Shown one piece after another: positions 1 to 64,000 of a stretch of DNA of 64,000 nt. Source of the stretch: a virus (taxonomy: Duplodnaviria > Caudoviricetes). The translations under genes were made by a program, and so were the position numbers. The stretch spans positions 32,001-96,000 of the IMG/VR virus record IMGVR_UViG_3300026549_000038. One strand, given 5' to 3'. Positions within the stretch are counted from its first letter, which is position 1; each line of letters starts with the position of its first letter. Under the pieces are notes generated by a model. That model searched no databases, was not told the origin of the DNA, and saw nothing but the letters and a program-made list of their open reading frames with translations.

Positions 1-49
1 TAATCGTGTTCTATTATAAGAACATTAAAATATATATAAAACTTATCGT

Positions 50-1888
50 TTATTTAGCACACTTCAACAACCATTTAGTTTGTCCTGAATCATATATTTT
101 ATAAAATCCCCTATCTAACATTATATCGGATTCTGATTTTGCACTGTCAAATCCAGATTCCACTAATGATTTTTTAGTGAAATTAAACCTATGGTATCTT
201 TTAAAATTTTTAGAATCTACATACCAATATGATTTGGATTCTCCTATTTGTTCAAATCCCAATGTTTTATATAAATCTCCAAAACTAATATCATTAGATG
301 AGAATGATTCTATATATTCCGGAGTATATGTTTTGATGAAATGTTTCAGCATTTTGCTTGCACCTCCAACAACAGATATTCCGATTTTGTTACAAAATCT
401 ATAAAGTTCCCACCCACTGGAGGCTTTGTTACCAAGGGATATTCTCTTTTGTCCAAATGTCATCAGCGAAACTAACTGGCCATTATAACGGAGACCAATT
501 TTTATTTTAGATCTCACGGGGCCTTGCAAATGATTGTCTTGCAAAAAATTATTTGCGTCTTCAGGAGATACTTCGACTACTTCACAACATCTAGCATATA
601 TTTTTATATTATTTCCTAATTTACTGTCTATTATTGATTTTACTATATTGAATTTGTGATAAATCTGATCCTCCCAAAATGTTAATAGTGTTACTCCACA
701 ATTACAACACTCCTTAAATTTTTTAATATGATAATCTTGAGTCTTGTATTTTATAGAGTGCCAATAACAACCATTACATTCTATACCCAGCTTATAGGAT
801 GGGATATAAATATCTATTTCTTTGCCTGATAAAATTTCTCTATTATTTCTAATATAATTTATGTTTAATGAATCCAAATGCTCACATATCTTATATTCCA
901 AAGAAGACTCTCGGGGACTTTCTTTACATAGTTTAGTGCACAGCTCGCGACCGTCATATTTTCTTACGTAAAATTTTGCCGCAGGAATATTAAATTTTTT
1001 ATCTGTACATATTTTACAATCGGGGTGTGGGCATGAACATTCATATATGTATTCATCATTATTTTTTAATATCCTTTGTATTATTGGATAACTATCTATA
1101 GTAGATTTGTTTCTGGAAGCAATTGCCTTATCTTTAAATTCCTGTAAATCCAAAACATGGTCAGTACCATATTTTAATATTCTAGTTTTTTTTCCAGATT
1201 CTTGAACAGTGTTTGATTGGAATGGGTATTCTACACCATATCTTTCAAGATTTGTCTTTTTGAATTTTTCCCGTACTTCTAAATTATTTAAAGGATTAAC
1301 TGCACCATATCTTTCAAGATTTGTCTTTTTGATTTTTTCTTGTATCTGAGAGGAGTTTATATTGTATTCTACACCATATTTTTCAAGATTTGTCTGCTTT
1401 ATTTTATCCCAAACTTTTTTCGAACCCAGTGGTGATGTTGTTCCATAACGTTTGATACATGTTTCTTTAATCTTATTATTAATCTCTTCGTTTTCTCTTG
1501 GGTTTTTCGAACCATATTTTTCAAGACATGTTTCCTTGGCGGCATTCGATATGATAGGTGACGCATAACCTACTCCCCCATATCGTTCGACACATGTTTC
1601 TTTGGTCTTGAGCTTTTTATCTTCGTCTTTATTGGAACATTTAATCGAACAGTATTTGTTATAACCTTTTCTGAAATTGTGAAATTTTGATGGACACCCA
1701 CAAACCGGACATAATTGTTTGTAGCCGTTCCAATTATGGTAGTACCAATATAACCTCTCTGAAAACGTCAGATCTTTTGGATATTTATTCAGCAAATATT
1801 CATAAAATTCCGGATATCTCTTTTTTATACTGTGGGCTAACCCCAGATTCGGGTTGTTATAAAGGTCTTCAATTGCAGGTGTTTTCAT
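50..1888 (-). CDS. Free-standing homing-endonuclease-like protein (Zn-ribbon, (K/R)YG repeats, Vsr/DUF559-like nuclease, C-terminal GNAT-like domain)
   Basis: CPVCG...YCSIKC motif; about 7 'KxTxLE(K/R)YG' repeats; EIDIYIP..KLGIECNGCYWH motif; WELYRFC...GGASKML C-terminus. Confidence 0.7.
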   Translation of the reverse strand: MKTPAIEDLYNNPNLGLAHSIKKRYPEFYEYLLNKYPKDLTFSERLYWYYHNWNGYKQLCPVCGCPSKFHNFRKGYNKYCSIKCSNKDEDKKLKTKETCVERYGGVGYASPIISNAAKETCLEKYGSKNPRENEEINNKIKETCIKRYGTTSPLGSKKVWDKIKQTNLEKYGVEYNINSSQIQEKIKKTNLERYGAVNPLNNLEVREKFKKTNLERYGVEYPFQSNTVQESGKKTRILKYGTDHVLDLQEFKDKAIASRNKSTIDSYPIIQRILKNNDEYIYECSCPHPDCKICTDKKFNIPAAKFYVRKYDGRELCTKLCKESPRESSLEYKICEHLDSLNINYIRNNREILSGKEIDIYIPSYKLGIECNGCYWHSIKYKTQDYHIKKFKECCNCGVTLLTFWEDQIYHKFNIVKSIIDSKLGNNIKIYARCCEVVEVSPEDANNFLQDNHLQGPVRSKIKIGLRYNGQLVSLMTFGQKRISLGNKASSGWELYRFCNKIGISVVGGASKMLKHFIKTYTPEYIESFSSNDISFGDLYKTLGFEQIGESKSYWYVDSKNFKRYHRFNFTKKSLVESGFDSAKSESDIMLDRGFYKIYDSGQTKWLLKCAK

Positions 1889-1958
1889 TTCGAGATTGAT
1901 TTATTTTCCAATATAATAATAATATGCAAAAACTGTCTTTATTAAACAATAACAAAAA

Positions 1959-1985
1959 ATAAACATCACAATGTGATGTTTATTA
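1959..1985. terminator. Inverted repeat / probable terminator after folE2
   Basis: AATAAACATCACA-A-TGTGATGTTTATT perfect inverted repeat, followed by a T-run on the minus strand. Confidence 0.55.
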
Positions 1986-2006
1986 AATACCATCAGTTCT
2001 AGTATG

Positions 2007-2960
2007 TTAAACCATCAAATCCTTGTATTCTCCTATATTGATATGATGATTAAAAATAGAACCCGGAATACCCTTTGTTATGATAGCATGACAATCAAAA
2101 TTATGAATAGACTCTCTATGTACACAGACAACCCTCCAATCCTTGATTCTTTCATCCTCGTTCAATTCAACTGCCATCCTTCTAACCGCCTCCTCAACAA
2201 ACATTGGCATCGAACCCATTTCTCCATGAGCTTGCTCATCTTCTCTCTTGCAAAATACCATTGTTTCATTAGGAAGGGCTTTCCTACAATGTTCAATGAT
2301 ATCTTCAATCCATATAACATCATCAGACTCTACGGATACTCTGCATACACTTCTCTGATTGTGTGGTGCTGCATATACTCCTCTTGTTACTGCTGCGTGT
2401 TCTGCAAGGGCAGTACTACAACTACATACACTTTGATATATGTAATCAACTATCACCACCTTTTTGAACTCACCAGACTTGTCAATGTTACAATCAAAGG
2501 TTACATTATATATTTGATAACCACCATTTAGATTTCCATTGTCATCTCTACTGCGGAGTGAAGGTAACCAAAGATAGTACGGGAAGTTCATTAGAATATG
2601 CGCATCGAATGAATTCATCTTTTCCTGATAGTGTCTTAAAATGACTTCCAATTTGTTGATGTCGAATATAATGTCTCGGGTAGGAATCCACTCCCTGATA
2701 AGTCTTGACATATTGATGCCAAGATGTTCGCTATCCAAATCATTCTCGGCATATATAGTTGCTAAGACCTGCTGGAATCCACCGTCCTTCTGTTTAACTG
2801 TAACAGGTATCTTAAAATTCTGAATACCAACAAAAGGTATAGGCAATCCTATAAATTCACTATTCTGAAGGTCTGGCATACTGTCCAGATATTCTTTACT
2901 CGGTACGAAATCCTTATCGTATCCTTTCTTAAGTTCTCTTACTTTTATGTCTTTATTCAT
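2007..2960 (-). CDS. folE2: GTP cyclohydrolase IB (FolE2)
   Basis: PDLQ, GINMSRL, SVCSCS, PHNQRS, KREDEQ, PMFVEEAVR and ESIH motifs. Confidence 0.9.
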   Translation of the reverse strand: MNKDIKVRELKKGYDKDFVPSKEYLDSMPDLQNSEFIGLPIPFVGIQNFKIPVTVKQKDGGFQQVLATIYAENDLDSEHLGINMSRLIREWIPTRDIIFDINKLEVILRHYQEKMNSFDAHILMNFPYYLWLPSLRSRDDNGNLNGGYQIYNVTFDCNIDKSGEFKKVVIVDYIYQSVCSCSTALAEHAAVTRGVYAAPHNQRSVCRVSVESDDVIWIEDIIEHCRKALPNETMVFCKREDEQAHGEMGSMPMFVEEAVRRMAVELNEDERIKDWRVVCVHRESIHNFDCHAIITKGIPGSIFNHHINIGEYKDLMV

Positions 2961-3012
2961 ATGTAAAAATTATAATATAGTAATAATATATGAAACAAAA
3001 CTATAAAATATA

Positions 3013-3033
3013 GAAAGGGCCCGAAGACCCTTT
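3013..3033 (-). terminator. Rho-independent terminator
   Basis: Minus strand AAAGGGTC-TTCG-GGCCCTTT directly after the S1-protein stop. Confidence 0.7.
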
Positions 3034-3035
3034 CT

Positions 3036-4115
3036 TTATTTAAGCTGAAGTTGTGGCTTGAAGTTACTGTAAACTATATTTCCGTCGCTGTCTAGTTTGT
3101 AAGCCGGAACTGTTTGATACTGATCGGCAAATCCGTTGTACCTCTTTTCGGTTTCGAATCCGGTAATGACCACTTGAACTTCCTGGCCAGGCTTATAGTT
3201 AACAATCTCTTCTGGTTTTGTTGGTATCATACCTGTTGTGTACAGGCTAGGAATTTCAACAAATATCCCACATTTGGTGCTACTGTGCAAACCGCCTGTA
3301 ACCTTTCCAGTATAGGTTCTAGCCGACAGTTCCTTCCAAGCATCTCCATCGTCGCAGAAATGTTTGTAAATATCCATCATCAACAGGTCTCCCTGGTACT
3401 TCAAATATTCTTTAACTGAACAAATGAGACTCATCTTTTGTACTCCGTTGATGATCTTTGGAATATAGTTGATAACAAATGCATCCACTTCTTTTCCTAC
3501 GAACTGCTGGAAGTCATCTGTGATGTTAAGAACTATGTGACTGCCTGGGATGAACGCATCAACTTCATAAGGCTCTCCAACAAAATTAGTTAGGCTTGGA
3601 ACTACGGCTTTTCCTATGAAACCACCGGTTACTAATTCGTTGATCTTGACTTTGACCGGCTCGGCCTCATACTGTGTAGGTCTCTGAAGTTCTGGGGTTC
3701 TCAAGAGCGGATCGAGCCACTTGTGGAAAATAGGAGTGAGTATATCAACGTATACCTCTTTCTTATTTTTATCAACTACGACTGCGTCCAAGACATCGTT
3801 TGGAATATTGCTCTGGTCCTTAAACTTAGGATACTTCCAGAGATTGGTTTTGGTGACGATTGGCACTTTCTGATTCGCTCCATCCAGCACCACGTTGTTT
3901 TTTGAAATAGAGATTATTCTTACAGGCAGACTGTCGCCGATCTTAAGCTCTGTTGGCGTGTTGTTAAATGACCCGTCAGTTTCGGAAATGACCTCTTTTG
4001 GATAAACCGTTTTAAAGGCTTCTCCTAAAGATATGTGGCGGAATCTGGCAGAGTATGCTTTGATTCTCTGTGTCTCTGTCTTAAATTCAGGCCACTGAAA
4101 TTCGTTTTTCTTCAT
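3036..4115 (-). CDS. Multi-S1-domain RNA-binding protein (ribosomal protein bS1-like)
   Basis: Repeated OB/S1 signatures: LKIGDSLPVRII, VTGGFI..AFIPGS..VGKEV, YTGKVTG..GIFVEI..GMI..YKPGQEVQVVI. Confidence 0.7.
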   Translation of the reverse strand: MKKNEFQWPEFKTETQRIKAYSARFRHISLGEAFKTVYPKEVISETDGSFNNTPTELKIGDSLPVRIISISKNNVVLDGANQKVPIVTKTNLWKYPKFKDQSNIPNDVLDAVVVDKNKKEVYVDILTPIFHKWLDPLLRTPELQRPTQYEAEPVKVKINELVTGGFIGKAVVPSLTNFVGEPYEVDAFIPGSHIVLNITDDFQQFVGKEVDAFVINYIPKIINGVQKMSLICSVKEYLKYQGDLLMMDIYKHFCDDGDAWKELSARTYTGKVTGGLHSSTKCGIFVEIPSLYTTGMIPTKPEEIVNYKPGQEVQVVITGFETEKRYNGFADQYQTVPAYKLDSDGNIVYSNFKPQLQLK

Positions 4116-4198
4116 CTATAAATTTTTTAAAGTGTTGTATACTAAAGTTAACTATTGTACTTTCGTACATTTTAATATATGTAATCCATTTTAGAATT

Positions 4199-4885
4199 TT
4201 ATGACTGTTTTACTGGGTTTTGTTTTATATGTTCAACCCAGATACTTCTGTGTGGTTCTTTTAAGATAGCAGGGGAAAGCCCATGCTCATATGTCCATTT
4301 ATCATCTCCGGGTTTTATCACACCTATTACTCCCACTTCTTTGCCTAATTTTATTATAGGTTTTTCTTTTGGGTTGGTAATGATTTCATTATTATATATC
4401 AAAATAGGTTCCCAGTAATATTCGTCACATATGGCCTCTTTAGGGCTTTTTAACCAAAATGATATACTCAAACCAAAGAACACTAGAGTAAACTGCGGAG
4501 GAAACTCATATCGATATTCACCCCACTTTGTCTTCCACATCATTCCATGGTTAAACTTATAAAAACTCAACCACATAGGAAGTACATAGGTGGGTTTAAA
4601 AATCTTAGAAAGTATCGGATGATTTTTCTTTCCTGTCTCTGTCCATTCAGATTTTATCAACTTTGCATAATCATAAGTATCATTTCTTTCGTTGTACTTA
4701 CCAAAATGAATTGTGTTTCCCCTTCTCCAGACAGGCAAGCATATGTCTTTTCTCCAACGACCTACCCTACAATAAAGCACAGGTTCTGTGAAAATTCTCT
4801 TCACCGGTATATAATCTTCGTACAGCCTGGTGAATTTTTTAAGAAAATACTTTAATAATTTAGATTTAATCGTCATGGGTTTCAT
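4199..4885 (-). CDS. Hypothetical protein (Trp/aromatic-rich)
   Basis: 228-aa ORF co-oriented with neighbours. Confidence 0.6.
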   Translation of the reverse strand: MKPMTIKSKLLKYFLKKFTRLYEDYIPVKRIFTEPVLYCRVGRWRKDICLPVWRRGNTIHFGKYNERNDTYDYAKLIKSEWTETGKKNHPILSKIFKPTYVLPMWLSFYKFNHGMMWKTKWGEYRYEFPPQFTLVFFGLSISFWLKSPKEAICDEYYWEPILIYNNEIITNPKEKPIIKLGKEVGVIGVIKPGDDKWTYEHGLSPAILKEPHRSIWVEHIKQNPVKQS

Positions 4886-4952
4886 TATACAAAAGTTTGT
4901 TAAACTACTTTATTATTTATAATATAAAATATAAAAATCCTATTATATATTT

Positions 4953-7900
4953 ATGGCTGCTAGAATACCAACACAGAATAACTTGGGTGAAGTAATCAAA
5001 TCCCTCAATGAAAACCTCAGTGCATTTAGTTCATTGATGCAAATTGTGTCTGGTATTCTTGATGATAAGTCTGTTTTCTTGCAAAAAGATTATAATAAAC
5101 GCGTTAAGACAATAGAAAAAAGAATATCTAGTATTTTTGGTCCGGATGGGCTCATGGATACTATTGTTTCCCAAATAGAACAGACTATAAGCAGGTCGAC
5201 CAAAGGTAAATTAGAAACTCTTGAAAAAGAATCAATTAAACCTGTAATCGATGCTATTAAAGCTATTTCTAATATATTAGACAATCGTTACCTAACTGGA
5301 TTTACAGTCGGACGAACTATGATGATTCGTCGAAATCTGAGGGGTGTTGAACGGACGTTTGATCAGTTGTTTAAATTTATTAATAGACTTGGTAAAAAGA
5401 ATTTAAATACTAAGGCAGTAAAGCAGTTAAATCTTCTTGCACATATAGTCGGAAAGATAACTAAAATGGTAACTGCTTTAATATTGCTCGGTCCGGTATT
5501 CTTGGCGTTTATCATTATGAGTCCAGTACTGGTGATTGGATTCTGGGTTTTGATCAGAGTCCTTAATCTAATGAGTAGGATTGCAGATGGGGTCAGGTTT
5601 GGACGACGCGGAATACTGGGATTGATGAGAGTACGAGCAATGATTCTTGTAATAGGTATTATTGCAGTTTCTCTGGTTATCATCGGAGCGATGGCTTTAT
5701 TGGTTGTTAAACTTGCGGTTCCAATCTTAGCTATGTTTGGAATAATCATTTTGATTATGCTAGGTTTGAGGTTGATGGTTTGGATTACTAGTAAGATAAT
5801 GAGTGTAGAGGCGGTAGAGGGGTTAGCAGTTGTCGCTTTGTTGATTGGAGTTATCATGGCAATATCTATCATGCTCCTTGTTGTAGCTAGTATATCTTTG
5901 TTGATTGCAAAGTCTTGGAAGAGTATATTACTGATGTTTGGTATTATCACTGCAGTTGCTGCTGCGGCAGTTGGTATGGGCTTGGGTATGACGCTTCTGC
6001 TTCCGATGGTGCCTGGTATGTTGGCAGGCATAGCTGCGCTGACTGTGATTATAGGTGCAATCATGTTTATTTCAATGATGCTCTTATTGTTACAACAACT
6101 TAAGCTCGATAAAGAGAAGATTCTTGTTAATGTACATATAGTTCTCGACACAGCCAAAGCAATCATCGGAATGTTATTTGAAGATGAAGAGGAACCTGGA
6201 AAACAAAAAGATAATATGTTCACCAGGATAATCAAATCTATCTTCAGAGGGGCATCGATGATTATAGAAATGATACTTGCTGCTGCCTTGCTGACGATGA
6301 CTGTTGTGTCTGTAACAATGATTCTCTTTATTGCTTTGGAATTGAGACTGTTACAGGTTATCAATCTTAAGCCAGAAGAGATAAAGAGAAACGTTAGTTT
6401 GGTTCTAGGTACAGCTAAATCAATCATTTCCACACTGTTCGACCCGATTAACCCCGAGGAGAATGACAAACCAAAGACCGGATTCCAGATATTTATAAAA
6501 TGGGCTTTCAGCAGAATAGCTACTATCCTAGATGCAATTTTTTCAGTTGCTGTTCTGGCCATGACTTTTGTGTCTGTTGGCATGATACTTCTTATTGCTA
6601 TGATGTTGAGAGGTCTCCAAAATATAGATCTTGATCACAATAAAGTTAGAGAACGGGTTGGACTTGTGTTAGACACAGCTAGGAACATAATATCTTCTAT
6701 CTTTGATTACAGGGATGAGAAAGAAGATAATGAACCAAAAACTTGGTTCGGCTCGTTCATAAGCTGGGCATTTGAGAGATTTTCAGCCATCATAGATGCT
6801 ATATTATCTGTTGCCTTCCTGTCTTTGACTGTGATAGCTATCGGTATAGTTATGCTTATTGCAAAACAACTGAAAGCCATTTCACAATTCGACATAGATC
6901 CAAATGAAGCTAGAGATAAAGCGGCTGGAATTATTAATGCGGCGATGACTGTTATGAATTCCATTTTTGATTTTAAGAAAGATCTTAAAACAGCACAGCC
7001 ATCAACTTGGGTGGGTGAACTCATTCAATGGGCATTTCCTGACTTTTATAATTTTGTAAAAATGATAACATCTGTTCTTTTCTTAGCTGTGTCTTTGGCA
7101 GGAATAGGATGTATAAAACGTGTTGGTGAAGCTTTAAATGAAATTGTCAAATTTGATGTAAATCCAGAATTGGCCAAACAAAAAGCTCAGCAAGTTGTTG
7201 CGGTGGCAAAAGATATAGTTAATCAGATTAACATAGAAGGCACTATATTTGACAATATCGGAAAGAAGTGGAAACTAGGAAAGGTAGCGAAGATGTTCGG
7301 AGATATTAAGCTTATTGCAGAGACAATGACTTATCTCAAAGATTTTGACCTGTCTGTTATAACCTCTTCAGGAGATATAGCAAATAAGATAGTTATAGAA
7401 GCTGTAAAACTTGTAAGAGGTCCGAAAGGAGCTTCAGATACTTTTTGGAGAGATTTGAACGAAGCATACAAAGACATTTCAAAAGCCATGGGAAGAGTTA
7501 GTGAGGTGTTTGGTTTATTTGCGGGTATAGGCAGTTCAGAAGAAGACATGAAAAAAGCTCTAACTACGGCCATATATACCGGCGAATGTATGAAACGAAT
7601 AGCAAACGCCGATTTTGATAATACGGCCGTTATGAATAAGGCTCGCGTAATAGGATTTGCATCTATGTCACTCAAGTCTTGGTTTAACATGTCTTCTGCC
7701 GAGGTAGCACTTAACAAACAACTTGTAGAGCAGAATATCAAGTTCTTCGAAAAAATTAATAGTGTTGATATTGAAAAACTCAAGACCACAGAAAAGATGT
7801 TTAAAAACATGGCGAAGTTCAGTGAGACAATCAGCGGTAACTTCGAAGGTTTAGCAGACACTCTTAATAATAAAATCGCTCCTATTATAGAAGAACTGTC

Positions 7901-8195
7901 AAAGAAGATAGATGATGTGAAGGCACTCCAGGCTGAAGCAATCGATGACAACAACGCAAACAGCGGAAACGAAAAGGCTGTCAGCGAGAATACAGCAACA
8001 AAACGTGTTGCCAAAGCTCCGGTTGGAGGCTTGATCCAATACGGTAAAGATCAAGAGGGCGACTCATTCACAATCTCTAAGGAGAGTCGCAAGGCTTACA
8101 TGAGAGCTACTAAGAACGGAAAAGACATTGGGGCAATCCTTAATGTATTGACTGGAAATGGTGGAACCGGCGGTGTTTTGACTAGAACTCGATAA
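4953..8195 (+). CDS. Large multi-TM repeat protein, tape-measure/ejection-like
   Basis: 1080 aa, many hydrophobic helices, about four ~85-aa internal repeats; function inferred. Confidence 0.45.
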   Translation: MAARIPTQNNLGEVIKSLNENLSAFSSLMQIVSGILDDKSVFLQKDYNKRVKTIEKRISSIFGPDGLMDTIVSQIEQTISRSTKGKLETLEKESIKPVIDAIKAISNILDNRYLTGFTVGRTMMIRRNLRGVERTFDQLFKFINRLGKKNLNTKAVKQLNLLAHIVGKITKMVTALILLGPVFLAFIIMSPVLVIGFWVLIRVLNLMSRIADGVRFGRRGILGLMRVRAMILVIGIIAVSLVIIGAMALLVVKLAVPILAMFGIIILIMLGLRLMVWITSKIMSVEAVEGLAVVALLIGVIMAISIMLLVVASISLLIAKSWKSILLMFGIITAVAAAAVGMGLGMTLLLPMVPGMLAGIAALTVIIGAIMFISMMLLLLQQLKLDKEKILVNVHIVLDTAKAIIGMLFEDEEEPGKQKDNMFTRIIKSIFRGASMIIEMILAAALLTMTVVSVTMILFIALELRLLQVINLKPEEIKRNVSLVLGTAKSIISTLFDPINPEENDKPKTGFQIFIKWAFSRIATILDAIFSVAVLAMTFVSVGMILLIAMMLRGLQNIDLDHNKVRERVGLVLDTARNIISSIFDYRDEKEDNEPKTWFGSFISWAFERFSAIIDAILSVAFLSLTVIAIGIVMLIAKQLKAISQFDIDPNEARDKAAGIINAAMTVMNSIFDFKKDLKTAQPSTWVGELIQWAFPDFYNFVKMITSVLFLAVSLAGIGCIKRVGEALNEIVKFDVNPELAKQKAQQVVAVAKDIVNQINIEGTIFDNIGKKWKLGKVAKMFGDIKLIAETMTYLKDFDLSVITSSGDIANKIVIEAVKLVRGPKGASDTFWRDLNEAYKDISKAMGRVSEVFGLFAGIGSSEEDMKKALTTAIYTGECMKRIANADFDNTAVMNKARVIGFASMSLKSWFNMSSAEVALNKQLVEQNIKFFEKINSVDIEKLKTTEKMFKNMAKFSETISGNFEGLADTLNNKIAPIIEELSKKIDDVKALQAEAIDDNNANSGNEKAVSENTATKRVAKAPVGGLIQYGKDQEGDSFTISKESRKAYMRATKNGKDIGAILNVLTGNGGTGGVLTRTR

Positions 8196-8266
8196 TTTCT
8201 TTCATTTTATTTTAAAAAGCTTCCAGATGTGTTTATTTTCGAATAAAATTAAATACATCATTTAAA

Positions 8267-8869
8267 ATGAAGTTTATTATTGTTGGGCTTCATAGTAGCG
8301 GAAAACAAGAGACTGGTGATATTTTAAGGAGCATGGATGTTTCTGTTGGGAGACTTTTCACAAATCTCGACGAAGAATCGCCTAGTATATATAATTGTAA
8401 TAAATATGAACTCTTTGATACTCAGATAGTTAACGAGCTATTCGAAAATGATTCTTATGTGTTCATTCACGATTTAGAAACAAAGATTGGGTTTGTTAAC
8501 TATAAGACATACGAAGGGTTGACAAAATGGGAGTACGAACAAAACGATGTTCATATTCTCTCTCCAAATCAACTGCTGGCCATCCCGCCTTCAAAACTCC
8601 GAGGAGAAGATATTTACTATGTTTGGCTGGATAATACCAGAGAAAATAGAATGTCATATTATATATCACATGATCGTACATATTCGTTTGGATTTCAAGA
8701 GACTTTAGAAACACAGGACATGGAGTCTTTTGTAAAAAAAATATATCAACTCGGTCCGCGCGTGTTATATTTTACAAATGAACAACCAGAGAGAATAGCT
8801 ACTATCATATATGCTTGTTTGAAACATCCAGACTTGCTGCCTGTCTTTTTAAAAAATTACAACGGTTAG
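8267..8869 (+). CDS. P-loop nucleotide-kinase-like protein (guanylate-kinase-like)
   Basis: N-terminal FIIVGLHSSGKQ Walker-A-like motif. Confidence 0.45.
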   Translation: MKFIIVGLHSSGKQETGDILRSMDVSVGRLFTNLDEESPSIYNCNKYELFDTQIVNELFENDSYVFIHDLETKIGFVNYKTYEGLTKWEYEQNDVHILSPNQLLAIPPSKLRGEDIYYVWLDNTRENRMSYYISHDRTYSFGFQETLETQDMESFVKKIYQLGPRVLYFTNEQPERIATIIYACLKHPDLLPVFLKNYNG

Positions 8870-8915
8870 AATATAACGATAGTTAACAAAAGAATTAAAA
8901 AAAATATAAATTATA

Positions 8916-9686
8916 ATGGAATATACATTTAATGATGGTTCTCTATCTTTTGAAGGAACCTGGTATAATATAAAAACTGGAGATAAGGTCGTGGTTAGAG
9001 ACACTCTTTTTGAAAACAATCAGATCATCATAAGAACCACAGACGGAAGAATGATCAGTTACGACAAGTTTCAAGATTATGTTAAGTCTGATAAGCCATT
9101 AAACATGGCTCAGAAACAGCCTCAGGAAAGCATACCTCAGAATGTACTTGAAGAAATACAATCAAACACATTGGAAGATTTTGATAATAAAATGTTAAAC
9201 ACACCAGACGTTACACAACCCATACAAGAACCAAAGGTTGCGAGAGGTAGTTATATTATGAATAACATTTACGAATCTTCTCCGATTTCTGCACAAGAAC
9301 CAAAGTCAAATGTCGAACAGCTGATTGTGGCAAGGGCTTTAGATTCATATCCAAAACCAAAAGTTAACATTAGTATCGATTGGGATATGCCAAGAGATAC
9401 TATAAATATGCTTTTGAATGTTATGAATATTAATAAAAATGATATATATTTATACTACAAGTCTTTTTTAAATACCGATATGTTCATTGAAGAATTTTCG
9501 AAAAAGCTTGCAGATATCATTGATGGATTAGAAAAGCAACCTTCGGTTCCGGCTCAGCCAGCAGAACTTACAGGAAAGGAAGAGACGGTTACAACAGAAA
9601 CAGTTTCAAACAAAACACCAGAGTCTTCGAAAGACGCGGTTAAACCACAGCCAAAAAAGCCAGGTAGACCAAAAAAGAATAAATAA
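8916..9686 (+). CDS. Hypothetical protein with basic C-terminal KPGRPKK motif
   Basis: 256-aa ORF in + operon. Confidence 0.6.
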   Translation: MEYTFNDGSLSFEGTWYNIKTGDKVVVRDTLFENNQIIIRTTDGRMISYDKFQDYVKSDKPLNMAQKQPQESIPQNVLEEIQSNTLEDFDNKMLNTPDVTQPIQEPKVARGSYIMNNIYESSPISAQEPKSNVEQLIVARALDSYPKPKVNISIDWDMPRDTINMLLNVMNINKNDIYLYYKSFLNTDMFIEEFSKKLADIIDGLEKQPSVPAQPAELTGKEETVTTETVSNKTPESSKDAVKPQPKKPGRPKKNK

Positions 9687-9697
9687 ATGTAAATGAG

Positions 9698-10255
9698 ATG
9701 AGTGATAATATAAACATTTCTCCAGAAGACATAGTGAAGGCTGTTATAGATTCCGAGCCAATCTCTGGTTTAGACGACCTTCCTGCTGACTGGGCAGAAG
9801 AAGTACCAATTGAAAACATTACCGAAGAGTCTAGTGATGATGCTCAAAAACTCATCAATAATATAAGTTCTATATATAACGATGAAGATTTTTTGAAAAA
9901 TAATCCAAAGTTCACCGAGAGACTCAATGCTGAAGTAGAGAATCTGAGAGTATTAATTAAGATGAGGAAAACTGACGAAATAACCCACGATAATATTGTC
10001 AGAGCTATAAGTAAAAAACCAGAAAATGCCTCTCTTTATAGAGCACTTACCGATCTTCAGAGAACCATGCTGAATGTATCTAAACAAATAGATGATAAGG
10101 TGGATAATATAAATAAATTAGTTAAAAGTATCCAGCTTGAGTTCAATTTTGATAACCAAGACTCAGAAGAAAACGAAGACACACCGTCAGCACAAGGCCG
10201 ATATCGAGGTTCGAAAGATTTTATAGAAGATATGAAAAAATCAATGAGCCAATAA
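9698..10255 (+). CDS. Coiled-coil protein, possible terminase small subunit
   Basis: Helical core and C-terminal 'YRGSKDFI' loosely like the T4 gp16 FxGS motif; near terL. Confidence 0.3.
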   Translation: MSDNINISPEDIVKAVIDSEPISGLDDLPADWAEEVPIENITEESSDDAQKLINNISSIYNDEDFLKNNPKFTERLNAEVENLRVLIKMRKTDEITHDNIVRAISKKPENASLYRALTDLQRTMLNVSKQIDDKVDNINKLVKSIQLEFNFDNQDSEENEDTPSAQGRYRGSKDFIEDMKKSMSQ

Positions 10256-10261
10256 AAAAAT

Positions 10262-10285
10262 AACCCACCGAGAGGTGGGTTTTTT
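10262..10285. terminator. Bidirectional rho-independent terminator
   Basis: AACCCACC-GAGA-GGTGGGTT flanked by A- and T-runs between convergent genes. Confidence 0.85.
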
Positions 10286-10313
10286 GTTGGTTACTTTATA
10301 AGTAAGGTAACAA

Positions 10314-10493
10314 TTATTCAGCAACTGCCTCAATAGCTGTGGAGTCCGCTACAGCGACTGTTGTATCAGCTACGGTCTCAACTACAGTTGTATCTGCAGC
10401 TTCTACCTCTACCTCCTCGGCGTTGTTGTTTCCGCATGCCACAAAAGCGAACATTGCAAGAGCGGCAACGATTGTAAAATAAATTTTCTTCAT
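10314..10493 (-). CDS. Small lipoprotein (59 aa, not in the ORF track)
   Basis: MKKIYFTIVAALAMFAFVAC-GNNNAEEVEVEAADTTVVETVADTTVAVADSTAIEAVAE: signal peptide II with lipobox. Confidence 0.8.
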   Translation of the reverse strand: MKKIYFTIVAALAMFAFVACGNNNAEEVEVEAADTTVVETVADTTVAVADSTAIEAVAE

Positions 10494-10588
10494 AATAAAA
10501 TAGTTTGTTATTTAAATTGTTTTTATAATATATAAATAATATATCGTTTATTAAATTATCTTTTAAAAAAACATATAAAACAATACAA

Positions 10589-11212
10589 TTATGACGTTTT
10601 TATGACGTACGGGTGATGAAGATATTTAAGTATACCGGCAACGTGAATGTTAACCACAGAGGCTTTTCCTTCATCACTAAGAAGCCATTCAACGTCTTCT
10701 TTATTATCCTGGAAGAAATTCTCGGTTAGAACAGCAGGACATTTAGTATTCCTTAATATATAAAAATTAGCAGTATAATATTTTTGTTTTGGTTCCGGTT
10801 GTCTTACTTTTAGATTCATTTCTTTAGCTGCATCATTAAGGGAATTAGCAAGTATCTTCGATTTCTCGCTAGCTCCGTTATATACCCAAACAGACCAACC
10901 TCTTGCACTGTGCCATTGATTATCGTTTGGTGGTGCTGCATTATTATGAATAGATATCAGAACAAAATCCGTATCTTTATTATTGTTGACTATTGTATTG
11001 ATCCTTTTGCAGCGTTCACCCAAAGAAATGTCCTCTAACTCCGGAACTATGATTCTATATTTTATACCGAGTTCATCAAGTGCATTGCAAAGCATATTGC
11101 CAACTTCTCTACAGTATACCGGTTCTACTAGAGACATGTCTGGAGAATGTTTTCCACCGGTCCGAGCAGGAACACCATGGCCGAAATCCAATAGCAGTTC
11201 AAATTTTTTCAT
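10589..11212 (-). CDS. N-acetylmuramoyl-L-alanine amidase (Amidase_3), probable endolysin
   Basis: LDFGHG, SIHNNA, FYILRNTKCPAVLTENFF motifs. Confidence 0.9.
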   Translation of the reverse strand: MKKFELLLDFGHGVPARTGGKHSPDMSLVEPVYCREVGNMLCNALDELGIKYRIIVPELEDISLGERCKRINTIVNNNKDTDFVLISIHNNAAPPNDNQWHSARGWSVWVYNGASEKSKILANSLNDAAKEMNLKVRQPEPKQKYYTANFYILRNTKCPAVLTENFFQDNKEDVEWLLSDEGKASVVNIHVAGILKYLHHPYVIKTS

Positions 11213-11259
11213 AATTTATCATATATGTTTTATATATAATAAACCAATCCAATTTAAGA

Positions 11260-11472
11260 CTATTCTACTTCCTCTTCTGCGTCTTTATTCTTCAAAAAAC
11301 CTTCGATTTTTGGTGGTTCTTTCATAGATGCTTGTTTCAGAAGTTCAGATTCGTACTGAATCCGCTGTTGTTTTAATTGATAATCTAATGTTATTTTTCC
11401 ACTCCATAAATCTAACCACTTATCTATTATAAGATATGATACAAATATTCCAAATGCAATTATCAACATCAT
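11260..11472 (-). CDS. Small single-TM protein (holin/spanin candidate)
   Basis: N-terminal TM helix, directly upstream of the amidase. Confidence 0.4.
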   Translation of the reverse strand: MMLIIAFGIFVSYLIIDKWLDLWSGKITLDYQLKQQRIQYESELLKQASMKEPPKIEGFLKNKDAEEEVE

Positions 11473-11514
11473 TTTACTATAAGATATTTTTAATACTATA
11501 GTTAACTATTGTAT

Positions 11515-12237
11515 TTATTTTTGATTGGTTTTAGATTGTTTTTGCTGTTTTCGTTTATTTTTCTTTCCGAACTCATTTTGCCAGTAATTCATGATAGCAT
11601 CTCTAGTACGTTTTTTAAAGACACCTTCAGTGAGAGCTGCCTTAGACCAGTCTTTAAATTTAATAGGAATTATCTTTGCCATGAGTTTCGGATCGTACAT
11701 TCTTACTCCAAATGTAAGTCCCTGACTTTCAAGCTGTTCCAACAGCAGCTGATAATTCATACCTGCGATCTTTTTTGACATCGGTTCTCCCCAAGACTTA
11801 TCATATATAGGTTTAAATATTTCATAAATTCTATTCATGATTTGCCAACGGATACGAGGCGGATAATAATGAATATTAAACCCAAGAACACGATCTCCTA
11901 ACTCGGTTTTGAATACATTAAAGAATATAGTGACAGGCATGGCATCATAATATTCAAGTTCCTCTTTTGTCTTTGGTTCAAAATAATTAAACATTATAAG
12001 TTGACCTGGGATGATAGATCCCTTACTTTTAACTTCGTTTGATTCTTCAAGTACTTTTCTGGATCTCCTGTCTCTCCGACCAACATTTGATTTATATTCT
12101 TTCTCAGAACGTATGGCTTTAAGAAGATTATAGTCTTTCGGGGCGCGGGTGTTATCCTTTGCAGATTCGGTTTTTGTACCGCGCGCCTCTTGAAGAAGTT
12201 CAAGTATTTTTTCTCTGTTTATGATTTGTTTGGCCAT
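11515..12237 (-). CDS. DNA end protector protein (T4 gp2-like)
   Basis: PGQLIMFNY.PKTKEELEYYD..P...LGFNIHYYPP motif; start moved to MAKQ. Confidence 0.8.
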   Translation of the reverse strand: MAKQIINREKILELLQEARGTKTESAKDNTRAPKDYNLLKAIRSEKEYKSNVGRRDRRSRKVLEESNEVKSKGSIIPGQLIMFNYFEPKTKEELEYYDAMPVTIFFNVFKTELGDRVLGFNIHYYPPRIRWQIMNRIYEIFKPIYDKSWGEPMSKKIAGMNYQLLLEQLESQGLTFGVRMYDPKLMAKIIPIKFKDWSKAALTEGVFKKRTRDAIMNYWQNEFGKKNKRKQQKQSKTNQK

Positions 12238-12282
12238 ATAATATATAATAAATATAACCTTTCTTTTATATATATTTATTTG

Positions 12283-12678
12283 ATGTTCACGAAAAAACAA
12301 CGAGGAGGCTTTAAATATACATTTGCACATTGGTGTGCTTTCCAAATGACTGCACTAAATCATGGATGTTGGAGATGGAGATTTTTGTTTCATGACTGGT
12401 ACAAACCTTGGCTGAAGTTGTTTTTACCATATACAAAGGTTCAGAAATTCCACAGGACTCACGCAAGACATCACGAAGAATGGATAATATTACACCCGAA
12501 CAGAAAACCAGACGTGTTGGCAATGGTCATAGATTGGGAATGTAGTCAATACACCAAAGAAGCATGTCAACTCAATGCGCGTGAGACTCTGAAAGAAAGA
12601 AAACACCAGGATATAGACCCAGCGGTCTTTAAAGCATATTTAGAGGCAGAGCAGATAATATTCAAATATAATTTTTAA
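12283..12678 (+). CDS. DUF5662-like HD-fold protein
   Basis: HDWYK...HR..ARHH...MVIDW motif; start moved to MFTKK. Confidence 0.6.
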   Translation: MFTKKQRGGFKYTFAHWCAFQMTALNHGCWRWRFLFHDWYKPWLKLFLPYTKVQKFHRTHARHHEEWIILHPNRKPDVLAMVIDWECSQYTKEACQLNARETLKERKHQDIDPAVFKAYLEAEQIIFKYNF

Positions 12679-15182
12679 CCCATTCTAGTTAATCTGGACA
12701 GCACGGAAGAACCACCATACTGATCCTGTTGATAAGGATTATACATTCCTCCAAAATCATTTACATTAGAAGATTCATCTCCAGGCCAACTTGAAACACC
12801 AGACATATCATATGGGTTATAATATGTAGAATCTTGTTGGATTTGACGGGTGGAGTCAAAGAGTTGTTTCATTATAGTATATTGAAGTGTTTCTTTAACA
12901 AATTCTGTTTGCACGGCAGCCATCATAAGATCGTCATGTCCCCATTCTGCAGAATACTTTCCATTTCCATGATCAGTAAAATTCGAAAGTTCATTCATGA
13001 ACTGACCAGCTTCGAAGATAAAATTCCCGCGTTCATATGACTCTTTAAAGAGAACACAATGTTGACTCTTGTTGCCTGGTGTGATTTTTACACCAGCATG
13101 TACAACTCTTCCTCCGTCAGTACCATATTTAACTAAGCAATGTGGGTCCCAACGCAGGGCTATGAGTTTGTATTTTTCCTGATTTTCGTTTAAGTGTTTC
13201 TCAAACATGTCACCATAAGTATTCTTTTCAAAAGAAAGCAGTGTGTTTTCTAAATTACAGTGTATACATATCAACTCTTGAAGACTTCTAGCACATTCTT
13301 CTCGTTCTGCCGTATTATTCATAAAGTAACCAATCGCCTCAAGTTTAGCAGAACCTGGATCTATCAGTCTAGAAATCAAATAGATAGTACGGTCTTGACC
13401 CAGTTGTTCTGCGAGATCCGACGTGATAACCAAAAACTCATTTCTGAGATTTGAAATATCATAATCTGGGTGCCATCTCCAGTATTCACTATACGAAACG
13501 CCAGGAATCGCTTTTTCAACGAACTCCACGAGCTTGGTTTTATTTGTTTGAAGTATCTTTCTGGAGATCAAAGTGTGTGCACCCAGATCAAAGTCCGTAC
13601 CAAATTGATAATTAAAAGCTTCTTCACCCCCGTAGTTCGCAACTTGTAACTGATGCCAGGCCTCATCACGTTTCTCCCAACAGTGTTTCTCTGGGTTCCA
13701 CTCCGGCACCTGCCACCAGTCAACTTTAAACGGAGCGTATTCATTTTCACCGGCTTCTGCAGCCGTGTAAAGTCTATAGAAAAGATTGTATCCGTTCTGG
13801 GTGGATGTAATCATAAATCTTGCGCGACCAGCGGTGATAACTGGGAACAAATTATTATAAAACTTGTCTATTATATTAGCTGGTACGTTAGAAAATTCAT
13901 CTGCTAAAACACAGTGGAACGTGAAAGAGATACCAGAGTTAATAGTAGTTGCTTCCGCCATGATCCTACATCCATTATCTAACACCACTTCAGCTTCATT
14001 CCACTTGTAAATTCCAGGTTTGAGGAAGTATGGAAGCTCAAGAAAAATCTTTTTTGTCTTGTCAAGAATTTCCACTGCGGTCTTGCGCTTATTACCAAGC
14101 ACCAAAGCATTCTTATCAGTATTAAATAATATATAATGAAGCATAAATATAGCAGATGTGGTTGTGTTGTGTGATACAATATCATTGGAATAATACGATT
14201 GAGATTCGTTCCACACAGTAACATCACACATGCATGTTTTTCTGTTAGTTTTGATCAGTTGTTTAATAGTATCTATTCCGTTCTTTGTGAGAATTTTATC
14301 ACCGACCTTTAAGTCTTTCACATAAACTTCTTGACCATATTCATTGAATAATATATGTTCATCAGCACAGCTCAATTTCAGATTATTGTGCGTTACTAAT
14401 TCATAATGAATAAATGGTTTAGTTTCATGCACATATGCAATTGGAGCCCATCCTTCAGGAGTATCTACGTATATTCCGTTCACTATATGAGAATTTATGA
14501 GTTTTGGTGAATCCTCAGGAACATGACTATCTATAAGTTCAATTATTCTATATAAAGTATTTATAATCTGAGTATATTCTATTCCTTTAAAATTCTCCAT
14601 CGCATACAAAATCTTATATATATTATATTTAATATACCATTTTTTAGATTTGTGAAATAAATTATATATTTCAAATAAAGGAATTTGATATATATTATCC
14701 GTTATGTGATAGTGTTTTTTCCATGATTTTTTTAACTTCGCAACAATCTCAGGTGAAACTCTTACTTTAATACATGATGTGAAGCTGAGACACTTACCTG
14801 ACTGCCTGCACGACAAAAATATACTTAATCTATTTTTCATCAAGTGATTCAAATAATCTTGTTGATAGTCTCGCAAATGTATGTGTTGTATTCCATCAGG
14901 GGTCATCAACTTACAATACTTTTCAGCGAAGTATATTATATCACTGGCACAGTGTTTCCACTCTTCTATTTCTTCGGGTGTGCGATCAAACACAAGATCA
15001 CCCTTTAAGAGTTTAGTATTATATTCATAAAAAGGATTTGCTATGAGTTTACGTCCTTCTTCCAAGCCCTGAAGAGCGAGATTAATTGACTCTGTACTCC
15101 AAACAGCACGCTTTGCAAGAACCCCATCTTTATCCTCTTTAATCGGATTAAATTTAACGATTTTTTTCTGTTTTTGATGCAT
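12675..15182 (-). CDS. terL: Terminase large subunit (T4 gp17-like) containing an intein
   Basis: LRDYQ, RQSGK|...|TTT Walker A, LADEF Walker B, ITST..GYNLFY, DLAE and GHDDL nuclease motifs. Confidence 0.92.
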   Translation of the reverse strand: MHQKQKKIVKFNPIKEDKDGVLAKRAVWSTESINLALQGLEEGRKLIANPFYEYNTKLLKGDLVFDRTPEEIEEWKHCASDIIYFAEKYCKLMTPDGIQHIHLRDYQQDYLNHLMKNRLSIFLSCRQSGKCLSFTSCIKVRVSPEIVAKLKKSWKKHYHITDNIYQIPLFEIYNLFHKSKKWYIKYNIYKILYAMENFKGIEYTQIINTLYRIIELIDSHVPEDSPKLINSHIVNGIYVDTPEGWAPIAYVHETKPFIHYELVTHNNLKLSCADEHILFNEYGQEVYVKDLKVGDKILTKNGIDTIKQLIKTNRKTCMCDVTVWNESQSYYSNDIVSHNTTTSAIFMLHYILFNTDKNALVLGNKRKTAVEILDKTKKIFLELPYFLKPGIYKWNEAEVVLDNGCRIMAEATTINSGISFTFHCVLADEFSNVPANIIDKFYNNLFPVITAGRARFMITSTQNGYNLFYRLYTAAEAGENEYAPFKVDWWQVPEWNPEKHCWEKRDEAWHQLQVANYGGEEAFNYQFGTDFDLGAHTLISRKILQTNKTKLVEFVEKAIPGVSYSEYWRWHPDYDISNLRNEFLVITSDLAEQLGQDRTIYLISRLIDPGSAKLEAIGYFMNNTAEREECARSLQELICIHCNLENTLLSFEKNTYGDMFEKHLNENQEKYKLIALRWDPHCLVKYGTDGGRVVHAGVKITPGNKSQHCVLFKESYERGNFIFEAGQFMNELSNFTDHGNGKYSAEWGHDDLMMAAVQTEFVKETLQYTIMKQLFDSTRQIQQDSTYYNPYDMSGVSSWPGDESSNVNDFGGMYNPYQQDQYGGSSVLSRLTRMG
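14166..14792 (-). mobile_element. Intein (209 aa) in the terminase Walker A motif
   Basis: Starts CLSFTS after GK, block B CADEHIL, ends IVSHN before Thr; no clear LAGLIDADG motif. Confidence 0.9.
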
Positions 15183-15268
15183 ATATAAATTATAATTGTT
15201 ATATATAACCTTATTTAATTTTTTACAGATTTATTAAAAGTACCCACCGAACATTTTTTATAAAAAAA

Positions 15269-15727
15269 CTACATCTTTCCTATAGTTTCTTCAGTGAGTA
15301 TTTTAAATTTCAATCCGCGATCTTCGCAGTACTTTTTTGCAGCTTTCCACTTGCTTAAGTTCTTCACCCATTCATTCCAAACCCGCCCATGATTGCATTT
15401 CGGTCTCTGGGTTTGATCTTTTGGCTTGATTTCTACTACGATTCCTTCTCCGTTTTTCATCTTAACCAGATAATCTGGATAATACGTGTGATGTTCTCCA
15501 GTCATTATATTATAATATGGAATCTTTATACATTCGCTACCCCAACCTTCCACACTAGGATTTTTCTCAAGCCAATTGATAAAAGTCAATTCGTATGAAC
15601 TTCTATATATAATAGGTTCTCCACGAAGACTTTCAAAGACTTTTTTACATGACTTTGGATTCACATATCCTTGTTTATACCTTCCGGTTTTAGAAGGTTT
15701 TAACTGTTTTATATTATGACTGGGCAT
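15269..15727 (-). CDS. Head-completion nuclease (T4 gp4 / TnsA-N-like)
   Basis: YRSSYE, WGSE..IPY, YYPDY, VEIKP..QT, N.SKWKAA..YC motifs. Confidence 0.85.
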   Translation of the reverse strand: MPSHNIKQLKPSKTGRYKQGYVNPKSCKKVFESLRGEPIIYRSSYELTFINWLEKNPSVEGWGSECIKIPYYNIMTGEHHTYYPDYLVKMKNGEGIVVEIKPKDQTQRPKCNHGRVWNEWVKNLSKWKAAKKYCEDRGLKFKILTEETIGKM

Positions 15728-15729
15728 AA

Positions 15730-17811
15730 TTATTTAGAATTATTGTTTCCGCTAGCAGACCGAGTATCGGCGTTTGGTTGAGCTCCAGTATTTGTCTGTT
15801 TAACCCTCTTAACCGTAGCACCACGCTCTTGTTCTGCAGAAGCAAAGTAAATACTATATACATCGGTTTCGCCGAAGTATTTCTGCAATATATCTTGTCT
15901 GTCACGAATAGTATCTAAATCTGTTGATGTTAAAAGAGTACGTTCAGAAGTATATGAAAGATCCCAGTCTGTGACAGTATTTTCAGAGTCTTCTGATTTG
16001 GTGTTGCTGCCGTTCGGTGTTTTCTTTTTCGCTTGCTTTGGATCTGCCTGGGTTTCTGTCTGAGTGTTGGTTCCAACAGGAGTCGTCTCAATTGCAGACG
16101 GGATAGTAAAATTCTGACTATTTAAATCGACAAATTTAGAGTCTTCGTATAATACTGGTTTAGTAGTTGTTTTCGTCCTCGCAGCCGCATACATATTAAA
16201 CACCTTTTCAGACATGGATGTATAAATTCTATCATTACCCTTCATGTAAAGAGCTTCTATCTCACGAATATCGCGTCCGCGACCTGGTTTTAACTCGCAT
16301 GTAACTTTGATACCAGTTGGAAACTCATCTAATCCGAGCGGTCCTGTGTGTTCGATCGTTGTGTTTTTAAGAATCATGTTTCCCATAGACATAATTGGAT
16401 GATGAGGATTTCCTATGGTCACATGCCAGAGACCAATCGGAGCTGGGGAGAGAAGTGAGTTTGCAGCTGCACGAACTGGACGGCCAAGTTTATTCAGAGC
16501 ACCACCAATGATCATACCGCCAAGTTGGTTAAGTGCTTGTTTTGCAAGATTGATGAGACCTTGGATTCCTCCACCAGCATTAGCTATCTTCGCTTGTGCC
16601 ATACCAGATAGATTTTGATAGTCTTTTTGCATAGCATCTACAAAATCTGTAAATCCACCGCTGGTCTTAAACACGTTTAAGTTATTAAAGATATTGTTTT
16701 GATGCATACCTGAACCACGATATCCACCACCCCAGAATGTACCTGTGCTATATGTAACATTTAAGATGTTAGATATGAGTTCGAGCATCGCTTGCCTCCC
16801 GTTGATTCCATCATAAGAACGAAGTTCGTATTCGAATGTGAGTTTTACGCTTTGTTCGAATTTGAGGCCCTCATCGCTCCTCATCGCTACAGTTTTAATG
16901 GCATCTATCGGACCATATATTTTATTTTGATCGTGCTGTCCCATAGGATAGTTTCCTTGTGCATCTACTCCGAACATTTTTCCAATATGTGCATTAAACG
17001 CGTTTCCTCCGTGTCCAGAAGTATATGCTTTACGATATGCCGGATCCATAGCTGCAGCTATTGAGTTCAGTATACCAGACCCGCTATCGGCGTTAACACC
17101 TGAATCCTCCCATCTTGCAGTCTTTTCTTGATAAGGCATTGATACCGAATACTTTAACACGTCGCCCATCTCGTTCCCCGGAGTCCCGAGCCAGGTCACC
17201 ATACAACCAATAGATTGCATATTCTGAGATGATATTTCTTTTGCAGTTCTTTGTTTTCCAATACCTTCAGAGGCTATATAATCATCTACTGGAACAGGAA
17301 ACCTTCTTAGAGTGATCATATATGTATTTGGCATCTTTCCGAGGTGCTTACAATACATAAAGTCCGCATATGAATATGTTTCACGGCCTAGTGCACCAGC
17401 TTCGCTTGCTTCAACAAGTTCTTTGATTGAACAACCTGAGTTGATTTTCATCTTCTTACGAATCTCAGGATTTTCCATCAACGGAGCATTAAGACCAATC
17501 CTCCAGTTAGATGCATCTTCATATACCTCTGCTATATTATTTGCATCTCCGAGCAAAACAGCACCATATCGACTAAGCAAACTTCGAACTGCCATTCCGT
17601 GTGCTGAAGTTCTGGTTTCTTTAACTTTATTTCCGTTTACCTCATACTTGACCATGTAAGTATCGTCGTTGGCTTCAAACTTATTCCACATTCTATATGT
17701 GTTCAGCTCATCCTTTACCCGATCCGAGATAAGATATTCGCGATTCCTCTTAACCTTTGATACGATACTAGAATCTGTTATGTTATGTAATTCAAATAAC
17801 TTGTTGTTCAT
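15730..17811 (-). CDS. Probable virion structural (baseplate/tail) protein
   Basis: 693 aa; C-terminal beta-rich segment (WHVTIGNP..GPLGLDEFPT.IKV); structural gene context. Confidence 0.5.
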   Translation of the reverse strand: MNNKLFELHNITDSSIVSKVKRNREYLISDRVKDELNTYRMWNKFEANDDTYMVKYEVNGNKVKETRTSAHGMAVRSLLSRYGAVLLGDANNIAEVYEDASNWRIGLNAPLMENPEIRKKMKINSGCSIKELVEASEAGALGRETYSYADFMYCKHLGKMPNTYMITLRRFPVPVDDYIASEGIGKQRTAKEISSQNMQSIGCMVTWLGTPGNEMGDVLKYSVSMPYQEKTARWEDSGVNADSGSGILNSIAAAMDPAYRKAYTSGHGGNAFNAHIGKMFGVDAQGNYPMGQHDQNKIYGPIDAIKTVAMRSDEGLKFEQSVKLTFEYELRSYDGINGRQAMLELISNILNVTYSTGTFWGGGYRGSGMHQNNIFNNLNVFKTSGGFTDFVDAMQKDYQNLSGMAQAKIANAGGGIQGLINLAKQALNQLGGMIIGGALNKLGRPVRAAANSLLSPAPIGLWHVTIGNPHHPIMSMGNMILKNTTIEHTGPLGLDEFPTGIKVTCELKPGRGRDIREIEALYMKGNDRIYTSMSEKVFNMYAAARTKTTTKPVLYEDSKFVDLNSQNFTIPSAIETTPVGTNTQTETQADPKQAKKKTPNGSNTKSEDSENTVTDWDLSYTSERTLLTSTDLDTIRDRQDILQKYFGETDVYSIYFASAEQERGATVKRVKQTNTGAQPNADTRSASGNNNSK

Positions 17812-17896
17812 ACTAAAATAATAATATTATATTTGAATTATGTTCAAAACAATAGTTAACAATAATTATTATAGATTTAATAATAAAATTAATATT

Positions 17897-20800
17897 ATGT
17901 CAGCAAATACAATACAACAGTATTTAGTAGAGCTTCAAAAGCTTACAGATACCAATCTTAGTATCTTAAAAACAATCAACGAATCGTTTTTCACCAAAAA
18001 CGACTATCTCACTGTTCAACTAGAAGACTCTCAATATATTATCCCTTCATATATATCTTTAGAAAATAAGATTAACACCCTCCAGGAAAATTTTCAAAAT
18101 CTTGTAAATTCTCCGAAGACCGGGGAGGCGTACTTTGATTTAAACGGCAATACACAGCAAATAGTTGTACAAGGATTTAACAATACCCCAGCTGCATCCA
18201 CATTTGCTAGTTTGTATAATATTAGTAATAACCAGTTTCAGGTTGAAAACAATGACATTCTCAAAGATTTTCTCACGCCGAACCCGTACCTTCAGTTTGA
18301 TCTGAGCGATATTTCTGATGATATTACTAGTGTAGTTATAAGAAAAGTTGTACCTAGAAACGAAGAGTTAAAAACCACATTTGCAAGTTACATCGAATCC
18401 GGTACCACTGCTGCTAGGGTCTTAGAAGCTGACATAAGAAAAGCAGTAGATGATTACACAAAGGGAACTGACTATGTCATGTATGATAGTATAGTTAAAC
18501 TCCCTGTTCGTAAAGGATCAGGCAGCGCACTTTATGTGATTGAAGAGGTTGTCAGCGATACGATAGACGCCAATTTGGTAGAACATGTTGTTCTCAAACT
18601 TAGAAACAATATAGATAACTCTATATATACAAATACTCTCACATATAAGAAATTTGATGAACTGATTGAAACACCGCTTCAGGTTGGAGACAAGATAGTT
18701 ACATATTCTGAAAACTGTATGATGGAGATTGAATCATTAGATTCTAAAAACAACACAATAGGTGTTAAAGTTCTTAACGAGTCTTATATGAATTTGGCTG
18801 GGAGCACAACAGATGATGTAAATAAGATTTCAGATATTTCGAAACTCAAATTCTATCAAAGCGTAGATGCTGATAGTTATAAAAAAGTTAAAGTCTCACT
18901 AGAAGAGGATCAATATGTGTTCATAGCGATCGCCCCTTTGAACGACAGGCTGAATACCCAAGCAAGTTTCGGTGAAGGACTTGTTATAAACTGCTTTGAT
19001 TTAAAATTGGCTGACACCGACATCAAATTTAAAGACTTTTACGATGCTAATGTGAGAAACGTAGGAGACATACTTTATGAGATTTCTACTATGCTTTCCG
19101 ATACATTTTCCACTCTTAACAACGAACAGATAGCAGAATACCAAGCCATCACACCATCTTTGGGGGCTTCGGACGTTGAAGTCATACAGATCAATCAACA
19201 TCTGGATAATTCAACTACAGTGCAAAACATCAGAAGCCTCTACAGTCAAAAGAAACAGACTCAGGCAGAACTCTCAGAAGTGCAGGAAAAGATTCAATCT
19301 ATTAACGATACAATCACCAACACAAACTTTGATGATACCACAAATATTCGTTCGACACTGACTGGCCAGCTCACAGAGTACAACGCCAGGAGAAACGATT
19401 TAGTGAGCACTCTCACGAACATAGTCAATCAAATTTCTATAGAAGCAAACAACAGCGTTGTCCCGATTGAAAATGCAAAATATAGAATCCGTGGGTTCGT
19501 TCCATATTCAAAATCTGGAGTAGAAAACAAGATAAAAGGTGTGGATATTCAATATCGTTATAAAAACATCGACCAGGCTCACGGCACAGCCAATTCTATA
19601 GGAGAAGATTTTATATTCTCGGATTGGAATGCTTTAGTAAATCCTTTAAGACCGCGTTTGTTATCGATAGATGCTGAGACTGGAGATCGTACATATACAC
19701 TAGAAGTAAATAACGATGCGATCAACGAACCTTCATTCAACCAAATCGATATCCCTATCACTCAAGGTGAAACAGTGGATATAAGGGTAAGATATATATA
19801 CGATTTCGGATATCCGTTTGTTAAATTTACTTCAGCTTGGAGTGATATATTAAACGTAGGATTCCCAGAAGAATACCTCAAAGATGTTCAGATACTCGAT
19901 ATCATAGAAGAAAACAACAATGATATTGAAACCAATAGATTTCAGAACATCATTGATAGTCAAGGAATTACATCTCATATCAATGATAAGGTTGTGGACC
20001 AAGACATTATATATTTCCATAAACCAGAAAGTATAGCTAGCGGATTTTACACTAGCGAGCGTAGGGTGATTCCACTTCGAGATAAGCTCTCTGAGATAGA
20101 CGCCAATATTATAAGTCTGATGGATGAGGTTCGAGGAACTGCCGCTGATGACATTAGCGTAGCTATCCAAAACGGAGATATTGTATTTAACCTTTTCACA
20201 AATCAAGACAATATGATTAGTGTGGCGGCGTATGATTCATTGACAGCTAAGTCAGGTAGGATACTTGACGGAACATATGTTAAGGACAATACTACTGGAA
20301 AAGTATCAACAATACTTAACATAATCCTTTCAAATCCAACGAATCACGTGATTAAATTATATAGTTTGGCTCCTGGAAACGATGAAATTATACTTAATAA
20401 CGCCAGGTCATATAAATTTGATTTGAGAGACTATTATGGTTCATTAAACGGTAGTGTTTTTGATGAAGGAAGTGATTATGGAGTACATACGGTTTCCCCT
20501 GATAATGAAACTCCAAATTTACAAACGATGAATCAGTTTATTGCATTTAGGACAAAAGATAGGTATTTAACTGAAAATTCAATAAGTAATACTGGTCGCC
20601 CATCATATTTCTATAAAATAGGTGGAAGCAGTATATACGAAGATGATTATGTTCTCGCCGGTGACGCATCTCATGTGGTTTTGCCTGGAAGCGATCAGGG
20701 GGCGGCAATGTATCCATATATCAACTCGCTTCATGGTCTGTCTATCGGCAATGTTCAGAATGAAAAAGAAGGAAGAATGACACAGAATAGTATGTACGTG

Positions 20801-21052
20801 CAGATTGCCCCTGGTCAAAGCATCACCATTCCTATCATGTTTGAATATAACATGAATAGTATGACTGATAATAATATTAAACCTTATATGAAAGCTATGA
20901 GTTTTGACCTGAGGACAAGTTTATACCAAGATCCAATCACATATACTTTTATTGTTACTGCAAATAAGAAACCAACCGCTCAAGATACTCTTCAGCAAGC
21001 AAACCGCGACACACAAAGAATGGTTATATATCAACCAACAGTAAACAAATAA
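17897..21052 (+). CDS. Large probable virion structural protein with central coiled coil
   Basis: About 1050 aa, N/T/D-rich, structural context; start taken at MSANT. Confidence 0.55.
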   Translation: MSANTIQQYLVELQKLTDTNLSILKTINESFFTKNDYLTVQLEDSQYIIPSYISLENKINTLQENFQNLVNSPKTGEAYFDLNGNTQQIVVQGFNNTPAASTFASLYNISNNQFQVENNDILKDFLTPNPYLQFDLSDISDDITSVVIRKVVPRNEELKTTFASYIESGTTAARVLEADIRKAVDDYTKGTDYVMYDSIVKLPVRKGSGSALYVIEEVVSDTIDANLVEHVVLKLRNNIDNSIYTNTLTYKKFDELIETPLQVGDKIVTYSENCMMEIESLDSKNNTIGVKVLNESYMNLAGSTTDDVNKISDISKLKFYQSVDADSYKKVKVSLEEDQYVFIAIAPLNDRLNTQASFGEGLVINCFDLKLADTDIKFKDFYDANVRNVGDILYEISTMLSDTFSTLNNEQIAEYQAITPSLGASDVEVIQINQHLDNSTTVQNIRSLYSQKKQTQAELSEVQEKIQSINDTITNTNFDDTTNIRSTLTGQLTEYNARRNDLVSTLTNIVNQISIEANNSVVPIENAKYRIRGFVPYSKSGVENKIKGVDIQYRYKNIDQAHGTANSIGEDFIFSDWNALVNPLRPRLLSIDAETGDRTYTLEVNNDAINEPSFNQIDIPITQGETVDIRVRYIYDFGYPFVKFTSAWSDILNVGFPEEYLKDVQILDIIEENNNDIETNRFQNIIDSQGITSHINDKVVDQDIIYFHKPESIASGFYTSERRVIPLRDKLSEIDANIISLMDEVRGTAADDISVAIQNGDIVFNLFTNQDNMISVAAYDSLTAKSGRILDGTYVKDNTTGKVSTILNIILSNPTNHVIKLYSLAPGNDEIILNNARSYKFDLRDYYGSLNGSVFDEGSDYGVHTVSPDNETPNLQTMNQFIAFRTKDRYLTENSISNTGRPSYFYKIGGSSIYEDDYVLAGDASHVVLPGSDQGAAMYPYINSLHGLSIGNVQNEKEGRMTQNSMYVQIAPGQSITIPIMFEYNMNSMTDNNIKPYMKAMSFDLRTSLYQDPITYTFIVTANKKPTAQDTLQQANRDTQRMVIYQPTVNK

Positions 21053-21062
21053 TTGAATCTGC

Positions 21063-21884
21063 ATGAAGGAGAACGTAAAAACCATAGTAGAATCAATACG
21101 AAGAGGAGAGATTGATGTTAACAATCAGTCTCTTTTCTTCAGTATTCTTATCAAAGGTCTGCTCACGAAATTAAACAATGATATTTCTATTCGCCACGGA
21201 AGTGTTCCTGCATTCATTCTTCACACCGGCGATGATACAATGTATCTAAATGTTAAAGGGCAAGACGCTAGTATAGAACCTCAGGAAATTTCAAACGAAA
21301 AATATGTTTACAATAAAATCCCGCGCTGTATAGTTCAGCCAAAATCCATTGACATTCAATCAGATCAAATAACGTCTCCGTATTCTAAAGGCAACCTGCA
21401 GTTAGACCACGGTGGAAATCTTTATACATTAGTTGGAGAAATGCGAAGATATCCTATCAAGATGGGGTTTGACCTTACGTATTATGTAGATAGCTATACA
21501 GATAGTTTGGAGTTGATGCAACAAATTATCTCCAAACTTACTTTTATACAAACGTATAAAATTTCTTATATGGGTCAAACTATCCTTTGTTCATATTCTA
21601 TTCCTACAAACCTTTCAGAGGAGCATTTGATGACATTAGATGGAAACACAACAGAAAGAAAAGATCGTAAGATAAGTATAACTATAGAGGTTGAAACCTC
21701 TTATCCGGTTTGGCAAAATCGAACCATAGTATCGGCCACCCAATGGATATCTAAATTTAACTATGGAGTAGCTGCTGCACCGTCTCAAGAAATTCAAAAA
21801 GCACAAGAGAACATGACTCCTGAATATGAAGGAGGAGACGGGTTGGTTATACACAGTAGAAAAATAAGTAATAGAGATATTTAA
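21063..21884 (+). CDS. Tail terminator/sheath stabilizer-like protein (T4 gp15-like)
   Basis: IPR motif, PIKMGFDL...LELMQQII, ITIEVET pattern; context. Confidence 0.45.
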   Translation: MKENVKTIVESIRRGEIDVNNQSLFFSILIKGLLTKLNNDISIRHGSVPAFILHTGDDTMYLNVKGQDASIEPQEISNEKYVYNKIPRCIVQPKSIDIQSDQITSPYSKGNLQLDHGGNLYTLVGEMRRYPIKMGFDLTYYVDSYTDSLELMQQIISKLTFIQTYKISYMGQTILCSYSIPTNLSEEHLMTLDGNTTERKDRKISITIEVETSYPVWQNRTIVSATQWISKFNYGVAAAPSQEIQKAQENMTPEYEGGDGLVIHSRKISNRDI

Positions 21885-21886
21885 TT

Positions 21887-22600
21887 ATGGATTTTGCAGA
21901 AGGAAGAATGAGACCCGGTGTGGTTAGAAAAGTTGAAAACGGGGGAATTATCAAAGCTAGTGTCCCCGGTCTTTTTTCTGTTGAGGATCCACCTGAGAAA
22001 CTTCCTCCTATCAGAATGTTTCCTTGCGGTGTGGCCAATTCCATAACCCAAGTTAAAGAATTAGATGAGGTCTGGGTCTTGAATTTTGAAGATAATCCGG
22101 CCGAACTTTACTGGATTCGTAAAGACGATCAAGAAGATGCAGAAGACAACAGAAAGGCTTTGGATGACACGGACAACGAGAAGATTAAACCAGGAAATGC
22201 AACTGAGGTTATATTTAATAAAAACGATGGCGGACAGCAAGGATCACTATACTTCTCTAAAGAATCTGGAGTAGTTCTTAGAAAAGACGATTCTTATGTA
22301 CAAATCAATAGCAGCGGAGATATAGACATGGGTATTAATTACCCTGCGCGAGACATTAATATAACTCAGGAAGGAATTGTAATTGGTGGAGGTAGCGATG
22401 CATCAAAACCACAACCAGCTGTCCTGGGAGACAACTTAGAGGATACAATCAATGACATAGTTGAGGCGCTTGCCACTATCCAAGGCGCAGCTATGAAGAA
22501 CCCATACACAAAACAGATTGCGTTATGTCTTGCACCTCTGGTAACAAAGCTTCAAAACAAAGCCAATAGTATACTATCGTCTAATGTAAAGATAAGTTAA
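21887..22600 (+). CDS. Baseplate spike/hub protein (gp5/gpV-like N-terminal OB fold)
   Basis: GVV...GIIKASVP...DEVWVLNFEDNP; C-terminal QPAVLGD. Confidence 0.6.
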   Translation: MDFAEGRMRPGVVRKVENGGIIKASVPGLFSVEDPPEKLPPIRMFPCGVANSITQVKELDEVWVLNFEDNPAELYWIRKDDQEDAEDNRKALDDTDNEKIKPGNATEVIFNKNDGGQQGSLYFSKESGVVLRKDDSYVQINSSGDIDMGINYPARDINITQEGIVIGGGSDASKPQPAVLGDNLEDTINDIVEALATIQGAAMKNPYTKQIALCLAPLVTKLQNKANSILSSNVKIS

Positions 22601-22614
22601 GTTATTATATATTT

Positions 22615-22869
22615 ATGAACGAAAAGTTAAAAATAGATGACCAGGGAACGTTTTTGGATGAATATAGCGCCTGGGATGAAGCAAAGAATCTTCCATATGA
22701 TTATAAAAAAGAAGGTCTTGTCCAGCACATAATGTCTCCGGCTATAACCAATGCTAAAAATCCAATCACGAAATATATAATAAATGTATATGAAAGTTCA
22801 ATAATTTTCGTGTTTAAGTATATAGACGAGTTAAAGAACTTCAAAAATGTTCATTGGAAAAATAGATAA
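22615..22869 (+). CDS. Hypothetical protein
   Basis: 84-aa ORF ending the + operon. Confidence 0.55.
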   Translation: MNEKLKIDDQGTFLDEYSAWDEAKNLPYDYKKEGLVQHIMSPAITNAKNPITKYIINVYESSIIFVFKYIDELKNFKNVHWKNR

Positions 22870-22879
22870 ATCCTAAAAG

Positions 22880-24562
22880 TTAAAGTTCCTTTATATAAAA
22901 TTGGAACTTTTCTTTTTTATATAATCTTATTTTAGCCAATCCCTGGGAGTATATTCTTTTTGTAGGCCAAATATCAATCAAGTCGTATAAATAAAAATTG
23001 TTCTTTTCGTCAGTCTTTAGAAGTCCTCGACCAAGCGCCTGCTGATTGATGATGCTTGACTTGAATGACTGAGCATTAATAGCATAGTCTACATTTTTAA
23101 ACGTCAATCCAGTTCCAACGCAAGCAAAAGAAGCTACTAATATCACATCTTGATTTTCATTCATTGTCTTTATTATAGCTTGTCTTTTTTTAAGAGTGAT
23201 ACTACCAGTAATGACCAAGACTGTTTTCTGAGGCAAAGATTGTTCTATATACTTTGCTAGAAACTTAATATATTCAACATGATGTGCAAAAACGATACAG
23301 TTTTGATTTCCCCTGCTGTTTATAATTCTTTTTATAATGTCTAACCGCTTTATGTCATTATGCACTAACATCTGTTCAAGCATCAAGAGATTAGCAGCAG
23401 TATTCTTGCAAAGATCTATGAGATAATCTTTATATTCATTCTTTGTACACATGCGTTTTGCTTGCTGAACACCAAACGGAAGAGTCTTGACGTTCACCAT
23501 AGTAAACCTTCTTTCCTCCTCCGGCAGTTTTTGAACCTTCCCATCTACTTTTTTATCATTCCCTACAAGATACTCACCACATGTAATATATTCATTATCA
23601 AGACTTTCTGATTCTGGATGAAATATTCTGATCTGTGTAATGACCGGTTTAGCAAGATATCCCTCATCCACCAGCTCGGCGGTCTTCAATTGTTGAATGG
23701 TTGGTCCCATAAGACTGTGACATGCAAAGCTCTCAATAGTTCCTTCATCCGGAAGCGTTCCAGTAAACCCGAATTTGAGCTTTACATTTTTCATAAATGG
23801 TTGTGAGAGTATTGTGTTGATAGACTTGCATTGGAGCTTATGAGCCTCGTCGACACACACAAGGTCATACTCCGAGAAAAACGACGGAGAATATTTTGCA
23901 GATTTTTTATCAGCTCTCTTTACTAGACTTTGAAATGTGCCAATAGTTAAATTAGAGCTCTCGCATAGCTCGCCTTGTGCCCAAACAGTTTCGGACTTAA
24001 AAAATTCAGCATATGAACTCATATCCTCAACACCTTGCTTGACAAGCTGAATAGACGGCACGATCATAAGAATCTTTTTCACGCCGAGTTTTTCCATAGC
24101 AGTACGAAAAACAATATACCCTATCAGTGTTTTTCCGGCTCGTGTAGCAAGTTCACTTAGGCTTTGATTATATTTAAGTATCAGCCAAGCGGCTTTAAGC
24201 TGATAAGGTCTAGGCTCGATATTCAAGTTCCAATTCCTTACATAGACTACAAAGTCCTCCTGAGACATATCGAATTTCGTATATTTAAGATTATTCTCTA
24301 TGCCATTGACAGTGACTTTGTTTTCAACACCCCAGTCATAAATTGTCTTATATAGACCACTATGAGCCCAATATACAACTACTCCGTCTTTCGTTTTGAA
24401 TTTATTGAGATATACTTCGGGTTTTGGGGGGGCGGTATAAGAAGGGAGAAACATATATGAAGGAATCTTATTAAGATATTTTTCCAGCTCCTTCAATTCT
24501 TTTTGATCTCCCGTTAAAAAAATATATCGAAAATCGTCAGATTTATAATGTATGTTTATCAT
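22880..24562 (-). CDS. uvsW: SF2 DNA helicase (T4 UvsW-like)
   Basis: PRPYQ, ATRAGKT, DEAH, GFTGT, QALGRGL, YDLID motifs. Confidence 0.88.
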   Translation of the reverse strand: MINIHYKSDDFRYIFLTGDQKELKELEKYLNKIPSYMFLPSYTAPPKPEVYLNKFKTKDGVVVYWAHSGLYKTIYDWGVENKVTVNGIENNLKYTKFDMSQEDFVVYVRNWNLNIEPRPYQLKAAWLILKYNQSLSELATRAGKTLIGYIVFRTAMEKLGVKKILMIVPSIQLVKQGVEDMSSYAEFFKSETVWAQGELCESSNLTIGTFQSLVKRADKKSAKYSPSFFSEYDLVCVDEAHKLQCKSINTILSQPFMKNVKLKFGFTGTLPDEGTIESFACHSLMGPTIQQLKTAELVDEGYLAKPVITQIRIFHPESESLDNEYITCGEYLVGNDKKVDGKVQKLPEEERRFTMVNVKTLPFGVQQAKRMCTKNEYKDYLIDLCKNTAANLLMLEQMLVHNDIKRLDIIKRIINSRGNQNCIVFAHHVEYIKFLAKYIEQSLPQKTVLVITGSITLKKRQAIIKTMNENQDVILVASFACVGTGLTFKNVDYAINAQSFKSSIINQQALGRGLLKTDEKNNFYLYDLIDIWPTKRIYSQGLAKIRLYKKEKFQFYIKEL

Positions 24563-24941
24563 TTTCTATATATAAAAATTCTGAGTTTATCATTGCATGT
24601 CTCAACTCCCAGCTAATGAACCTACTAGTGATTCCTACATTAGGTTTTAATCCCCAAAGTTTTAAAAAATACAATTCTTCGTTTTCTTCTTGAGAAAGAT
24701 TTTTAAAATTTTCTAAGAACTTTGATTGCTCCGGAACCGGAACAATATCAAAAAACATTTTTATACAATCCTCATCAAACAGATTATAAACTTTATATGA
24801 ATTGGGTCCGATGCCAGTATAAGCTATAACATAAGCTTCAGTACAGATAAACTTTACAAAATCTTTGTATGAGTCTCTTAACACCTGAGATTCGGTTTCA
24901 GTCGCAACGGCATTTGGATCTATGTTAGTAAAAACAGACAC
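24543..24941 (-). CDS. Hypothetical protein
   Basis: Tightly packed minus-strand operon. Confidence 0.5.
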   Translation of the reverse strand: MSVFTNIDPNAVATETESQVLRDSYKDFVKFICTEAYVIAYTGIGPNSYKVYNLFDEDCIKMFFDIVPVPEQSKFLENFKNLSQEENEELYFLKLWGLKPNVGITSRFISWELRHAMINSEFLYIENDKHTL

Positions 24942-24943
24942 GG

Positions 24944-25438
24944 TTAAAATTCAAAAGGGATAAATCTGACACAAAATTCAACTTGTAATCTCTCCTCGGG
25001 CGGATTGTCTTCGATATAATAAATATCAACTCCAATATCAAATCTTCCAGTGCATTCATGACTGCTATACTCGCTATACGGATATTTTTGGTTGGGGTGT
25101 AGTTCGAGTTTGTCCTGATGTATGATTTTATCTACTATCCTCCTGAGTGTACCATCTACCCAACATCTGATATATCTCTCCTTTGGAATTATCATCTCCA
25201 TAGCACTGGTGCTATCATCTACAGCAGTTGCTATGATGTAATCTTCATTCTCCTCTAGCGCATAATAGTCAATTAACGACGGTTCTCGATTCGCCCAAGT
25301 AAAATTATATTTCTCAAACATATCCGCAACTTTCGAGAACTCAAAATCTCTATGCAACGTATAAAAATTTTCGAAAATGCGAGTTCTCAAAACATTCTTT
25401 AGCTCTTGCGTTAATTTTATAGTTTTAACATTACTCAT
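24944..25438 (-). CDS. Hypothetical protein
   Basis: Tightly packed minus-strand operon. Confidence 0.6.
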   Translation of the reverse strand: MSNVKTIKLTQELKNVLRTRIFENFYTLHRDFEFSKVADMFEKYNFTWANREPSLIDYYALEENEDYIIATAVDDSTSAMEMIIPKERYIRCWVDGTLRRIVDKIIHQDKLELHPNQKYPYSEYSSHECTGRFDIGVDIYYIEDNPPEERLQVEFCVRFIPFEF

Positions 25439-25440
25439 AA

Positions 25441-25620
25441 TTAGTCATTTGTTTTGTCTACAACTGCAACTCTGATGTGATTGACCTTATTGTAAATTTT
25501 CAACGGTACAAAAGTGATGTCTCCGTCTGCGGCCGCAATGCACTCTTCGTAATACTCATCATACTTCTGGCTTTCTGGCCATTCTACGGCAACGTAAATG
25601 TCTTCTATCTGTGGTTTCAT
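25441..25620 (-). CDS. Hypothetical protein (59 aa, MKPQIEDIYVAVEWPESQ...)
   Basis: Fills the gap between neighbours; not in the ORF track. Confidence 0.55.
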   Translation of the reverse strand: MKPQIEDIYVAVEWPESQKYDEYYEECIAAADGDITFVPLKIYNKVNHIRVAVVDKTND

Positions 25621-25632
25621 AACTGTATTATT

Positions 25633-25962
25633 TTATCTTAAAATTAAAATTATCACACCTACAATTAAAATGATTAGTACTTTTGTACTGACTGGGCCCA
25701 TGATAGCTCCGATGACGAATGACTCTAAGCTGTCAAACTTCTGCTGTTTTCCGCTGCGGAACATCTGTCCGAAGCACAAGATGATTGTACTAGCTGCTAT
25801 GCCTACTCCGAATTTATTGTGAATAGAAAAGTCCGCTGCAATCACAATCTCGTTAACAATAAACTCTACGAGATACAGACTTTCCTGTATCAGAAAGCCA
25901 TTAAGCAGAGTGTTCACTATCGTAAAGACCGCAACTGTCAGTAATATCCAATGCAATTTCAT
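25633..25962 (-). CDS. Small membrane protein
   Basis: 3-4 hydrophobic segments; promoter motif upstream. Confidence 0.6.
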   Translation of the reverse strand: MKLHWILLTVAVFTIVNTLLNGFLIQESLYLVEFIVNEIVIAADFSIHNKFGVGIAASTIILCFGQMFRSGKQQKFDSLESFVIGAIMGPVSTKVLIILIVGVIILILR

Positions 25963-25996
25963 TTTATGTTTCCTGCGGTTAGTTTTTATTTATGTT

Positions 25997-26027
25997 TATA
26001 TATAACAAATATTAGAAAAACATTTAG
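25997..26027 (-). promoter_or_regulatory. Recurrent phage promoter motif CTAAAT-N12/13-TTGTTATATATA
   Basis: Exact motif upstream of the 25962 start; recurs many times in the window. Confidence 0.7.
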
Positions 26028-26043
26028 TTGAAATATTAAATAT

Positions 26044-26388
26044 TTACCACCCATAACTGTTAAACTGCGTCACTTCTCCTCTCCAATCTACATAACGAAC
26101 TCCGCCACTTGCACATATATCCAATTCTTTACTGAATTTCTTGGGGTTTCGTTTGATTTTTGCTCTATCAATTAGAACATCTTGAATAAACGCACCACAG
26201 TCTCCGACAACTGCATTGAACCCGCTAACCCGTTCACTGCGATATTTAACACCTTCTATCCTTGTTGTCCAATATCCAGACCAACCCCCTACAAAATCCA
26301 GATTTTTGAGAGCCTCAAGACGCCACTGTGACAAAATGGCGGTATTTAAGAATCTGTTTCTTTTAAATAAACACATATTATAATTCAA
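26044..26388 (-). CDS. Hypothetical protein
   Basis: Minus-strand operon. Confidence 0.5.
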   Translation of the reverse strand: MNYNMCLFKRNRFLNTAILSQWRLEALKNLDFVGGWSGYWTTRIEGVKYRSERVSGFNAVVGDCGAFIQDVLIDRAKIKRNPKKFSKELDICASGGVRYVDWRGEVTQFNSYGW

Positions 26389-26776
26389 ATTTTTTATCTA
26401 TTCCGCACAAAGCCAGTGCGTTTTGAAGTTGATGTACATATTTTAATGTTCCACTAAAATCACCAATACCTTCAGTTGGCTCTATATGAGTTTCCCACGT
26501 TCCAGCATCAAATCCATTTGAGTACATAGGAATAAGATAAGAATTATCATCGCTATATACACCATCTTTATCTTCATAAAATCCATTCTTCTCCAAAATT
26601 TCAGGAGTGATTTCGATGGGTTCGAGGTCTTTTACGCTTACAGGAAATAATGTTGCGCTCGCTGCGAAGCTTGCACACACGCCTCTACCCTCAACATAAG
26701 GAAGGTCTACGATTTTATCTATACCGTATGGAAACTTCACCCAGTTTCCTATGCTTAGTTCTTTAATGTTTATCAT
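26378..26776 (-). CDS. Bacteroidota-phage-type hypothetical protein
   Basis: ELSIGNWV...EPIEITPEILEKNGF...YVHQLQNAL pattern. Confidence 0.65.
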   Translation of the reverse strand: MINIKELSIGNWVKFPYGIDKIVDLPYVEGRGVCASFAASATLFPVSVKDLEPIEITPEILEKNGFYEDKDGVYSDDNSYLIPMYSNGFDAGTWETHIEPTEGIGDFSGTLKYVHQLQNALALCGIDKKFEL

Positions 26777-26815
26777 TGTTATTCTATCAAAATGGTTATG
26801 TTTCTCTTGTAATGG

Positions 26816-28021
26816 TTATTCACCAGCTTTGAAGTTATACACGGGCTTTATAATATCTACAATCTCAGCTGTGGGTTCAATACACCGGATAATCTCATCC
26901 ATTGGCTTGTAGGCCATCGGTGATTCGTCAATGGTTCCCTTTCCGACAGTTGTTGAGTAGATTCCGGACATTGTGTTCTTGAACTCATCAACCGAGAGGG
27001 TATCCTTTGCCTTGGCACGGGACATCAGTCTTCCAGCGCCGTGTGGGGCAGAGTAGTTCCAGTCAGGATTACCTTTGCCGATACATATCAGTGAGCCATC
27101 ACGCATATTCATCGGGATGATGAGCTTCTCGCCGGCATCGGCGCGGACCGCTCCCTTGCGAAGTATCATCGCGTCGGCGTCGATATAGTTGTGGATGGTT
27201 TCAAATTCATCCTGAGCCACCCAGTTCATCTTGTCACAAATGATTCTGGCTATGGTTTCCCTATTCTTTACGGCATATCTTTGAGTAATCTCCATGTCGT
27301 GAATATACGAATTGAAGTTCTCACCGGTCAGGTGTGCAAGGTCTTTTGAGGCAGATGGTTTCTTGAGAAGCTTGAGTTCTTTCTGAATATCTTTCTGGCG
27401 ACCTTCTGCGGTAAGTTTCTTAATAAGCGCTCTTTTAGCAGTAGACATTTCATTGAGGCACTTAAATGCAAGGTCTTGATAAAACTTACATACTTGAACC
27501 CCAAGATTTCTACTACCGGAATGGATAACTAAGTAAACGTCTCCCCCTTCTGAGCGGTCGAGCTCGATAAAGTGATTTCCACCACCAAGAGTCCCAAGGC
27601 TCTTTATTACTCTGGATGAATCTATACCGTTGATACAATATAGGTCGTCCAGTTCTGGAAACTTTGCCCAGGCCTGGCTATGAATATCGAATCCCGATGG
27701 AACAAATTTGTGTATTACTTCGTCGAGTTTCTTATAATCGTCTTCAGTAATATCAGTTTCGCCCATCTTTCGAATCTTCATAACACGCATACCGCAGCCA
27801 ATATCTACACCGACGAGATTTGGGGTTACCGCACCGTGCAGAGTCATCGTTGTGCCAATTGTGCAACCCTTGCCGGCATGTGCGTCCGGCATGATCCGGA
27901 TAGTCGAATCAGCATAGGGAGAATAGTTGGCCAGAGTCTTCACCTGGTCATAAGCCTCATATTCGAAGGTCTCGGCGAAAACCTTCACCGGAGAGCCGTT
28001 ATTTCTCTTAATTTCAATCAT
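26816..28021 (-). CDS. rtcB: RNA-splicing/repair ligase RtcB
   Basis: MPDAHAG, VGVDIGCG, GTLGGGNHFIE, IHSGSR, HNY, SAPHGAGR, DESPMAYK motifs. Confidence 0.95.
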   Translation of the reverse strand: MIEIKRNNGSPVKVFAETFEYEAYDQVKTLANYSPYADSTIRIMPDAHAGKGCTIGTTMTLHGAVTPNLVGVDIGCGMRVMKIRKMGETDITEDDYKKLDEVIHKFVPSGFDIHSQAWAKFPELDDLYCINGIDSSRVIKSLGTLGGGNHFIELDRSEGGDVYLVIHSGSRNLGVQVCKFYQDLAFKCLNEMSTAKRALIKKLTAEGRQKDIQKELKLLKKPSASKDLAHLTGENFNSYIHDMEITQRYAVKNRETIARIICDKMNWVAQDEFETIHNYIDADAMILRKGAVRADAGEKLIIPMNMRDGSLICIGKGNPDWNYSAPHGAGRLMSRAKAKDTLSVDEFKNTMSGIYSTTVGKGTIDESPMAYKPMDEIIRCIEPTAEIVDIIKPVYNFKAGE

Positions 28022-28027
28022 ATTATC

Positions 28028-28110
28028 CTATTTAAATATCTTCCTGTAATGTTCACACAGCGCCTCGCAGGTAGGAAAACCAAATCGTATAGTACTTTCC
28101 AAAAAGGTCT
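28028..28110 (-). pseudogene. Frameshifted remnant paralogous to the 3' end of 28779..28976
   Basis: Encodes FPTCEALCEHYRKIFK* versus FPTREVLCEHYRKIFE*; in-frame stop just upstream. Confidence 0.55.
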
Positions 28111-28255
28111 TCCTTATTCATCCGACATATTTTATACAGTAACAGGTGTTTTATTTCTAAAACTCATTATTTTTACAGAGTTTCGGAAATAAATATACAT
28201 ATTAGGTGCCAAATATCTCTTAAATATTATGTCATTTGTTTCTGTCTTAATAAAA

Positions 28256-28448
28256 AACTCTCACTACTGCACTCCTTGGGGATTACCCCGTGGTCTGTCG
28301 CCCAATAGCCGAGTCAGGTATTGAACATAATTTTATTTTAATTTTCATTAAAATCTCGCGAGCTGTTCTTTAGTACACCCACTCCTCGCATTTTTGCTAT
28401 GATTAGGCTCAGGGGCTCAGGTGAGAGTTAATGCCTACTACAGCCCCT
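28256..28448 (-). ncRNA. Candidate structured RNA upstream of rtcB
   Basis: GC-rich non-coding island; AACTCTCAC/GTGAGAGTT pairing; AGGGGCT/AGCCCCT crossing TAGGC/GCCTA. Confidence 0.4.
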
Positions 28449-28485
28449 TTTTCGGTTCTTTGTTCATTGTTTTTTCTCTAACTAT

Positions 28486-28758
28486 TTATGGTCTTCCATA
28501 TTCCTTGATTGAACCTTGGTAGTTGAACACAGAATTTATAAATTTCTTGATTTCGTCTTCTGTTGCGAGTCTTACATCACCTCCATACTGCCAGTTGGCA
28601 TGTCCAGATGATTTCCTCAGTTTGCCGTCAGGATCAAAGCCAATTAAAACACCATACCCGTCACCGGTCACATAACCAGTATGAATGAAAACTCTGTGCT
28701 CTTCACTTTTAATTCCTTTGCTACCGAGTTTATAAAGAAAGTCTCCTGCTTTATACAT
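28486..28758 (-). CDS. Hypothetical protein
   Basis: KAGDFL...RLATEDE pattern common in phage ORFans. Confidence 0.6.
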   Translation of the reverse strand: MYKAGDFLYKLGSKGIKSEEHRVFIHTGYVTGDGYGVLIGFDPDGKLRKSSGHANWQYGGDVRLATEDEIKKFINSVFNYQGSIKEYGRP

Positions 28759-28778
28759 AACGCTTATAATTTATTTAA

Positions 28779-28976
28779 TTACTCAAATATTTTCCTGTAA
28801 TGTTCGCACAGCACCTCGCGGGTGGGAAACGGTAAGGTGTGTTCGTCGAAGCCGACCGGCATACCTGTATGCTCGTCAATTGCTTCCAGAATGTTGTAAT
28901 CAATTTTTTTAATTATGGCGGAAGAGATAACCCTATTGTAGTTATCAAAATACCACACCTTGTCTCCTGGTTTCAT
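28779..28976 (-). CDS. Hypothetical protein
   Basis: MKPGDKVW...FPTRE.L pattern. Confidence 0.6.
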   Translation of the reverse strand: MKPGDKVWYFDNYNRVISSAIIKKIDYNILEAIDEHTGMPVGFDEHTLPFPTREVLCEHYRKIFE

Positions 28977-28988
28977 CTATTCTATCTC

Positions 28989-29273
28989 CTATCTAATTTT
29001 TTTAAGTTCTTCTTTTAGTCTTTCATGAAAAGTCTCTTCCCCGTCATCGCCCGCAAGAAGCCAGTCTATTCTTTGCATATAGATTTTGGCTTTCTGAATT
29101 AACTCAAGACCTTTCTTAAACTCTGCAATAGTATCATTAGTCCATCTATATCCGTCCCAATACTCATCACTACACCATTCAGATTGGGTATTGTTGTTGT
29201 CTATTTCTTCCTGTATTCTATCAGCAACATACTGTAATCTATACTGCAAATAGTCAAATGTTCCTCCACTCAT
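28989..29273 (-). CDS. Conserved phage hypothetical protein
   Basis: MSGGTFDY...IDWLLAGDDGEETF motif. Confidence 0.7.
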   Translation of the reverse strand: MSGGTFDYLQYRLQYVADRIQEEIDNNNTQSEWCSDEYWDGYRWTNDTIAEFKKGLELIQKAKIYMQRIDWLLAGDDGEETFHERLKEELKKIR

Positions 29274-29301
29274 AGTTATTTTTCTTTAATTGTTTGCTTG
29301 G

Positions 29302-29478
29302 TTATTTCAATAACTTCAATAAATCTTCGGCTTTTTTCCTGTTCTCAAATCCCTTTATATTTATCCATTTGTCGCAGAAAAAGCCTCCTTCAAATTTCTG
29401 AACAAAGTAAATTGTATAGGGGATACAACCGCCGCCGACATATACGGGATACTTTGCGTATATTCTGAATTTTGCCAT
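29302..29478 (-). CDS. Hypothetical protein (58 aa)
   Basis: Fills the operon gap; not in the ORF track. Confidence 0.45.
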   Translation of the reverse strand: MAKFRIYAKYPVYVGGGCIPYTIYFVQKFEGGFFCDKWINIKGFENRKKAEDLLKLLK

Positions 29479-29497
29479 AGTTCTTTAATTGTCCTGT

Positions 29498-29992
29498 TTA
29501 TTCCTCTTTCATTGTTGGTTCTACAGGATTAGGAATCTCTCTTGTTGCTGTATATGTGTAAGTTATATTACTATTTATATTACCGTTACTGTGGGTCTTT
29601 GGACAATTCACACAATCCATATGAGGATTGGTACAGGTACCTCCTGGTTCATAGCACTTGGGTTCTCTGGCATCTAATGATTGATACCAAGGTGTTGTGT
29701 TTGGAATGTACGGAGTATAAGGAGTGTATTCTTTCTCTATCCTTATCTCAGCGGGTTTATTTATGGCATTGAGCAATATCACTGCCTCCTTGCCGCTGAT
29801 TTTCTTCTCGTCGATAAGTTTCTCGACGATTTCTTGTGCTGTTAGTTCTTTCTGCTGTTCCATATTAATTGTATTATAAGTTCTTATAGTTACTTTAGGA
29901 GTTTCATACTCTCTATCAGAACAATATAATTCTCCACACCACTCACAGTGTTTTGCCGAGAACGGGCAGTTTGAAAATTTAATGTCACTCAT
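29498..29992 (-). CDS. Cys-cluster hypothetical protein
   Basis: Two Cys clusters. Confidence 0.55.
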   Translation of the reverse strand: MSDIKFSNCPFSAKHCEWCGELYCSDREYETPKVTIRTYNTINMEQQKELTAQEIVEKLIDEKKISGKEAVILLNAINKPAEIRIEKEYTPYTPYIPNTTPWYQSLDAREPKCYEPGGTCTNPHMDCVNCPKTHSNGNINSNITYTYTATREIPNPVEPTMKEE

Positions 29993-30005
29993 ATTATTCT
30001 TCTAT

Positions 30006-30590
30006 TTATTTTGTTCTCATGTGCTCTTTTAGGTAAGCCATCAGATCCTCTATTGAGCGAAAGATAGTTTTACCAATCATATTCCCGTTCACTGTCAAAG
30101 TATCATTTCCGCTCTTGAGTTCCCATTCCATGTCTACATAGTCACGAGGGACACCAAGGTTATTATATTCATCTCTGTTGTAATTGCAGAAATTTACTTT
30201 CCTTACGCCCCATTCCCTGATTTGACCATTGCTGATGGTATAGAACTTCTTTTCAAAGAGATCCTCCCACTTTTTAATGGAAAGTACATTATCATTAGCA
30301 TTGAACCGTTTTGCTACTTCCTCGTAGATTTCATCATCTGTCTTGTTTCTAGATTCAAAAGAACCTGAAATTTCACTATACAGTTTCAGGATTTCTGATA
30401 TTTCGTTTGCTGTCATAAATTGGTGTTTCTTGTTGTTTTTATGTGTATCATCTTTATGAAGAAGATTATACCTTATCAATACTTCCCGGTAGTACTCTTC
30501 CTTTCCCATTTCATGAATCTCTCCCACTGCTATAGAATTGGTAACTTCAGTAAGAAGGTCATCTATAAGTTTAATGTCTTCTGTTATCAT
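30006..30590 (-). CDS. Hypothetical protein
   Basis: Minus-strand operon. Confidence 0.6.
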   Translation of the reverse strand: MITEDIKLIDDLLTEVTNSIAVGEIHEMGKEEYYREVLIRYNLLHKDDTHKNNKKHQFMTANEISEILKLYSEISGSFESRNKTDDEIYEEVAKRFNANDNVLSIKKWEDLFEKKFYTISNGQIREWGVRKVNFCNYNRDEYNNLGVPRDYVDMEWELKSGNDTLTVNGNMIGKTIFRSIEDLMAYLKEHMRTK

Positions 30591-30610
30591 AAATCCATTT
30601 ATCTATTTTT

Positions 30611-31060
30611 TTAATATCCGCTTTCAATTTTACCTTCACAAACTATTTTCTCGGAACAAAAACTAGGAAAATTATTACCCCAATCAAAGTATGATCCTTC
30701 TACATAAACAGACTCTTTAGGAATGATACATTTTACTATAACATAAGTATACTGTCTGATACTCAGTCGTGAAAACCTGGCTTCAAGAGCATTTCGAAAA
30801 GACAAAGCATCTGTCGAGTTTGTAAAAGAATGAAATCCTTCTTCTACCTTGTAAGGATAACGAAGTTCTTTGGGGGTTTCGGAAACATCCATCAATTGTA
30901 ATTGCTCTCCCAATTCATAAGTGTGCCCTTCCTTATAAGCCATACCCTGATAAGGAGACATCCACCAACCGTTGTCTCCAGAATATTCAACCATAACTTT
31001 ATAGCAATCCATATCTTCCTTTGCTACCCTTACTTTTTTACTCGTTGTATATAAACACAT
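30611..31060 (-). CDS. Tandem paralog 5 of 5 (MCL...EDxxCYK...EGFHS...CxIPKG family)
   Basis: Motifs shared with four neighbours. Confidence 0.8.
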   Translation of the reverse strand: MCLYTTSKKVRVAKEDMDCYKVMVEYSGDNGWWMSPYQGMAYKEGHTYELGEQLQLMDVSETPKELRYPYKVEEGFHSFTNSTDALSFRNALEARFSRLSIRQYTYVIVKCIIPKESVYVEGSYFDWGNNFPSFCSEKIVCEGKIESGY

Positions 31061-31520
31061 ACTAAACCTCTTTTACACAAATTATTTCATCAGATACATA
31101 ACCCGCTGGACTGTTTTCGGACAGGTCTATCGCACCTTTCACATATTTGGCTCCCTTTGGAATAATACATTGTACTATTGTCCACCCTTTATCATACCTA
31201 TAACACGATTCAGACAACATACGCTTTGCATCTTGAATATCTACAAAAGAGTGGAATCCTTCATTAAACATATATGGATGTTCAGGATAGGTAGTAAAAA
31301 CGTGAACAAGAGATTTAAATAAATAATAGCGTTTTTTTAGTTGATAAGTGTAATAATTATAGAAAGGTGCTCTGTACGTGGGTTTGTGAAAAATCCGAAA
31401 AATCCAGTTTTTTCTTTCTTTTACTAATATCTTGTAGCAGATAATATCTTCCTTTGCTATCCTTACTTTTTTACTCGTTGTATATAAACACATACTAAAC
31501 CTCTTTTACACAAATTATTT
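31011..31520. repeat. 77-bp direct repeat (31011-31087 and 31444-31520, 1 mismatch) spanning gene junctions
   Basis: ATATCTTCCTTTGCTA(C/T)CCTTAC...CACAAATTATTT occurs twice, 433 bp apart. Confidence 0.85.
31062..31493 (-). CDS. Tandem paralog 4 of 5
   Basis: Shared motifs. Confidence 0.8.
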   Translation of the reverse strand: MCLYTTSKKVRIAKEDIICYKILVKERKNWIFRIFHKPTYRAPFYNYYTYQLKKRYYLFKSLVHVFTTYPEHPYMFNEGFHSFVDIQDAKRMLSESCYRYDKGWTIVQCIIPKGAKYVKGAIDLSENSPAGYVSDEIICVKEV

Positions 31521-31932
31521 TATCGGATGCGTAGTTTAGATACCCCATGTATGTACCTTCAACATAGTTAGCACCCTTTGGAATAACACATTTTACTACC
31601 ACGTACGAACTACTACAAACATGTATATCGGCATTATACTTGTAAGCATCTTCTTTGCATGTGAAAGAATGAAACCCTCTTTCAACAAACCGCCACTCCT
31701 TGTCAGCAATACTCGTACATGCTTTCGAATATCTAGCGGGATAGGTAATAACTGGACATGTGGTAACGACAAGACCACCATTCAACATATAATTTAAGGC
31801 TCCCGCGTTGTATATGTAATCGCGGAATTCTGATCTATAGATTCCAGGCTGCAGTCTCTGTACCACTTTGTAGCAGACTATGTTTTCTTCTGCTGCTTTT
31901 ATTTCTGAATTTTCAATTAAAGTCAAACACAT
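31495..31932 (-). CDS. Tandem paralog 3 of 5
   Basis: Shared motifs. Confidence 0.8.
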   Translation of the reverse strand: MCLTLIENSEIKAAEENIVCYKVVQRLQPGIYRSEFRDYIYNAGALNYMLNGGLVVTTCPVITYPARYSKACTSIADKEWRFVERGFHSFTCKEDAYKYNADIHVCSSSYVVVKCVIPKGANYVEGTYMGYLNYASDKIICVKEV

Positions 31933-31934
31933 AT

Positions 31935-32348
31935 TTATGCACTTTCTAACACAATTATTTGGTCTGAGCAGATACTTTCATAACTAGACCACTCATTAGG
32001 ACTAAAAATTCCTCGTACAAACCTTGCTCCTTTTGGTATCTTACATTTGAATATTGCTGTTCTTGTTTCTCCGAAATATCCGAAGTTTTCAGTCAAAAAC
32101 CTCTGTGCTGATGCTTGAGATACGAAGGAATGAAATCCTTCTTCAACAACTAGACCTGACCATGTGCTGTCTATTTCAAGAGATGAATTTTCTAAGGTAT
32201 ACAATACATTGAAACTATATTGCACTCCTCGGTAGTATGATAAAAACATAAATCCCCCTGAATGATATACTATTTTGAAGACTTTGTAACAAATGATGTC
32301 TTCTTGTGCTGTTTCAATTTTAGTATTATCTCTTACTGAAAGACACAT
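31935..32348 (-). CDS. Tandem paralog 2 of 5
   Basis: Shared motifs; start moved to MCLSVR. Confidence 0.8.
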   Translation of the reverse strand: MCLSVRDNTKIETAQEDIICYKVFKIVYHSGGFMFLSYYRGVQYSFNVLYTLENSSLEIDSTWSGLVVEEGFHSFVSQASAQRFLTENFGYFGETRTAIFKCKIPKGARFVRGIFSPNEWSSYESICSDQIIVLESA

Positions 32349-32350
32349 AA

Positions 32351-32764
32351 CTAAACTTCCTCCAATACTATTATTCGTTCTGAACATATACTGTTAAAAT
32401 GCTCTCCAAAGTCGTTGAAAACCCCCACTGCATAACTTGTTCCTGCAGGAATCAAGCACTTTACCACCACATATTTGTAGTTGATAAGATTTAACAACGT
32501 TGCATATGTCTGTAGGCCTGACTTTAAGCGTTCTGCTTCTTGTTCATTAGAAACAGAATGAAATCCTTCTTCTACGCATGGTCCTATTGCAAATATGTGT
32601 TTTACTGTTATAGGAGTTTCTGACACACGCATGGTGCCACATTTATAGCGCATATTCTGATAAGGGGATGTTAAAATCTCACCCCATTTCTCCATTACCT
32701 TATAACAAATGATATCTTCTTTCGCTACTTTTATTCCTGATTTTTCAGTTAAATACAAACACAT
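32351..32764 (-). CDS. Tandem paralog 1 of 5
   Basis: Shared motifs. Confidence 0.8.
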   Translation of the reverse strand: MCLYLTEKSGIKVAKEDIICYKVMEKWGEILTSPYQNMRYKCGTMRVSETPITVKHIFAIGPCVEEGFHSVSNEQEAERLKSGLQTYATLLNLINYKYVVVKCLIPAGTSYAVGVFNDFGEHFNSICSERIIVLEEV

Positions 32765-32766
32765 AT

Positions 32767-33132
32767 CTAAATCAAATTGTTAAGACAATACTTTATTCCT
32801 GCTTCAGCTGCTTCTTCGTAAGTGATATATATTGTATTGGATTCATATTCGCTAACTTGGGATGGGAAATTTACAATCTCAAACCACCACTTATCACATG
32901 TTGGTGAATTTTGATGATATGGATATATTTCAAGTTTATGCACATCTCTTAACCACCTCATTGCCATTTGGAGAGTAGGCGCTAAAATAGAATTCGTAGG
33001 GTTGTTCATAATCAGTATACCTGTGGGAGCATATGTGTTGAACCCATAATTTACGGGAACTAAACTATCGTCAAACCCCTTCTCTTTTAATAGTTTTGCT
33101 GTTTCAAAACTTACGTAATCTTCTGTAATCAT
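32767..33132 (-). CDS. Bacteroidota-phage-type hypothetical protein
   Basis: EDYVSFETAKLLKEKGF...APTLQMAMRWLR...TYEEA pattern. Confidence 0.7.
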   Translation of the reverse strand: MITEDYVSFETAKLLKEKGFDDSLVPVNYGFNTYAPTGILIMNNPTNSILAPTLQMAMRWLRDVHKLEIYPYHQNSPTCDKWWFEIVNFPSQVSEYESNTIYITYEEAAEAGIKYCLNNLI

Positions 33133-33180
33133 AACTCAAGTTCTTTACCAATTCTGCTCATATGTTATTTTTTGTTGGGT

Positions 33181-33867
33181 TTATTTCAACAACGCGAAAT
33201 AATCCTTAATCCAGTCTGAATTAATATATGTATTTATGCCGAGATTTCTCATGGTTTTAGTAATATTGATGTACCGAAGCATATATTTGTCGTATGGTTG
33301 ATGATTCTTATATTTTTTATACATGCTCAATCTTGCACTGAACTGTTTATTCCTCCATCTTTGAATCTCGACCTTTGTGAGATTACAAGAATCCACGTTT
33401 TTTTGAGGTTTAAATAATGACTCAATATCTTTATCAGTCAAGAGGAGATCTCTCAAATTTTCGCTGGTTTTGTTTGATTTATCAATAGATTTCGCTGGTT
33501 TAAGCTTCTTAGATTTCGGCTTTCCTGCATCTTTGCGCTTCATCCTTGGTTTCTTAATCAGTTTTTTGTCTATGATATACGGCACAACCTCTTTATATAT
33601 CTTACCCCAGTCCCAATCCCCGTTGGAGAAGATGTCGCTGTTCTTCCAAGAAAATGTTTTAACAACATCATCCCCTCGATACAAATCAAATTCAGTAACC
33701 CCGGTTTTCTCATTTGTCTCTAAGGCACCTGCGAGATTTCCAGCATCACAGAATACCTCCCAGCATCGGTTCCATGAAATATCAGCCAATGGTACTTCCT
33801 GATTTAAAGCGTATGTCATTTTTCTGTATGGAAGATCTGCTCGTTTTGTATATACTTCGTGTTCCAT
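33181..33867 (-). CDS. Basic hypothetical protein
   Basis: 228 aa with promoter motif upstream (33899-33928). Confidence 0.6.
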   Translation of the reverse strand: MEHEVYTKRADLPYRKMTYALNQEVPLADISWNRCWEVFCDAGNLAGALETNEKTGVTEFDLYRGDDVVKTFSWKNSDIFSNGDWDWGKIYKEVVPYIIDKKLIKKPRMKRKDAGKPKSKKLKPAKSIDKSNKTSENLRDLLLTDKDIESLFKPQKNVDSCNLTKVEIQRWRNKQFSARLSMYKKYKNHQPYDKYMLRYINITKTMRNLGINTYINSDWIKDYFALLK

Positions 33868-33945
33868 TAATGTTTTCCGTTAAGACTATTGTTATGATTA
33901 TATATAACAAGATTTATAAAAAATTTAGTAGAATGACGTATAAAT

Positions 33946-35286
33946 TTAAACCGTTCTTCCGTGTTCATACACGTATTTCAAGATAGGAAACCTGAGCGAG
34001 TATTCTCCTGTTTTCTTGTCCATAGTCTCTTCAAAATATTGCACTGTGATGGTTTTTCCGACGATCAAATTGCGGTCTTTTCTCCAGGCTATTCTCTGTT
34101 CCTTGCTGAGCCCGCTACCTACCTTCACTACATTTCCTTTATACCTTATACACAGAGCAGAGATTACATCGTATGTCTTCGTTCCTCCTTCGTTATATAC
34201 GGCTTGACCTTCTATCACGTCTTCCACTACAAATTCTGCGTCTTGCATCTTCTTTACTTTGATCAAGTCTTTGGTTCTGCCGGATTTGTATGGAACGTTC
34301 TTTCTAAGCATTAGGCCTTCCCATCCTTCTTTTTTAACTATCTCCTGAGCCTGATTAAACTGCTCTTCTGTCAGCAAAAGATCTTGCTTGAGAACTTCCA
34401 CATCGCTCGGAGTTCCGGATTCATAGTAGAGTTCACACATGTTCTGATATCTGATAGAAAAATCCGGACTTGTTGCCTGCCCAAGAAACTCATCATATTT
34501 TACTATATCGAACCACATAAATTTTGGGTTTGAAATGGTGTGGTTCTTTCTTGTCACTTCACTCATCAGACCGCGGAAGTTCTCCTGGTCCTTTTCATCT
34601 ATCAAACACACTTCTCCGTCGAGTACCCAATGCCCGTTGAGCATTTCTGTTATTTTTTTGATGGATGGGATGAGATTGTCTAACGTATTGAATTCCTTGC
34701 CTTGTCTGGAAATGAATTTAACTTCCTGATTCAAATTTCCATCTGGCTGTATCTCGTTGATAATGTGAATGTTACATCTGCAACCATCGAGCTTTCTGCT
34801 CATGTAATATGTTCCATCGAATATATCTACTCCTTTGACATCCTGGAGTTTCTCTGCAAGAGCCACCTGATACTTCTTTATAGCTTGTATTCCAACAGCA
34901 TTGTTATAGTTATCAAGACTGACACCTATTTTCAGATTGCGATCGAGGATTCTTGCAAGTATGTCGCGATCTTCCGCAACGAAACTTCCTATAGTCTCTT
35001 CAACCCAGTCTATTGCGGCTTGGCCCGTGACCTCTCTTTTGGAAAGCGAGATGAGCATGTCATGAAAGACGGCGTAATTCTCATCTATAGTGTTCACTCC
35101 TAAGATATCCGGATGTGGCATTTCAAACTTCTTTACATAATACTTCTTGCTTTTGTCATAAGTATCTTCAAAGATTTGATGCAACAGTTCTGAATTGTGG
35201 GCTTGTATCAGCGTCTTCTTGTCTGTTGCACCGGGAGTAGCAGCGATGATAGAAAATAAGTCTCGAATGTTCGGATAGATATTCAT
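33946..35286 (-). CDS. lig: ATP-dependent DNA ligase
   Basis: KLDGCR, LDGEV, EGLMLR, IKVK, VGSG, SLRFP motifs. Confidence 0.93.
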   Translation of the reverse strand: MNIYPNIRDLFSIIAATPGATDKKTLIQAHNSELLHQIFEDTYDKSKKYYVKKFEMPHPDILGVNTIDENYAVFHDMLISLSKREVTGQAAIDWVEETIGSFVAEDRDILARILDRNLKIGVSLDNYNNAVGIQAIKKYQVALAEKLQDVKGVDIFDGTYYMSRKLDGCRCNIHIINEIQPDGNLNQEVKFISRQGKEFNTLDNLIPSIKKITEMLNGHWVLDGEVCLIDEKDQENFRGLMSEVTRKNHTISNPKFMWFDIVKYDEFLGQATSPDFSIRYQNMCELYYESGTPSDVEVLKQDLLLTEEQFNQAQEIVKKEGWEGLMLRKNVPYKSGRTKDLIKVKKMQDAEFVVEDVIEGQAVYNEGGTKTYDVISALCIRYKGNVVKVGSGLSKEQRIAWRKDRNLIVGKTITVQYFEETMDKKTGEYSLRFPILKYVYEHGRTV

Positions 35287-35297
35287 ATTAATATTTA

Positions 35298-35507
35298 TTA
35301 AAGTACTTTAATTACTGCATAAACCACGCACATTATTATAAAAATTCCAAATAATATACCACCGATCACCAATATTCTTGTGAGTGAATCCATACCCCTC
35401 CAACCGTTCTCTCTAATGACCTGTACTATTATCCAAGTTCCTAGCCCCAACGGGAACAAACTCAGCAGTGATACAAAAACGTAAAGTATAATTCTGAAAG
35501 TTGCCAT
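35298..35507 (-). CDS. Small two-TM protein
   Basis: Two hydrophobic helices. Confidence 0.55.
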   Translation of the reverse strand: MATFRIILYVFVSLLSLFPLGLGTWIIVQVIRENGWRGMDSLTRILVIGGILFGIFIIMCVVYAVIKVL

Positions 35508-35636
35508 AGTTGTATGTTTTATAGCTGGTAATTATTTATGTTTATATATAATAGAAATCTCAGAAAATTTAGAAAAAATAAGTTAAAAAACCTAGGCGGT
35601 CTTCAGCCGCCTAGATGAATTAACTATTTCAACAGT

Positions 35637-36053
35637 TTAACTTTGATTTTTAATATATTCTAATACTTTATTTTCTGATACATTTCCTATAGTGGTTATA
35701 AAATAGGATTCAGACCATAATCGTTTTTTATTAGTCCAATAAAATTTCTTTAAATAATCATAATTGTTTCTATATAGGTAGTTTGTAGTATATTGTTTTA
35801 ATCTATTTACTGTTTGAGATATACTATATTTTGGAGGAAATGATATTAATAAATGAATATGATTTTTATCTAAATTCATTAAATGTATTTTTATATCAGA
35901 ATGTAAAGCACATTGATTAAATGATTCTAATACATCATTTTTTATTTGTTGTAAACAACTCCTTCTATATTTGGTTGTCAATATAAGATGATATCTTAAT
36001 CTAGTTTTTGAATGCCTATAACATTCATATATCATTTTCTGATCTTTATTCAT
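35637..36053 (-). CDS. tnpA: IS200/IS605 Y1 transposase
   Basis: YHLILTTKYRR, HIHLL (HUH), LWSESY, EYIKNQ. Confidence 0.92.
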   Translation of the reverse strand: MNKDQKMIYECYRHSKTRLRYHLILTTKYRRSCLQQIKNDVLESFNQCALHSDIKIHLMNLDKNHIHLLISFPPKYSISQTVNRLKQYTTNYLYRNNYDYLKKFYWTNKKRLWSESYFITTIGNVSENKVLEYIKNQS

Positions 36054-36130
36054 ACTAAAATGTTTTTTATAATAAATTTAAAATGTTAGTAGTGTGTCTT
36101 TATTATATAAATATAAGATAATTCATTTAA

Positions 36131-37390
36131 ATGTTAAAAGAAGAGAAAAATAAAATATTAAAAGAAGCTATAAGTGCTACTCGCTCTAAGCGAGCTCTTC
36201 AAACATGTAAAACATTTAAATTTAAAATAGATAAATCATCCCTTTCTAAAGAACAAAAAGAATCCATTAAAATGTTCTTTGTTGAGGCAAAAAGAACATA
36301 CAATTATATATTAAATGATATAAATAATGGAGTTGATTTATTTGAATATGATTATAAAAAATTAAATCATATAACATATCTCGATAAAGATAAGAATCTT
36401 ATAGAATATGATAATAAATATATTAAAACGTCAGTTATTCAAGAAATAATAGCTGGTATGAAATATTCTATAAAAGGACTTTCAGCTTCGAAGAAAAACG
36501 GTAATAAAATTGGTGCTTTAAGATTTAAATCCGAATGTAATAGTATTAGTTTAAAACAATATGGTGTCACACATTCCATAAAAGGAAATAGAATTAAAAT
36601 ACAAGGTATTAAAAAACCAATAAGAGTAAACGGGTTAAAACAATTAAATCAATATGAAAATATAGATTATACCGTTGCTAATCTATTATATGATGGGTAT
36701 GATTACTTTATATCATTAACATGTTATATAGATAAAGAAAATAAGATAAAAAATAATAATATAATAGGAATCGATCTTGGTTGTGAAACTACTGTAACAA
36801 CTTCTGATGGTGGAAAGATGAAAATAACAATTGAAGAAAGTGAACGATTAAAAGGATTACAAGCCCGTCTTGCTACTCAAACAAAGCGTTCTAACAATTG
36901 GTATAAAACAGTTTCTAAAATCAGAAAAGAATACAATAGGATAAACAACAAAAAAGAAGATATCTCTAATAAGATAGTTAATAAGTTAACTCAAAACAGT
37001 ATTGTTGTCATGCAGGACGATCAAATAAATGAATGGCATGAAAGTGAACATATTTCTAGGACAGTACAACATTCTATTATCGGACGTATAAAATCCAAAT
37101 TAAAGAAGTGCGATAATGTTATTGTGTTGGATCAATGGTTCCCGACTACAAAACACTGTTTTGATTGTGGACATGATAATAATTTATCACTATCTGATAG
37201 AATATTTATATGCCCTCATTGTGGTGTTGAATATGATAGGGATGTACATGCTGCTAATAACATGATTGATTACTATATAAAAATAAAGTCGGCAGGAACT
37301 GTCGACTTAAAGCCTGGGAGAAAGGTTATTTATAGTAAATATAAGTATCTTTTCGAGCAGGAAGCTCAGTCGCCTTTAGCGGCTGAGTAG
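36131..37390 (+). CDS. tnpB: RNA-guided TnpB-family protein
   Basis: IGIDLG (RuvC-I), PTTKHCFDCG..CPHCG Zn finger, DRDVHAANN (RuvC-III). Confidence 0.9.
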   Translation: MLKEEKNKILKEAISATRSKRALQTCKTFKFKIDKSSLSKEQKESIKMFFVEAKRTYNYILNDINNGVDLFEYDYKKLNHITYLDKDKNLIEYDNKYIKTSVIQEIIAGMKYSIKGLSASKKNGNKIGALRFKSECNSISLKQYGVTHSIKGNRIKIQGIKKPIRVNGLKQLNQYENIDYTVANLLYDGYDYFISLTCYIDKENKIKNNNIIGIDLGCETTVTTSDGGKMKITIEESERLKGLQARLATQTKRSNNWYKTVSKIRKEYNRINNKKEDISNKIVNKLTQNSIVVMQDDQINEWHESEHISRTVQHSIIGRIKSKLKKCDNVIVLDQWFPTTKHCFDCGHDNNLSLSDRIFICPHCGVEYDRDVHAANNMIDYYIKIKSAGTVDLKPGRKVIYSKYKYLFEQEAQSPLAAE

Positions 37391-37542
37391 TTCACTGATT
37401 TGAAATAAAAAAGAGAACCCGATCGTAATCAGGTTCTCTCGTGACAATATCCTGTCAAGTAAAGGGGTTACTTTAGAACACCATAATGACGGATATCAAA
37501 AGAAACGCAAGCGTTAAACCCCTCCAGCATATAAATAATAAT

Positions 37543-38364
37543 CTACACTCCTCGTTTTGTATCCCAGATTCTAATATGAAGTCTATCACTATACCCCCAG
37601 CCGTTCTCCAGTGCTTTCTCAGCAGTCTCGAGGCAAGCCGCATCGATATCTTCCTTAGTTATTCCTTCAGGCATTAAAAGTGTGTAGTTGTTTGGGTGGT
37701 TTCTCATCCACCAACGGAGCTGTGCACTGTCCCCCATGTCCACATGCTTGCTCATCAGAGCATAGATTTCTTTTATCTCGTCTATGCATTCTGGTCCGCT
37801 ATAAACAAACTTCATCTGATATGGAACCCCGGTACTGACTATATTAAATAAGACTTTTGGATTGATTCTCGAGCGATTGTGATTGTCTATTTGCTCTTGC
37901 GAAAGGATAGTTGTATCTTTGGCTACACTAGTACTAAGTTTTGGGCTAATGCTATAAAGACTCACCTTGTAATTTCGGGCAAGCGGATTCAGTGGCATCT
38001 GCGTTCCATTAGTTTCTATGGTAACTATCCAGTCCTTAATAGTGAATGCTCGTCCAAGAAATTCTTCCAATGCCTTATGATGCAGAAGCGGTTCTCCGCC
38101 AGTAATCACAAGATGCTTTACTTTTTGATGCTTATTAACGATTTCCTTCATCTTTTGAAGAGCTTCATCTTCACTATACGAAGGTTTCTCTGGGTTGAAA
38201 CTACTATATGGTGTATCACAACGCGTATGTCCAAACACACATCTCAGATTACACCCGCTCGTGCGGATAAAAATAGAAGGCTGCCCTGCATAAATTCCTT
38301 CTCCTTGAATACTATAAAACAATTCTATAATAGGAAGCATATTAATTATGTTATTTTTTGTCAT
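37543..38364 (-). CDS. queE: 7-carboxy-7-deazaguanine synthase (radical SAM)
   Basis: ELFYSIQGEG, GCNLRC-x5-RCDT, ITGGEP, IETNG, SISPKL, RLH motifs. Confidence 0.93.
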   Translation of the reverse strand: MTKNNIINMLPIIELFYSIQGEGIYAGQPSIFIRTSGCNLRCVFGHTRCDTPYSSFNPEKPSYSEDEALQKMKEIVNKHQKVKHLVITGGEPLLHHKALEEFLGRAFTIKDWIVTIETNGTQMPLNPLARNYKVSLYSISPKLSTSVAKDTTILSQEQIDNHNRSRINPKVLFNIVSTGVPYQMKFVYSGPECIDEIKEIYALMSKHVDMGDSAQLRWWMRNHPNNYTLLMPEGITKEDIDAACLETAEKALENGWGYSDRLHIRIWDTKRGV

Positions 38365-38914
38365 TTGCTTTTCTGTCGTCGTACTCAAATACTCCTTTCT
38401 CCTTTTTGTAATTGTTCAAAAGCTCGCGTCTTTCGTCATAGAAGTTGCTCTGCTGGTAGATGTTTATATGTTCCCAATCAGCGTCTACCCAGCAGTTCGG
38501 TGTCTCGTACAATCGAACACTTTTCAACCAGATGTTGTCAGTGTTCATCAAAAGACTGATAGCCATGAAAAGCTCTTTAGATATATGTTCCGCGCTGGGG
38601 TTACAATAATTGGTCCCGTTGAGAGACATCTTCCAGAGTTTTAACCCCATTTCATTAATTACTTTGATCAATTTCTCATCTTTCGGGTTGGCAATCATCC
38701 CATGATCAAAATAATCATCAATAAAAGCACATGCAACTCTTTTAATTTCTTTGAAGTCGATAGCATATCCAAGACCTTCTTCTTCCTTGAATTCAAAAGT
38801 TAACTCATAGTCAAATCTATGACCGTGTAGATTAAAACATTTCACTCGTTCATTCATCACTCTGTGAGCGGCATCGAACGATCCTTTTCTTGTAATTGTT
38901 TGATAAATTCCCAT
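38351..38914 (-). CDS. queD: 6-carboxytetrahydropterin synthase
   Basis: FDAAHR, CFNLHGH, DFKEIK, FDH, NPSAE, LYETP motifs. Confidence 0.92.
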   Translation of the reverse strand: MGIYQTITRKGSFDAAHRVMNERVKCFNLHGHRFDYELTFEFKEEEGLGYAIDFKEIKRVACAFIDDYFDHGMIANPKDEKLIKVINEMGLKLWKMSLNGTNYCNPSAEHISKELFMAISLLMNTDNIWLKSVRLYETPNCWVDADWEHINIYQQSNFYDERRELLNNYKKEKGVFEYDDRKANDKK

Positions 38915-38944
38915 ATTATAATATATTTTAACAGTCTGAGTTAT

Positions 38945-39127
38945 TTATCTGTATTTGTATTTAAAGTTTATATATACTGTAAATACCAACCAATCGAAAA
39001 TGAGATACCTGTCTCCCCAGTCGTTCTCCCACCGAAGAGAAGGCAAGAAATAGAATGTCACGTGCTTGCATGCTTTGTTACATTTTCTTCTCTCAAACCA
39101 AACGCGTCTAACTCCTAGCATTTTCAT
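38945..39127 (-). CDS. Hypothetical protein
   Basis: Overlaps the thyX end, same strand. Confidence 0.4.
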   Translation of the reverse strand: MKMLGVRRVWFERRKCNKACKHVTFYFLPSLRWENDWGDRYLIFDWLVFTVYINFKYKYR

Positions 39128-39704
39128 GGTTTTCTATGGCTTCTTTTCTATATTCTTGCAAGCGTTTTACATACTCTGGAGTTTTATAATATCCGCAGCT
39201 TTTCAATTCTGGACAGAACCCGCGGTAGATGCATTCAGGAACCATTTTCGATGCAAGAACCGGGTCTATATCCTGTATTGCTGCTTTGACCTGTTTCCAA
39301 GCTTCTCGTGTTTCGGGAGAAGCACAACTACAGAGTCTTTTTCTTGAAATGTTTATCAATGATTGTGCGTTGGCAGACATAAGCATGTCATTCAAAGATC
39401 CTTGGGGCATCTCGTCTCTCGAAACTGGATTTTCTCTTCGATCGTCTCTTTGACTGTGCACGAACTTTTCGCAACCTTCGTGGTGTCGAACCAGATGAGT
39501 GGTTACCCATTGTTTTATGTCTTCCCATTTCCAGTCATACTCAACCAGTCTTATAGGAGAATGTTCGGCTAGAAGCATCTTTGCTTCCCAGTCAGAGCTA
39601 ACTTTGTGATTATCAGGCAGTTGCGACTTACCAACAGTCTGCCTGGCGGCGTTCAATGCACGAATCCAAGGTGTAACTTGTTGTATATTAATTACTTTCG
39701 ACAT
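39108..39704 (-). CDS. thyX: Flavin-dependent thymidylate synthase-like protein
   Basis: AEHSP, HLVRH...SQR, RLC..A..ETR, CIYRGFCPE motifs. Confidence 0.75.
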   Translation of the reverse strand: MSKVINIQQVTPWIRALNAARQTVGKSQLPDNHKVSSDWEAKMLLAEHSPIRLVEYDWKWEDIKQWVTTHLVRHHEGCEKFVHSQRDDRRENPVSRDEMPQGSLNDMLMSANAQSLINISRKRLCSCASPETREAWKQVKAAIQDIDPVLASKMVPECIYRGFCPELKSCGYYKTPEYVKRLQEYRKEAIENHENARS

Positions 39705-39709
39705 ATAAA

Positions 39710-39919
39710 TTAAAAATCGTATGTTTCTTCTTTTTCTATATCTCCGAGTTTATCAAATAACTTCCAATCTGTTTTGAAAAAATACTTTCCGTATCCTCCA
39801 TCAACTAACAACTCAAACGAATCATCATATTCTACAACAATTTCTTTTGGTGCACAAATAGATACGTCTGCGTTGTTTTTATTAATCAAAAATACAAAAT
39901 CTGTTATGCCGTCTATCAT
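39710..39919 (-). CDS. Hypothetical protein
   Basis: Operon position. Confidence 0.5.
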   Translation of the reverse strand: MIDGITDFVFLINKNNADVSICAPKEIVVEYDDSFELLVDGGYGKYFFKTDWKLFDKLGDIEKEETYDF

Positions 39920-39940
39920 ATATTATTGAAAATTTAATTG

Positions 39941-40026
39941 TACCGGAGACGGGAATCGAACCCGCACGACCTTTTCGGATCATTGGATTTTAAGTCCAAA
40001 GCGTCTACCTATTCCGCCACCCCGGC
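39941..40026 (-). tRNA. tRNA-Leu(UAA)
   Basis: Full cloverleaf with variable arm, loop CTTAAAA. Confidence 0.95.
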
Positions 40027-40179
40027 TCGTCTATCGAGTGCTTTGAGAACTTTCCTATCGTATTTTCTCTTGTTCTTAACAACTCTTGTAGGTCTTGTAC
40101 TAATAAGCTTCCCGAAGGTTTCAATTTCGAGCTTTCTATCTACAGCCTTTATACTTTTTATGTATGTTCTCTTTCTCAA
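40009..40179 (-). CDS. Small basic protein, ArfA-like candidate (56 aa, TTG start; stop inside tRNA-Leu)
   Basis: MRKRTYIKSIKAVDRKLEIETFGKLISTRPTRVVKNKRKYDRK...; TTGA overlap with the upstream stop. Confidence 0.55.
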   Translation of the reverse strand: MRKRTYIKSIKAVDRKLEIETFGKLISTRPTRVVKNKRKYDRKVLKALDRRAGVAE

Positions 40180-40562
40180 TTTTCGTTGTTTGTAAATGGA
40201 GCCAATAAAGTAATTACATCGTTTAAATTATAAACGTTTATGTTTAACGATTGGTGCTGCTTATTGTCTGTGTTCCCACCAGGGACTGCCAAATACATAA
40301 AATAGCACTGTAAGAACTCATGTTTATTGCCTCCATCTGAATCAGAAACGTATCCAGGTTCTGCTCCCCACGAGAATACAACAGCATGTTGGTCTGCAGG
40401 ATTGATTACATCTTGTCTCTCTCCATTAATGATTATAGTTTGTGTTGTCCCTGGAGTCCACCAGATCTTATACCACCCCTCTAATCCTTTTTCTGGGTCT
40501 TTATGATACATGAATTTACGATCTTTCAACCAGACTTCTATTTGCTTTTTTAATTCTTCCAT
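40176..40562 (-). CDS. Hypothetical protein
   Basis: Operon position. Confidence 0.6.
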   Translation of the reverse strand: MEELKKQIEVWLKDRKFMYHKDPEKGLEGWYKIWWTPGTTQTIIINGERQDVINPADQHAVVFSWGAEPGYVSDSDGGNKHEFLQCYFMYLAVPGGNTDNKQHQSLNINVYNLNDVITLLAPFTNNEN

Positions 40563-40566
40563 CTAT

Positions 40567-41334
40567 CTAAATAGTTAATTTAAAAGTAAACGGATCATAG
40601 GTTGGATGATAATCTTCATCAAGAAGAGAGACATTTCTCATCTTAGTCTCGTGCCCGGAATCAGTCACTATTGTTTCAACTTCGTGAAGTCCCGAGTGGA
40701 CATGCCCGGAAAGTACCCAATCTATCTGTCTTGGCCTAATTGTATCCGCAAGTTCCTGACATCCAAAATTTTTTCCGTAATTCCAGTTACCGTTCTGAGT
40801 AACCAATCCTTGAGATCCTATTCTAGGAGGAGTATGAGTCAACAACACTTCGCATTTCTTCGGAATACGACTAAACTTCTCTACCAGGGTTGAACTGTTT
40901 CCGTAGAATGCCCACCTGCTCAAATCAGGTATCCAAGGAGTCCCATAGAACTTATGCCCTTCTATCACGACGCTACTGTCGCAAAGAAGTTTTACAATAT
41001 GTTGTTTGTATTGATCTAGGTAGAGTTTCTTCAAGATATCAACCCCGGATCTTCGCGAACCTAGTTCTGCGCTTTCAAAAAAGAAATCATGGTTTCCGGG
41101 TATCACCAGAACATGTTTATATCCGTAATCCTTAAGCTTGTCTGTCCACGGAGTAAATTTTTGAAGCAACCAGGACACGGTTTCTAAACCACTCAGCTGA
41201 TATTTTAGCGGTACTATATCCCCACAGATACAGAGAACATCTCCAGCAGGGAAATCTGATACGCTTGGTAGATACCCATGAAGATCACTGATCGCCGTAA
41301 CATTGAGTTCTTTTTTGACTATTTTTTGATCCAT
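40567..41334 (-). CDS. Calcineurin-like metallophosphoesterase
   Basis: SDLHG, GDI, GNHD, THTPP, GHVH motifs. Confidence 0.92.
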   Translation of the reverse strand: MDQKIVKKELNVTAISDLHGYLPSVSDFPAGDVLCICGDIVPLKYQLSGLETVSWLLQKFTPWTDKLKDYGYKHVLVIPGNHDFFFESAELGSRRSGVDILKKLYLDQYKQHIVKLLCDSSVVIEGHKFYGTPWIPDLSRWAFYGNSSTLVEKFSRIPKKCEVLLTHTPPRIGSQGLVTQNGNWNYGKNFGCQELADTIRPRQIDWVLSGHVHSGLHEVETIVTDSGHETKMRNVSLLDEDYHPTYDPFTFKLTI

Positions 41335-41385
41335 ATATAAATATATAAATAGTGCGATATTAATTTAGTTTTAATACCATTTCGT

Positions 41386-41967
41386 TTATTTCATTAGTTC
41401 GTATTGTTCTTCCCAGAGTTTTTTGAGAGAGCTCCCACGGAAAAAATCGAGGATCAGTTCGTCTTCTGCAAATTCATCGAGCAAAAAATCAATCATTTTT
41501 ATTGTGGCCGGGTGGATCTTCGGATGGTCGTTTTGAATCTTTTTCCTAAACCATTCCTTCTCGTGCTTCAGGATAGAATCTTTTCCTACTCCGTTGTTGT
41601 ATGCTCTTCCTGCACCGAGATAATCTGCAATCAACTCCAGCAAGTCTTTCCAAGGCATCTTTATAGGGGTTCCACCCTGGTCGAGATTGTCCACCCAATA
41701 CTCATAGTGATGCCTATTTCTTCCTTTGTGATGCTGCCAGGCCAAAGAATATCCTTTGTCTGCCTTGCACTTAACTATAGGAGAAGTCTTTCCATCCCAG
41801 TATCTCACGCTCTCCCAGAACTCCACTGGAGAGAACTTGCTCAAGTCGTGCGTGAGCCCTCTCCAGGTAATTCCAAGCTTGCGGCAGTAGACTAGAACCC
41901 AGTACTTGTGTACCAGGACAGTCTTAAGGTGACCGAAGAATTTACGAATAGTTATTCTTGTATCCAT
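41386..41967 (-). CDS. DUF5662-like HD-fold protein
   Basis: HDLSKFSPVEF, AWQHHKGRNRHHYEYW, ELIADY.GA motifs. Confidence 0.8.
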   Translation of the reverse strand: MDTRITIRKFFGHLKTVLVHKYWVLVYCRKLGITWRGLTHDLSKFSPVEFWESVRYWDGKTSPIVKCKADKGYSLAWQHHKGRNRHHYEYWVDNLDQGGTPIKMPWKDLLELIADYLGAGRAYNNGVGKDSILKHEKEWFRKKIQNDHPKIHPATIKMIDFLLDEFAEDELILDFFRGSSLKKLWEEQYELMK

Positions 41968-41989
41968 AAGTGCTATTTATGTTGATTAA

Positions 41990-42859
41990 TTATGCTGCAA
42001 CCGGTACGTACTTTTCGATTTTATGCCAGAGGCTTGTGTTCAGCGCGAGGTCTTTCTCGATTGAGCTTACTCGACGTGCCTTTCTAAAACGACCCTTTTT
42101 CGTCTGATACATATAACCACCGTTTATCATCTTTTCCTGGCAGACGTTAAACAGACCCCAGAGATTATCGGCGTTGTCCTCCTTTCTGAGAGGAGCAAGG
42201 ATACTATCTACAGTAGATGTATCAATCTGGACCTTTTCTGTAGATGGGATATTGTTTCTAAGTCTGAAAACTTCTTCAGCCATATCTTTACGTACTGAAT
42301 CTGTGGTTTTAGTTACCATCATCACGTTCATCTTCTGCGCCATGGACGGAACATGTTTGATAACATCGGCAACAATACCTCTCAGCGTCTCGAAGTCATA
42401 GTTGATGTGTCTCACGCTGAAATTGGCCATTTCGTTTGTAGCAATCACAAGTCCGTTGCTGCATACCAGTCGGAACAAGCCTACCATAAACTTAAACGAA
42501 TGGGCTCCGTCGTGAGAATTAGTCAGGATAATCCTCGGGTAGCAGTCCACTACCTGTCCGCCCTGTCCATCTTCCTTCATAATACGAACTCCAGGATTCT
42601 GGAAAGCAATCATATGAAAACTATATATTCCTTTTGATTTCTTTGCTCTTTTCCTGTAAGCTGCCTGAACCGGTCTCCAACCGAGTTTCTCCAGGTCTTC
42701 TACAACTGTCATCGTGTTTGCAGTGACGTACTGCTGTGACAGTGCTGGGTTCGTAGGAGATTCACAAAATGCCACTGGGCAAAGTTCTTTGAGGTCTTCA
42801 CGAGAGAGAAAATTTGTGGAAAGATTGTCGTTTCCGAAGCAAAGCATAGTGTCTTTCAT
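41990..42859 (-). CDS. DUF932/DUF945-family protein
   Basis: LTNSHDG, GLFRLVCSNGL, LWGLFNVCQE motifs. Confidence 0.85.
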   Translation of the reverse strand: MKDTMLCFGNDNLSTNFLSREDLKELCPVAFCESPTNPALSQQYVTANTMTVVEDLEKLGWRPVQAAYRKRAKKSKGIYSFHMIAFQNPGVRIMKEDGQGGQVVDCYPRIILTNSHDGAHSFKFMVGLFRLVCSNGLVIATNEMANFSVRHINYDFETLRGIVADVIKHVPSMAQKMNVMMVTKTTDSVRKDMAEEVFRLRNNIPSTEKVQIDTSTVDSILAPLRKEDNADNLWGLFNVCQEKMINGGYMYQTKKGRFRKARRVSSIEKDLALNTSLWHKIEKYVPVAA

Positions 42860-42893
42860 ATCTGTGGTGTTTTACTATTATTAAACTTACAGA

Positions 42894-42923
42894 TATATAT
42901 AACAAAAAAGGAAAAATATTTAG
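42894..42923 (-). promoter_or_regulatory. Phage promoter motif
   Basis: CTAAAT-N12-TTGTTATATATA upstream of the DUF932 gene. Confidence 0.7.
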
Positions 42924-42953
42924 TGGATTTTTAAATTGAATTGTTAACTTTTG

Positions 42954-43073
42954 TGACCCAGGCGGGGTTCGAACCCACGACCTTTGGTCTTAGTTCAAGG
43001 CTTTACGAGGATTTCTCCGCGGACACTCCCCAACCTTTACTTGCCAACGCTCTACCGACTGAGCTACTGGATC
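42954..43073 (-). ncRNA. tRNA-like RNA with expanded (~55 nt) anticodon domain
   Basis: Canonical acceptor, D and T arms; anticodon loop replaced by a structured insert. Confidence 0.8.
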
Positions 43074-43078
43074 TCTCA

Positions 43079-43753
43079 TCAGTTAAAATAATAAATCACA
43101 CGAACCTTATCAAAATCAATCCAGCTATTTCCGCTGAACTGAGATGCTAAATTATACAATTCAGACGTTTCCTGTTCGAGTGTAACAATATCTGAAAGGT
43201 CCTCATCAAGAAGATAATCTATGTCGATTTCATCATCACATCCTTTCTTTTCTTTCATTGCCTTGTCTGTTTTCTTCAACGCAATCTTTTCAAGATGAGC
43301 AATTCTTCTTTTAATATCTTCCAACTGTTCATCGCGCACATGCTTTTTAACACTGTTTTTCCAATTATTGATTTTTTCTTTAGAAATCTTCCACATTTCA
43401 TCAATATATATGTAAGAGTATCTGCGTGAATAATCATAGTCACTTGGATATATGCCTTTGTTTTTCTCTTTCTCTGCCATCTCTTCAAGAAGTGTCTTCA
43501 GTTCTTCGCTCACATCCGATGGTAATCCATAAGGCGCGTCTTCCCTGCGCCACACAAGTTCATCGCGCCATGCAAGTCCAGTCCACAACTCGTATTTCTC
43601 TATCATCTTTTTTCCGTCGACATTCACAACCTTTTCAAAATCCCACTCGGTAGGTTCGTTTTCGACAAAAGCATAATCAGTATAATATTTAGCAAGATGC
43701 CACTTTTTTTCTTTGTCTTGAACCTCAACGAAAAAATAAATACTTGTACTCAT
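43079..43753 (-). CDS. Hypothetical protein
   Basis: MST.I.FFVE...GLPSDVS...VRVIYYF phage pattern. Confidence 0.7.
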   Translation of the reverse strand: MSTSIYFFVEVQDKEKKWHLAKYYTDYAFVENEPTEWDFEKVVNVDGKKMIEKYELWTGLAWRDELVWRREDAPYGLPSDVSEELKTLLEEMAEKEKNKGIYPSDYDYSRRYSYIYIDEMWKISKEKINNWKNSVKKHVRDEQLEDIKRRIAHLEKIALKKTDKAMKEKKGCDDEIDIDYLLDEDLSDIVTLEQETSELYNLASQFSGNSWIDFDKVRVIYYFN

Positions 43754-43778
43754 GTTATTTGATTATTGTTGATTGCTG

Positions 43779-43862
43779 CGGAGAGCGGAGGTCTCGAACC
43801 CCAACCGATAAACGATCCAACAGTTTAGCAAACTGCGCCTGCTCCTAGCAGATTCACTCTCC
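43779..43862 (-). tRNA. tRNA-Ser(GCU)
   Basis: Cloverleaf with variable arm, G73. Confidence 0.85.
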
Positions 43863-43872
43863 GTGGGCCCAT

Positions 43873-44066
43873 CCATCTTTCATGTCGTCACAGCAAACAC
43901 TCCAGGACTTCGGAGTTTTTAAACCAATGTGGCCTCTTTATGATACTTCCACCCTTATGTTGGATTCGGGATTTACCTACATATACCCACCACAAATTTT
44001 AACCATGTACCATCCACACGCATTGTTCCAATCTACATGCTTCTTCTCACATGGGTGATAAGATGG
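43873..44066 (-). ncRNA. Unclassified candidate ncRNA
   Basis: Terminal CCATCTT/AAGATGG pairing; GC-rich spacer between tRNAs. Confidence 0.4.
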
Positions 44067-44077
44067 CTAGCAAGACG

Positions 44078-44150
44078 TAGGACCGCCCGGATTCGAACCG
44101 GAGTTTTCAGAATGAAAATCTGAGAGCCTAACCAATTAGCTGACGGTCCC
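44078..44150 (-). tRNA. tRNA-Glu(UUC)
   Basis: Cloverleaf. Confidence 0.9.
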
Positions 44151-44155
44151 AAAAT

Positions 44156-44375
44156 GCAACTTTTAAAATAACCCCAGAGTTGCCAACTGTGCCGACCTAC
44201 GATTCGGAGGAAAAGTATGCTTATATGAGAAGCCTTTCCCATCTTCGTTCCCTTGTACTTCGGGCTTTCTGAACAGAACTCACTATCGTTGAGCAACGCG
44301 CCACTTTACCTATAAGTGGTAACTACGAACTTGATAACGGATTAGTCGCCTCCGTCAGATGTTTTGCTAATCTGA
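44156..44375 (-). ncRNA. Unclassified candidate ncRNA
   Basis: CGGAGG/CCTCCG long-range pair plus flanking hairpins. Confidence 0.35.
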
Positions 44376-44376
44376 G

Positions 44377-44449
44377 AGCCAGTAGAGGGACTCGAACCCC
44401 CGACCAATTCATTACAAATGAATCGCTCTACCAACTGAGCTATACTGGC
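44377..44449 (-). tRNA. tRNA-Thr(UGU)
   Basis: Cloverleaf. Confidence 0.95.
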
Positions 44450-44454
44450 AAAAA

Positions 44455-44565
44455 TGCCCTAAATTGAAATCTTGCAAGTAATTGTTAATTTTAGCAAACA
44501 TCAAAACGTGTCGAACCTTAATAACTGGCCGTACTTTCAATTAACAATCATTTCAACCGAGGGCA
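44455..44565 (-). ncRNA. Long imperfect hairpin RNA
   Basis: TGCCCT/AGGGCA, TTGAAAT/ATTTCAA, ATTGTTAATT/AATTAACAAT nested stems. Confidence 0.55.
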
Positions 44566-44900
44566 GTTGTCCTATGTTGAAATCTCCGGAGTCGGTACAT
44601 GCGCTTATGCAACTAAAACCAGGCTTCCACTGGTACAAACCGTATTTCAACTTAGACTCTCTCCATCTAGTCTCTACACACTGTCTATTATTCTATATCT
44701 GCGGTCCCCTGTTCTCAGGACTATATTCATTATTGAAGTATAGCCTTGCAGTATAGATTTTAACATTGGCTCGGTGTTAGCATAACAGCCGGATTCGAAC
44801 CGGCTCCCCACTGTTAGTTGGGGGTGTCATATATCACTATGTTTTAGCCTTCACCGAATTTAGAGAGTTCTACTTCAGGAATTTCTTCCTGAGCGCTCAG
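44566..44900 (-). ncRNA. Group I intron-like core (P2-P8) with tRNA-like insert, apparently exon-less
   Basis: CTCTCT-AAATTCGGTGAAGGC...GCTAACACCGAGCCAA...GTGTAGAGACTAGATGGAGAG signatures. Confidence 0.75.
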
Positions 44901-44907
44901 GTTTTTA

Positions 44908-44918
44908 TTTCAATGAAC
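44908..44918 (-). promoter_or_regulatory. boxA-like antitermination element
   Basis: GTTCATTGAAA; identical copy at 46783-46793 and variant at 49902-49913. Confidence 0.5.
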
Positions 44919-44948
44919 GTATAAATATATTTAACTCTCACAACTTAT

Positions 44949-45503
44949 TTAATTCTCTGGGTAGCCGCTAAGCTGGTATGCTTCGCGCAGGACCGTACGG
45001 ATATTATCCAGGCACTGTCCGAGGAGGTTCTTCCCCTGCCATTCGCTTGGCCAGTCAACTCTCGGGTCGGTGTAATGAATGCCTACACCCCAAATCTTAT
45101 CACTCGGACTTCCTTCGACGAAGTGTTTTCCTTCGAATTCTGGGTCGAGTATGAGATCTTTAAGTGCTGGATTTTGTATAAACTTTGCCATCAGGGCAAT
45201 CTCCATATATTCCTGCCTATGCTCAACCCAGTCGTCTTCTTTGAATCCCTTGACTTTTCTTCCGAGATACTTTGCATCTCTCGGGGTCTCGGCTGCACAG
45301 ATAAGACTCGCAGTCAGCTCATCGCCAAAATGAACTGCTTTAAGATACATAAACAACTGTTCAGAACTCTTAAAGACCTTGCCGTGGTATTCGACTCTAC
45401 AATTGTAAAAGTTTGACAGTCCGCTACCATAGAAAGCAACGTGTTTGTCATATATAATCAACCCGTGTCGAAGGCCAGATTCTCTTGTCTTTTCTGGTGT
45501 CAT
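44949..45503 (-). CDS. NADAR (YbiA-like) family protein
   Basis: SNFY, SEQLFMYLKA..FGD, AKFIQN, EGSPSDKIWGVG, GKNLLG motifs. Confidence 0.92.
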   Translation of the reverse strand: MTPEKTRESGLRHGLIIYDKHVAFYGSGLSNFYNCRVEYHGKVFKSSEQLFMYLKAVHFGDELTASLICAAETPRDAKYLGRKVKGFKEDDWVEHRQEYMEIALMAKFIQNPALKDLILDPEFEGKHFVEGSPSDKIWGVGIHYTDPRVDWPSEWQGKNLLGQCLDNIRTVLREAYQLSGYPEN

Positions 45504-45676
45504 AGCAAATCCATAGCTTTACATACCGCAGCATAGACCTTGCGGCAATAGGTCAAGTCTTCTTCTGAAACGTTTGCACTATCTGGAGAATAGTACAAGT
45601 GATTGTCAATGATGTTTCTGCATTCCTGTAATTTGTTGCGAACCTTCTCCAGGGCCAAAGTTGTCTGCCTTGTCAT
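45500..45676 (-). CDS. Hypothetical protein (58 aa)
   Basis: MTRQTTLALEK... coupled to the NADAR start; not in the ORF track. Confidence 0.45.
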   Translation of the reverse strand: MTRQTTLALEKVRNKLQECRNIIDNHLYYSPDSANVSEEDLTYCRKVYAAVCKAMDLL

Positions 45677-45786
45677 ATTATCTTACGATGTTAATAACTA
45701 CTAAAGCTACTATTGAAACGGCTATAAACGCCGCGTAAATGTAATCTGTCTTTGTCATAGTTGTGTGTGCTAAATCTAATTACATC

Positions 45787-45816
45787 TATATATAACAAAC
45801 TTTGGAAAATCTTTAG
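45787..45816 (-). promoter_or_regulatory. Phage promoter motif
   Basis: CTAAAG-N12-TTGTTATATATA variant. Confidence 0.65.
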
Positions 45817-45950
45817 TGATTTGGGCTGAAATTTTGCAAATTTTTAAGCGTATTTTTCGCACTTTTTACATAAGAAAACACCCTTTCTGATATCTTATAT
45901 ATCATCGAGGGAGTTCTCTTAAAATTTCGCGGTTTTTGTGCGAAATTCAT

Positions 45951-46100
45951 AAATCATCCTACCCGGTCGGCTCGTTCCATCCATGACCTCCACATCTACC
46001 CTATAGAGACAGTTGCATCTATCTTAAGGGGTCCTCTCAAGTCATTTCCAACCTACTTGATGCAAATTTTCGGTTAGCTTTCTTGAACCTCGGATGATTT
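45951..46100 (-). ncRNA. Unclassified candidate ncRNA (~150 nt)
   Basis: 9-bp closing stem AAATCATCC/GGATGATTT; inner TTGCATC/GATGCAA stem. Confidence 0.55.
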
Positions 46101-46102
46101 AT

Positions 46103-46183
46103 TGCTTCCGATAAGGGAATCGAACCCTTACACTCCATTCAACGACTTACGATTCGTTCCAATGAGGAATCCAATTCGGAAGT
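46103..46183 (-). ncRNA. tRNA-like RNA without a D stem
   Basis: CTTCCGA/TCGGAAG acceptor, TAAGGG-TTCGATT-CCCTTA T arm, linker ATTGGATTC. Confidence 0.6.
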
Positions 46184-46192
46184 TTCACTTTT

Positions 46193-46459
46193 ACGGAATA
46201 GTGAGAACCGTATAGGTGGGCAGACTCATATCGTACGCTACCCGTTATACGCAGGACTGATTTATTCACCTGAGGAAGACAGCAGGTATGAACTGCCTCC
46301 TGTTTTTTGTCAAAGTAACTTAGCGGAAGATGCGTCCATCTTGCCTCCGGCAGGCTCTTTGACTTATATTCACCCCTTTGTGGAAAACCATCGCATTGAA
46401 GAGTCGAACTCCGCTGCTTGCTGAATCGAACACGCGCCCAAGGGGACCCTACTATCCGT
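46193..46459 (-). ncRNA. Unclassified candidate ncRNA (~270 nt) with two T-loop motifs
   Basis: ACGGA(A)TAGT/ACTATCCGT closure; GTTCGATT and GTTCGACT motifs. Confidence 0.55.
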
Positions 46460-46477
46460 TCGGGATGTATCATTTTG

Positions 46478-46552
46478 TACTCCGGGTAGGATTCGAACCT
46501 ACACTGTCCAGATCCTAAGTCTGGTGCCTCCTGCCAGTTGGGCTACCGGAGC
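46478..46552 (-). tRNA. tRNA-Leu(UAG), short variable loop
   Basis: Cloverleaf, loop CTTAGGA. Confidence 0.9.
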
Positions 46553-46556
46553 AAAC

Positions 46557-46774
46557 GGTTACCACCAAAATCAACTCTCGTCATAGCCCATACGGATTAC
46601 CTGCTATGCCCTCCGCCTCACTTCCCAGAGTCTTATTGGCCTTTATCCCTCTGGTTATAGAGACTTCACCAAGTGTACAGTAGCTTTTAATTGTGCACGA
46701 TCCCGGCCTGTACGCGAACGGCGAGTATTTGCAAGGTGTCTTCACACCTGAGTGCCCTTAATCTTGGAGTAACC
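46557..46774 (-). ncRNA. Unclassified candidate ncRNA (~220 nt)
   Basis: GGTTACTCCAA/TTGGTGGTAACC closure directly after the boxA-like element. Confidence 0.55.
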
Positions 46775-46846
46775 TTATTTTATTTCAATGAACAATTAAA
46801 TATAATAAATAACTTAAAATATTTAGTGTTTTCATTAAAAATATCG

Positions 46847-46919
46847 GGTGTTCTACTGGAATCGAACCAGTGTAGCTGGATCCACAATCCAGAACCTAAA
46901 CCTCTCGGCCAAGAACACC
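46847..46919 (-). tRNA. tRNA-His(GUG)
   Basis: Cloverleaf with G-1:C73. Confidence 0.92.
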
Positions 46920-46928
46920 ATAAATTAG

Positions 46929-46999
46929 CAGAACCTGTAGGAGTCAAACCCACATCTTTCGGGTTGGAGCCGAAAATGTTATCATTACACCAAGGTCCC
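46929..46999 (-). tRNA. tRNA-Trp(CCA)
   Basis: Cloverleaf. Confidence 0.88.
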
Positions 47000-47001
47000 G
47001 G

Positions 47002-47089
47002 AGGAAGGAGTGGGATTCGAACCCACGGAAGTTTTTAGGCTCCAACGGTTTTCAAGACCGGTCCAATAATCCATCTCTGGCACCCTTCC
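47002..47089 (-). tRNA. tRNA-Ser(UGA)
   Basis: Cloverleaf with variable arm. Confidence 0.92.
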
Positions 47090-47096
47090 TTATTTG

Positions 47097-47168
47097 AGAA
47101 GACACTCGGATTCGAACCAAGATAGTGACGCTTTGCAGGCGTACCCATAACCATTCTGGCATGTCTTC
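47097..47168 (-). tRNA. tRNA-Cys(GCA)
   Basis: Cloverleaf, U73. Confidence 0.88.
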
Positions 47169-47169
47169 G

Positions 47170-47243
47170 TGCTCCCCCTAAGATTCGAACTTAGACTTGA
47201 CTGGTTTTGAATCAGTTACCTCTGCCTGTTGGGTTAGAGGAGC
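47170..47243 (-). tRNA. tRNA-Leu(CAA), short variable loop
   Basis: Cloverleaf. Confidence 0.88.
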
Positions 47244-47247
47244 TTTG

Positions 47248-47322
47248 TGGAAGTGGAGAGATTTGAACTCCCGACTTCAACTTTGTAAGAGTTGCACTCT
47301 GAACCAACTGAGTTACATTTCC
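47248..47322 (-). tRNA. tRNA-Val(UAC)
   Basis: Cloverleaf. Confidence 0.9.
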
Positions 47323-47327
47323 TTATG

Positions 47328-47399
47328 CAGGCTATGAGGGAGTCGAACCCTCACCACAAGATAGACAGTCTAGTATCCTAACCGTTGGACCAATAGCCT
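47328..47399 (-). tRNA. tRNA-Asp(GUC)
   Basis: Cloverleaf, G73. Confidence 0.88.
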
Positions 47400-47404
47400 A
47401 TATT

Positions 47405-47482
47405 TGGTGGATCCAGTGAGATTCGAACTCACAACGACCTGAATGCAAATCAGGTGCTCTAGCCAATTGGAGCTATGGACCC
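47405..47482 (-). tRNA. tRNA-Ala(UGC), CCA encoded
   Basis: Cloverleaf with G3-U70. Confidence 0.93.
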
Positions 47483-47486
47483 GGTG

Positions 47487-47560
47487 TAGACTTGCTTGGA
47501 CTCGAACCAAGGACCTCTTCGGTATCAGCGAAGCTCTCTAACCAACTGAGATACAAGTCT
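47487..47560 (-). tRNA. tRNA-Ile(GAU)
   Basis: Cloverleaf. Confidence 0.92.
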
Positions 47561-47569
47561 ATACGTTTG

Positions 47570-47641
47570 AGCGGAATGCCGGAACTGCCCCGACCTCCCC
47601 AGCATGGCAAGCTGGTATAATAACTTCTATACGAATTCCGC
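47570..47641 (-). tRNA. tRNA-Gly(GCC), atypical T loop
   Basis: GCGGAAT acceptor, U73, T loop GGCAGTT. Confidence 0.8.
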
Positions 47642-47646
47642 GTGTG

Positions 47647-47708
47647 TTGAGAAGGCTGGACTTGAACCAGTATAAGCTTCCTGCGCTGACCATTTGCGTC
47701 ACTTCTCA
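47647..47708 (-). ncRNA. tRNA-like RNA lacking an anticodon arm
   Basis: TGAGAAG/CTTCTCA acceptor, D arm, T arm; only ~11 nt between the D and T arms. Confidence 0.7.
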
Positions 47709-47716
47709 GTTTCTTG

Positions 47717-47788
47717 TTGGGATACAAGGAGTCGAACCTCAATCTTCACGTTCAGAGCGTGATATGTTGACCATTGCACCATATCCCA
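47717..47788 (-). tRNA. tRNA-Gln(CUG)
   Basis: Cloverleaf, U1-A72. Confidence 0.9.
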
Positions 47789-47793
47789 ATGTT

Positions 47794-47938
47794 AACGCTT
47801 TACCCATTATCATACGTTAGGGCTATTTCAGGCTCTACGATCTCCATCCTCCTTAACTTTGAATCAGTACTTAGATATCATTGTAGCTGATTCATTTCAA
47901 GTGACTTTACGAGATTCGCTCTTCGTAGCTAAAGCGTT
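47794..47938 (-). ncRNA. Unclassified rod-like candidate ncRNA (~145 nt)
   Basis: AACGCTTTA/TAAAGCGTT closure; inner TGAATCAG/CTGATTCA stem. Confidence 0.55.
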
Positions 47939-47940
47939 TG

Positions 47941-48015
47941 AGCAAGATATGGGAATCGAACCCACTAAGCCTTCTGGTTGGAAGCCAGACGTGCAACCAT
48001 TTACACCTATCTTGC
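47941..48015 (-). tRNA. tRNA-Gly(UCC)
   Basis: Cloverleaf. Confidence 0.9.
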
Positions 48016-48020
48016 ATTTG

Positions 48021-48092
48021 TACCCTGACTGCGACTCGAACGTAGATTAACAGTTTAGAAAACTGTGGTTCTATCCTTTGAACTATCAGGGC
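48021..48092 (-). tRNA. tRNA-Arg(UCU)
   Basis: Cloverleaf, loop TTTCTAA. Confidence 0.88.
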
Positions 48093-48096
48093 TTTG

Positions 48097-48168
48097 TACC
48101 CCAGAAAGGAATCAAACCTCTACTTCTTGGTTCGTAGCCAAACGTTCTATTCGTTAAACTACTGGGGC
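48097..48168 (-). tRNA. tRNA-Arg(ACG)
   Basis: Cloverleaf. Confidence 0.88.
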
Positions 48169-48175
48169 ATTTTTG

Positions 48176-48248
48176 TGCTCCCGCCCGAACTCGAATCGGA
48201 ACCTCCCGGGTAAGAGTCGGGATGACTAACCAATTATCCTACAGGAGC
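48176..48248 (-). tRNA. tRNA-Lys(CUU)
   Basis: Cloverleaf, loop CTCTTAC. Confidence 0.8.
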
Positions 48249-48251
48249 TTG

Positions 48252-48327
48252 TGCCTCCGGTGGGTCCCGCCCCCACGATCACACATCTTAAAAGGATGGT
48301 GCTTTAATCCAACTCAGCTACAGAGGC
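48252..48327 (-). tRNA. tRNA-Lys(UUU), atypical T loop
   Basis: Cloverleaf, T loop GGCGGGA. Confidence 0.82.
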
Positions 48328-48341
48328 TTATATTTACTCTG

Positions 48342-48414
48342 TGCGGGAGATTGGTACCGCCCCAATTCCTCTTGATTTTCAGTCAAGCGCAATGACTTCA
48401 TCTGCCACTCCCGC
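48342..48414 (-). tRNA. tRNA-Phe(GAA), atypical T loop
   Basis: Cloverleaf, T loop GGCGGTA. Confidence 0.82.
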
Positions 48415-48524
48415 GTAATACCCTGGTTCGGAACCTCGGTAACTACTCAGGAGTCACCGAGGGCCTACTTAAACCTAAATCGTTTTATGCGTCTAAATCG
48501 TCTCATTTTTAGTCATTTATCCTG

Positions 48525-48618
48525 TGCCGAGAGCTAGATTCGAACTAACTTACTGCGAGACCAATACGGATATTTGTTAAAGCAGAACGGTTTTACAGAC
48601 CGTCTCCGTTATCTCGGC
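48525..48618 (-). tRNA. tRNA-Tyr(GUA), D-armless with oversized variable arm
   Basis: Acceptor, anticodon arm ACGGT-CTGTAAA-ACCGT and T arm intact; D arm reduced to 8 nt. Confidence 0.75.
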
Positions 48619-48628
48619 TTATGTCTTG

Positions 48629-48702
48629 TCGAGAATACAGGATTCGAACCTGTGATCAGCTGCTTCCGCAGCAGCCCGCAAAAACCACTAGCGTAATTCT
48701 CT
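48629..48702 (-). tRNA. tRNA-Pro(CGG), atypical (A1-G72 mismatch, G33)
   Basis: Cloverleaf, loop TGCGGAA. Confidence 0.65.
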
Positions 48703-48793
48703 CATACCTGCTTGTACTTCACAGGCGTGTGTATTATAAAACTTTCAAATATAGATTTTCGCGACAATCCAATCTACTCATTTTATCAATACC

Positions 48794-48870
48794 TGGTCGA
48801 GTAGCCACGATTCGAACGTGGGGTCTCTACATCCCAAATGTAGCGCCTTAACCAACTCGGCTACTACTCG
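48794..48870 (-). tRNA. tRNA-Pro(UGG), CCA encoded
   Basis: Cloverleaf, C1-G72. Confidence 0.93.
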
Positions 48871-48879
48871 ATAGTCTTG

Positions 48880-48952
48880 CGGGTCTGGCAGGGCACGATC
48901 CTACAACCTACTGGTTAACAGCCAGTTGCTCTACCAATTGAGCTACAGACCC
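48880..48952 (-). tRNA. tRNA-Asn(GUU)
   Basis: Cloverleaf, G73, atypical T loop. Confidence 0.88.
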
Positions 48953-49001
48953 ATCTCTTTACCGCAATGTAAGTGATTTAATATGTAATATGTGATTGTT
49001 T

Positions 49002-49105
49002 TGATCTGACCTGGTGGATTAAACCACCTACATTTGCGATTAATTAACCTCTGCTATAGGGCTTCTGAGCCAACGCGAGATTATCAAATCTATTATCGTC
49101 AGATC
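49002..49105 (-). ncRNA. Divergent tRNA-like RNA
   Basis: 8-bp GATCTGAC/GTCAGATC terminal stem, GGTGG-TTTAAT-CCACC T-like arm. Confidence 0.5.
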
Positions 49106-49249
49106 CAATAAATGATAGCCAACTATAGCCGCGATGATCTTTCACCGAGCGTTTACAGATAGATATGTTGACTATTCTCTTCATTTTAGATAGATATTAT
49201 GTTAAAATCAAATTCTAATAAATATAATAAAACAATACAAAAAATTTAG

Positions 49250-49297
49250 TAAATTTTATAAATTTCTAAATAAATTTTATAAATTTCTAAATAAATT
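49250..49297. repeat. 21-bp AT-rich tandem repeat (2+ copies)
   Basis: TAAATTTTATAAATTTCTAAA twice, then a partial copy. Confidence 0.65.
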
Positions 49298-49307
49298 CTA
49301 ATAATAT

Positions 49308-49391
49308 TGGTAGCGGGAGGAGGGCTCGAACCTCCGAGGCTTTCGCTGCGGCTTATGGGACCGCCCAGATACCGACTTCTGACATCCCGCT
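49308..49391 (-). tRNA. tRNA-Met/Ile2(CAU) with small variable arm, CCA encoded
   Basis: Cloverleaf, loop CCCATAA, extra GC-GAAA-GC arm. Confidence 0.8.
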
Positions 49392-49393
49392 AG

Positions 49394-49492
49394 TGGTGGG
49401 AGAAGGATTCGAACCCCCAATAGGATTTAACCGAGAATTTACCCACAACCTACTCAATGAAGATTGCCTGTCTGCCATTCCAGCACCCCACC
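49394..49492 (-). ncRNA. tRNA-like RNA with enlarged anticodon loop and long variable arm
   Basis: GGTGGGG/TCCCACC acceptor, D and T arms; 9-11 nt anticodon loop. Confidence 0.7.
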
Positions 49493-49499
49493 TTAATTG

Positions 49500-49571
49500 T
49501 AGCCCGGGTAAGAATCGAACTTACGCTTCAAAATTTGCAATTTTGCGCTCTGCCAACTGAGCTACCGGGCC
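49500..49571 (-). tRNA. Second tRNA-Cys(GCA) with A73
   Basis: Cloverleaf, loop TTGCAAA. Confidence 0.8.
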
Positions 49572-49614
49572 TGGATTGATCATTCATATCCATCCTGATC
49601 AACCGAGTACATTC

Positions 49615-49883
49615 GCAAAGATACCTTCAGAGATTTTAGAATAAAGCTGTATACGTATTAGTATAAGACTCCTGCGATTGACCTCTTCGCCACAGCACCA
49701 TGTTTGAATATATTTATATTTAGAGGTGCTGATGGGATTCGAACCCACGAATTAGGAGTTTTTTTTTTGAAGTGTAAATCCTCTCTGGTACTTCGCTTGA
49801 CCTTAAATCTAAAGCTCTTGACCCAATTCTAAATCTGATTATCTCGGATTTTTAAAACTAAATCTAAAGCTGAAGCTTTGGTC
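49615..49883 (-). ncRNA. Circularly permuted tRNA-like RNA with upstream hexamer repeats
   Basis: 3' half (49759-49724) precedes 5' half (49699-49668); all four stems complementary. Confidence 0.8.
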
Positions 49884-49973
49884 AATATGTTTTGTCAATA
49901 ATTTCAAAAGAACATAAGCCTTTCACTTATTCGATTACATCCGCTTAAGCGCTGTAACTTCTGCGCTCTGCAA

Positions 49974-50768
49974 CTAACCCCTGTAGAGATAATCTACAAA
50001 CTGGTTTACATCCAGATTCGGTTGTTCGACCTCCGTGTCATTTACAACCTTGAGAGCCTCGATCACTGCTGCAAGCAAGTCAGAGCGTCTGCGAAGCAAC
50101 TCTGCTCTCTCCCTCTGAGTCCACTCACCAGTAAACATCTGCTGAGTATAGTCACCGGTCTCGACTGTCTTGCTTTTGACTGTGGTCTTTGCAGTGTAGT
50201 TTGACGGAAGATGTGACGGATCCAGGTTAGGGTCCTTAAGGATAACCTCCTCCTTCTCTGTCGTACGAGTGACACCCTTGACAAGCTCGGTCTCGAATAC
50301 TCTTCTACCAGCATACTCTGAGTCGGTTGTCTCTTTCCAAACCTCGCTGTCACTACGAACAGGAATGTTTGCAAAGACGGCCTCCAGGTCCTTATTTGTA
50401 AGGATGTTCTTGAGTCTCATAAGCTCCAGAGCGGTAAGGTTTCCGAATGAGTGTCCGTTAACTACAAGCTCGGTGGTTTTTGCTCCCTTGGAGTTCGTTG
50501 ACTCAACACTGAACACGTCTGTAAGCCAGTTCTTGAACTGCTTATTGAACCAGTCAAATTTCTCGTCTACTGTGGTAGCAACTACCTGAGTACCCATCTT
50601 TGAAGGGTCCTCGAAATATCCGTCTCTCGGAACAAATGTTTTCTTGTAACCGCGAAACATCCCCTGCTTATTCTTGAAGAAGCTTGCGTAATCGGCAAAT
50701 AACCTTGCAATACCTGCGCTTGAATGCTCAACCTTGGCGAGCATAGTATTCATCTTAATGTCTCTCAT
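49974..50768 (-). CDS. Conserved phage hypothetical protein (resembles DUF7873-type proteins from memory, unverified)
   Basis: MNTMLA, FRGYKKTF.P, LELMRLK, IPVR, RTTEKE, FTGE..QRERAELL pattern; biased codon usage suggesting high expression. Confidence 0.7.
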   Translation of the reverse strand: MRDIKMNTMLAKVEHSSAGIARLFADYASFFKNKQGMFRGYKKTFVPRDGYFEDPSKMGTQVVATTVDEKFDWFNKQFKNWLTDVFSVESTNSKGAKTTELVVNGHSFGNLTALELMRLKNILTNKDLEAVFANIPVRSDSEVWKETTDSEYAGRRVFETELVKGVTRTTEKEEVILKDPNLDPSHLPSNYTAKTTVKSKTVETGDYTQQMFTGEWTQRERAELLRRRSDLLAAVIEALKVVNDTEVEQPNLDVNQFVDYLYRG

Positions 50769-50828
50769 AAAGCTTAAAATATCATTAGTTATGTTAATAT
50801 ATATTAAATGATGATGCAAAATTTAGTT

Positions 50829-51326
50829 TTATTTAAAAGAATCTCCCAACAATTTCTCACAGGAGGAATATTTCTTCAAATGATCTTGCCAGCCTTCGAT
50901 GTGCCCGTTTTCATCTATATTCATAAGGATATAATCTCCGTATGAATCTCCATAAAGGTCCAAAATAGGAGGAACATAATACTGTTCTATGTCTTCGTCA
51001 AGCGAATGACGTATGATATTGCCGTTTTCGTCTTCAAACCAATAGGTTCCTTCATCACAAACTTTGTAATGAACATCTGCGGTGGTTCCACGAGGCCAAT
51101 TCAAAATCATGCCGGTGTCCATTTCGATCTTCAATGTCCACTTCCACGCTTTTTCTTGTTCGCTATATACAGCCAGCGGCATCCTTGGACTTTTTCCATC
51201 TTCCTGTTCTTCAAAAGATATATCTTCTTCTCCGTTTATGTCTGCATCCTCCCAATATCTAGGCAGGCAGTCGATGCAAAAATATTTAACATCTCTTTCC
51301 TGTGTTGTTTTTGTTTTTAGTTTCAT
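50829..51326 (-). CDS. Conserved phage hypothetical protein
   Basis: PRYWEDA, HYKVCDEG, YVP, YGDYI..IDENG.I.GW motifs. Confidence 0.7.
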   Translation of the reverse strand: MKLKTKTTQERDVKYFCIDCLPRYWEDADINGEEDISFEEQEDGKSPRMPLAVYSEQEKAWKWTLKIEMDTGMILNWPRGTTADVHYKVCDEGTYWFEDENGNIIRHSLDEDIEQYYVPPILDLYGDSYGDYILMNIDENGHIEGWQDHLKKYSSCEKLLGDSFK

Positions 51327-51335
51327 AACGATAAT

Positions 51336-52562
51336 TTATTTATTTGTTGATATTATATGATACAAATCATACCTAGAATCAATCAAAAGTTTATTCACTG
51401 CATCATAATCTATATGATCTTTCAGTGTAGATGTCTTTTCAAGCATCATGAGCTCTTCTCTTTCCTTATTCACAATAGACATGATTTCATCATACTCATA
51501 CTTGTGATTACGGATATCTAGCAAGAAATCCCTGTCTTTATCTCGAACCACGTTAAATCCCTCACCCCGGAGAAGCTCATTGGACATTCTCAAGAGCCGG
51601 ACACAATGCATCATATTCTTTGAGTCATAATTCTTGTTCAGATTACTCTCATACCTGACCGGATTCCTATGTGCCTCCCACTCCTTGTATTCCTTGTAGT
51701 CTTTGCAGTGAGAAGTATACCCATCTCGGTTGAAGTAAAGATAACAAATCGGTGAATCTCCCTCTTTGACAGCGGAAAGTCTTATGTCATTGGATTTGGT
51801 ATAGTCATCAGGATTCACGATTCCTTCATAACCGTAGAACTCTTTTTCCCAAATACGATTTCGTATCCGGACTGCCTCTTGAGGATCTTTGATAAGCTTG
51901 TTATATGGGTAAGGGATACTTGGATAGGGGTTACATTTTGCCCAATCTGGCAGTGCTTCAAAGTGGAAAAATGCAGCCCAATCATAGTAAACTCCATAGA
52001 CATCTTTCATATTCGGTATGTTCACTAGACCGCAGTACCTTTGGTTTAGGTGGTTGTCTTGCAGGAATTTCTTTATGGGTTGAGATCCCTGATTCTTGAA
52101 GGTATAGCAAAAATCCAGCGGATCTTTTCTCTCACTGACAGGATTAACTATCTTCTTATTCAGCCCCCTGGCTTTATATATTTGACTAATAGCGTACCCA
52201 GAAAAGCTCTTCACACATTCTTTCGAGAGAAAGAGGTCCCTATGAGAGATTATATTCTGAATCACCGGATGTACTTCTCCAACTATACAGTCCTTCGGAA
52301 CGAACAGGCTTTCCAGAACAGAAGGATTTGACTTAAGCAGCAGTTCTATCCATCTCCCGAACTCCCAATAGACAGTGTCGTGCCTGCTGTCTGAGACTTG
52401 TTCTGTGTATGTAGAACGAAGTCCGATAATCTGCTGAACCGGAGCCACGAACACACCACCTATATCTTTATCTGATGTCTCTGTGTTGAGATGGTACATG
52501 TGAGATCCGCGGACATATTCAAAAATAATCAGTTTGTTTTTTCTAAGTCCTTCTATGGTCAT
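51336..52562 (-). CDS. Pol-beta superfamily nucleotidyltransferase (YcgL/RlaP-like)
   Basis: GSHMYHLNTETSDKDIGGVF, NPSVLE.L, YDSKNMMHCVRLL motifs. Confidence 0.85.
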   Translation of the reverse strand: MTIEGLRKNKLIIFEYVRGSHMYHLNTETSDKDIGGVFVAPVQQIIGLRSTYTEQVSDSRHDTVYWEFGRWIELLLKSNPSVLESLFVPKDCIVGEVHPVIQNIISHRDLFLSKECVKSFSGYAISQIYKARGLNKKIVNPVSERKDPLDFCYTFKNQGSQPIKKFLQDNHLNQRYCGLVNIPNMKDVYGVYYDWAAFFHFEALPDWAKCNPYPSIPYPYNKLIKDPQEAVRIRNRIWEKEFYGYEGIVNPDDYTKSNDIRLSAVKEGDSPICYLYFNRDGYTSHCKDYKEYKEWEAHRNPVRYESNLNKNYDSKNMMHCVRLLRMSNELLRGEGFNVVRDKDRDFLLDIRNHKYEYDEIMSIVNKEREELMMLEKTSTLKDHIDYDAVNKLLIDSRYDLYHIISTNK

Positions 52563-52585
52563 AACTATTAATTTATATATTATAT

Positions 52586-52924
52586 TCAATTACATGTCAA
52601 ATTTTTTGTTATGTCTTCTAAAATTTTCACGTTTTTTAGAAGTGGTTCATTATCTGTTCCATAACCAATAAGTTCTCCTTCTACAAGATACGCTTTTTGT
52701 GGGTCTGCAACTTTGTAAATCAGGCCGAGTTGCGACAATAATCCGTAAAGGGTTGAAATTTTTGCCTCATTTATCGGTGAAGGTAATATGATATTCCAGC
52801 GTTTATTGGAAAACATACACTCATAACAAGATATTCCGATTTCTTCACCTATTTGTTCGCCGCCGTGCCATATCTTTGATTTACCATCTTTTGGAAGTTC
52901 TCCAATACGTATATATTTTTTCAT
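52586..52924 (-). CDS. Hypothetical protein
   Basis: YIRIGE.P...G.GTDNEPLL pattern. Confidence 0.65.
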   Translation of the reverse strand: MKKYIRIGELPKDGKSKIWHGGEQIGEEIGISCYECMFSNKRWNIILPSPINEAKISTLYGLLSQLGLIYKVADPQKAYLVEGELIGYGTDNEPLLKNVKILEDITKNLTCN

Positions 52925-52950
52925 AAACCCAAATTCCTTGGCATTTTAGT

Positions 52951-53355
52951 TTATTCATTTTTATACATTCCTTCAGGTGCTTCAAGAGCAAGACCTAACT
53001 TTATAAGATTGCGATAGTCAAAGTGATGTGCATTGAGCCAGTCTATAGCATCGGCATTTGCACAAGGTGCATCTTCCGTACCACAAAAATCTTTTAGATA
53101 GTAATCATAATGCCTACCATTTTCGGATTCTTCAACCTCATATCCAGCACACTTAATGAAATTCTTCCGTTCTTCCTCAGTCATACTTGACATTGGACGG
53201 AGATAGGGTTTAAAAACCACATCCTCTACTTGAAAAACGAAATAATTGGCAGCATCTAAAGTATAAACATTAGAATCTTCCCCTTGAAATTTTACTCCAT
53301 ATGGCAACCTGCCACAGAGATCTTTTAGCAATAACTGTTTTTCTTCTTGTGTCAT
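52951..53355 (-). CDS. Bacteroidota-phage family protein (paralog of 56193..56552)
   Basis: LLKDL..RLPY, KPYLRP, NAHHFDYR, GLALEAP motifs. Confidence 0.75.
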   Translation of the reverse strand: MTQEEKQLLLKDLCGRLPYGVKFQGEDSNVYTLDAANYFVFQVEDVVFKPYLRPMSSMTEEERKNFIKCAGYEVEESENGRHYDYYLKDFCGTEDAPCANADAIDWLNAHHFDYRNLIKLGLALEAPEGMYKNE

Positions 53356-53356
53356 G

Positions 53357-53596
53357 CTAATAGTTTTTATTTGATTCCTTGAGGGAATTAATTGCGTTTT
53401 CTGTTTTACATTCCCTGAGACAACTATTAAGTATTGTTATTTCTCTTGTGTATCTGGAATAGTTTTTACCTGGAGAGTCATTTCTTTTTTCTTTCAACTG
53501 CTTTATTACATTTTGAAGTCCTGTTTCATCACGACGCAAAATCATTTCTTTCAGATTGAAAGGTGATATTAACTGTAATGTTAGTGGTAGTATCAT
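53357..53596 (-). CDS. Hypothetical protein
   Basis: Operon position. Confidence 0.5.
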   Translation of the reverse strand: MILPLTLQLISPFNLKEMILRRDETGLQNVIKQLKEKRNDSPGKNYSRYTREITILNSCLRECKTENAINSLKESNKNY

Positions 53597-53614
53597 AAAT
53601 AAATTATTTGTGAT

Positions 53615-54394
53615 TCATTCAACAATAGTTGTTTTTTCTTCTTTACTCGTTCTTTTCAGTGTTTTATTTTCTTTATCCCATTCGTAACCCGATGCTTCCA
53701 TTAGGCGAAAGAAAAAATCTTTTTCTTTCCGGGTTGATGGTTTAAATTTAAAGAGGTGTGGATACCATAGTGCATTACAGCAAGCATTCGTAAAAACCCA
53801 TTTTGTGTCCCATTCTGTAATAATATCTTTTGTTATGTAGCAATATGGATAAAATGCATCTTGTGATAACATTTCTTTGAATATACACATATCACCGATA
53901 TCATTTGTAAGTACATCGCCCTCTTTTGCATCAGCCGTTGTCCAAAGATGATATTTATTTTCATCTTCAAAACTAATGAAGACTTGTTCTATACTAGAAC
54001 ATCTTTCAGCCAAATATCCATCTTCTAAAGTACCATTAATAACGATATGATATGAGACATTAAAGATATAATATGAGTTGCCGTTATCATCAGCAATCCA
54101 ATCACCAACCTTGAACTTCGGCTCTAAAGTATCAACGAGAACAAGGTCGTTGATACTAAATTCAGTAATAGAATCATACTTCCCATCTTCCATCCAAGTT
54201 GTGATGAATTCAGTATCATCGTTGGCTCGCAAACCAACTATTGGATATGGTCTGTCTCTTTTATCCTTTTTATCCCAACAGATAACCCTCACAGGTTTTC
54301 CGTCCCTTGTCTGTACTTTATACCTGCCAGTATATCCGTTTTCCACCGATTGAATCTGACTCTTAAGGTTTATATTAAAATCTACTATTCTCAT
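53615..54394 (-). CDS. Modular hypothetical protein (paralog of 59047..60285)
   Basis: ENGY.GRYKVQTR.G.P.R.ICW N-terminus; start moved to MRIVD. Confidence 0.7.
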   Translation of the reverse strand: MRIVDFNINLKSQIQSVENGYTGRYKVQTRDGKPVRVICWDKKDKRDRPYPIVGLRANDDTEFITTWMEDGKYDSITEFSINDLVLVDTLEPKFKVGDWIADDNGNSYYIFNVSYHIVINGTLEDGYLAERCSSIEQVFISFEDENKYHLWTTADAKEGDVLTNDIGDMCIFKEMLSQDAFYPYCYITKDIITEWDTKWVFTNACCNALWYPHLFKFKPSTRKEKDFFFRLMEASGYEWDKENKTLKRTSKEEKTTIVE

Positions 54395-54395
54395 A

Positions 54396-54641
54396 TTATG
54401 ATTTTTTACAATACTCCAACGAAATTGTACAGCGGTGGCCACTGCGGTCTGGTTTATCTTCTTCAAAGAAAACATACCTGCTTCGAACATTACGCTCTTC
54501 GGTTTGTGGAATTTCAGAATCAGTCAATCGCCGAGCATATATATACCATCTCCAGAACTCCTCTTCGGCTTTATGTTCTTTGTTGAATTTTTTGTGGAAC
54601 GCTATGTTTCCGTCAACTGATACTGTAAGTTCTGCTTTCAT
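54396..54641 (-). CDS. Hypothetical protein
   Basis: Operon position. Confidence 0.5.
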   Translation of the reverse strand: MKAELTVSVDGNIAFHKKFNKEHKAEEEFWRWYIYARRLTDSEIPQTEERNVRSRYVFFEEDKPDRSGHRCTISLEYCKKS

Positions 54642-54643
54642 AT

Positions 54644-55438
54644 TTAAACGGTATTAATATTGCGGTTTGTCTTCTTTTCCAGTTCTCTAAAGTCCTTTGT
54701 CTTGACCTTAGTGATAATTCTGCGGCCCATCCTGTCGAGAAGTCCCAGAGGAGCCCTAAGAACAATTCCTTCTGCTTCCAGTGTCGGGTCTTCAGAAACT
54801 GCAGAAGCAAAACCAGCCTTCACTTTTTCGATTGCTTCCTGCAGGGTCATCTCTCCGAGGTAAGGTACAACATCGATACCGAGTTTACCACAGATATCTT
54901 CTACAGCTTCTCTCCTCAGCCAGGTATCTCCAATCTTAATGTCAAAGCAGATAAACTTGAGACGATCCTTGCAATACCTTCCTCCTGCTGCCTGCATCTT
55001 CTTGCCGTATGTCTCTCCGAAGATTATACACTCGCTTTCCGGCAGAACGATGTCTGTTTTTCCTTCTCCGTACTCAGGAGCAGGCCGCTCACAGCTGAAT
55101 GCTTTAATGAGCTTATCCTTGTCTCCGAGAGATTTCAGAAGCTCTACTTCATCCGGTCTCATATTTGCTTTGTCGGTCTTGCCATGTACTTCTACATCGT
55201 AGTATTCAACTTCTGACCACTTGCCAGGCATCACTTCCGTATCTACAGTCTTTGGAATAAGGTGGATGCTTGTGCACTCTCCATCTACCTTCTCTGTTGC
55301 TTCCCACTTAGCATTGAGCTTGTCCAACAGTTCAAACTCCGGAGTAGTCAACTCAGTAGGAATAATACAATTGTAGGTAGGGCTATTTTTATCTAAATCT
55401 CGCTTAAAACACGTGTTAATTTTCGTATACCACTGCAT
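54644..55438 (-). CDS. ATP-dependent RNA ligase (Rnl2-like nucleotidyltransferase domain)
   Basis: TEKVDG, FGETYG, FICFDI, EGIVLR, TKVK motifs. Confidence 0.85.
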   Translation of the reverse strand: MQWYTKINTCFKRDLDKNSPTYNCIIPTELTTPEFELLDKLNAKWEATEKVDGECTSIHLIPKTVDTEVMPGKWSEVEYYDVEVHGKTDKANMRPDEVELLKSLGDKDKLIKAFSCERPAPEYGEGKTDIVLPESECIIFGETYGKKMQAAGGRYCKDRLKFICFDIKIGDTWLRREAVEDICGKLGIDVVPYLGEMTLQEAIEKVKAGFASAVSEDPTLEAEGIVLRAPLGLLDRMGRRIITKVKTKDFRELEKKTNRNINTV

Positions 55439-55514
55439 AATCTCTTATAGTTAATATTATGATTAAATATAACAAATATTAGAATATATTTAGTAAAATA
55501 CAGTTTTTACAAAA

Positions 55515-55538
55515 AAAGAGATGGATATCCATCTCTTT
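55515..55538. terminator. Perfect palindrome / probable terminator
   Basis: AAAGAGATGGAT-ATCCATCTCTTT with a T-run on the minus strand. Confidence 0.6.
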
Positions 55539-55564
55539 AAGGGTCTGACACATGAGCGCAGGCT

Positions 55565-55954
55565 TTACCAAGGCTTCTCGTCAAACCTCATCCTAAGGAC
55601 GGTAGAGTTGTATCTGAGGGTGTTCTCTGGCTGATACCCCTGCGAGTGGTATACATCCACAACGCAGTTGTTCCAATTGCCATTCCTCACGGAATCGAGT
55701 GTCTTCACAGCCCTCTCATCCAGGCTTCTGGTGTTGCGGATGGTTTCTGTTGGAAGGACGCCGTTTGCAATCTTGAACTTCACAGTCATCCCATCGTTTG
55801 CGCTCTTGTCTGCGAAGCAATATACAGGAGCAATCTCCTTTGCGCCATTCACCACGACACACTCAACGCAACCATTCCTCATGGAACGAATGTTTCTAAC
55901 CTTGTAACCTACGCCTGTGAGCACATCGCTCAAAAAATTCTGTTTGTTTGTCAT
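55565..55954 (-). CDS. Hypothetical protein (stand-alone unit with its own promoter and terminator)
   Basis: Start at MTNKQ; relatively GC-rich. Confidence 0.6.
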   Translation of the reverse strand: MTNKQNFLSDVLTGVGYKVRNIRSMRNGCVECVVVNGAKEIAPVYCFADKSANDGMTVKFKIANGVLPTETIRNTRSLDERAVKTLDSVRNGNWNNCVVDVYHSQGYQPENTLRYNSTVLRMRFDEKPW

Positions 55955-56192
55955 AATACAATTTTTAAATGTTAACAAAGATATATAACAACCTTTACGA
56001 AAAAATTTAATCGTTCACCGGAAAATTTTTACCCCAGTTATTTTCATATGCTATAGATACATTCAACGAATCCTGAGGTGTCATAGCGACATTTGTACTT
56101 TTAACTTTTTGTTTGTTAGAACATGCCGCCAATATTATTACACACACTATTATAGTTAAAATCCTCTTCATGTAAAATCTTGTGACAATGTT

Positions 56193-56552
56193 TTATTTCT
56201 CTGTATACATCCCCTTTGGTGCTTCCAATGCCAATCCTTTTTCAATCAATCCACGATAGTCAAAGTGATGAGCATTCATCCAATCAGCAAATTCCCACGC
56301 ATCAAGAGACTTATTGAATATCTTATTATACTCCTTTAGCTCTTTCTTGGTTATACTTTCCCTTGGTCTGAGATAGGGTTTAATTACTAATCCACCAACA
56401 TTAGGTATATATTGAACTAAACTATATACCATTGGGTCTAATATCTGATTATATGCTTCTCCTGTATCAGAATTCTTATAACTTACGACCACCTGATAAG
56501 GCAACCTTGCAGAAAGGTCCTTTAACAATAAATTTTTATCTTCCTGTGTCAT
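56193..56552 (-). CDS. Bacteroidota-phage family protein (paralog of 52951..53355)
   Basis: Shared motifs. Confidence 0.75.
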   Translation of the reverse strand: MTQEDKNLLLKDLSARLPYQVVVSYKNSDTGEAYNQILDPMVYSLVQYIPNVGGLVIKPYLRPRESITKKELKEYNKIFNKSLDAWEFADWMNAHHFDYRGLIEKGLALEAPKGMYTEK

Positions 56553-56560
56553 AGCTGTTT

Positions 56561-56797
56561 TTAACTATTTTCTTCATCATCCTCATCTTCATAGGTATCC
56601 ACATCTTCAGCAGCCATTTTCAGTCTCTCTGATAGTTCCTTGATATAATTTACTAGAGATTCTTTATCGTAGCACCGAGAATAAGCTCCTCTCTGGCAAT
56701 TCTCTATTTCATACTGTAGGTTGTAGATATCGCCCAAAACTTCTAAAACTTCCTGGAAATCGTCTTCATTCCAGCCATCGTAGTATTTTATGCTCAT
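56561..56797 (-). CDS. Acidic hypothetical protein
   Basis: Operon position. Confidence 0.55.
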   Translation of the reverse strand: MSIKYYDGWNEDDFQEVLEVLGDIYNLQYEIENCQRGAYSRCYDKESLVNYIKELSERLKMAAEDVDTYEDEDDEENS

Positions 56798-56856
56798 AAT
56801 ATTCGATTTAATGTTTATTTACTGTTTACAATAATTGGAACCATCGTTTGTGTCTT

Positions 56857-57246
56857 CTACTCGTCTGGCACCAGTTTATATCCTTTATAAAAATGCTCCG
56901 CCACATAACCTATCACATATGCATAGGCTTCGGCTACGCCTTCTACCTCAACCCCCCGGTCTCTGAGCACTTCTCGCACGGAATGGAACATCTCATGTAT
57001 GTCTGAATTAAAATCCTTGCCGATCTCTGACTTTATGCAAACCGCATAGTGTCCGTGATACAAAGTAAACACCTGGCCGGCTGTGTCCTCGTCCTCGAAC
57101 CACTCAATGATTTCAGATTTAGTTTCTCTGTCCAGGGCCCCGAGCTCCGTCATATCTTTCATCCAAGAATTGAGCTCTCGGCGGCTTGGCGCTGATATAA
57201 AATGCACCTCTGCATCGTAGATTGGAATATCAATGTCTCGTATCAT
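56857..57246 (-). CDS. Protein with HExxH zincin-like motif
   Basis: IHEMFH...EAYAY motif. Confidence 0.6.
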   Translation of the reverse strand: MIRDIDIPIYDAEVHFISAPSRRELNSWMKDMTELGALDRETKSEIIEWFEDEDTAGQVFTLYHGHYAVCIKSEIGKDFNSDIHEMFHSVREVLRDRGVEVEGVAEAYAYVIGYVAEHFYKGYKLVPDE

Positions 57247-57303
57247 ATGATGATATATAACCGGAATTGTAAAAAATTTAGTTATTGTTTTGGTTTATTT
57301 TAT

Positions 57304-57366
57304 AAACCAGTTTATGTTACAAACCAGTTTATGTTACAAACCAGTTTATGTTACAAACCAGTTTAT
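57304..57366. repeat. 17-bp tandem repeat x3.7 at the strand switch (iteron-like)
   Basis: AAACCAGTTTATGTTAC three times plus AAACCAGTTTAT. Confidence 0.9.
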
Positions 57367-57519
57367 ATTGTAATTCATAACCCGGATTATAACCCGCGTT
57401 TATATGGCGTAAACAATAGATAAATCTCACAAAAACCATGTTATTTTAAGCGTTCCCTATTATATATAATATAGGTATACCAAACAAATAAATCTATTAA
57501 AAAACATATCAAAATTCCA

Positions 57520-57549
57520 CTAAATATTTTGATTGGTTTGTTATATATA
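57520..57549 (+). promoter_or_regulatory. Phage promoter motif
   Basis: CTAAAT-N12-TTGTTATATATA before 57569; divergent partner at 57254-57281. Confidence 0.75.
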
Positions 57550-57568
57550 AACATAAACCGATTAGATT

Positions 57569-58069
57569 ATGAGTAGCAAGAACGAAATACGAGTAGAGGT
57601 GCTGAGAAGAACGCAGAACAACGCAGCTTTGGTTACAGACGGAGTCAGGGCAGCCTGGGTTCAGGGCAGGTCCGTTAGAGCAGACGGAACGCTGACAAAC
57701 TGGGGTCGCAAAATTATCTCAGCATCGACTATGACCGACGCCGAGGCAAGGGATTACGACGAAACCATAAAAAGGAATCGTCTGCAGAGGGAAAAAGAAA
57801 AGGAAGCCCGGAAGGAAGCCTGGTTGAAATCACAGAAGGCAGAAACGGTTGTTAGACTCAAAAGATGCTGTTGGTTTGGTGCCGCGGGAAAATCATTTAA
57901 GATTTGGCTGGGCCAGATGACGCGGAACATTTACAAGAAGCAGGTAAGAGAATTTGTATATCTCCCACAGAGCCTGGTACGCGCGCAGGAAGACGGCATG
58001 TTCGTTAACCTGTCTATGCCAACTTGGATTAAGAATAAATATAAGTGGGGCACAGCTATAGTGGAGTAA
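57569..58069 (+). CDS. Hypothetical basic protein (probable early gene)
   Basis: Own promoter motif, relatively GC-rich. Confidence 0.65.
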   Translation: MSSKNEIRVEVLRRTQNNAALVTDGVRAAWVQGRSVRADGTLTNWGRKIISASTMTDAEARDYDETIKRNRLQREKEKEARKEAWLKSQKAETVVRLKRCCWFGAAGKSFKIWLGQMTRNIYKKQVREFVYLPQSLVRAQEDGMFVNLSMPTWIKNKYKWGTAIVE

Positions 58070-58074
58070 TTCCG

Positions 58075-58104
58075 CTAAATGCTTTTCTTTTTTTGTTATA
58101 TATA
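58075..58104 (+). promoter_or_regulatory. Phage promoter motif
   Basis: CTAAAT-N12-TTGTTATATATA. Confidence 0.75.
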
Positions 58105-58146
58105 GTCATAACTGAAAACTTTAACTCAGACTAAAGAGGAAAACAT

Positions 58147-58611
58147 ATGACACAGTTAAGCAAGTATTTGAGCAAAGAGACAACAAAGCCAGTGATGACA
58201 ATCGAGTACACCGACAGCAACGTAGCAGGTAGGATCTACGTCATCACAGGACCTATAGCGAGGACCTACAAATATAGCATTCCTAGAAAGAGTTACAAGG
58301 GGCACAGACTCGGAAGCTGGGGAGTGTGGCACCAGTGCCCTAGTGAGGAGTATCGCGAGCAGGTAGCAAAGCTCCAGGCTAAGGGTTGGGAAGAGGATTT
58401 CATCTACCCAGAGAGCGGCTACGAGATTCAGTGCCTCACAAAGACTGAGAAGTTCACCGAGCTTCCGAAGGGCAGACTCATAGGTATCATCAGCGGTACA
58501 GAGATTCTTGATGGGAGAGGAGCAATCCTGGACTACATTCGTAGTAATTTCAGGGGATTCAGTAGTGTAACAGTATATAAAGTACCAGATAACATCGAAG
58601 TGGGCTTGTAG
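58147..58611 (+). CDS. Hypothetical protein (probable early gene)
   Basis: Own promoter motif. Confidence 0.65.
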   Translation: MTQLSKYLSKETTKPVMTIEYTDSNVAGRIYVITGPIARTYKYSIPRKSYKGHRLGSWGVWHQCPSEEYREQVAKLQAKGWEEDFIYPESGYEIQCLTKTEKFTELPKGRLIGIISGTEILDGRGAILDYIRSNFRGFSSVTVYKVPDNIEVGL

Positions 58612-58682
58612 GACCCACACTTTATTCTTACCTTTAGGTGTTGGAAGAGATAGACTAAAAAACTTATAAAAAACTTAAAACC

Positions 58683-58925
58683 ATGGATGAGATATTTAAG
58701 GCGCTTAAACAGATTACAGGAGCAAAACCTGAATGGATTGACAACGGTGTGTATGCATTCCGTGTAGATACCTTGGAGAAATTCAGTACTGTTGTTGCTG
58801 AGGTGGGTACAATGCTCAAGAGCGAGCTTGAACATATAGATGAAGATGAGGAAGGTAACTTTAACATTAAGTTTGGCTTTGACTTCGAAGATCAAAGTTA
58901 TAGTGTAATAGTAGAGGAATGGTAA
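58683..58925 (+). CDS. Small acidic protein
   Basis: 80 aa, D/E-rich. Confidence 0.55.
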   Translation: MDEIFKALKQITGAKPEWIDNGVYAFRVDTLEKFSTVVAEVGTMLKSELEHIDEDEEGNFNIKFGFDFEDQSYSVIVEEW

Positions 58926-58957
58926 ATAGTAAATAAATATTAAATATATTTAATCAT

Positions 58958-59029
58958 TGAGGCATGGTGTAATGGTTAGCACCGCAGATTTTGAGTCTGC
59001 TGGTTTGGGTTCGAGTCCCGATGCCTCAA
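58958..59029 (+). tRNA. tRNA-Gln(UUG)
   Basis: Cloverleaf, U1-A72, loop TTTTGAG. Confidence 0.92.
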
Positions 59030-59046
59030 CAACCAAAATAAATGTT

Positions 59047-60285
59047 ATGAAGACAATATCTTTTGACTTTAAATTAAGAAAAGACATTCAATCCGAAGAA
59101 AACGGATACAAAGGGAGATACAAAGTACAGACAAGGGAAGGAAATCCTGCGAGAATTATTTGCTGGAATAGAAAGGATGATGAGTATCCAATTGTGGCAC
59201 TTGTTGAGGCTTATTCCATTGAAGTCTCACTTTCATACCGCAAGAATGGAATGTATAATTCTACTGATTCTACTTGTGAGTATGATTTACTTCTTGTAGA
59301 TACCTGGGAACCGAAGTTCGAACTCTGGGATAGGATAGTAAACCGGGGAATAACCTTCGATATAGTATCAATTGATTACGCATCAAAGAAATACGGGGTG
59401 GTTTCTGATAGTCCATATACAGACATATGTCGTGTTACGTTTGATGACCAAGACGGATTCGAGCTTGTAAAGCCCTTATCAGGATTCAATTATAATGAAG
59501 GGACTGTTATGAGATGTGCTGAAGGTCCAAATAAAGGTTCTCTTTGGTTAAGATGCAGCGATAAGCTTGTCAAAAGCGATGGAGTCACATTTAGTCCTGC
59601 AGGACGTTACTCTGAGGGACTTTACTACCCGGCAAATAGAAAAGAAACTGATCTGTTCTTTGCTGAACTTGATGAAAATGGATATAAATACAGTCCCGTT
59701 TTGGGGGCCATCACTAAAAAGCCCAAATTCAAAATTGGAGATGGGGTGAGGTATAAGAACGGTGACGGAACTGAGTATAAGATTGTCGACATGCTAGAAG
59801 CCAGCTATCGAGTGATTCAATCAGATAAGAGAACCAAACTGATTTTATTTGATGATGATGACCATCTTGAAATCGCCCCAGCAAATACAGCTAAAGACTT
59901 TAAGGTAGGGCAAGTATTAAAATGTCTTAGTACCGGTCACCTGTGGTTAAACCGTGATGGGGACTGCCTTAAAAGTGATGGACATACTGTATCTATTGGA
60001 GGAACTTACGAAGCGGCCAGCCAGGAGGAGTCTGACAAGTTCTTCAAGGAACTTGATGAAAACGGGTATATATGGAATCCTGAGAAGAGAAAGGTAGAAA
60101 AGAAAGAACCGGAACTTACAGACTTCGAACAAGAAGTAAGAGATATTGTCACATCTGCTCTTACAGTGACTTCGGAAGACGGGTCTTGTTCTCTTACAGT
60201 AGCTGTAGATGATAAGACCGCAAGAAAGATAGCAGTAGGTATAAACAAACTGGTGACTAAAAAACTTTTTCATGAGCGTTTTTAA
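59047..60285 (+). CDS. Modular repeat protein (duplicated KFKxGD / FFxELDENGY modules)
   Basis: Start at MKTIS after the tRNA; internal duplication. Confidence 0.7.
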   Translation: MKTISFDFKLRKDIQSEENGYKGRYKVQTREGNPARIICWNRKDDEYPIVALVEAYSIEVSLSYRKNGMYNSTDSTCEYDLLLVDTWEPKFELWDRIVNRGITFDIVSIDYASKKYGVVSDSPYTDICRVTFDDQDGFELVKPLSGFNYNEGTVMRCAEGPNKGSLWLRCSDKLVKSDGVTFSPAGRYSEGLYYPANRKETDLFFAELDENGYKYSPVLGAITKKPKFKIGDGVRYKNGDGTEYKIVDMLEASYRVIQSDKRTKLILFDDDDHLEIAPANTAKDFKVGQVLKCLSTGHLWLNRDGDCLKSDGHTVSIGGTYEAASQEESDKFFKELDENGYIWNPEKRKVEKKEPELTDFEQEVRDIVTSALTVTSEDGSCSLTVAVDDKTARKIAVGINKLVTKKLFHERF

Positions 60286-60520
60286 GTGTGCAAAATGCGG
60301 CTGTGCCGAGAACTCCGCTTTGGGGTTTTATTGGCTGAGGAACGACCCCAAGATGATTGAATCTCTTGATTGGAGCGAGACTGGAGAAGAATATAAAGGG
60401 AAACCGCTTTGCTCTGAATGCGCTCCAAGAAAGTACCTTAACGGTAAAGAGACCGGGTGGGGTAAGTGGCACGGGAAATTTGATAAACTGCCTTATGATG
60501 AACAATTGAAATCTATTTAA
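60272..60520 (+). CDS. Small Zn-finger protein
   Basis: CAKCGC..EN.A...LCSEC...GKWHGKF. Confidence 0.7.
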   Translation: MSVFKCAKCGCAENSALGFYWLRNDPKMIESLDWSETGEEYKGKPLCSECAPRKYLNGKETGWGKWHGKFDKLPYDEQLKSI

Positions 60521-60521
60521 T

Positions 60522-60962
60522 ATGAAATTTATTAAGCAGCTTGATGAAAACCATTTCATAGTTGAAATGGGTAAAGAGGACACAAATGGCATTCCATCTG
60601 TAGATGTAGCTCATGATTATATACAATTCAATGGGTGGGACTGTCATTGTGAAGACTTTCAAACATATGGACCTTATGGTCATCACAATGTTGTAAGCAA
60701 TCAAGCATCTGTTCAAATACCCATTAGAATGGCTCAAGATATGTTAAAAACCATTCTTAAGCGAGAGTATATGCAACCAGACCATTTAGTGTTCAGTGAC
60801 GGAACATTAAGGTATCTAAATACAACAAATTGTGTCTATAGTTACAGTAATGATGAAGGCACTGAAATGGTTGCTGTAATGGATCCGAAAACAGGAGAAT
60901 TTATTCATTTGCCTTATCGAACTTATTGCGTTGTTAAAAACGAAACTGCTAAAGGAAAATAA
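60522..60962 (+). CDS. Hypothetical protein
   Basis: Operon position. Confidence 0.6.
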   Translation: MKFIKQLDENHFIVEMGKEDTNGIPSVDVAHDYIQFNGWDCHCEDFQTYGPYGHHNVVSNQASVQIPIRMAQDMLKTILKREYMQPDHLVFSDGTLRYLNTTNCVYSYSNDEGTEMVAVMDPKTGEFIHLPYRTYCVVKNETAKGK

Positions 60963-60963
60963 C

Positions 60964-61125
60964 ATGACAAAAGAAAAAACAACACTCAAACACGAAATTC
61001 CTGATTATCTACTGATGCCTTATCGCATTCCAGAATGTAAACTCCCTGTGTTTGAAACACTGTCAGGCAAGGAGAAGCGTAGGAGGCGCAGAGAGTTAGA
61101 ACGCCAAAAGAAGAAAAGAAAGTAA
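60964..61125 (+). CDS. Small Arg/Lys-rich protein
   Basis: C-terminal SGKEKRRRRRELERQKKKRK. Confidence 0.55.
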   Translation: MTKEKTTLKHEIPDYLLMPYRIPECKLPVFETLSGKEKRRRRRELERQKKKRK

Positions 61126-61294
61126 CTATGAAAATTTTTAAGAAACGTAAATCTCTTCGTGATAAATGTATAGAAGCATATGGAGAAGAATTTGGAGAGA
61201 TCTATGATAATCTTTGTAGAGGAATTCCTGTTGGCGGCTTTATGGAAACTACTGTAATACTACAAATGATTGAAGATGTAAAAACAAACAAGTC

Positions 61295-61702
61295 ATGAAA
61301 ATTGATGCAGATAAACTAAAAAGGTTTGTGGGAGAATTAAAAGAACATGCCCAAAGGAATTGTTGCGATGTTTGGGGAATTGTACCAAATGCATTAGAGG
61401 AAGTAGAAGACTTCATCGACTCTCTCCAGAAGGAGCAAGATAGGATGAGGTATTGCATTGAGTATGTCAATCCCCAATATCCACTATTGGATAATGGAGA
61501 ATTGAATATTAGACATCTCCGTGTCCCTGACGAACATGGTGCCGAAATGGCTCTAACCCTTATGCTTTCTTTGGGGGCAAAGATATACAGACTTTATCGT
61601 GGAAATGTGCAGGAGGGAAAACTCGCGGAGTGGTCTACTCCTATGATTGTAGATGCTGATGATTGGTATTCTACAGAGTGGTTGCATAACATTTTAGATT
61701 GA
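61295..61702 (+). CDS. Mosaic-family hypothetical protein
   Basis: IDADKL...IDSLQKEQ modules. Confidence 0.65.
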   Translation: MKIDADKLKRFVGELKEHAQRNCCDVWGIVPNALEEVEDFIDSLQKEQDRMRYCIEYVNPQYPLLDNGELNIRHLRVPDEHGAEMALTLMLSLGAKIYRLYRGNVQEGKLAEWSTPMIVDADDWYSTEWLHNILD

Positions 61703-62268
61703 GGATATTTACTATGAAAGATTATCCACACATACCCGGCTGGAGGCTAAATAAAAATGACAATAAACCAGCAATAAAACATTCTATCCTTATGCTCACA
61801 ACCCATGGCGTTGCTGAAGGAGAATGGGATGGAAACGAATGGATACAATATCGTTGGTCTGCTAAGGTCAAAGATTCAGATGTCTACTACTGGCTTTGTC
61901 TTGAAGATTTGACGCAACTTGAAAAAGAAGGAGACAGTCTCCAGCAAGAGCAGCCTGATTTCCCTTCTAATCTTGAAGAAGCAGCAGAAGAATATGCAAA
62001 TAAAGAATACCCAGATGAGCCATGTGTTGGACGATGGGGCACAGGTGATTATGAGCCACCTGTTGATAATGAATACCCAAGAGAAATTGCAAAAGATGCT
62101 TTCAAAGCAGGTGCAGATGCAATTGTCAATCAGAAAGTTTCTCTTGGATACTTGATTAGTTGGTACATACAATCTGTAGATAGACATCAGCCTATTTGGA
62201 CAGAAGATCACTTAAAAGAGTTAGATAAAGATTTTATACTAATACCGAAGTCTTTAAATAATCCCTAA
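61699..62268 (+). CDS. Mosaic-family hypothetical protein
   Basis: DSLQQEQP, EAAEEYA, DAFKAGA modules. Confidence 0.65.
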   Translation: MRIFTMKDYPHIPGWRLNKNDNKPAIKHSILMLTTHGVAEGEWDGNEWIQYRWSAKVKDSDVYYWLCLEDLTQLEKEGDSLQQEQPDFPSNLEEAAEEYANKEYPDEPCVGRWGTGDYEPPVDNEYPREIAKDAFKAGADAIVNQKVSLGYLISWYIQSVDRHQPIWTEDHLKELDKDFILIPKSLNNP

Positions 62269-62280
62269 ACAAGGTTGGAT

Positions 62281-62565
62281 ATGAAATACATTGACGCAGA
62301 ACTGTTGGAAACTGAACTTAAAAGGAGAATCGAGGAAAGGGATAACATGATGAAGTTGGGGACTTACTTCTCTACTTCCTATGTGTATGAAGATATTCTC
62401 GACCTTATTGATTCTCTCCAGAAGGAGGAAAAAAGTGTTGCTGAAAGATTCGCAAGAATAGTTCGTGGGAATCTAATCGGAATAGACAAAGAGGTGCAAC
62501 AAAAGTTTGAGCAACTTTATTTTGAAGTTACAGGAAATAAAATGTATGGAGGATTCAATGACTAA
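62281..62565 (+). CDS. Mosaic-family hypothetical protein
   Basis: KYIDAE, IDSLQKE modules. Confidence 0.65.
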   Translation: MKYIDAELLETELKRRIEERDNMMKLGTYFSTSYVYEDILDLIDSLQKEEKSVAERFARIVRGNLIGIDKEVQQKFEQLYFEVTGNKMYGGFND

Positions 62566-62728
62566 CTACATTAACGCAGAAAAACTAAAAGTAGAACTTA
62601 ATGAGGCAGCAGAAGAATACGCACCAGATTTTTCAGATAGCATTACTTCTAAAGCAGCAGTCGATGCTATAAGAGATGCTTTCAAGGCAGGTGCAGAGTG
62701 GGTAATAAAACAATTAAAGGAGGAATAG
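62558..62728 (+). CDS. Mosaic-family hypothetical protein
   Basis: YINAEKL, EAAEEYA, DAFKAGAEW modules. Confidence 0.6.
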   Translation: MTNYINAEKLKVELNEAAEEYAPDFSDSITSKAAVDAIRDAFKAGAEWVIKQLKEE

Positions 62729-62730
62729 TT

Positions 62731-63084
62731 ATGAAAATTGACACAGAAAAACTGATTGCTGAGATAGAAAGGCTTTCCGCAGAACATACATCAAGGTGGG
62801 AGACGGATGAAGTTGCGATAGTCCTCGATAAACTTGAAGATTTCATCATCTCTCTCCAGCAAGAGCAACCAAATGTGGATTTGGATGTTGAGATTGAAAA
62901 AGAATTGCGAGCACACTATAATGACGACCAAGACGTATATTGGTGGAACTATCTCAAAAATAGTTTTCGTCATTTCTACGAACTTGGCAGAAAGGGAAAT
63001 AAAGAACCAAATAAGAAACTTAAGAGTTCTAATGATTCCGATATGGGAAGCCCTTGGAGAAATCACATAATAGAAGAATTGTGA
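62731..63084 (+). CDS. Mosaic-family hypothetical protein
   Basis: IDTEKLIAEIERL, SLQQEQP, RHFYELG modules. Confidence 0.65.
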   Translation: MKIDTEKLIAEIERLSAEHTSRWETDEVAIVLDKLEDFIISLQQEQPNVDLDVEIEKELRAHYNDDQDVYWWNYLKNSFRHFYELGRKGNKEPNKKLKSSNDSDMGSPWRNHIIEEL

Positions 63085-63086
63085 AT

Positions 63087-63467
63087 ATGAGTAAATTGAG
63101 AGAAAAATTATCAAAGTGGTTTTTTGATACTGCAAAGAAACTGGATGAAAAAACAGTGATGAATAATTCTTTTGTTATTCCATCATCAACACAGCCTATC
63201 ATAATGTATGACCAGTATCATGTAGAGAGGATTCATGCCCAATATAAGATGAGTGATGCAGTATTGAATGCACATAGACATAATTTTAGTTATAATATTG
63301 ATGACGCAATAAGACGTGAACTTATTGATGAAATAAGTGTACTGCTTTATGACAGTCATAAAGATGATGTGAAAGAAACATTGCAAGCTGATAGTCCTTA
63401 TAATCCATCTACATTATTTACATTGGATGTATATGTTTGCAAACCACAGAAAAAAGAGAGTCAGTAA
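63087..63467 (+). CDS. Hypothetical protein
   Basis: Operon position; start at MSKL. Confidence 0.55.
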   Translation: MSKLREKLSKWFFDTAKKLDEKTVMNNSFVIPSSTQPIIMYDQYHVERIHAQYKMSDAVLNAHRHNFSYNIDDAIRRELIDEISVLLYDSHKDDVKETLQADSPYNPSTLFTLDVYVCKPQKKESQ

Positions 63468-63526
63468 TAGAACAGGTTGGTTTTGAAAGAAAACAAGCGA
63501 TTTGTAGGAAAGAATGAGGAATAGGT

Positions 63527-63991
63527 ATGGCAAAGAAATATATTGACACAGAAAAACTGAAAGCAGAGATAGAAAGGCTATATGATGGTGAAGCACCAAA
63601 GCACGACCAACAATGTGACTTTGATGATGGATATTTTACGGGGATTGGGACAATATCCAGGTTTGTCGACTCTCTCCAGAAGGAGCAGAAGCCCGCAGAG
63701 TGGAGCGAAGAGGATGAAAAGAAAATTCACTTCCTCTCTCGGCTCATTGAGCTCCAAGTGAAGAATACCGAGTATTGTTTTAGCAAGGGATATTTTGTTT
63801 CCAAACAAGAGGCTATCGAAATGCTTAAATCACTCCGTCCACATCTAAAGCAGGAGCAACCTGATGTGGACTTGGAGAAAACGGTTGAATTTGAGTGTAT
63901 CGGGAAAAAAGTAAAAATGACCGTCCAAGAACTCATTAACTATTACATTGACTCGAAATGTGTTGATACGGTCGATGAATGTAGATTTTAA
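63527..63991 (+). CDS. Mosaic-family hypothetical protein
   Basis: KYIDTEKLKAEIERL, DSLQKEQ, EWSEEDE, QEQPDVDLE modules. Confidence 0.65.
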   Translation: MAKKYIDTEKLKAEIERLYDGEAPKHDQQCDFDDGYFTGIGTISRFVDSLQKEQKPAEWSEEDEKKIHFLSRLIELQVKNTEYCFSKGYFVSKQEAIEMLKSLRPHLKQEQPDVDLEKTVEFECIGKKVKMTVQELINYYIDSKCVDTVDECRF

Positions 63992-64000
63992 AACAGGAAA

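Follow-up and report, generated by a model that had tools for sequence, protein, structure and literature searches.

A 56-codon open reading frame (ORF) of a tRNA-rich rumen phage belongs, almost certainly as a real gene, to a family of small basic proteins carried by Bacteroidales, and its stop codon lies inside a tRNA-Leu gene. On our best reading, which we hold to have an even chance of being right, the protein is a new candidate ribosome-rescue factor captured by tRNA-rich phages, and the RNase P cut that matures the tRNA would turn its transcript into a non-stop mRNA. The evidence comes from the reading frame itself, from the terminators that precede the stop codon in many bacterial relatives, and from the distribution of the family and of known rescue factors among Bacteroidales genomes.

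The ORF and the overlapping tRNA-Leu

The source is a 160-kb virus record from IMG/VR with distant crAss-like matches and a GC content of 38%, of which a stretch of 64,000 nucleotides (hereafter the window) was analysed. The gene is situated in a long minus-strand block that contains at least 26 tRNAs, together with genes for NADAR, an RlaP-type RNA-repair nucleotidyltransferase, a metallophosphoesterase, QueD, a radical-SAM protein and DUF7873. The features of the locus, in window coordinates, are as follows.

40009..40179, minus strand: 56-codon ORF with a TTG start, member of the Bacteroidales small basic protein family
40027..40179, minus strand: codons 1-51 (M..DRR), ending GAT AGA CGA; 5' fragment predicted to remain after an RNase P cut at G1 of the tRNA, given the established role of RNase P
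40051..40077, minus strand: codons 35-43, KNKRKYDRK, the conserved basic Tyr motif of the family alignments
40009..40026, minus strand: 18-nt overlap of ORF and tRNA, comprising the AGVAE codons and TAG, within the acceptor stem, D stem and D loop
39940..40026, minus strand: tRNA-Leu(UAA), 87 nt, CCA not encoded (ARAGORN; Rfam RF00005, 57.1 bits)
40176..40562, minus strand: upstream ORF of 128 aa, with only a weak Pfam match (PF25641, E = 0.004)

The TTG start at 40179 sits in the sequence ATTGA and overlaps the TGA of the upstream ORF, an arrangement that suggests translational coupling of the two frames. At the other end, codon 52 opens on G1 of the tRNA (40026), and the TAG (40011..40009) occupies tRNA positions 16-18 in the D loop. 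A sequence-only reading of this DNA had described a basic 56-codon ORF starting with TTG on the upstream TGA, with codon 52 at the first base of the tRNA and the stop in its D loop, and each of these elements is present, the last two according to the ARAGORN coordinates and the ORF list. The encoded protein contains 19 K/R and 6 D/E among its 56 residues. A scan of the region for sigma-70 promoters and terminators was uninformative.

Two further observations concern the annotation of the window. An ORF of 198 aa at 39108-39704 (minus strand) matches the ThyX (Thy1) model at positions 141-191 of 191 only (E = 2.8e-8), is 71% identical at the nucleotide level to the gene annotated as ThyX in Bajarodcaudo virus 1, and appears to be a short or divergent ThyX. 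In addition, Rfam tRNA matches not called by ARAGORN were found at 42954-43073, 48252-48327 and 49394-49492 (minus strand), the first of which, at 120 nt, would be a tRNA with a large insertion, and the last of which (99 nt) scores exactly at the gathering score.

The overlap of an ORF with a tRNA is on its own weak evidence for a gene because such open frames are frequent by chance in the window, where frames of at least 40 codons enter the 5' end of 5 of the 29 tRNAs; all five were judged spurious because each crosses neighbouring tRNAs. It is homology, and not the overlap, that identifies the ORF as real. An HMM of the family built without the phage ORF matched it with E = 1e-21 (71.9 bits), and the next best of 1049 six-frame segments of the window reached E = 0.18 against the same model. 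A word-indexed search returned a homologue from a 59-aa protein cluster (65% identity, E = 1.9e-11), which has an ordinary bacterial chromosomal setting and its own stop codon. The phage ORF contains all of the family-invariant residues (R15, E18, Y40 and R42 in phage numbering) as well as the conserved lysines.

The phage ORF is also under purifying selection. Identity to the nearest relatives at third-codon positions is ~0.30, which is the chance level, 28 of 37 core residues are conserved between the ORF and these relatives, and pN/pS is ~0.19; third positions at chance together with this low ratio indicate that the copy has been kept under protein-level selection in a phage genome of 38% GC. 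A chance ORF, as its shortness, its TTG start, the lack of a match to any annotated family and the number of chance frames entering tRNAs in this window might suggest, is a reading of negligible probability that is refuted by the match to a profile from which the ORF had been excluded and by the purifying selection, to which 113 distinct relatives can be added.

A Bacteroidales protein family with predicted terminators ahead of many of its stop codons

An exhaustive HMMER search yielded 53 cluster representatives of 47-126 aa, and further family loci were found in genome (53), viral (4) and metagenome (80) collections. The proteins share a conserved core of ~44 residues (xDYxKAVKKADRExEIxxHGKLISTRPTRxxKSKKxYxRK), in which four residues do not vary, namely Arg and Glu within DRExEI and Tyr and Arg within Y-x-R. 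Neither Pfam nor NCBIfam holds a model covering the ORF or the family, the best PHROGs match for the ORF is a family of unknown function (E = 0.03), and the clusters retrieved from the ESM Atlas were all unnamed 'hypothetical protein' entries. Judged against these collections, the protein family is previously undescribed and unannotated.

All named genome matches belong to Bacteroidales and include rumen and gut MAGs, Salinivirgaceae, Dysgonomonas, Prevotella and Microbacter. Of the 201 Bacteroidales genomes sampled, 18 have the family gene, each in a single copy, and within one taxonomic family it is carried by 19 of 25 genomes (76%). An AF2 model of the core (pLDDT 80) starts with a helix, continues as an extended segment and ends in a short basic helix; a Foldseek search of this model against the PDB gave no match, as is to be expected for a 47-residue helix-linker-helix.

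Gene neighbourhoods were variable, with no conserved neighbourhood found across the family. In five loci from bacteria or metagenomes, a tRNA gene on the same strand precedes the family gene by 25-75 nt (tRNA-His in three, tRNA-Pro and tRNA-Leu in the others; L001:3853-3927, L034:1326-1400, L038:1362-1436, L091:1367-1441 and L134:1389-1474), and in L001 a terminator-like hairpin stands between the two. This proximity is a faint sign of a loose link between the family and tRNA genes.

Three subgroups can be distinguished, of which subgroup a has a terminator before the stop codon and subgroups b and c have normal stops, at 16-17 and 13 codons after the Tyr codon, respectively. Past Y-x-R-K the family proteins are unalignable, and their tails have the appearance of a translated terminator (e.g. 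..NPDFLSPDFF.. and ..RDCSNYDDSLFF..). In subgroup a (genome loci L005-L032) a terminator precedes the in-frame stop in 27 of 28 genes, in the form of an A-tract, GC-stem and T-tract with a dG of -12.5 to -21 kcal/mol and a T-run that starts at the Tyr codon +46-60 nt. Applied as a control to the other ORFs of the same loci, the same detector found a terminator before the stop in 2 of 73. An independent metagenome set gave 48 of 77 family genes with this arrangement and, when pooled, 58 of 113 distinct family genes have a strong intrinsic terminator ahead of the stop.

In the pooled set the T-run starts 44 to 60 nt from the Tyr codon (median 51), the terminators comprise 35 distinct stem 8-mers, and the stems covary. 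The read-through tails of these genes are not conserved, with the stop codon falling 19-104 codons after the Tyr, compared with 9-19 codons in family genes with normal stops. The count of 58 of 113 is a lower bound, because some genes classed as having a normal stop keep the hairpin with an imperfect T tract. Four such loci (L084, L102, L128 and L135; Tyr codon to +75 nt) keep an A-tract and a strong GC hairpin where the terminator is normally found; the T tract behind it is either interrupted (TTTAATGATT..) or contains a stop.

These observations make a non-stop design very probable for much of the family. An intrinsic terminator within the coding region of brfA has been shown experimentally to give a non-stop mRNA and a tmRNA-tagged product (PMC6881298). 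As far as can be read from gene structure, the terminator architecture of the family is the brfA design, and it parallels that of arfA.

Origin and possible meaning of the tRNA overlap in the phage

The phage protein is closest, at 65% identity, to subgroup b (L033-L044 and L001), whose members share a conserved C-terminus (KRQLKKILEGR) after the Tyr motif and contain no internal terminator; RNAalifold detected no conserved RNA structure at the 3' ends of this subgroup. The phage sequence tracks subgroup b as far as ..LKALDR(R), at which point its own stop is missing and the tRNA begins, and the AGVAE residues that follow have no counterpart in the homologues. Because these nearest relatives have ordinary stops, the lineage from which the phage copy came was not of the non-stop type. 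Loss of the stop to a tRNA or a terminator in homologues, a prospect raised by the sequence-only reading, is found for the terminator, in the brfA manner, in the 58 genes described above; for the tRNA the search came back empty, as no other family gene among ~135 loci ends in one.

Relatives of the phage itself were sought at several levels. Searches with blastn and tblastn against the phage collection found no close relative, the upstream 128-aa protein retrieved no relative of the phage locus from viral contigs, the ORF retrieved no close relative of the phage with the junction from viral and metagenome contigs, and synteny with the phage locus was not found in Bajarodcaudo virus 1. The family does occur on other viruses. 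Two IMG/VR contigs of ~220 kb (G227, locus L069, and G228, locus L070), which carry 24 and 51 tRNAs in dense arrays, have family members with a normal stop codon, and a third viral contig has the gene in the terminator-before-stop form.

The best explanation for the ORF is that it is a functional phage gene, captured from or shared with Bacteroidales hosts, that would encode a small basic protein of ~50 residues; as a whole this reading seems to us evenly balanced between right and wrong. In the phage gene tRNA-Leu(UAA) would take the place of the terminator. If the ORF and the tRNA are co-transcribed, as their arrangement leads us to infer, maturation of tRNA-Leu from the polycistronic transcript by RNase P would leave an ORF mRNA ending ...D-R-R with no stop, the product of which would presumably be tagged by tmRNA. 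Codon 52 starts with the 5'-terminal base of the tRNA, so that RNase P, whenever it released tRNA-Leu from a transcript that includes the ORF, would produce such a stop-less mRNA, and RNase P-mediated loss of the stop would be mechanistically expected in the phage. The product up to the cut would extend 11 residues beyond the Tyr (12 codons from the Tyr codon), which is inside the 9-19-codon range of the normal-stop members.

Whether the overlap serves a purpose is a separate matter, and we consider an adaptive regulatory device possible, at somewhat less than even probability. An evolved substitute for the terminator is plausible because the family repeatedly uses stop-less mRNAs, and a tolerated by-product of gene packing is a serious rival because the phage copy descends from a normal-stop lineage. 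According to the latter explanation the gene is real and the overlap is incidental genome compaction, in which the gene lost its own stop on abutting the tRNA and met the next in-frame stop by chance five codons into it; the full 56-aa form, made from unprocessed transcripts, would then be the working protein, and RNase P cleavage would merely inactivate the ORF mRNA. The ordinary stops of the nearest relatives and the uniqueness of the arrangement among the loci fit this explanation, as do the tightly packed and overlapping genes of the phage and the ease with which short open stretches into tRNAs arise in an AT-rich window. Against it, half of the family is built without a stop, which marks stop loss as a recurrent and selected state rather than a defect, the AGVAE residues that the 56-aa form would add are absent from the homologues, and maturation of the tRNA from a shared transcript would give a non-stop mRNA however the overlap arose. 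On balance we regard incidental compaction as unlikely, though the strongest of the alternatives.

Building on the reading of the ORF as a captured and functional gene, we tentatively propose, as a scenario that could well be wrong, that ArfB-less gut and rumen Bacteroidales use a tmRNA-controlled rescue protein, that tRNA-rich jumbo phages captured its gene, and that the present phage rebuilt non-stop control through a fusion of the gene, at its 3' end, to a tRNA. If true, production of the factor would be tied both to tRNA processing and to the spare trans-translation capacity of the host, and the removal of a stop by a tRNA would add a new route to non-stop mRNAs. The position of the family genes among tRNAs and RNA-repair genes suggests that phages may defend translation against host nucleases that make truncated mRNAs. 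The freeing of ribosomes from truncated mRNAs would likewise fit phages that invest heavily in translation, possibly in the face of such nucleases. As far as the literature searched shows, the phage copies would be the first candidate rescue factors on phages.

Proposed rescue function and comparison with known systems

Under the proposed mechanism the family protein would be a back-up rescue factor made from a stop-less mRNA, the stop being removed in most bacterial members by the terminator ahead of it. Because the mRNA has no stop, tmRNA would tag and destroy the protein for as long as trans-translation is working, and the protein would accumulate only once trans-translation is saturated; it would then presumably recruit a release factor. 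We consider it slightly more probable than the contrary that the family is a ribosome-rescue factor of the ArfA/BrfA functional type. The support for such a function comes through the relatives, indirectly but substantially, by way of their predicted terminators and of their distribution relative to ArfB.

ArfB (NF006718, above cut-off) is present in 67 of the 201 sampled Bacteroidales genomes and in none of the 18 carriers among them, and it was found in 0 of 36 carrier genomes compared with 67 of 183 non-carriers. A hypergeometric estimate for the non-overlap of ArfB and carriers among the 201 genomes, in which kinship among genomes is ignored, is ~5e-4. The taxonomic family with 19 carriers in 25 genomes has ArfB in 0 of 25, and the exclusion is at least partly clade-level. 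Neither the family gene nor ArfB is present in 116 of the 201 genomes. A tmRNA was identified in all three carrier genomes tested (G001-G003; 135-148 bits) and was searched for and found absent from the phage record. ArfA (PF03889) had no match above cut-off in the same three genomes, and a match in G001 below it (E = 0.18) was rejected as spurious, being the reverse strand of an EF-P gene.

This distribution can be set beside a 2024 survey of ~1,950 genomes of the FCB group (Fibrobacterota-Chlorobiota-Bacteroidota), in which no ArfA or BrfA was found and approximately a quarter of the genomes were also without ArfB (PMC11633108); sporadic absence of ArfB in Bacteroidetes has been noted elsewhere (PMC6514570). 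Other release-factor genes of the carriers were observed in passing. A 206-aa protein of a Dysgonomonas carrier (G003; L068:1438-2058) has a GGQ motif and an RF-1 domain, and looks like PrfH (RF-H) and not ArfB. The RF2 tripeptide for stop-codon recognition is SPY in G001 (L063:898-1947) and in G003 (L067:1408-2466) and the canonical SPF in L064, and the RF2 frames of all three loci start past the expected frameshift site.

Alternatively, the family could consist of small basic proteins that bind RNA or the ribosome in some other role, such as regulators or stress proteins, with a level tied to trans-translation on grounds other than rescue or with terminators that are simply shared and bidirectional. 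A convergent gene follows in at least two loci, where the terminator may serve both genes, many family members have normal stops, no homology to ArfA, BrfA, ArfT or ArfB was found, and the many genomes with neither the family gene nor ArfB are likewise in keeping with a function other than rescue. Several points weigh the other way. The spacing between the conserved Tyr and the terminator stays fixed even though the stems are of 35 kinds, the family and ArfB are not found together, and the basic K-x-K-K-x-Y-x-R-K tail is similar to the tails with which known factors bind the channel. Furthermore, no proteins other than ArfA and BrfA are known to be made from obligatory non-stop mRNAs (PMC6881298; PMC3989581). 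We judge a non-rescue function improbable, at roughly one chance among a handful.

The sequence-only reading had likened the ORF to ArfA, and here function and descent part ways: ArfA-like rescue function gains independent support from the relatives with a terminator before the stop and from the lack of co-occurrence with ArfB, and the assignment to ArfA by homology is not supported. The Pfam ArfA model (PF03889) matched neither the ORF (E <= 1) nor any of 54 family members (E <= 10), and NCBIfam gave no relevant match for the ORF or the family members. Alignment to ArfA with hhalign produced 30-33 ungapped columns with D, E, H and Y-x-R-K in register, at P = 0.072 for a single ArfA and P = 0.03 for an ArfA alignment and with a probability of <2% in either case. 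When ArfA was shuffled with its composition preserved, 209 of 20000 shuffles (1%) scored as well against the family HMM as the real sequence.

The ungapped alignment in register and a score above that of 99% of shuffles are what could be expected of a highly diverged true ArfA, a reading that we nevertheless consider very unlikely given the low significance of the alignment, the failure of all 54 members to match the model even at a permissive threshold, the missing G-K-G-S part of the motif and the restriction of ArfA to beta- and gamma-proteobacteria (PMC6881298). A search of every PDB chain with the family profiles (E <= 10), in a library that may not hold a BrfA chain, returned no rescue factor apart from one lead that was dropped: a 2-sequence profile had pointed to the ArfB-like tail of 2jy9 (E = 1.2), and a 38-sequence profile did not reproduce this. 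Modelling of the RF2 of G002 with the family protein of the same genome, truncated at the terminator, gave a complex score of 0.02, which amounts to no verdict. Since significant profile similarity was not obtained, we treat the family as new, ArfA/BrfA-like in design and a member of neither.

To our knowledge, RF-dependent rescue factors are confined to proteobacteria (ArfA and ArfT) and Bacillus (BrfA). A family of ~50-70 codons with a brfA-type signature would fill the rescue-factor gap in the FCB group, and a terminator before the stop would be a simple feature by which to recognise such factors in other sequences.

The likeness to ArfA lies in a small basic protein, in the case of ArfA made from a non-stop mRNA under tmRNA control, and in a basic K-rich stretch ending in Y-x-R-K (KGKGSYMRK in ArfA, KNKRKYDRK in the phage). 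Only the K..K..Y.RK part of this stretch is shared, however, as G-K-G-S is absent from the family. The arfA gene of E. coli is truncated by RNase III and/or termination and, unlike the predicted phage transcript, is shortened without tRNA processing.

The RF2-dependent BrfA (YqkK) of Bacillus subtilis resembles the family in several respects: a small basic protein of ~60-70 codons, an intrinsic terminator inside the coding region with an unconserved read-through tail (predicted for the 58 family genes), hosts that possess tmRNA, and a predicted shape of helix, extended segment and basic C-terminal helix. It differs in that no sequence similarity was detected in Pfam, NCBIfam or the PDB chains, a library that may lack BrfA; in its occurrence in Bacillaceae, whereas the family occurs in Bacteroidota; and in that the truncating element of the phage copy would be a tRNA processed by RNase P and not a terminator.

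ArfB (YaeJ) and ArfT are back-up rescue systems, and the family is present in genomes where the search for ArfB was negative. The 56-aa ORF protein differs from ArfB in having neither a GGQ motif nor a match to PF00472 (RF-1 domain), and the family differs from ArfT in that none of 54 members gave a KGG-type Pfam match (E <= 10). We know of no non-stop control for ArfT, in which respect it resembles subgroups b and c.

A further parallel is the tRNA punctuation of mitochondria, in which excision of a tRNA sets the 3' end of the upstream mRNA and may leave its stop codon incomplete, to be completed by polyadenylation. In the phage, too, the excised tRNA would define the 3' end of the upstream mRNA. 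In contrast to mitochondria, the stop of the phage ORF would not be restored, so that the ribosome would stall and the product would come under the control of trans-translation.

What the first reader, a model, noticed from the sequence alone, without database searches (positions are those of the whole stretch)
49615..50768. Circularly permuted tRNA-like RNA attached to the 3' end of a hypothetical protein gene: candidate new protein-RNA system
Seen on the minus strand downstream of the 49974 stop: a tRNA 3' half comes first (A9, ACTCC, TAATTC, GTGGG-TTCGAAT-CCCAT, CAGCACC, U73; 49768-49724). A 24-nt AT spacer follows, then the 5' half (GGTGCTG, TG, GCG-AAGAGGTCAAT-CGC, A, GGAGT-CT; 49699-49666). 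The acceptor (7/7 bp), D, anticodon (GGAGT/ACTCC) and T stems all pair. Beyond the open anticodon, the flanks can form a further helix (49776-49796 with 49615-49636). Established: permuted tRNA genes occur in red algae and a few archaea, and permuted two-piece tmRNAs in some bacteria. This RNA lacks the G3-U70 Ala determinant, so it is not an ordinary tmRNA. Inference: RNase P plus 3' trimming would give a two-piece tRNA mimic whose aminoacylatable end is the 3' end of the protein's own transcript. Alternatively, anticodon ligation (RtcB and Rnl2 are in this window) could give a CT-NNN-AA loop such as UAA or UAU.
Basis: partly seen in the sequence, partly recalled or inferred. Interest (0 to 1): 0.93.

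Follow-up and report, generated by a model that had tools for sequence, protein, structure and literature searches.

The report
Phage tRNA-mimic RNA beside DUF7873
The back-to-front tRNA is real, but it is a Y-RNA-like tRNA mimic with no anticodon loop that travels with an unknown protein gene (DUF7873) in many phages and actinobacteria, so it probably marks an undescribed RNA-protein particle and not a new kind of tRNA or tmRNA.

Summary
A covariance model built only from distant phages finds the element at 49676-49748(-) with 48 bits. The order of parts (T arm, 7-bp acceptor stem closed by a spacer, D arm, ends paired where the anticodon arm would be) is that of YrlA, the bacterial Y RNA. 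It does not reach Rfam's YrlA threshold, and no Ro60/TROVE gene is in this record or in two near-complete relatives.

The constant companion is DUF7873. A module lies downstream of the gene in 21 of 22 phage loci and 78 of 80 bacterial loci found by protein. All 17 modules found by RNA pattern have the gene 146-223 nt upstream. DUF7873 has no known fold and is predicted to form a dimer.

In Lak phages the RNA stands about 180 kb from the gene, behind the same conserved leader. RNA-library contigs give only a weak hint of processing at the acceptor stem.

This scan has reported the same DUF7873-RNA pair before on other genomes. I found no paper describing it.

The parts
49974..50768 (-). DUF7873 (PF25283) protein gene, 264 aa
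   Evidence: Pfam gives 101.6 bits against a cut-off of 27. The AF2 model has mean pLDDT 88. The only fold match is its own family (TM 0.94). A homodimer is predicted.
49797..49905 (-). Conserved leader with repeated TTGAC / AGCTTYAG-type motifs
   Evidence: It is conserved in L005-L018, L046, L099 and Lak-A1. The 14-mer GTCAAGAGCTTTAG occurs once in the window, so it is not a general promoter word. Its role, as promoter or as part of the RNA, is not resolved.
49780..49796 (-). 5' strand of the outer bulged helix (GCGAAG-UAC-CAGAGAGG)
   Evidence: It pairs with 49615-49637. Relatives show compensatory changes: GUAAGA-GAC-CAGUAG in L005 and GUGAGA-AAC-CAGUAG in L010.
49754..49759 (-). 3' strand of the anticodon-like stem (ACUCCU)
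   Evidence: It pairs with 49668-49673. It covaries: UCUGA/UCAGA in L005, CCUUG/CAAGG in L016, CACCA/UGGUG in L063. RNAalifold recovers it without constraints.
49732..49748 (-). T arm (5-bp stem, UUCGAAU loop)
   Evidence: Four of its 5 pairs show changes on both sides across 35 modules.
49724..49731 (-). Acceptor 3' strand CAGCACC plus U73
   Evidence: It forms 7 of 7 pairs with 49693-49699. All 7 pairs show changes on both sides across 35 modules.
49700..49723 (-). Spacer closing the acceptor stem (24 nt here)
   Evidence: Counted from U73 to G1, its length is 17-130 nt in the window's clade, with a hairpin insert in many, and 6-38 nt in other lineages. Only CUA at its start and ACAU at its end are conserved in the clade.
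49693..49699 (-). Acceptor 5' strand GGUGCUG
   Evidence: The predicted RNase P site is 5' of 49699; this is an inference.
49674..49692 (-). U8 G9 and the D arm (4-bp stem, loop with GG)
49668..49673 (-). 5' strand of the anticodon-like stem (AGGAGU)
49650..49665 (-). Small hairpin in the junction
   Evidence: It is in the minimum-energy folds. Relatives have a hairpin of different sequence at the same place.
49615..49637 (-). 3' strand of the outer helix, with a 3-nt bulge (AAG, 49625-49627) and a 1-nt bulge
   Evidence: The consensus in the clade is YUG-AAN-G. It corresponds to the UUAAACGU loop found 3' of modules in other phages and actinobacteria.
49573..49604 (-). Hairpin just before the first tRNA of the array
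   Evidence: A hairpin stands at the same place in relatives, with a different sequence.
49499..49571 (-). tRNA-Cys(GCA), the first of about 25 tRNAs downstream

Best explanation
The element is a non-coding RNA of the Y-RNA-like (YrlA-type) tRNA-mimic class. It has a T arm, a 7-bp acceptor stem closed by a variable spacer, and a D arm. Its two ends pair where a tRNA has its anticodon arm, and they continue into a bulged helix with a conserved internal loop. It has no anticodon loop, so it cannot decode.

Its conserved partner is DUF7873, a protein of unknown fold that is predicted to form a dimer, and not Ro60. I infer that the two form a ribonucleoprotein. In this picture the bulged helix and internal loop, and perhaps the repeated leader motifs, hold the protein. 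The tRNA-shaped head engages enzymes that recognise the acceptor/T-arm stack, such as RNase P, the CCA-adding enzyme, or tRNA repair or attack enzymes.

In this rumen phage the RNA heads the tRNA array inside an RNA-repair island. It is probably cut out of a precursor at the following tRNA by RNase P, and possibly also at its own acceptor stem.

Shown: the RNA structure, its conservation and its genomic linkage to DUF7873. Inferred: binding, processing and function.
For: Structure:
- All stems are present.
- Model R1, built without the window's clade, scores the element at 48 bits.
- Unconstrained RNAalifold on 17 clade sequences recovers the T, acceptor, D and anticodon-like stems and the distal helix.
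- 11 of 12 T and acceptor pairs show changes on both sides in 35 modules. The covariation score is 0.97 against 0.23 in shuffles.

YrlA-like shape:
- The order T arm, acceptor stem, D arm is as described in PMC4201824.
- Rfam YrlA gives full-length matches of 29-37 bits on relatives. Modules next to a phage TROVE gene score the same.

Linkage to DUF7873:
- 21 of 22 phage loci found by protein have a module within 750 nt downstream, against 0 of 1000 shuffles. R1 then found two modules in the one exception, L146.
- 78 of 80 bacterial loci have a module.
- 17 of 17 modules found by RNA pattern have the gene 146-223 nt upstream.
- Cultured phages of Arthrobacter, Gordonia, Rhizobium, Klebsiella, Ralstonia and Pseudanabaena have it.

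No Ro60:
- TROVE is absent from this record and from 5 related records, two of them at least 98% complete.
- It is absent from 4 of 5 cultured phages.
- In 5 actinomycete genomes it is absent or more than 0.7 Mb away.

Protein:
- The homodimer score is 0.80, with the best of 3 controls at 0.02.
- That mark was reached by 20 of 30 proteins solved as pairs of one chain and by 1 of 23 solved as single chains.
- The runs agree in at least 97% of contacts, and the partner's pLDDT is at least 88.
- My own alignment was used, so those counts hold only roughly.

Context: an RlaP-like nucleotidyltransferase, an Rnl2-type RNA ligase, a metallophosphatase, NADAR and RtcB are in the window.

Weak hint of processing: RNA-library contigs of two studies stop at 49733 and 49734. 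Another contig starts at 49690. A third run crosses the gap.
Against: - No binding, transcript-end or phenotype datum exists.
- DUF7873 shows no recognisable RNA-binding fold or family.
- In Lak-A1 and Lak-B4 the RNA and the gene are about 180 kb apart. Adjacency is therefore not obligatory, and linkage elsewhere could reflect co-transcription alone.
- My scanner pre-selects paired stems, which inflates the 99.5% paired figure.
- The hosts (Prevotella-like Bacteroidota) may encode Ro60, as the Bacteroides thetaiotaomicron control does. A host Ro60 partner is therefore not excluded.
- One RNA-library contig crosses the acceptor and spacer unbroken. That contig may be DNA or precursor.
Confidence: 0.6

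Rival explanations
1. A cis-acting processing or stability element. On this reading the tRNA-shaped fold only offers RNase P and 3' exonucleases a defined cut, which separates the DUF7873 mRNA from the tRNA array or protects transcript ends. No dedicated protein partner is involved.
For: It sits between an mRNA and a tRNA array, and no terminator is predicted between them. The 7-bp acceptor plus 5-bp T stem is the minimal RNase P substrate, which is established knowledge. M. smegmatis YrlA is cleaved by RNase P (PMC4201824). RNA-library contigs break around the acceptor stem.
Against: In L046 and L086 the RNA ends at a terminator with no tRNA array behind it. In actinomycete chromosomes it stands without tRNAs nearby. 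The conserved outer helix, the internal loop and the D arm are more than a cut site needs. In Lak phages it is kept although it is unlinked from the gene.
Confidence: 0.15
2. A classical Y RNA that serves the host's, or an unlinked, Ro60/Rsr. On this reading DUF7873 is only a syntenic neighbour.
For: The module architecture is the same as YrlA's, and the Rfam YrlA scores equal those of modules beside a phage TROVE gene. Rhizobium phage RHph_TM39 carries both TROVE and DUF7873. Three of 5 actinomycete genomes have TROVE somewhere.
Against: TROVE is absent from most carriers. The GNCGAAN0-1G motif is not at the 5' end here. Known YrlA genes lie within 4 kb of Ro60 (PMC4201824). RHph_TM39 has separate modules next to its TROVE gene.
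Confidence: 0.1
3. One reading: a two-piece, aminoacylatable tRNA or tmRNA-like molecule. RNase P and 3' trimming would free an acceptor end that gets charged and acts on the ribosome.
For: The acceptor stem is a perfect 7 bp with a discriminator base. Many 'a'-type modules in other lineages encode A73-CCA right after the stem. M. smegmatis YrlA receives CCA in vivo. Rfam's permuted-tmRNA model aligns to the T arm, acceptor stem and spacer at 21.5 bits.
Against: G3:U70 is absent here (U3:A70), and position 3:70 shows many pair types across 35 modules. No conserved tag frame or pseudoknot fits the 25-45 nt available. The window has U73-CUA and no CCA. The tmRNA score of 21.5 bits is far under the threshold of 47. 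In bacteria the acceptor is closed by loops of 6-10 nt. L146 carries an ordinary tmRNA beside the cassette.
Confidence: 0.07
4. A true permuted tRNA gene. Its ends would be ligated, by RtcB or Rnl2, through a circular intermediate into a decoding tRNA.
For: The 3' half precedes the 5' half, as in red-algal permuted tRNA genes. RtcB and an RNA ligase are in the window.
Against: The bases flanking the open stem are not conserved and would give different 'anticodons' in close relatives. The flanks form a conserved multi-helix junction and not a bulge-helix-bulge. The A-run at the junction varies in length between samples. The same RNA occurs in actinomycetes, with loop-capped acceptor stems.
Confidence: 0.03

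Closest known systems
YrlA, the bacterial and mycobacteriophage Y RNA bound by Ro60/Rsr (Rfam RF02553; Chen et al. 2014, PMC4201824)
   Same: The order of parts is the same: T arm, acceptor-like stem closed by a loop, D arm, with the RNA ends paired at the anticodon position. The T and D loops are canonical tRNA loops. It occurs in phages and in RNA-repair contexts. The Rfam model aligns full-length to relatives.
   Different: The score is under half of Rfam's threshold, and the window itself gives no hit. No Ro60/TROVE is nearby or, mostly, anywhere in the genome. The GNCGAA motif is not at the 5' end. The constant neighbour is DUF7873. The acceptor stem is always 7 bp. Other lineages often carry two tandem modules in one RNA.
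M. smegmatis YrlA, which is cleaved by RNase P and receives CCA (PMC4201824)
   Same: It has a 7-bp acceptor stem, the feature that made that RNA an RNase P substrate. A two-piece product is therefore plausible.
   Different: Processing is untested here, apart from weak contig breaks. The window has U73-CUA and not A73-CCA.
Two-piece (permuted) tmRNA (Rfam RF04321)
   Same: The gene order is the same: T arm, acceptor 3' strand, intervening segment, acceptor 5' strand. There is a partial model match of 21.5 bits.
   Different: It has no G3:U70, no tag frame and no pseudoknots. It has a true D arm. It is far below the threshold of 47.
Circularly permuted tRNA genes of Cyanidioschyzon and Thermofilum (from my own knowledge; not checked in a paper here)
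   Same: The 3' half is encoded upstream of the 5' half.
   Different: Those mature into normal decoding tRNAs through a bulge-helix-bulge cut and ligation. Here there is no conserved anticodon and no such motif.

Membership tests
YrlA / bacterial Y RNA (RF02553) | Order of parts: T arm, acceptor-like stem-loop, D arm, with the RNA ends paired at the anticodon position | tested here: met
   compared with PMC4201824.
YrlA / bacterial Y RNA (RF02553) | Reaches Rfam's gathering score of 69 bits | tested here: not met
   The window gives no YrlA hit at E up to 10. Relatives score 29-37 bits.
YrlA / bacterial Y RNA (RF02553) | GNCGAAN0-1G motif near the 5' end (presumed Ro60 site) | tested here: not met
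   Reading: the 5' strand has AGCGAAG, whose first base is wrong. The only exact match, GGCGAAG, lies inside the D arm (49691-49685).
YrlA / bacterial Y RNA (RF02553) | Encoded within a few kb of a Ro60/TROVE gene on the same strand | tested here: not met
YrlA / bacterial Y RNA (RF02553) | Bound by Ro60; carries tRNA-type modifications | not testable with these tools
   This needs immunoprecipitation and modification mapping.
Two-piece tmRNA (RF04321) | G3:U70 alanine identity pair | tested here: not met
   The window has U3:A70. At that pair, 35 modules show CG, GC, UA, AU and UG (columns 20/162).
Two-piece tmRNA (RF04321) | Tag reading frame and pseudoknots in the coding piece | tested here: not met
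   Only 25-45 nt lie between the anticodon-like stem and the distal helix, and no frame is conserved.
Two-piece tmRNA (RF04321) | Reaches Rfam's gathering score of 47 bits | tested here: not met
   It scores 21.5 bits, over model positions 36-93 only.
Permuted tRNA gene | Leader and trailer join to restore a 7-nt anticodon loop with a conserved anticodon | tested here: not met
   The flanking bases differ among close relatives, and the flanks form a multi-helix junction.
Permuted tRNA gene | A splicing endonuclease is available | not tested
   I did not search for EndA-type genes.
DUF7873 (PF25283), the protein | Pfam model above its cut-off over the full length | tested here: met
   101.6 bits against 27, over residues 5-261.

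The most novel reading that the evidence does not exclude
A DUF7873 dimer and this tRNA-mimic RNA form a Ro60-independent ribonucleoprotein found in large phages and actinobacteria. The RNA's tRNA-shaped head would recruit or decoy enzymes that act on the acceptor/T-arm of tRNAs (RNase P, CCA-adding enzyme, repair ligases, or host tRNA-targeting defence nucleases). This would give phages control over tRNA maturation or protection during infection.
Probability: 0.4. Interest if true: 0.8.

Novelty: new variant of a known kind. Interest (0 to 1): 0.62.

Why it matters
Y RNAs are known only as partners of Ro60. Here an RNA with the same tRNA-mimic head travels with a different, structurally orphan protein. 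The pair occurs in rumen megaphage relatives, in cultured phages of six host genera and in at least 135 species-representative bacterial genomes, mostly actinomycetes.

If the pair is a particle, it is a second family of tRNA-mimic ribonucleoproteins. It would also give a function to a Pfam DUF, and to the unannotated 300-500 nt gaps in phage tRNA clusters. One such gap is annotated as a suppressor tRNA in Klebsiella phage FBKp24.

Several carriers are cultured and genetically tractable, so the question can be tested directly.

Tried and rejected
- ARAGORN and Rfam at gathering scores found nothing at the site.
- The exact RNA pattern with a short spacer found nothing in viral contigs.
- Published Lak loci around the DUF7873 gene have no module nearby. 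My scanner's hit in L001 and L003 lies in a coding region with a poor T loop and is spurious.
- The scanner's second window hit, at 47671, is an ordinary-order tRNA-like remnant and not a permuted module.
- DUF7873 matches no family in PHROGs, NCBIfam or PADLOC.
- The PDB sequence search gave only E of about 0.8.
- Foldseek against PDB and BFVD gave nothing at E up to 0.001. The top rows, Cas7-like, had TM 0.12.
- VIA-align gave Z of 6.7 or less, all on helical bundles. The language-model look-up gave 0.82, below a usable level.
- The diverse protein alignment A6 was too divergent for the search for related loci.
- The promoter and terminator scan was uninformative.
- The leader 14-mer is not a repeated promoter word in the window.
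- Parts of the stretch without RNA-contig cover in runs X3, X17 and X19 prove nothing.
- Papers that might hold prior art (Burroughs and Aravind 2016; Sim et al. 2020) are not held.
- No paper mentions DUF7873.

Full report
WHAT THE WINDOW IS. The window is part of a 160-kb IMG/VR virus record estimated at 81% complete. It comes from bovine gut samples. It is distantly similar to the Prevotella Lak megaphages, with 64-66% DNA identity over part of the gene. On the minus strand the DUF7873 gene (49974-50768) is followed by the flagged element. After that come about 25 tRNA genes, from 49571 down to 39940. Around them lie several RNA-repair genes:
- an RlaP-like nucleotidyltransferase (51336-52589);
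- an Rnl2-type RNA ligase (54644-55438);
- a metallophosphatase (40567-41334);
- NADAR (44949-45503);
- RtcB, 22 kb away at window 26828-27940.

All stems are at the stated places. ARAGORN and Rfam's gathering scan do not call the element. At a permissive threshold the only relevant Rfam hit is the permuted-tmRNA model. It scores 21.5 bits against a threshold of 47 and covers only the T arm, the acceptor stem and the spacer.

RELATIVES AND COVARIATION. Fourteen viral contigs that encode a 66-71% identical protein all carry the same element about 155-170 nt after the gene.
- The acceptor stem changes from GGUGCUG/CAGCACC to GGCGCGU/GCGCGCC and to GGGGCAU/AUGCCCC.
- The anticodon-like stem changes from GGAGU/ACUCC to UCAGA/UCUGA and to CAAGG/CCUUG.
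- The distal helix changes from CAGAGA/UCUCUG to CAGUAG/CUACUG.
- Counted from U73 to G1, the spacer ranges from 17 to 130 nt, with a hairpin insert in many.

Unconstrained RNAalifold on 17 distinct sequences recovers the T, acceptor, D and anticodon-like stems and the distal helix.

On 35 modules from all lineages, 11 of 12 T and acceptor pairs show changes on both sides. The covariation score is 0.97, against 0.23 in shuffles and at most 0.19 when the partners are slid. The modules were picked by a scanner that demands pairing, so the paired percentage is partly by construction. The variety of pair types is not.

An independent check is model R1. It was built from 26 modules of other lineages, without the window's clade. 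It finds the window's element with 48 bits. The runners-up are tRNA-tRNA junctions at 27.6 bits or less, with mismatched acceptor pairs.

WHAT KIND OF RNA. The order T arm, acceptor stem closed by a loop, D arm, with the ends paired at the anticodon position, is the architecture of YrlA. YrlA is the bacterial Y RNA bound by Ro60/Rsr (PMC4201824). That paper also shows that the M. smegmatis YrlA, which has a 7-bp acceptor stem, is cut by RNase P and receives CCA.

Rfam's YrlA model aligns full-length to relatives of this element at 29-37 bits, against a threshold of 69. It gives the same scores to modules next to the TROVE gene of Rhizobium phage RHph_TM39. The tRNA-like head is therefore of the same kind. 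Membership in the curated family is not met.

THE PARTNER IS DUF7873, NOT Ro60. TROVE is absent in most carriers:
- It is absent from this record and from five related records, two of them 98-100% complete.
- It is absent from 4 of 5 complete cultured carrier phages.
- In 5 actinomycete genomes it is absent or more than 0.7 Mb away.

DUF7873, in contrast, is nearly always there:
- Starting from the protein, 21 of 22 non-Lak phage loci have at least one module within 750 nt downstream, against 0 of 1000 dinucleotide shuffles. R1 later found two modules in the exception, L146.
- Seventy-eight of 80 bacterial loci (Streptomyces, Lentzea, Dactylosporangium, Nocardia, Actinomadura and others) have one or two modules 80-260 nt downstream, with closing loops of 6-10 nt.
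- Starting from the RNA pattern alone, all 17 permuted hits in viral contigs have a DUF7873 gene ending 146-223 nt upstream on the same strand. Three of them (L046, L086, L063) are very distant lineages.
- Cultured carriers include Arthrobacter phage Racecar, Gordonia phages GodonK and Ronaldo, Pseudanabaena phage PA-SR01, Rhizobium phage RHph_TM39, Klebsiella phage FBKp24 and Ralstonia phage RSL1. In each, the RNA fills an unannotated gap.

Many lineages have two tandem modules. The 'a' type has a short loop that often begins ACCA. The 'b' type has a 22-38 nt spacer after UCUG or UCUA. The window's single module is of the 'b' type.

A conserved internal loop flanks the 'b' modules. It reads AAUCGAC on the 5' side and UUAAACGU on the 3' side in other lineages. 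It is reduced to GAC or UAC opposite UGAAC-GUC or UGAAG-GUA in the window's clade. It is the best candidate for a protein-binding site.

THE PROTEIN. DUF7873 has 271 clusters at 50% identity with E up to 0.001. The AF2 model is confident, with pLDDT 88. It matches only its own family in the ESM Atlas (TM 0.94). Nothing convincing appears in PDB or BFVD.

A symmetric homodimer is predicted with score 0.80, the best of 3 controls at 0.02.
- That mark was reached by 20 of 30 proteins solved as pairs of one chain and by 1 of 23 solved as single chains.
- The runs agree in at least 97% of contacts, and the partner's pLDDT is at least 88.
- My own alignment was used, so the counts hold only roughly.
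- The interface includes the conserved ExTN motif (residues 89-92) and N243.

WHAT IS NOT SUPPORTED.
1. The RNA as the 3' end of the protein's own transcript. A conserved leader with repeated motifs separates gene and RNA. In Lak-A1 and Lak-B4 the same leader, module and following tRNA-Lys stand about 180 kb from the DUF7873 gene, next to a divergently oriented ORF.
2. tmRNA. There is no G3:U70, no tag frame, and a true D arm.
3. A ligated decoding tRNA. The bases at the open stem differ among close relatives. The flanks form a conserved junction. The A-run at the junction varies in length between samples.

EXPRESSION. Only contigs of RNA libraries could be laid, and they cannot show ends or strand.
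- In run X3 a 3.5-kb contig stops at 49733, joined to Illumina adapter sequence.
- In run X17, from another study, one contig stops at 49734. A second, about 16 times deeper, spans 49502-49690.
- Neither run crosses the acceptor stem and spacer, but run X2 does.
This is a weak hint of a break near the acceptor stem, and no more.

PRIOR ART AND THE SCAN'S OWN RECORD. No held paper mentions DUF7873. My searches for phage Y RNAs or permuted tRNAs in phages found no description of this pair. Earlier agents of this scan reported the same pair on many other genomes. A later check there names Burroughs and Aravind 2016 as the nearest idea in print. I could not read that paper, so the novelty claim rests on an incomplete literature check.

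VERDICT. This is a real, widely conserved tRNA-mimic RNA of Y-RNA type, with a new and constant protein neighbour. The candidate protein-RNA system stands, as an inference from linkage.

Noticed in passing
window 47650-47712 (-): A tRNA-like remnant lies between tRNA-Gln and tRNA-Ile. It has an acceptor stem, a D arm and a T arm in normal order but no proper anticodon arm. Neither ARAGORN nor Rfam calls it.
   Followed up: partly
window 42954-43073 (-) and 49394-49492 (-): Rfam tRNA matches of 120 and 99 nt that ARAGORN does not call. They may be tRNAs with insertions or introns.
   Followed up: no
L005 4146-4221, L012 4211-4286, L018 4220-4295: The first tRNA after the module has nearly the same body in relatives but different anticodons: Glu UUC, Lys UUU and Asn GUU. 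This looks like anticodon switching in an orthologous phage tRNA.
   Followed up: no
L241 1501-1575 (-) in Lak-A1; L242 1501-1569 (-) in Lak-B4: The published Lak megaphages carry the same leader, module and following tRNA-Lys, but about 180 kb from their DUF7873 gene.
   Followed up: partly
L157 2518-2597 (Klebsiella phage FBKp24): The annotated 'tRNA-Sup-TTA' overlaps the second permuted module (R1 hit at 2570-2648, 53.8 bits). It is probably a mis-call.
   Followed up: partly
L160 422-477, 577-635, 1164-1224 (Rhizobium phage RHph_TM39): Three further tRNA-like modules lie just upstream of the phage's TROVE (Ro60) gene, 6 kb from its DUF7873 cassette. One phage thus appears to hold both systems.
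   Followed up: partly
L162 326-739 (Streptomyces sp.): The RNase P RNA gene lies 1.8 kb upstream of the DUF7873 gene. This was seen in 1 of 5 bacterial loci scanned.
   Followed up: no
L146 590-881: A one-piece phage tmRNA (86 bits) lies 600 nt upstream of the DUF7873 cassette.
   Followed up: no
window 49758-49768: The A-run just 5' of the anticodon-like stem differs in length between samples: one or two extra bases, or three fewer.
   Followed up: no
L063 (-) about 150 nt upstream of its module; same region as L140: A degenerate first module with a weak T stem, followed by UCCA and a 1-nt spacer, precedes the good one.
   Followed up: no

What the first reader, a model, noticed from the sequence alone, without database searches (positions are those of the whole stretch)
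49795..49883. Hexamer-periodic repeats (AGCTTT/AGATTT) between that gene and the permuted tRNA
Seen on the minus strand: CAAAGCTTCAGCTTTAGATTTAGTTTT, ATCAGATTTAGAATT and AAGAGCTTTAGATTTAAGGTCAAG, i.e. three tracts of A(G/A)N-(T/A/G)TY units with AGCTTTAGATTTA repeated exactly. They sit 5' of the T arm, where a tmRNA carries its mRNA-like domain. One frame reads DQSFSFRFSFKNPR-stop (alternating Phe). Inference: these are either multivalent binding sites for an oligomer of the upstream protein or a template for a tag-like peptide.
Basis: partly seen in the sequence, partly recalled or inferred. Interest (0 to 1): 0.78.

Follow-up and report, generated by a model that had tools for sequence, protein, structure and literature searches.

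The report
Hexamer tracts of phage tRNA-mimic RNA
The six-base repeats are real, conserved building blocks of an undescribed ~315-base folded RNA that heads the tRNA gene array of Lak-type gut phages and carries a back-to-front tRNA look-alike; they most likely form a docking track for a multi-subunit protein and are not a peptide template.

Summary
Observation confirmed and extended. On the minus strand, 49888-49572 is one non-coding unit. It has a covarying helix P1 (UUGACC/GGUCAA), a small hairpin and four tracts of AGCUUU-type hexamers. These are joined to a long bulged helix, a circularly permuted tRNA-like module and a 3' hairpin that abuts the first true tRNA. I found the same unit in more than 110 gut and rumen phage loci, directly after a DUF7873 gene (45-86% identity). 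Lak-A1, B4 and C1 each hold one copy about 180 kb from their DUF7873 gene, in front of tRNA-Lys. Consensus hexamer: A1, G2 and U5 near-invariant, positions 4 and 6 free. Median 10 AGCNUN per element against 1.1 expected. No frame is conserved and no acceptor stem has G3:U70, so the peptide/tmRNA reading fails. Distant DUF7873 lineages also carry AG-phased hexamers plus permuted tRNA mimics. DUF7873 is predicted to self-associate. Best reading (about 0.45): a multivalent single-stranded protein-binding track, with DUF7873 the prime candidate. Rivals: RNase E/G-type entry sites (RN|WUU) and RNA-RNA pairing. It matches no Rfam 15 family. This scan has already reported the DUF7873/tRNA-mimic pair on many other genomes.

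The parts
49572..49888 (-). Whole non-coding RNA unit (about 317 nt), from helix P1 to the base before the first tRNA
   Evidence: Conserved end to end in 25-39 representative homologues (alignment A2). No terminator between the ORF and the tRNAs. No Rfam family at E<=10.
49880..49885 (-). P1 5' strand, UUGACC
   Evidence: Pairs with 49823-49818. Across 57 distinct sequences P1 is 96% paired. Pair 5:128 is UA 40 / CG 14; pair 9:124 is UA 24 / CG 17 / AU 8. 0 of 500 shuffles reach the covariation score.
49854..49877 (-). Hexamer tract 1: AGCUUC AGCUUU AGAUUU AGUUUU
   Evidence: Family profile: AGCUU(U/C), AGCUUN, AG(A/C)(C/U)U(C/U), AGCNUU.
49831..49851 (-). P2 hairpin (AAAUC / GAUUU) presenting the conserved loop motif AUCC(U/G)AGAU
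   Evidence: The hairpin is kept in all clades but in two registers. A compensatory change is seen in L015 (AGUC/GACU).
49825..49836 (-). Hexamer tract 2: AGAUUU AGAAUU (the first unit overlaps the P2 3' strand in this clade)
49818..49823 (-). P1 3' strand, GGUCAA
   Evidence: see the P1 5' strand.
49805..49816 (-). Hexamer tract 3: AGCUUU AGAUUU (family: AGCUUU AGCUUU AGCNUU)
49783..49796 (-). Outer bulged helix, 5' strand (GCGAAG-UACC-AGAG)
   Evidence: Pairs with 49632-49615. RNAalifold pairs in columns 137-143 / 363-369 show up to 12 of 25 sequences changed on both sides.
49668..49759 (-). Circularly permuted tRNA-like module. In order: ACUCC, T arm (49748-49732), acceptor 3' strand (49731-49725), tail UCUA and closing loop (49724-49700), acceptor 5' strand (49699-49693), D arm (49690-49674), GGAGU (49672-49668)
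   Evidence: There are 25 distinct, perfectly paired 7-bp acceptor stems in the family. T and D stems covary. The loop varies from 18 to 245 nt. The tail is UCUA, UCAA or UCCA.
49637..49648 (-). Hexamer tract 4: AGCUUU AUUCUA, in the internal loop between the module and the outer helix
   Evidence: At least one AGCNUN at this place in 71 of 72 unique elements; two phased units in 45 of 72.
49615..49632 (-). Outer bulged helix, 3' strand (CUCU-GAA-GGUA-U-CUUUGC) with a conserved GAA-type bulge
49573..49604 (-). 3' hairpin with a conserved GGAU loop motif, abutting the first tRNA
   Evidence: columns 392-428.
49499..49571 (-). First true tRNA of the array (Cys-GCA). Its RNase P site would set the 3' end of the unit
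   Evidence: In relatives the unit is always followed within about 0-3 nt by a tRNA.
49974..50768 (-). DUF7873 gene (264 aa), candidate protein partner
   Evidence: PF25283, E 9e-29. More than 550 homologues. AF2 model pLDDT 85 with no convincing fold match. Predicted self-association.

Best explanation
The repeats are single-stranded AGNNUU-type hexamer tracts (AGCUUU in this clade) of a conserved ~315-nt non-coding RNA. The RNA is transcribed on the minus strand, between the DUF7873 gene and the tRNA array. Covarying helices (P1, P2, the outer bulged helix) hold the tracts in fixed places around a permuted, anticodon-less tRNA mimic. I read the tracts as a multivalent docking track: one 6-nt unit per subunit of an oligomeric RNA-binding protein. 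That would resemble TRAP on its (G/U)AG repeats or Cas7 on crRNA. The prime candidate is DUF7873. The result would be a Ro-independent particle that presents the tRNA mimic, within a phage tRNA/RNA-repair island. Shown: the repeats, their phase, their conservation, the flanking RNA helices, the gene-RNA synteny and the absence of an ORF. Inferred: that the tracts are unpaired in vivo, that a protein binds them, and that the protein is DUF7873.
For: (1) Phase and sequence are conserved in 52-57 distinct elements. A1, G2 and U5 are near-invariant while positions 4 and 6 vary. The median is 10 AGCNUN per element against 1.1 expected from composition. (2) The tracts are bracketed by RNA helices with compensatory changes and G-U pairs, which makes the feature strand-specific and so RNA-level. 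Variable hairpins are inserted within tract 1 without disturbing the phase. (3) The unit follows DUF7873 in more than 110 of 123 loci, across 45-86% protein identity. (4) I sampled DUF7873 lineages that match my profile only at E 1e-12 to 1e-15 (L200, L204, L206). They are also followed by AG-phased hexamers (AGAUUU, AGACUU, AGUGUN) plus permuted tRNA-like modules. In L200 a 42-nt tract of 7 units forms the loop of a 6-bp stem. (5) Lak-A1, B4 and C1 keep both the gene and the RNA, though apart. (6) complex prediction with three copies of DUF7873 gave score 0.60, best of 3 controls 0.14. That mark was reached by 20 of 30 proteins solved as pairs of one chain and by 1 of 23 solved as single chains. 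The runs agree in at least 81% of contacts and the partner's pLDDT is at least 82. The C-terminal helix 243-264 docks on the neighbouring copy. The calibration used two copies, so these counts hold only roughly. (7) The neighbourhood is an RNA-repair and tRNA island: RlaP, an Rnl2-type ligase, NADAR and RtcB.
Against: DUF7873 has no recognisable RNA-binding fold and is mostly slightly acidic, pI 5.6-6.9. In the three Lak records the gene and the RNA are about 180 kb apart, so adjacency is not obligatory. Synteny among related phages can be inherited rather than selected. The strict AGCUU of the first two units of tracts 1 and 3 would also fit tract-to-tract pairing through AGCU palindromes; 90-96% of those cells are pairable but none covary. 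An earlier in-house check, reported in note e1-2703945, priced 'the protein latches onto the RNA' at only 22/100.
Confidence: 0.45

Rival explanations
1. The tracts are clustered entry or cleavage sites for a host RNase E/G-type endonuclease. They would serve as a landing pad at the head of the polycistronic tRNA precursor, either speeding its processing or titrating the nuclease.
For: The hexamer A-G-(C/A)-(U/A)-U-U fits the in vivo RNase E core motif RN|WUU. The two best-conserved hexamer positions, G2 and U5, fall on R(-2) and on the critical U(+2). The window's AGAUUU equals the ArcZ site GA|UUU (PMC5222698). RNase E processes tRNA precursors by direct entry through adjacent single-stranded segments (title and abstract of PMC3985628). 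The unit always heads a tRNA or a tRNA array, also in Lak where DUF7873 is far away. Bacteroides thetaiotaomicron rings for the RNase_E_G family in the control search.
Against: RN|WUU carries little information, roughly 1 random hexamer in 30 at this composition, and it does not explain the invariant A1 or the strict 6-nt phase. Position +1 is not W in many later units. Cleavage in the tracts would destroy an RNA whose elaborate fold is conserved. The host and its RNases are unknown.
Confidence: 0.2
2. The tracts act through RNA-RNA pairing. Tract 1 may pair with tracts 2 and 3 (AGCU palindromes, or AGAUUU self-pairing with G-U). That would give a rod or pseudoknot that alternates with P1. Alternatively the tracts may pair between molecules and build multimers.
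For: Single-sequence folds put the tracts into long imperfect duplexes: z = -4.9 for the window and -3.6 for L016, with 0 of 200 shuffles folding as well. Columns 13-23 are pairable with 131-141 in 90-96% of 57 sequences. AGCUU is strictest in exactly the units that would pair.
Against: No pair inside the tracts covaries; they never vary, or vary on one side only. The five sequences with AGCA in tract 3 are not compensated. The outer part of the rod is paired in only 40-70% of cells, against 96% for P1, and P1 crosses the tract 1/tract 3 duplex. Distant lineages keep AG at period 6 but not the AGCU palindrome.
Confidence: 0.17
3. The repeats work at the DNA level, as a promoter-proximal array or as iteron-like sites for a phage regulator of the tRNA operon.
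For: Direct repeats near the start of a transcription unit. A TTGAC motif and a boxA- or -33-like UUCUUUGA lie just upstream.
Against: TTGAC covaries with a downstream GTCAA as an RNA helix would. G-U pairs make the structure strand-specific. Tract 4 lies about 230 nt downstream, inside an RNA internal loop. In many relatives the unit starts 3-20 nt after the stop codon, with no room for a promoter. The promoter scan found nothing above shuffles.
Confidence: 0.05
4. The tracts are translated (SFSF or ALAL peptide), or tract 4 serves as a very short tmRNA-like tag template on a two-piece tmRNA.
For: A weak Rfam tmRNA_permuted match, 21.5 bits, covers the T arm and acceptor. Tract 4 read as GCN-UNA-GCN-UAA gives Ala-Leu-Ala-stop in 17 of 72 elements and sits where a permuted tmRNA would carry its frame.
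Against: The score is below the gathering score of 47 and covers only the tRNA-like part. ARAGORN calls no tmRNA. No G3:U70 in 25 distinct acceptor stems, nor in the G-U-containing ones. The 'tag' is 1-10 codons long, is a single codon in 16 of 72, and has no stop in 4. The S-F frame has a start in only 4 of 55. The variable hexamer positions (4 and 6) do not follow a codon wobble pattern in either open frame. The phage has no SmpB.
Confidence: 0.03

Closest known systems
YrlA-type bacterial Y RNAs with Ro60/Rsr, especially the Mycobacterium smegmatis form (Chen et al. 2014, PMC4201824)
   Same: A tRNA-like module with T arm, D arm and acceptor-like stem closed by a loop, carried on a long bulged stem in place of an anticodon arm. 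The stem has 7 bp, as in M. smegmatis YrlA, which is cut by RNase P and receives CCA. Here U(-1), G1 and a U73-C-N-A tail (true UCCA in four lineages) fit the same processing. Both lie in an RNA-repair gene neighbourhood.
   Different: No TROVE/Rsr gene in this genome or in five relatives, four of them at least 94% complete. The GNCGAAN0-1G Rsr-site motif is not conserved. No Rfam hit. At 315-530 nt it is much larger, with about 10 phased hexamers, P1/P2 and a 3' hairpin that YrlA lacks. It heads a tRNA array.
TRAP on the Bacillus trp leader (11 (G/U)AG triplets, 2-3 nt spacers) and HutP (own knowledge)
   Same: NAG triplets repeated at a fixed 5-6 nt period in single-stranded, U-rich RNA, about 10-11 per RNA. 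In a distant relative the tract is a closed loop that could wrap a ring.
   Different: No TRAP-family protein in the phage. The tracts are split into four blocks fixed by helices. The function is not attenuation of a downstream ORF. Position 5 (U) is also conserved.
Cas7 backbone on crRNA (6-nt periodic, one subunit per 6 nt; own knowledge)
   Same: Six-nucleotide register. The candidate partner is predicted to self-associate head to tail.
   Different: Only weak Foldseek rows to Cas7 subunits (E 0.04-0.3, TM about 0.12-0.15), not backed by VIA-align. Cas7 binding is not sequence-specific.
Two-piece (circularly permuted) tmRNA
   Same: Gene order: T arm, acceptor 3' strand, intervening loop, acceptor 5' strand. 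Possible two-piece maturation.
   Different: No G3:U70, no conserved tag frame, a true D arm, no pseudoknots found, and below the Rfam and ARAGORN thresholds.
RNase E recognition motif RN|WUU (Chao et al. 2017, PMC5222698)
   Same: G2 and U5 of the hexamer coincide with R(-2) and U(+2). AU-rich, single-stranded context at the head of a tRNA precursor.
   Different: The strict phase and the invariant A1 are not part of that motif. No cleavage data.

Membership tests
YrlA / bacterial Y RNA | tRNA-like module: T arm, D arm and acceptor-like stem closed by a loop, with no anticodon loop | tested here: met
   the stems covary and there are 25 distinct perfectly paired acceptor stems.
YrlA / bacterial Y RNA | Encoded within a few kb of an rsr (Ro60/TROVE) gene | tested here: not met
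   PF05731 is absent from the 160-kb record and from five relatives' records, while the control genomes ring.
YrlA / bacterial Y RNA | Conserved GNCGAAN0-1G motif of the Rsr-binding stem (PMC4201824) | tested here: not met
   The window has AGCGAAG at 49797-49791, but the homologous positions read GUGAGA, GCAGAG, GUAAAA and so on (A2).
YrlA / bacterial Y RNA | Match to a curated covariance model | tested here: not met
   No Y-RNA-type hit at E<=10 in the window or in L016.
YrlA / bacterial Y RNA | Bound by Rsr in vivo | not testable with these tools
   The host is unknown and there are no binding data.
tmRNA (two-piece) | G3:U70 alanine identity pair in the acceptor stem | tested here: not met
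   The 3:70 pair is GC 15, CG 8, UA 1, AU 1. G-U pairs occur only at 7:66 and 4:69, and one stem has U3:G70.
tmRNA (two-piece) | Conserved tag reading frame with resume codon and stop | tested here: not met
tmRNA (two-piece) | Detection by ARAGORN or by the Rfam gathering score | tested here: not met
   No tmRNA call. tmRNA_permuted scores 21.5 bits against 47, over the T arm and acceptor only.
tmRNA (two-piece) | SmpB partner | tested here: inconclusive
   Absent from the phage, but a host SmpB could serve.
TRAP/HutP-type repeat leader | Many NAG triplets at a fixed 5-7 nt period in single-stranded RNA | tested here: met
TRAP/HutP-type repeat leader | A TRAP-family protein is present | tested here: not met
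   PF02081 is absent from the phage record. The host was not tested.
Permuted tRNA gene (Cyanidioschyzon type) | 3' half upstream of 5' half, with complementary acceptor strands | tested here: met
Permuted tRNA gene (Cyanidioschyzon type) | The ends can be rejoined into a 7-nt anticodon loop (BHB motif and splicing endonuclease) | tested here: not met
   The stem opens into internal loops of more than 20 nt and then into an outer helix of variable length. No tRNA_int_endo in the phage.
RNase E/G site cluster | RN|WUU with U at +2 in unpaired RNA | tested here: met
   By sequence only.
RNase E/G site cluster | Cleavage at these sites | not testable with these tools

The most novel reading that the evidence does not exclude
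The hexamer track is a molecular ruler on which DUF7873 polymerises, one subunit per six bases. This builds a Ro-independent ribonucleoprotein that displays a two-piece tRNA mimic, cut by RNase P and tipped with CCA. Phages would use this particle, encoded at the head of their tRNA arrays and next to RNA-repair enzymes, to capture or decoy host tRNA-cleaving defence nucleases, or to recruit repair enzymes to damaged tRNAs.
Probability: 0.2. Interest if true: 0.9.

Novelty: new variant of a known kind. Interest (0 to 1): 0.74.

Why it matters
Lak megaphages and their 150-320-kb relatives are abundant in human and animal guts, and their large tRNA arrays are thought to support host take-over and escape from tRNA-targeting defences. 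This work finds a large, strongly conserved structured RNA at the head of those arrays. It combines a tRNA mimic with about ten phased protein-type recognition units, matches no Rfam 15 family, and was in no paper my searches found. It gives a concrete handle on how such phages handle tRNA. It also gives a testable RNA ligand for DUF7873, a family with no assigned function and more than 500 representative clusters, found in many phages. If the track binds an oligomer with a 6-nt register, that would be a new example of sequence-phased RNA coating outside TRAP and CRISPR backbones.

Tried and rejected
- **Peptide reading.** All three frames were tested over 55 unique sequences. Rejected.
- **tmRNA reading.** Tested with ARAGORN, Rfam, the G3:U70 pair, tract-4 frames and SmpB. 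Rejected.
- **YrlA membership.** Tested by TROVE searches, the Rsr motif and Rfam. It resembles YrlA in plan but is not a member.
- **TRAP, RNase E/G and tRNA splicing endonuclease genes in the phage.** None found.
- **Fold of DUF7873.**
  - Foldseek on the PDB gave nothing at E<=0.001. Its weak Cas7/Cascade rows were tempting because of the 6-nt register, but TM is about 0.12-0.15.
  - VIA-align gave only generic helical matches, Z<=6.5.
  - PHROGs and the ESM Atlas gave no function.
- **Rod-like alternative fold of the 5' domain.** It is pairable but does not covary, and it is inferior to P1.
- **Naive all-against-all covariation scan.** Too noisy to use.
- **Exact T-arm/acceptor pattern in IMG/VR.** It found only ordinary tRNAs.
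- **Protein-independent pattern TTGACNNNAGCTTNAGCTTNAG in IMG/VR.** The only true elements lay in contigs already known to carry DUF7873. The two weak model hits (L145, L188) are antisense to alanine/glutamate-repeat coding sequence.
- **Genome-contig scan.** It returned only two MAG contigs, so there is no host information.
- **Hexamers over the DUF7873 ribosome-binding site (lead from note e1-5658729).**
  - The window has one AGCUUU abutting the ATG (50774-50769).
  - This is not conserved in its clade; only some relatives show U-rich phased units. Left open.
- **Pairing of the tracts with the UCUAAA tail of the closing loop.** Present in the window but not conserved.
- **Burroughs and Aravind 2016.** It could not be read.

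Full report
**Observation**

- AGCTTTAGATTTA is present twice exactly (49871-49859, 49816-49804) and nowhere else in the 160-kb virus record that holds the window.
- A third, shorter copy, AGATTTAGAAT, lies at 49836-49826.
- Within 49888-49796, six of the twelve AG dinucleotides have another AG exactly 6 nt downstream. None of 5000 dinucleotide-preserving shuffles reached this.
- The frame D-Q-S-F-S-F-R-F-S-F-K-N-P-R-stop reads as stated.

**Setting**

The window belongs to a large phage. It carries 26-29 tRNA genes on the minus strand and RNA-repair genes:
- RtcB at window 26828-27940;
- an RlaP nucleotidyltransferase at 51336-52589;
- an Rnl2-type RNA ligase at 54644-55438 and NADAR at 44949-45503.

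The ORF just upstream of the repeats (49974-50768, 264 aa) is a DUF7873 protein (PF25283, E 9e-29). Its DNA is about 64% identical to Prevotella phages Lak-A1, Lak-B and Lak-C. No terminator-like site lies between this ORF and the tRNAs.

**Homologous loci**

DUF7873 has more than 550 close homologues. I fetched their neighbourhoods from assemblies, IMG/VR and metagenomes: L010-L016, L017-L055 and L056-L135.

In about 110 of 123 loci with enough downstream DNA, the stop codon is followed by one and the same non-coding architecture:
1. T(T/C)GACN;
2. tract 1 (3-4 hexamers);
3. a hairpin presenting AUCC(U/G)AGAU;
4. tract 2 (2 hexamers);
5. NGUC(A/G)A;
6. tract 3 (2-3 hexamers);
7. the 5' strand of a long bulged helix;
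8. a circularly permuted tRNA-like module: T arm, acceptor 3' strand, closing loop of 18-245 nt, acceptor 5' strand, D arm;
9. tract 4;
10. the 3' strand of the bulged helix, with a GAA-type bulge;
11. a hairpin with a GGAU loop;
12. a true tRNA.

The protein identity to the window spans 45-86%.

**Conservation pattern of the repeats**

In 52 unique sequences the profile is as follows:
- tract 1: AGCUU(U/C), AGCUUN, AG(A/C)(C/U)U(C/U), AGCNUU;
- tract 3: AGCUUU, AGCUUU, AGCNUU.

A1, G2 and U5 are the most constant positions; 4 and 6 are free. An element holds a median of 10 AGCNUN units (range 4-13), against 1.1 expected from base composition. At least one AGCNUN sits at the tract-4 place in 71 of 72 unique elements. 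Clade-specific hairpins are inserted inside tract 1 without shifting the phase.

**RNA helices around the tracts**

I built a covariance model of the 5' domain (R1). It aligned 58 elements, 57 of them distinct (A4).
- P1 (UUGACN/NGUCAA) is paired in 96% of cells. Two positions change on both sides: UA 40 / CG 14, and UA 24 / CG 17 / AU 8. No shuffle of 500 reached the observed covariation, and slid registers collapse.
- L051 differs from its near relative by a double change that extends P1 (UUGACUUAA/UUAAGUCAA).
- P2 exists in two registers in different clades, at 77% in the modelled one. L015 shows a compensatory A-U to G-C change.
- RNAalifold on the full-length alignment recovers the acceptor, T and D stems and part of the outer helix, with many double changes.
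- The family holds 25 distinct, perfectly paired 7-bp acceptor stems.
- G-U pairs make the structure specific to the tRNA strand.

The repeats are therefore parts of a structured RNA and not a DNA-level array.

**Link to DUF7873 versus link to the tRNA array**

The DUF7873 loci of Lak-A1, B4 and C1 have no such RNA and no tRNA within 3 kb. Yet each of these 540-550-kb genomes holds exactly one strong R1 match (about 80 bits). It lies about 180 kb away, behind a divergently oriented gene. It has the complete tRNA-like module and tract 4, and tRNA-Lys(UUU) follows directly. So the unit always heads a tRNA, and it is usually, but not always, next to DUF7873.

I also sampled DUF7873 representatives that match my profile only at E 1e-12 to 1e-15. 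They too are followed by gene-free stretches that hold AG-phased hexamers and permuted tRNA-like modules, some with an encoded GCCA:
- L200: AGGCUU AGGUUA AGAUUC AAAUUU, then AGAUUU three times, forming the 42-nt loop of a 6-bp stem;
- L204: AGUUUA AGUGUU AGACUU AGAUUA;
- L206: AGUGUC AGUAUU AGUGUA.

What survives at this distance is AG at a 6-nt period in U-rich RNA, not the AGCU core. This partly confirms, on my own data, notes from earlier sessions of this scan. Those notes report the DUF7873/tRNA-mimic pair on many other genomes.

**What it is not**

*A peptide template.* No frame is conserved.
- The S-F frame has an in-frame start in only 4 of 55 sequences and is closed by UAA just before the tract wherever P1 reads UUGACU.
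- The A-L frame starts at the UUG inside P1, which is UCG in 14 of 57. It stops after three codons in 18 of 55.
- The third frame stops at once.
- The variable hexamer positions do not follow a wobble pattern.

*A tmRNA.*
- ARAGORN finds none.
- The Rfam permuted-tmRNA match is 21.5 bits against a gathering score of 47 and covers only the T arm and acceptor.
- No stem has G3:U70.
- The would-be tag in tract 4 is 1-10 codons long and unstable.
- The phage has no SmpB.

*A YrlA member.*
- No TROVE gene in this genome or in five relatives' records, four of them at least 94% complete.
- The GNCGAAN0-1G motif that marks the Rsr site (PMC4201824) is not conserved.
- No Rfam family matches.

The plan nevertheless resembles M. 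smegmatis YrlA, whose 7-bp acceptor stem is cut by RNase P and receives CCA. Here too the stem has 7 bp, position -1 is mostly U, and the strand ends U73-C-N-A. Four lineages have a true UCCA. Two-piece maturation is therefore plausible, but it is an inference.

**How the tracts most likely work**

The conservation pattern has two or three fixed bases per six, a strict phase, and tolerance of insertions between units but not within them. The tracts also sit in loops held by helices. Together these are the signature of repeated protein contacts on single-stranded RNA, as with TRAP or HutP on NAG triplets (own knowledge).

The best candidate is DUF7873.
- It travels with the RNA over great evolutionary distance.
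- It is predicted to self-associate. Complex prediction with three copies gave score 0.60, best of 3 controls 0.14. That mark was reached by 20 of 30 proteins solved as pairs of one chain and by 1 of 23 solved as single chains. The runs agree in at least 81% of contacts and the partner's pLDDT is at least 82. The calibration used two copies, so the counts hold only roughly. The C-terminal helix 243-264 docks on the next copy.

Against it:
- it has no recognisable RNA-binding fold;
- most members have a pI of 5.6-6.9;
- gene and RNA are apart in the Lak records;
- there are no binding data at all.

I put the protein-track reading at about 0.45, with DUF7873 as the partner in most of that.

**Rivals**

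*RNase E/G-type entry sites (0.2).* The hexamer fits RN|WUU, with G2 and U5 on the informative R(-2) and U(+2). The unit heads a tRNA precursor, and such precursors are processed by direct entry through adjacent single strands (PMC3985628). However, the motif carries little information and does not explain the phase or A1.

*RNA-RNA pairing of the tracts (0.17).*
- Single-sequence folds are unusually stable: z = -4.9 and -3.6.
- Tracts 1 and 3 are pairable through AGCU palindromes in 90-96% of sequences. No such pair covaries, and AGCA variants are not compensated.
- The rod's outer part is worse than P1, and P1 crosses the tract duplex.

*Others.* DNA-level sites (0.05) and translation or tagging (0.03) are disfavoured, as set out above.

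**Novelty**

I found no Rfam 15 family and no paper naming DUF7873. None of the paper searches turned up this RNA.

Within this scan the gene-RNA pair has been reported repeatedly on other genomes.
- the anatomy and statistics of the hexamer tracts in the Lak-type clade;
- the P1/P2 frame;
- the fourth tract;
- the uncoupled arrangement in the Lak-A1, B4 and C1 genomes;
- the match to the RNase E motif;
- an explicit test of the rod alternative.

I class it as a new variant of a known kind: a tRNA-mimic RNA scaffold with a repeated protein-binding track.

Noticed in passing
window 49904-49916 (-): GUUCUUUUGAAAU, a boxA-like or -33-like motif about 20 nt upstream of P1. UUCUUUGA(A/C)A recurs at the same place in relatives that have a spacer after the ORF (L010, L012, L017). 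It is missing where the RNA starts 3-20 nt after the stop codon.
   Followed up: partly
window 50769-50774 (-): A single AGCUUU hexamer abuts the ATG of the DUF7873 gene. It is not conserved in the window's clade. L068 and L102 show 3-4 phased A(C/G)UUUA units before their start codons.
   Followed up: partly
window 42954-43073, 48252-48327, 49394-49492, 49308-49391 (-): Odd tRNAs. One Rfam tRNA hit is 120 nt long, so it holds an insertion. One tRNA is seen by Rfam only. One of 99 nt has an oversized anticodon loop and a long variable arm (29.1 bits). An 84-nt CAU tRNA also scores weakly as tRNA-Sec-like.
   Followed up: no
L016 3847-3856, 4002-4011, 4321-4330: In the ~185-kb relatives a hairpin with loop CUGUGAAGAU precedes successive tRNAs: 3 copies in 5.8 kb against 0.07 expected. 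Similar UUGUGAAAGU loops sit inside the enlarged acceptor-closing loops of L047, L050 and L055. The motif resembles the CUGAAGRUAU strand of the outer helix.
   Followed up: partly
L016, L023-L036, L045, L134, L135 (acceptor-closing loop): The loop that closes the acceptor stem grows from 18-30 nt to 117-245 nt in some clades. There it forms its own stem and carries further AGCAUN-type hexamers.
   Followed up: no
L046, L055, L106 (first tRNA after the unit): In some relatives the tRNA directly after the unit is a suppressor type (anticodon CUA or UUA), which points to stop-codon recoding in those phages. In the window the DUF7873 ORF ends with TAG where relatives end with TAA after the same ..Y(R/K)G, so TAG looks like a true stop here.
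   Followed up: no
window 26828-27940, 44949-45503, 51336-52589, 54644-55438 (-): RtcB, NADAR, an RlaP nucleotidyltransferase and an Rnl2-type RNA ligase surround the tRNA array. Together they form an RNA-repair and anti-toxin island.
   Followed up: partly
L060, L117, L048, L125: In a few relatives an extra ORF or 0.3-1.2 kb of other sequence is inserted between the DUF7873 stop and the RNA unit. The unit itself stays intact.
   Followed up: no
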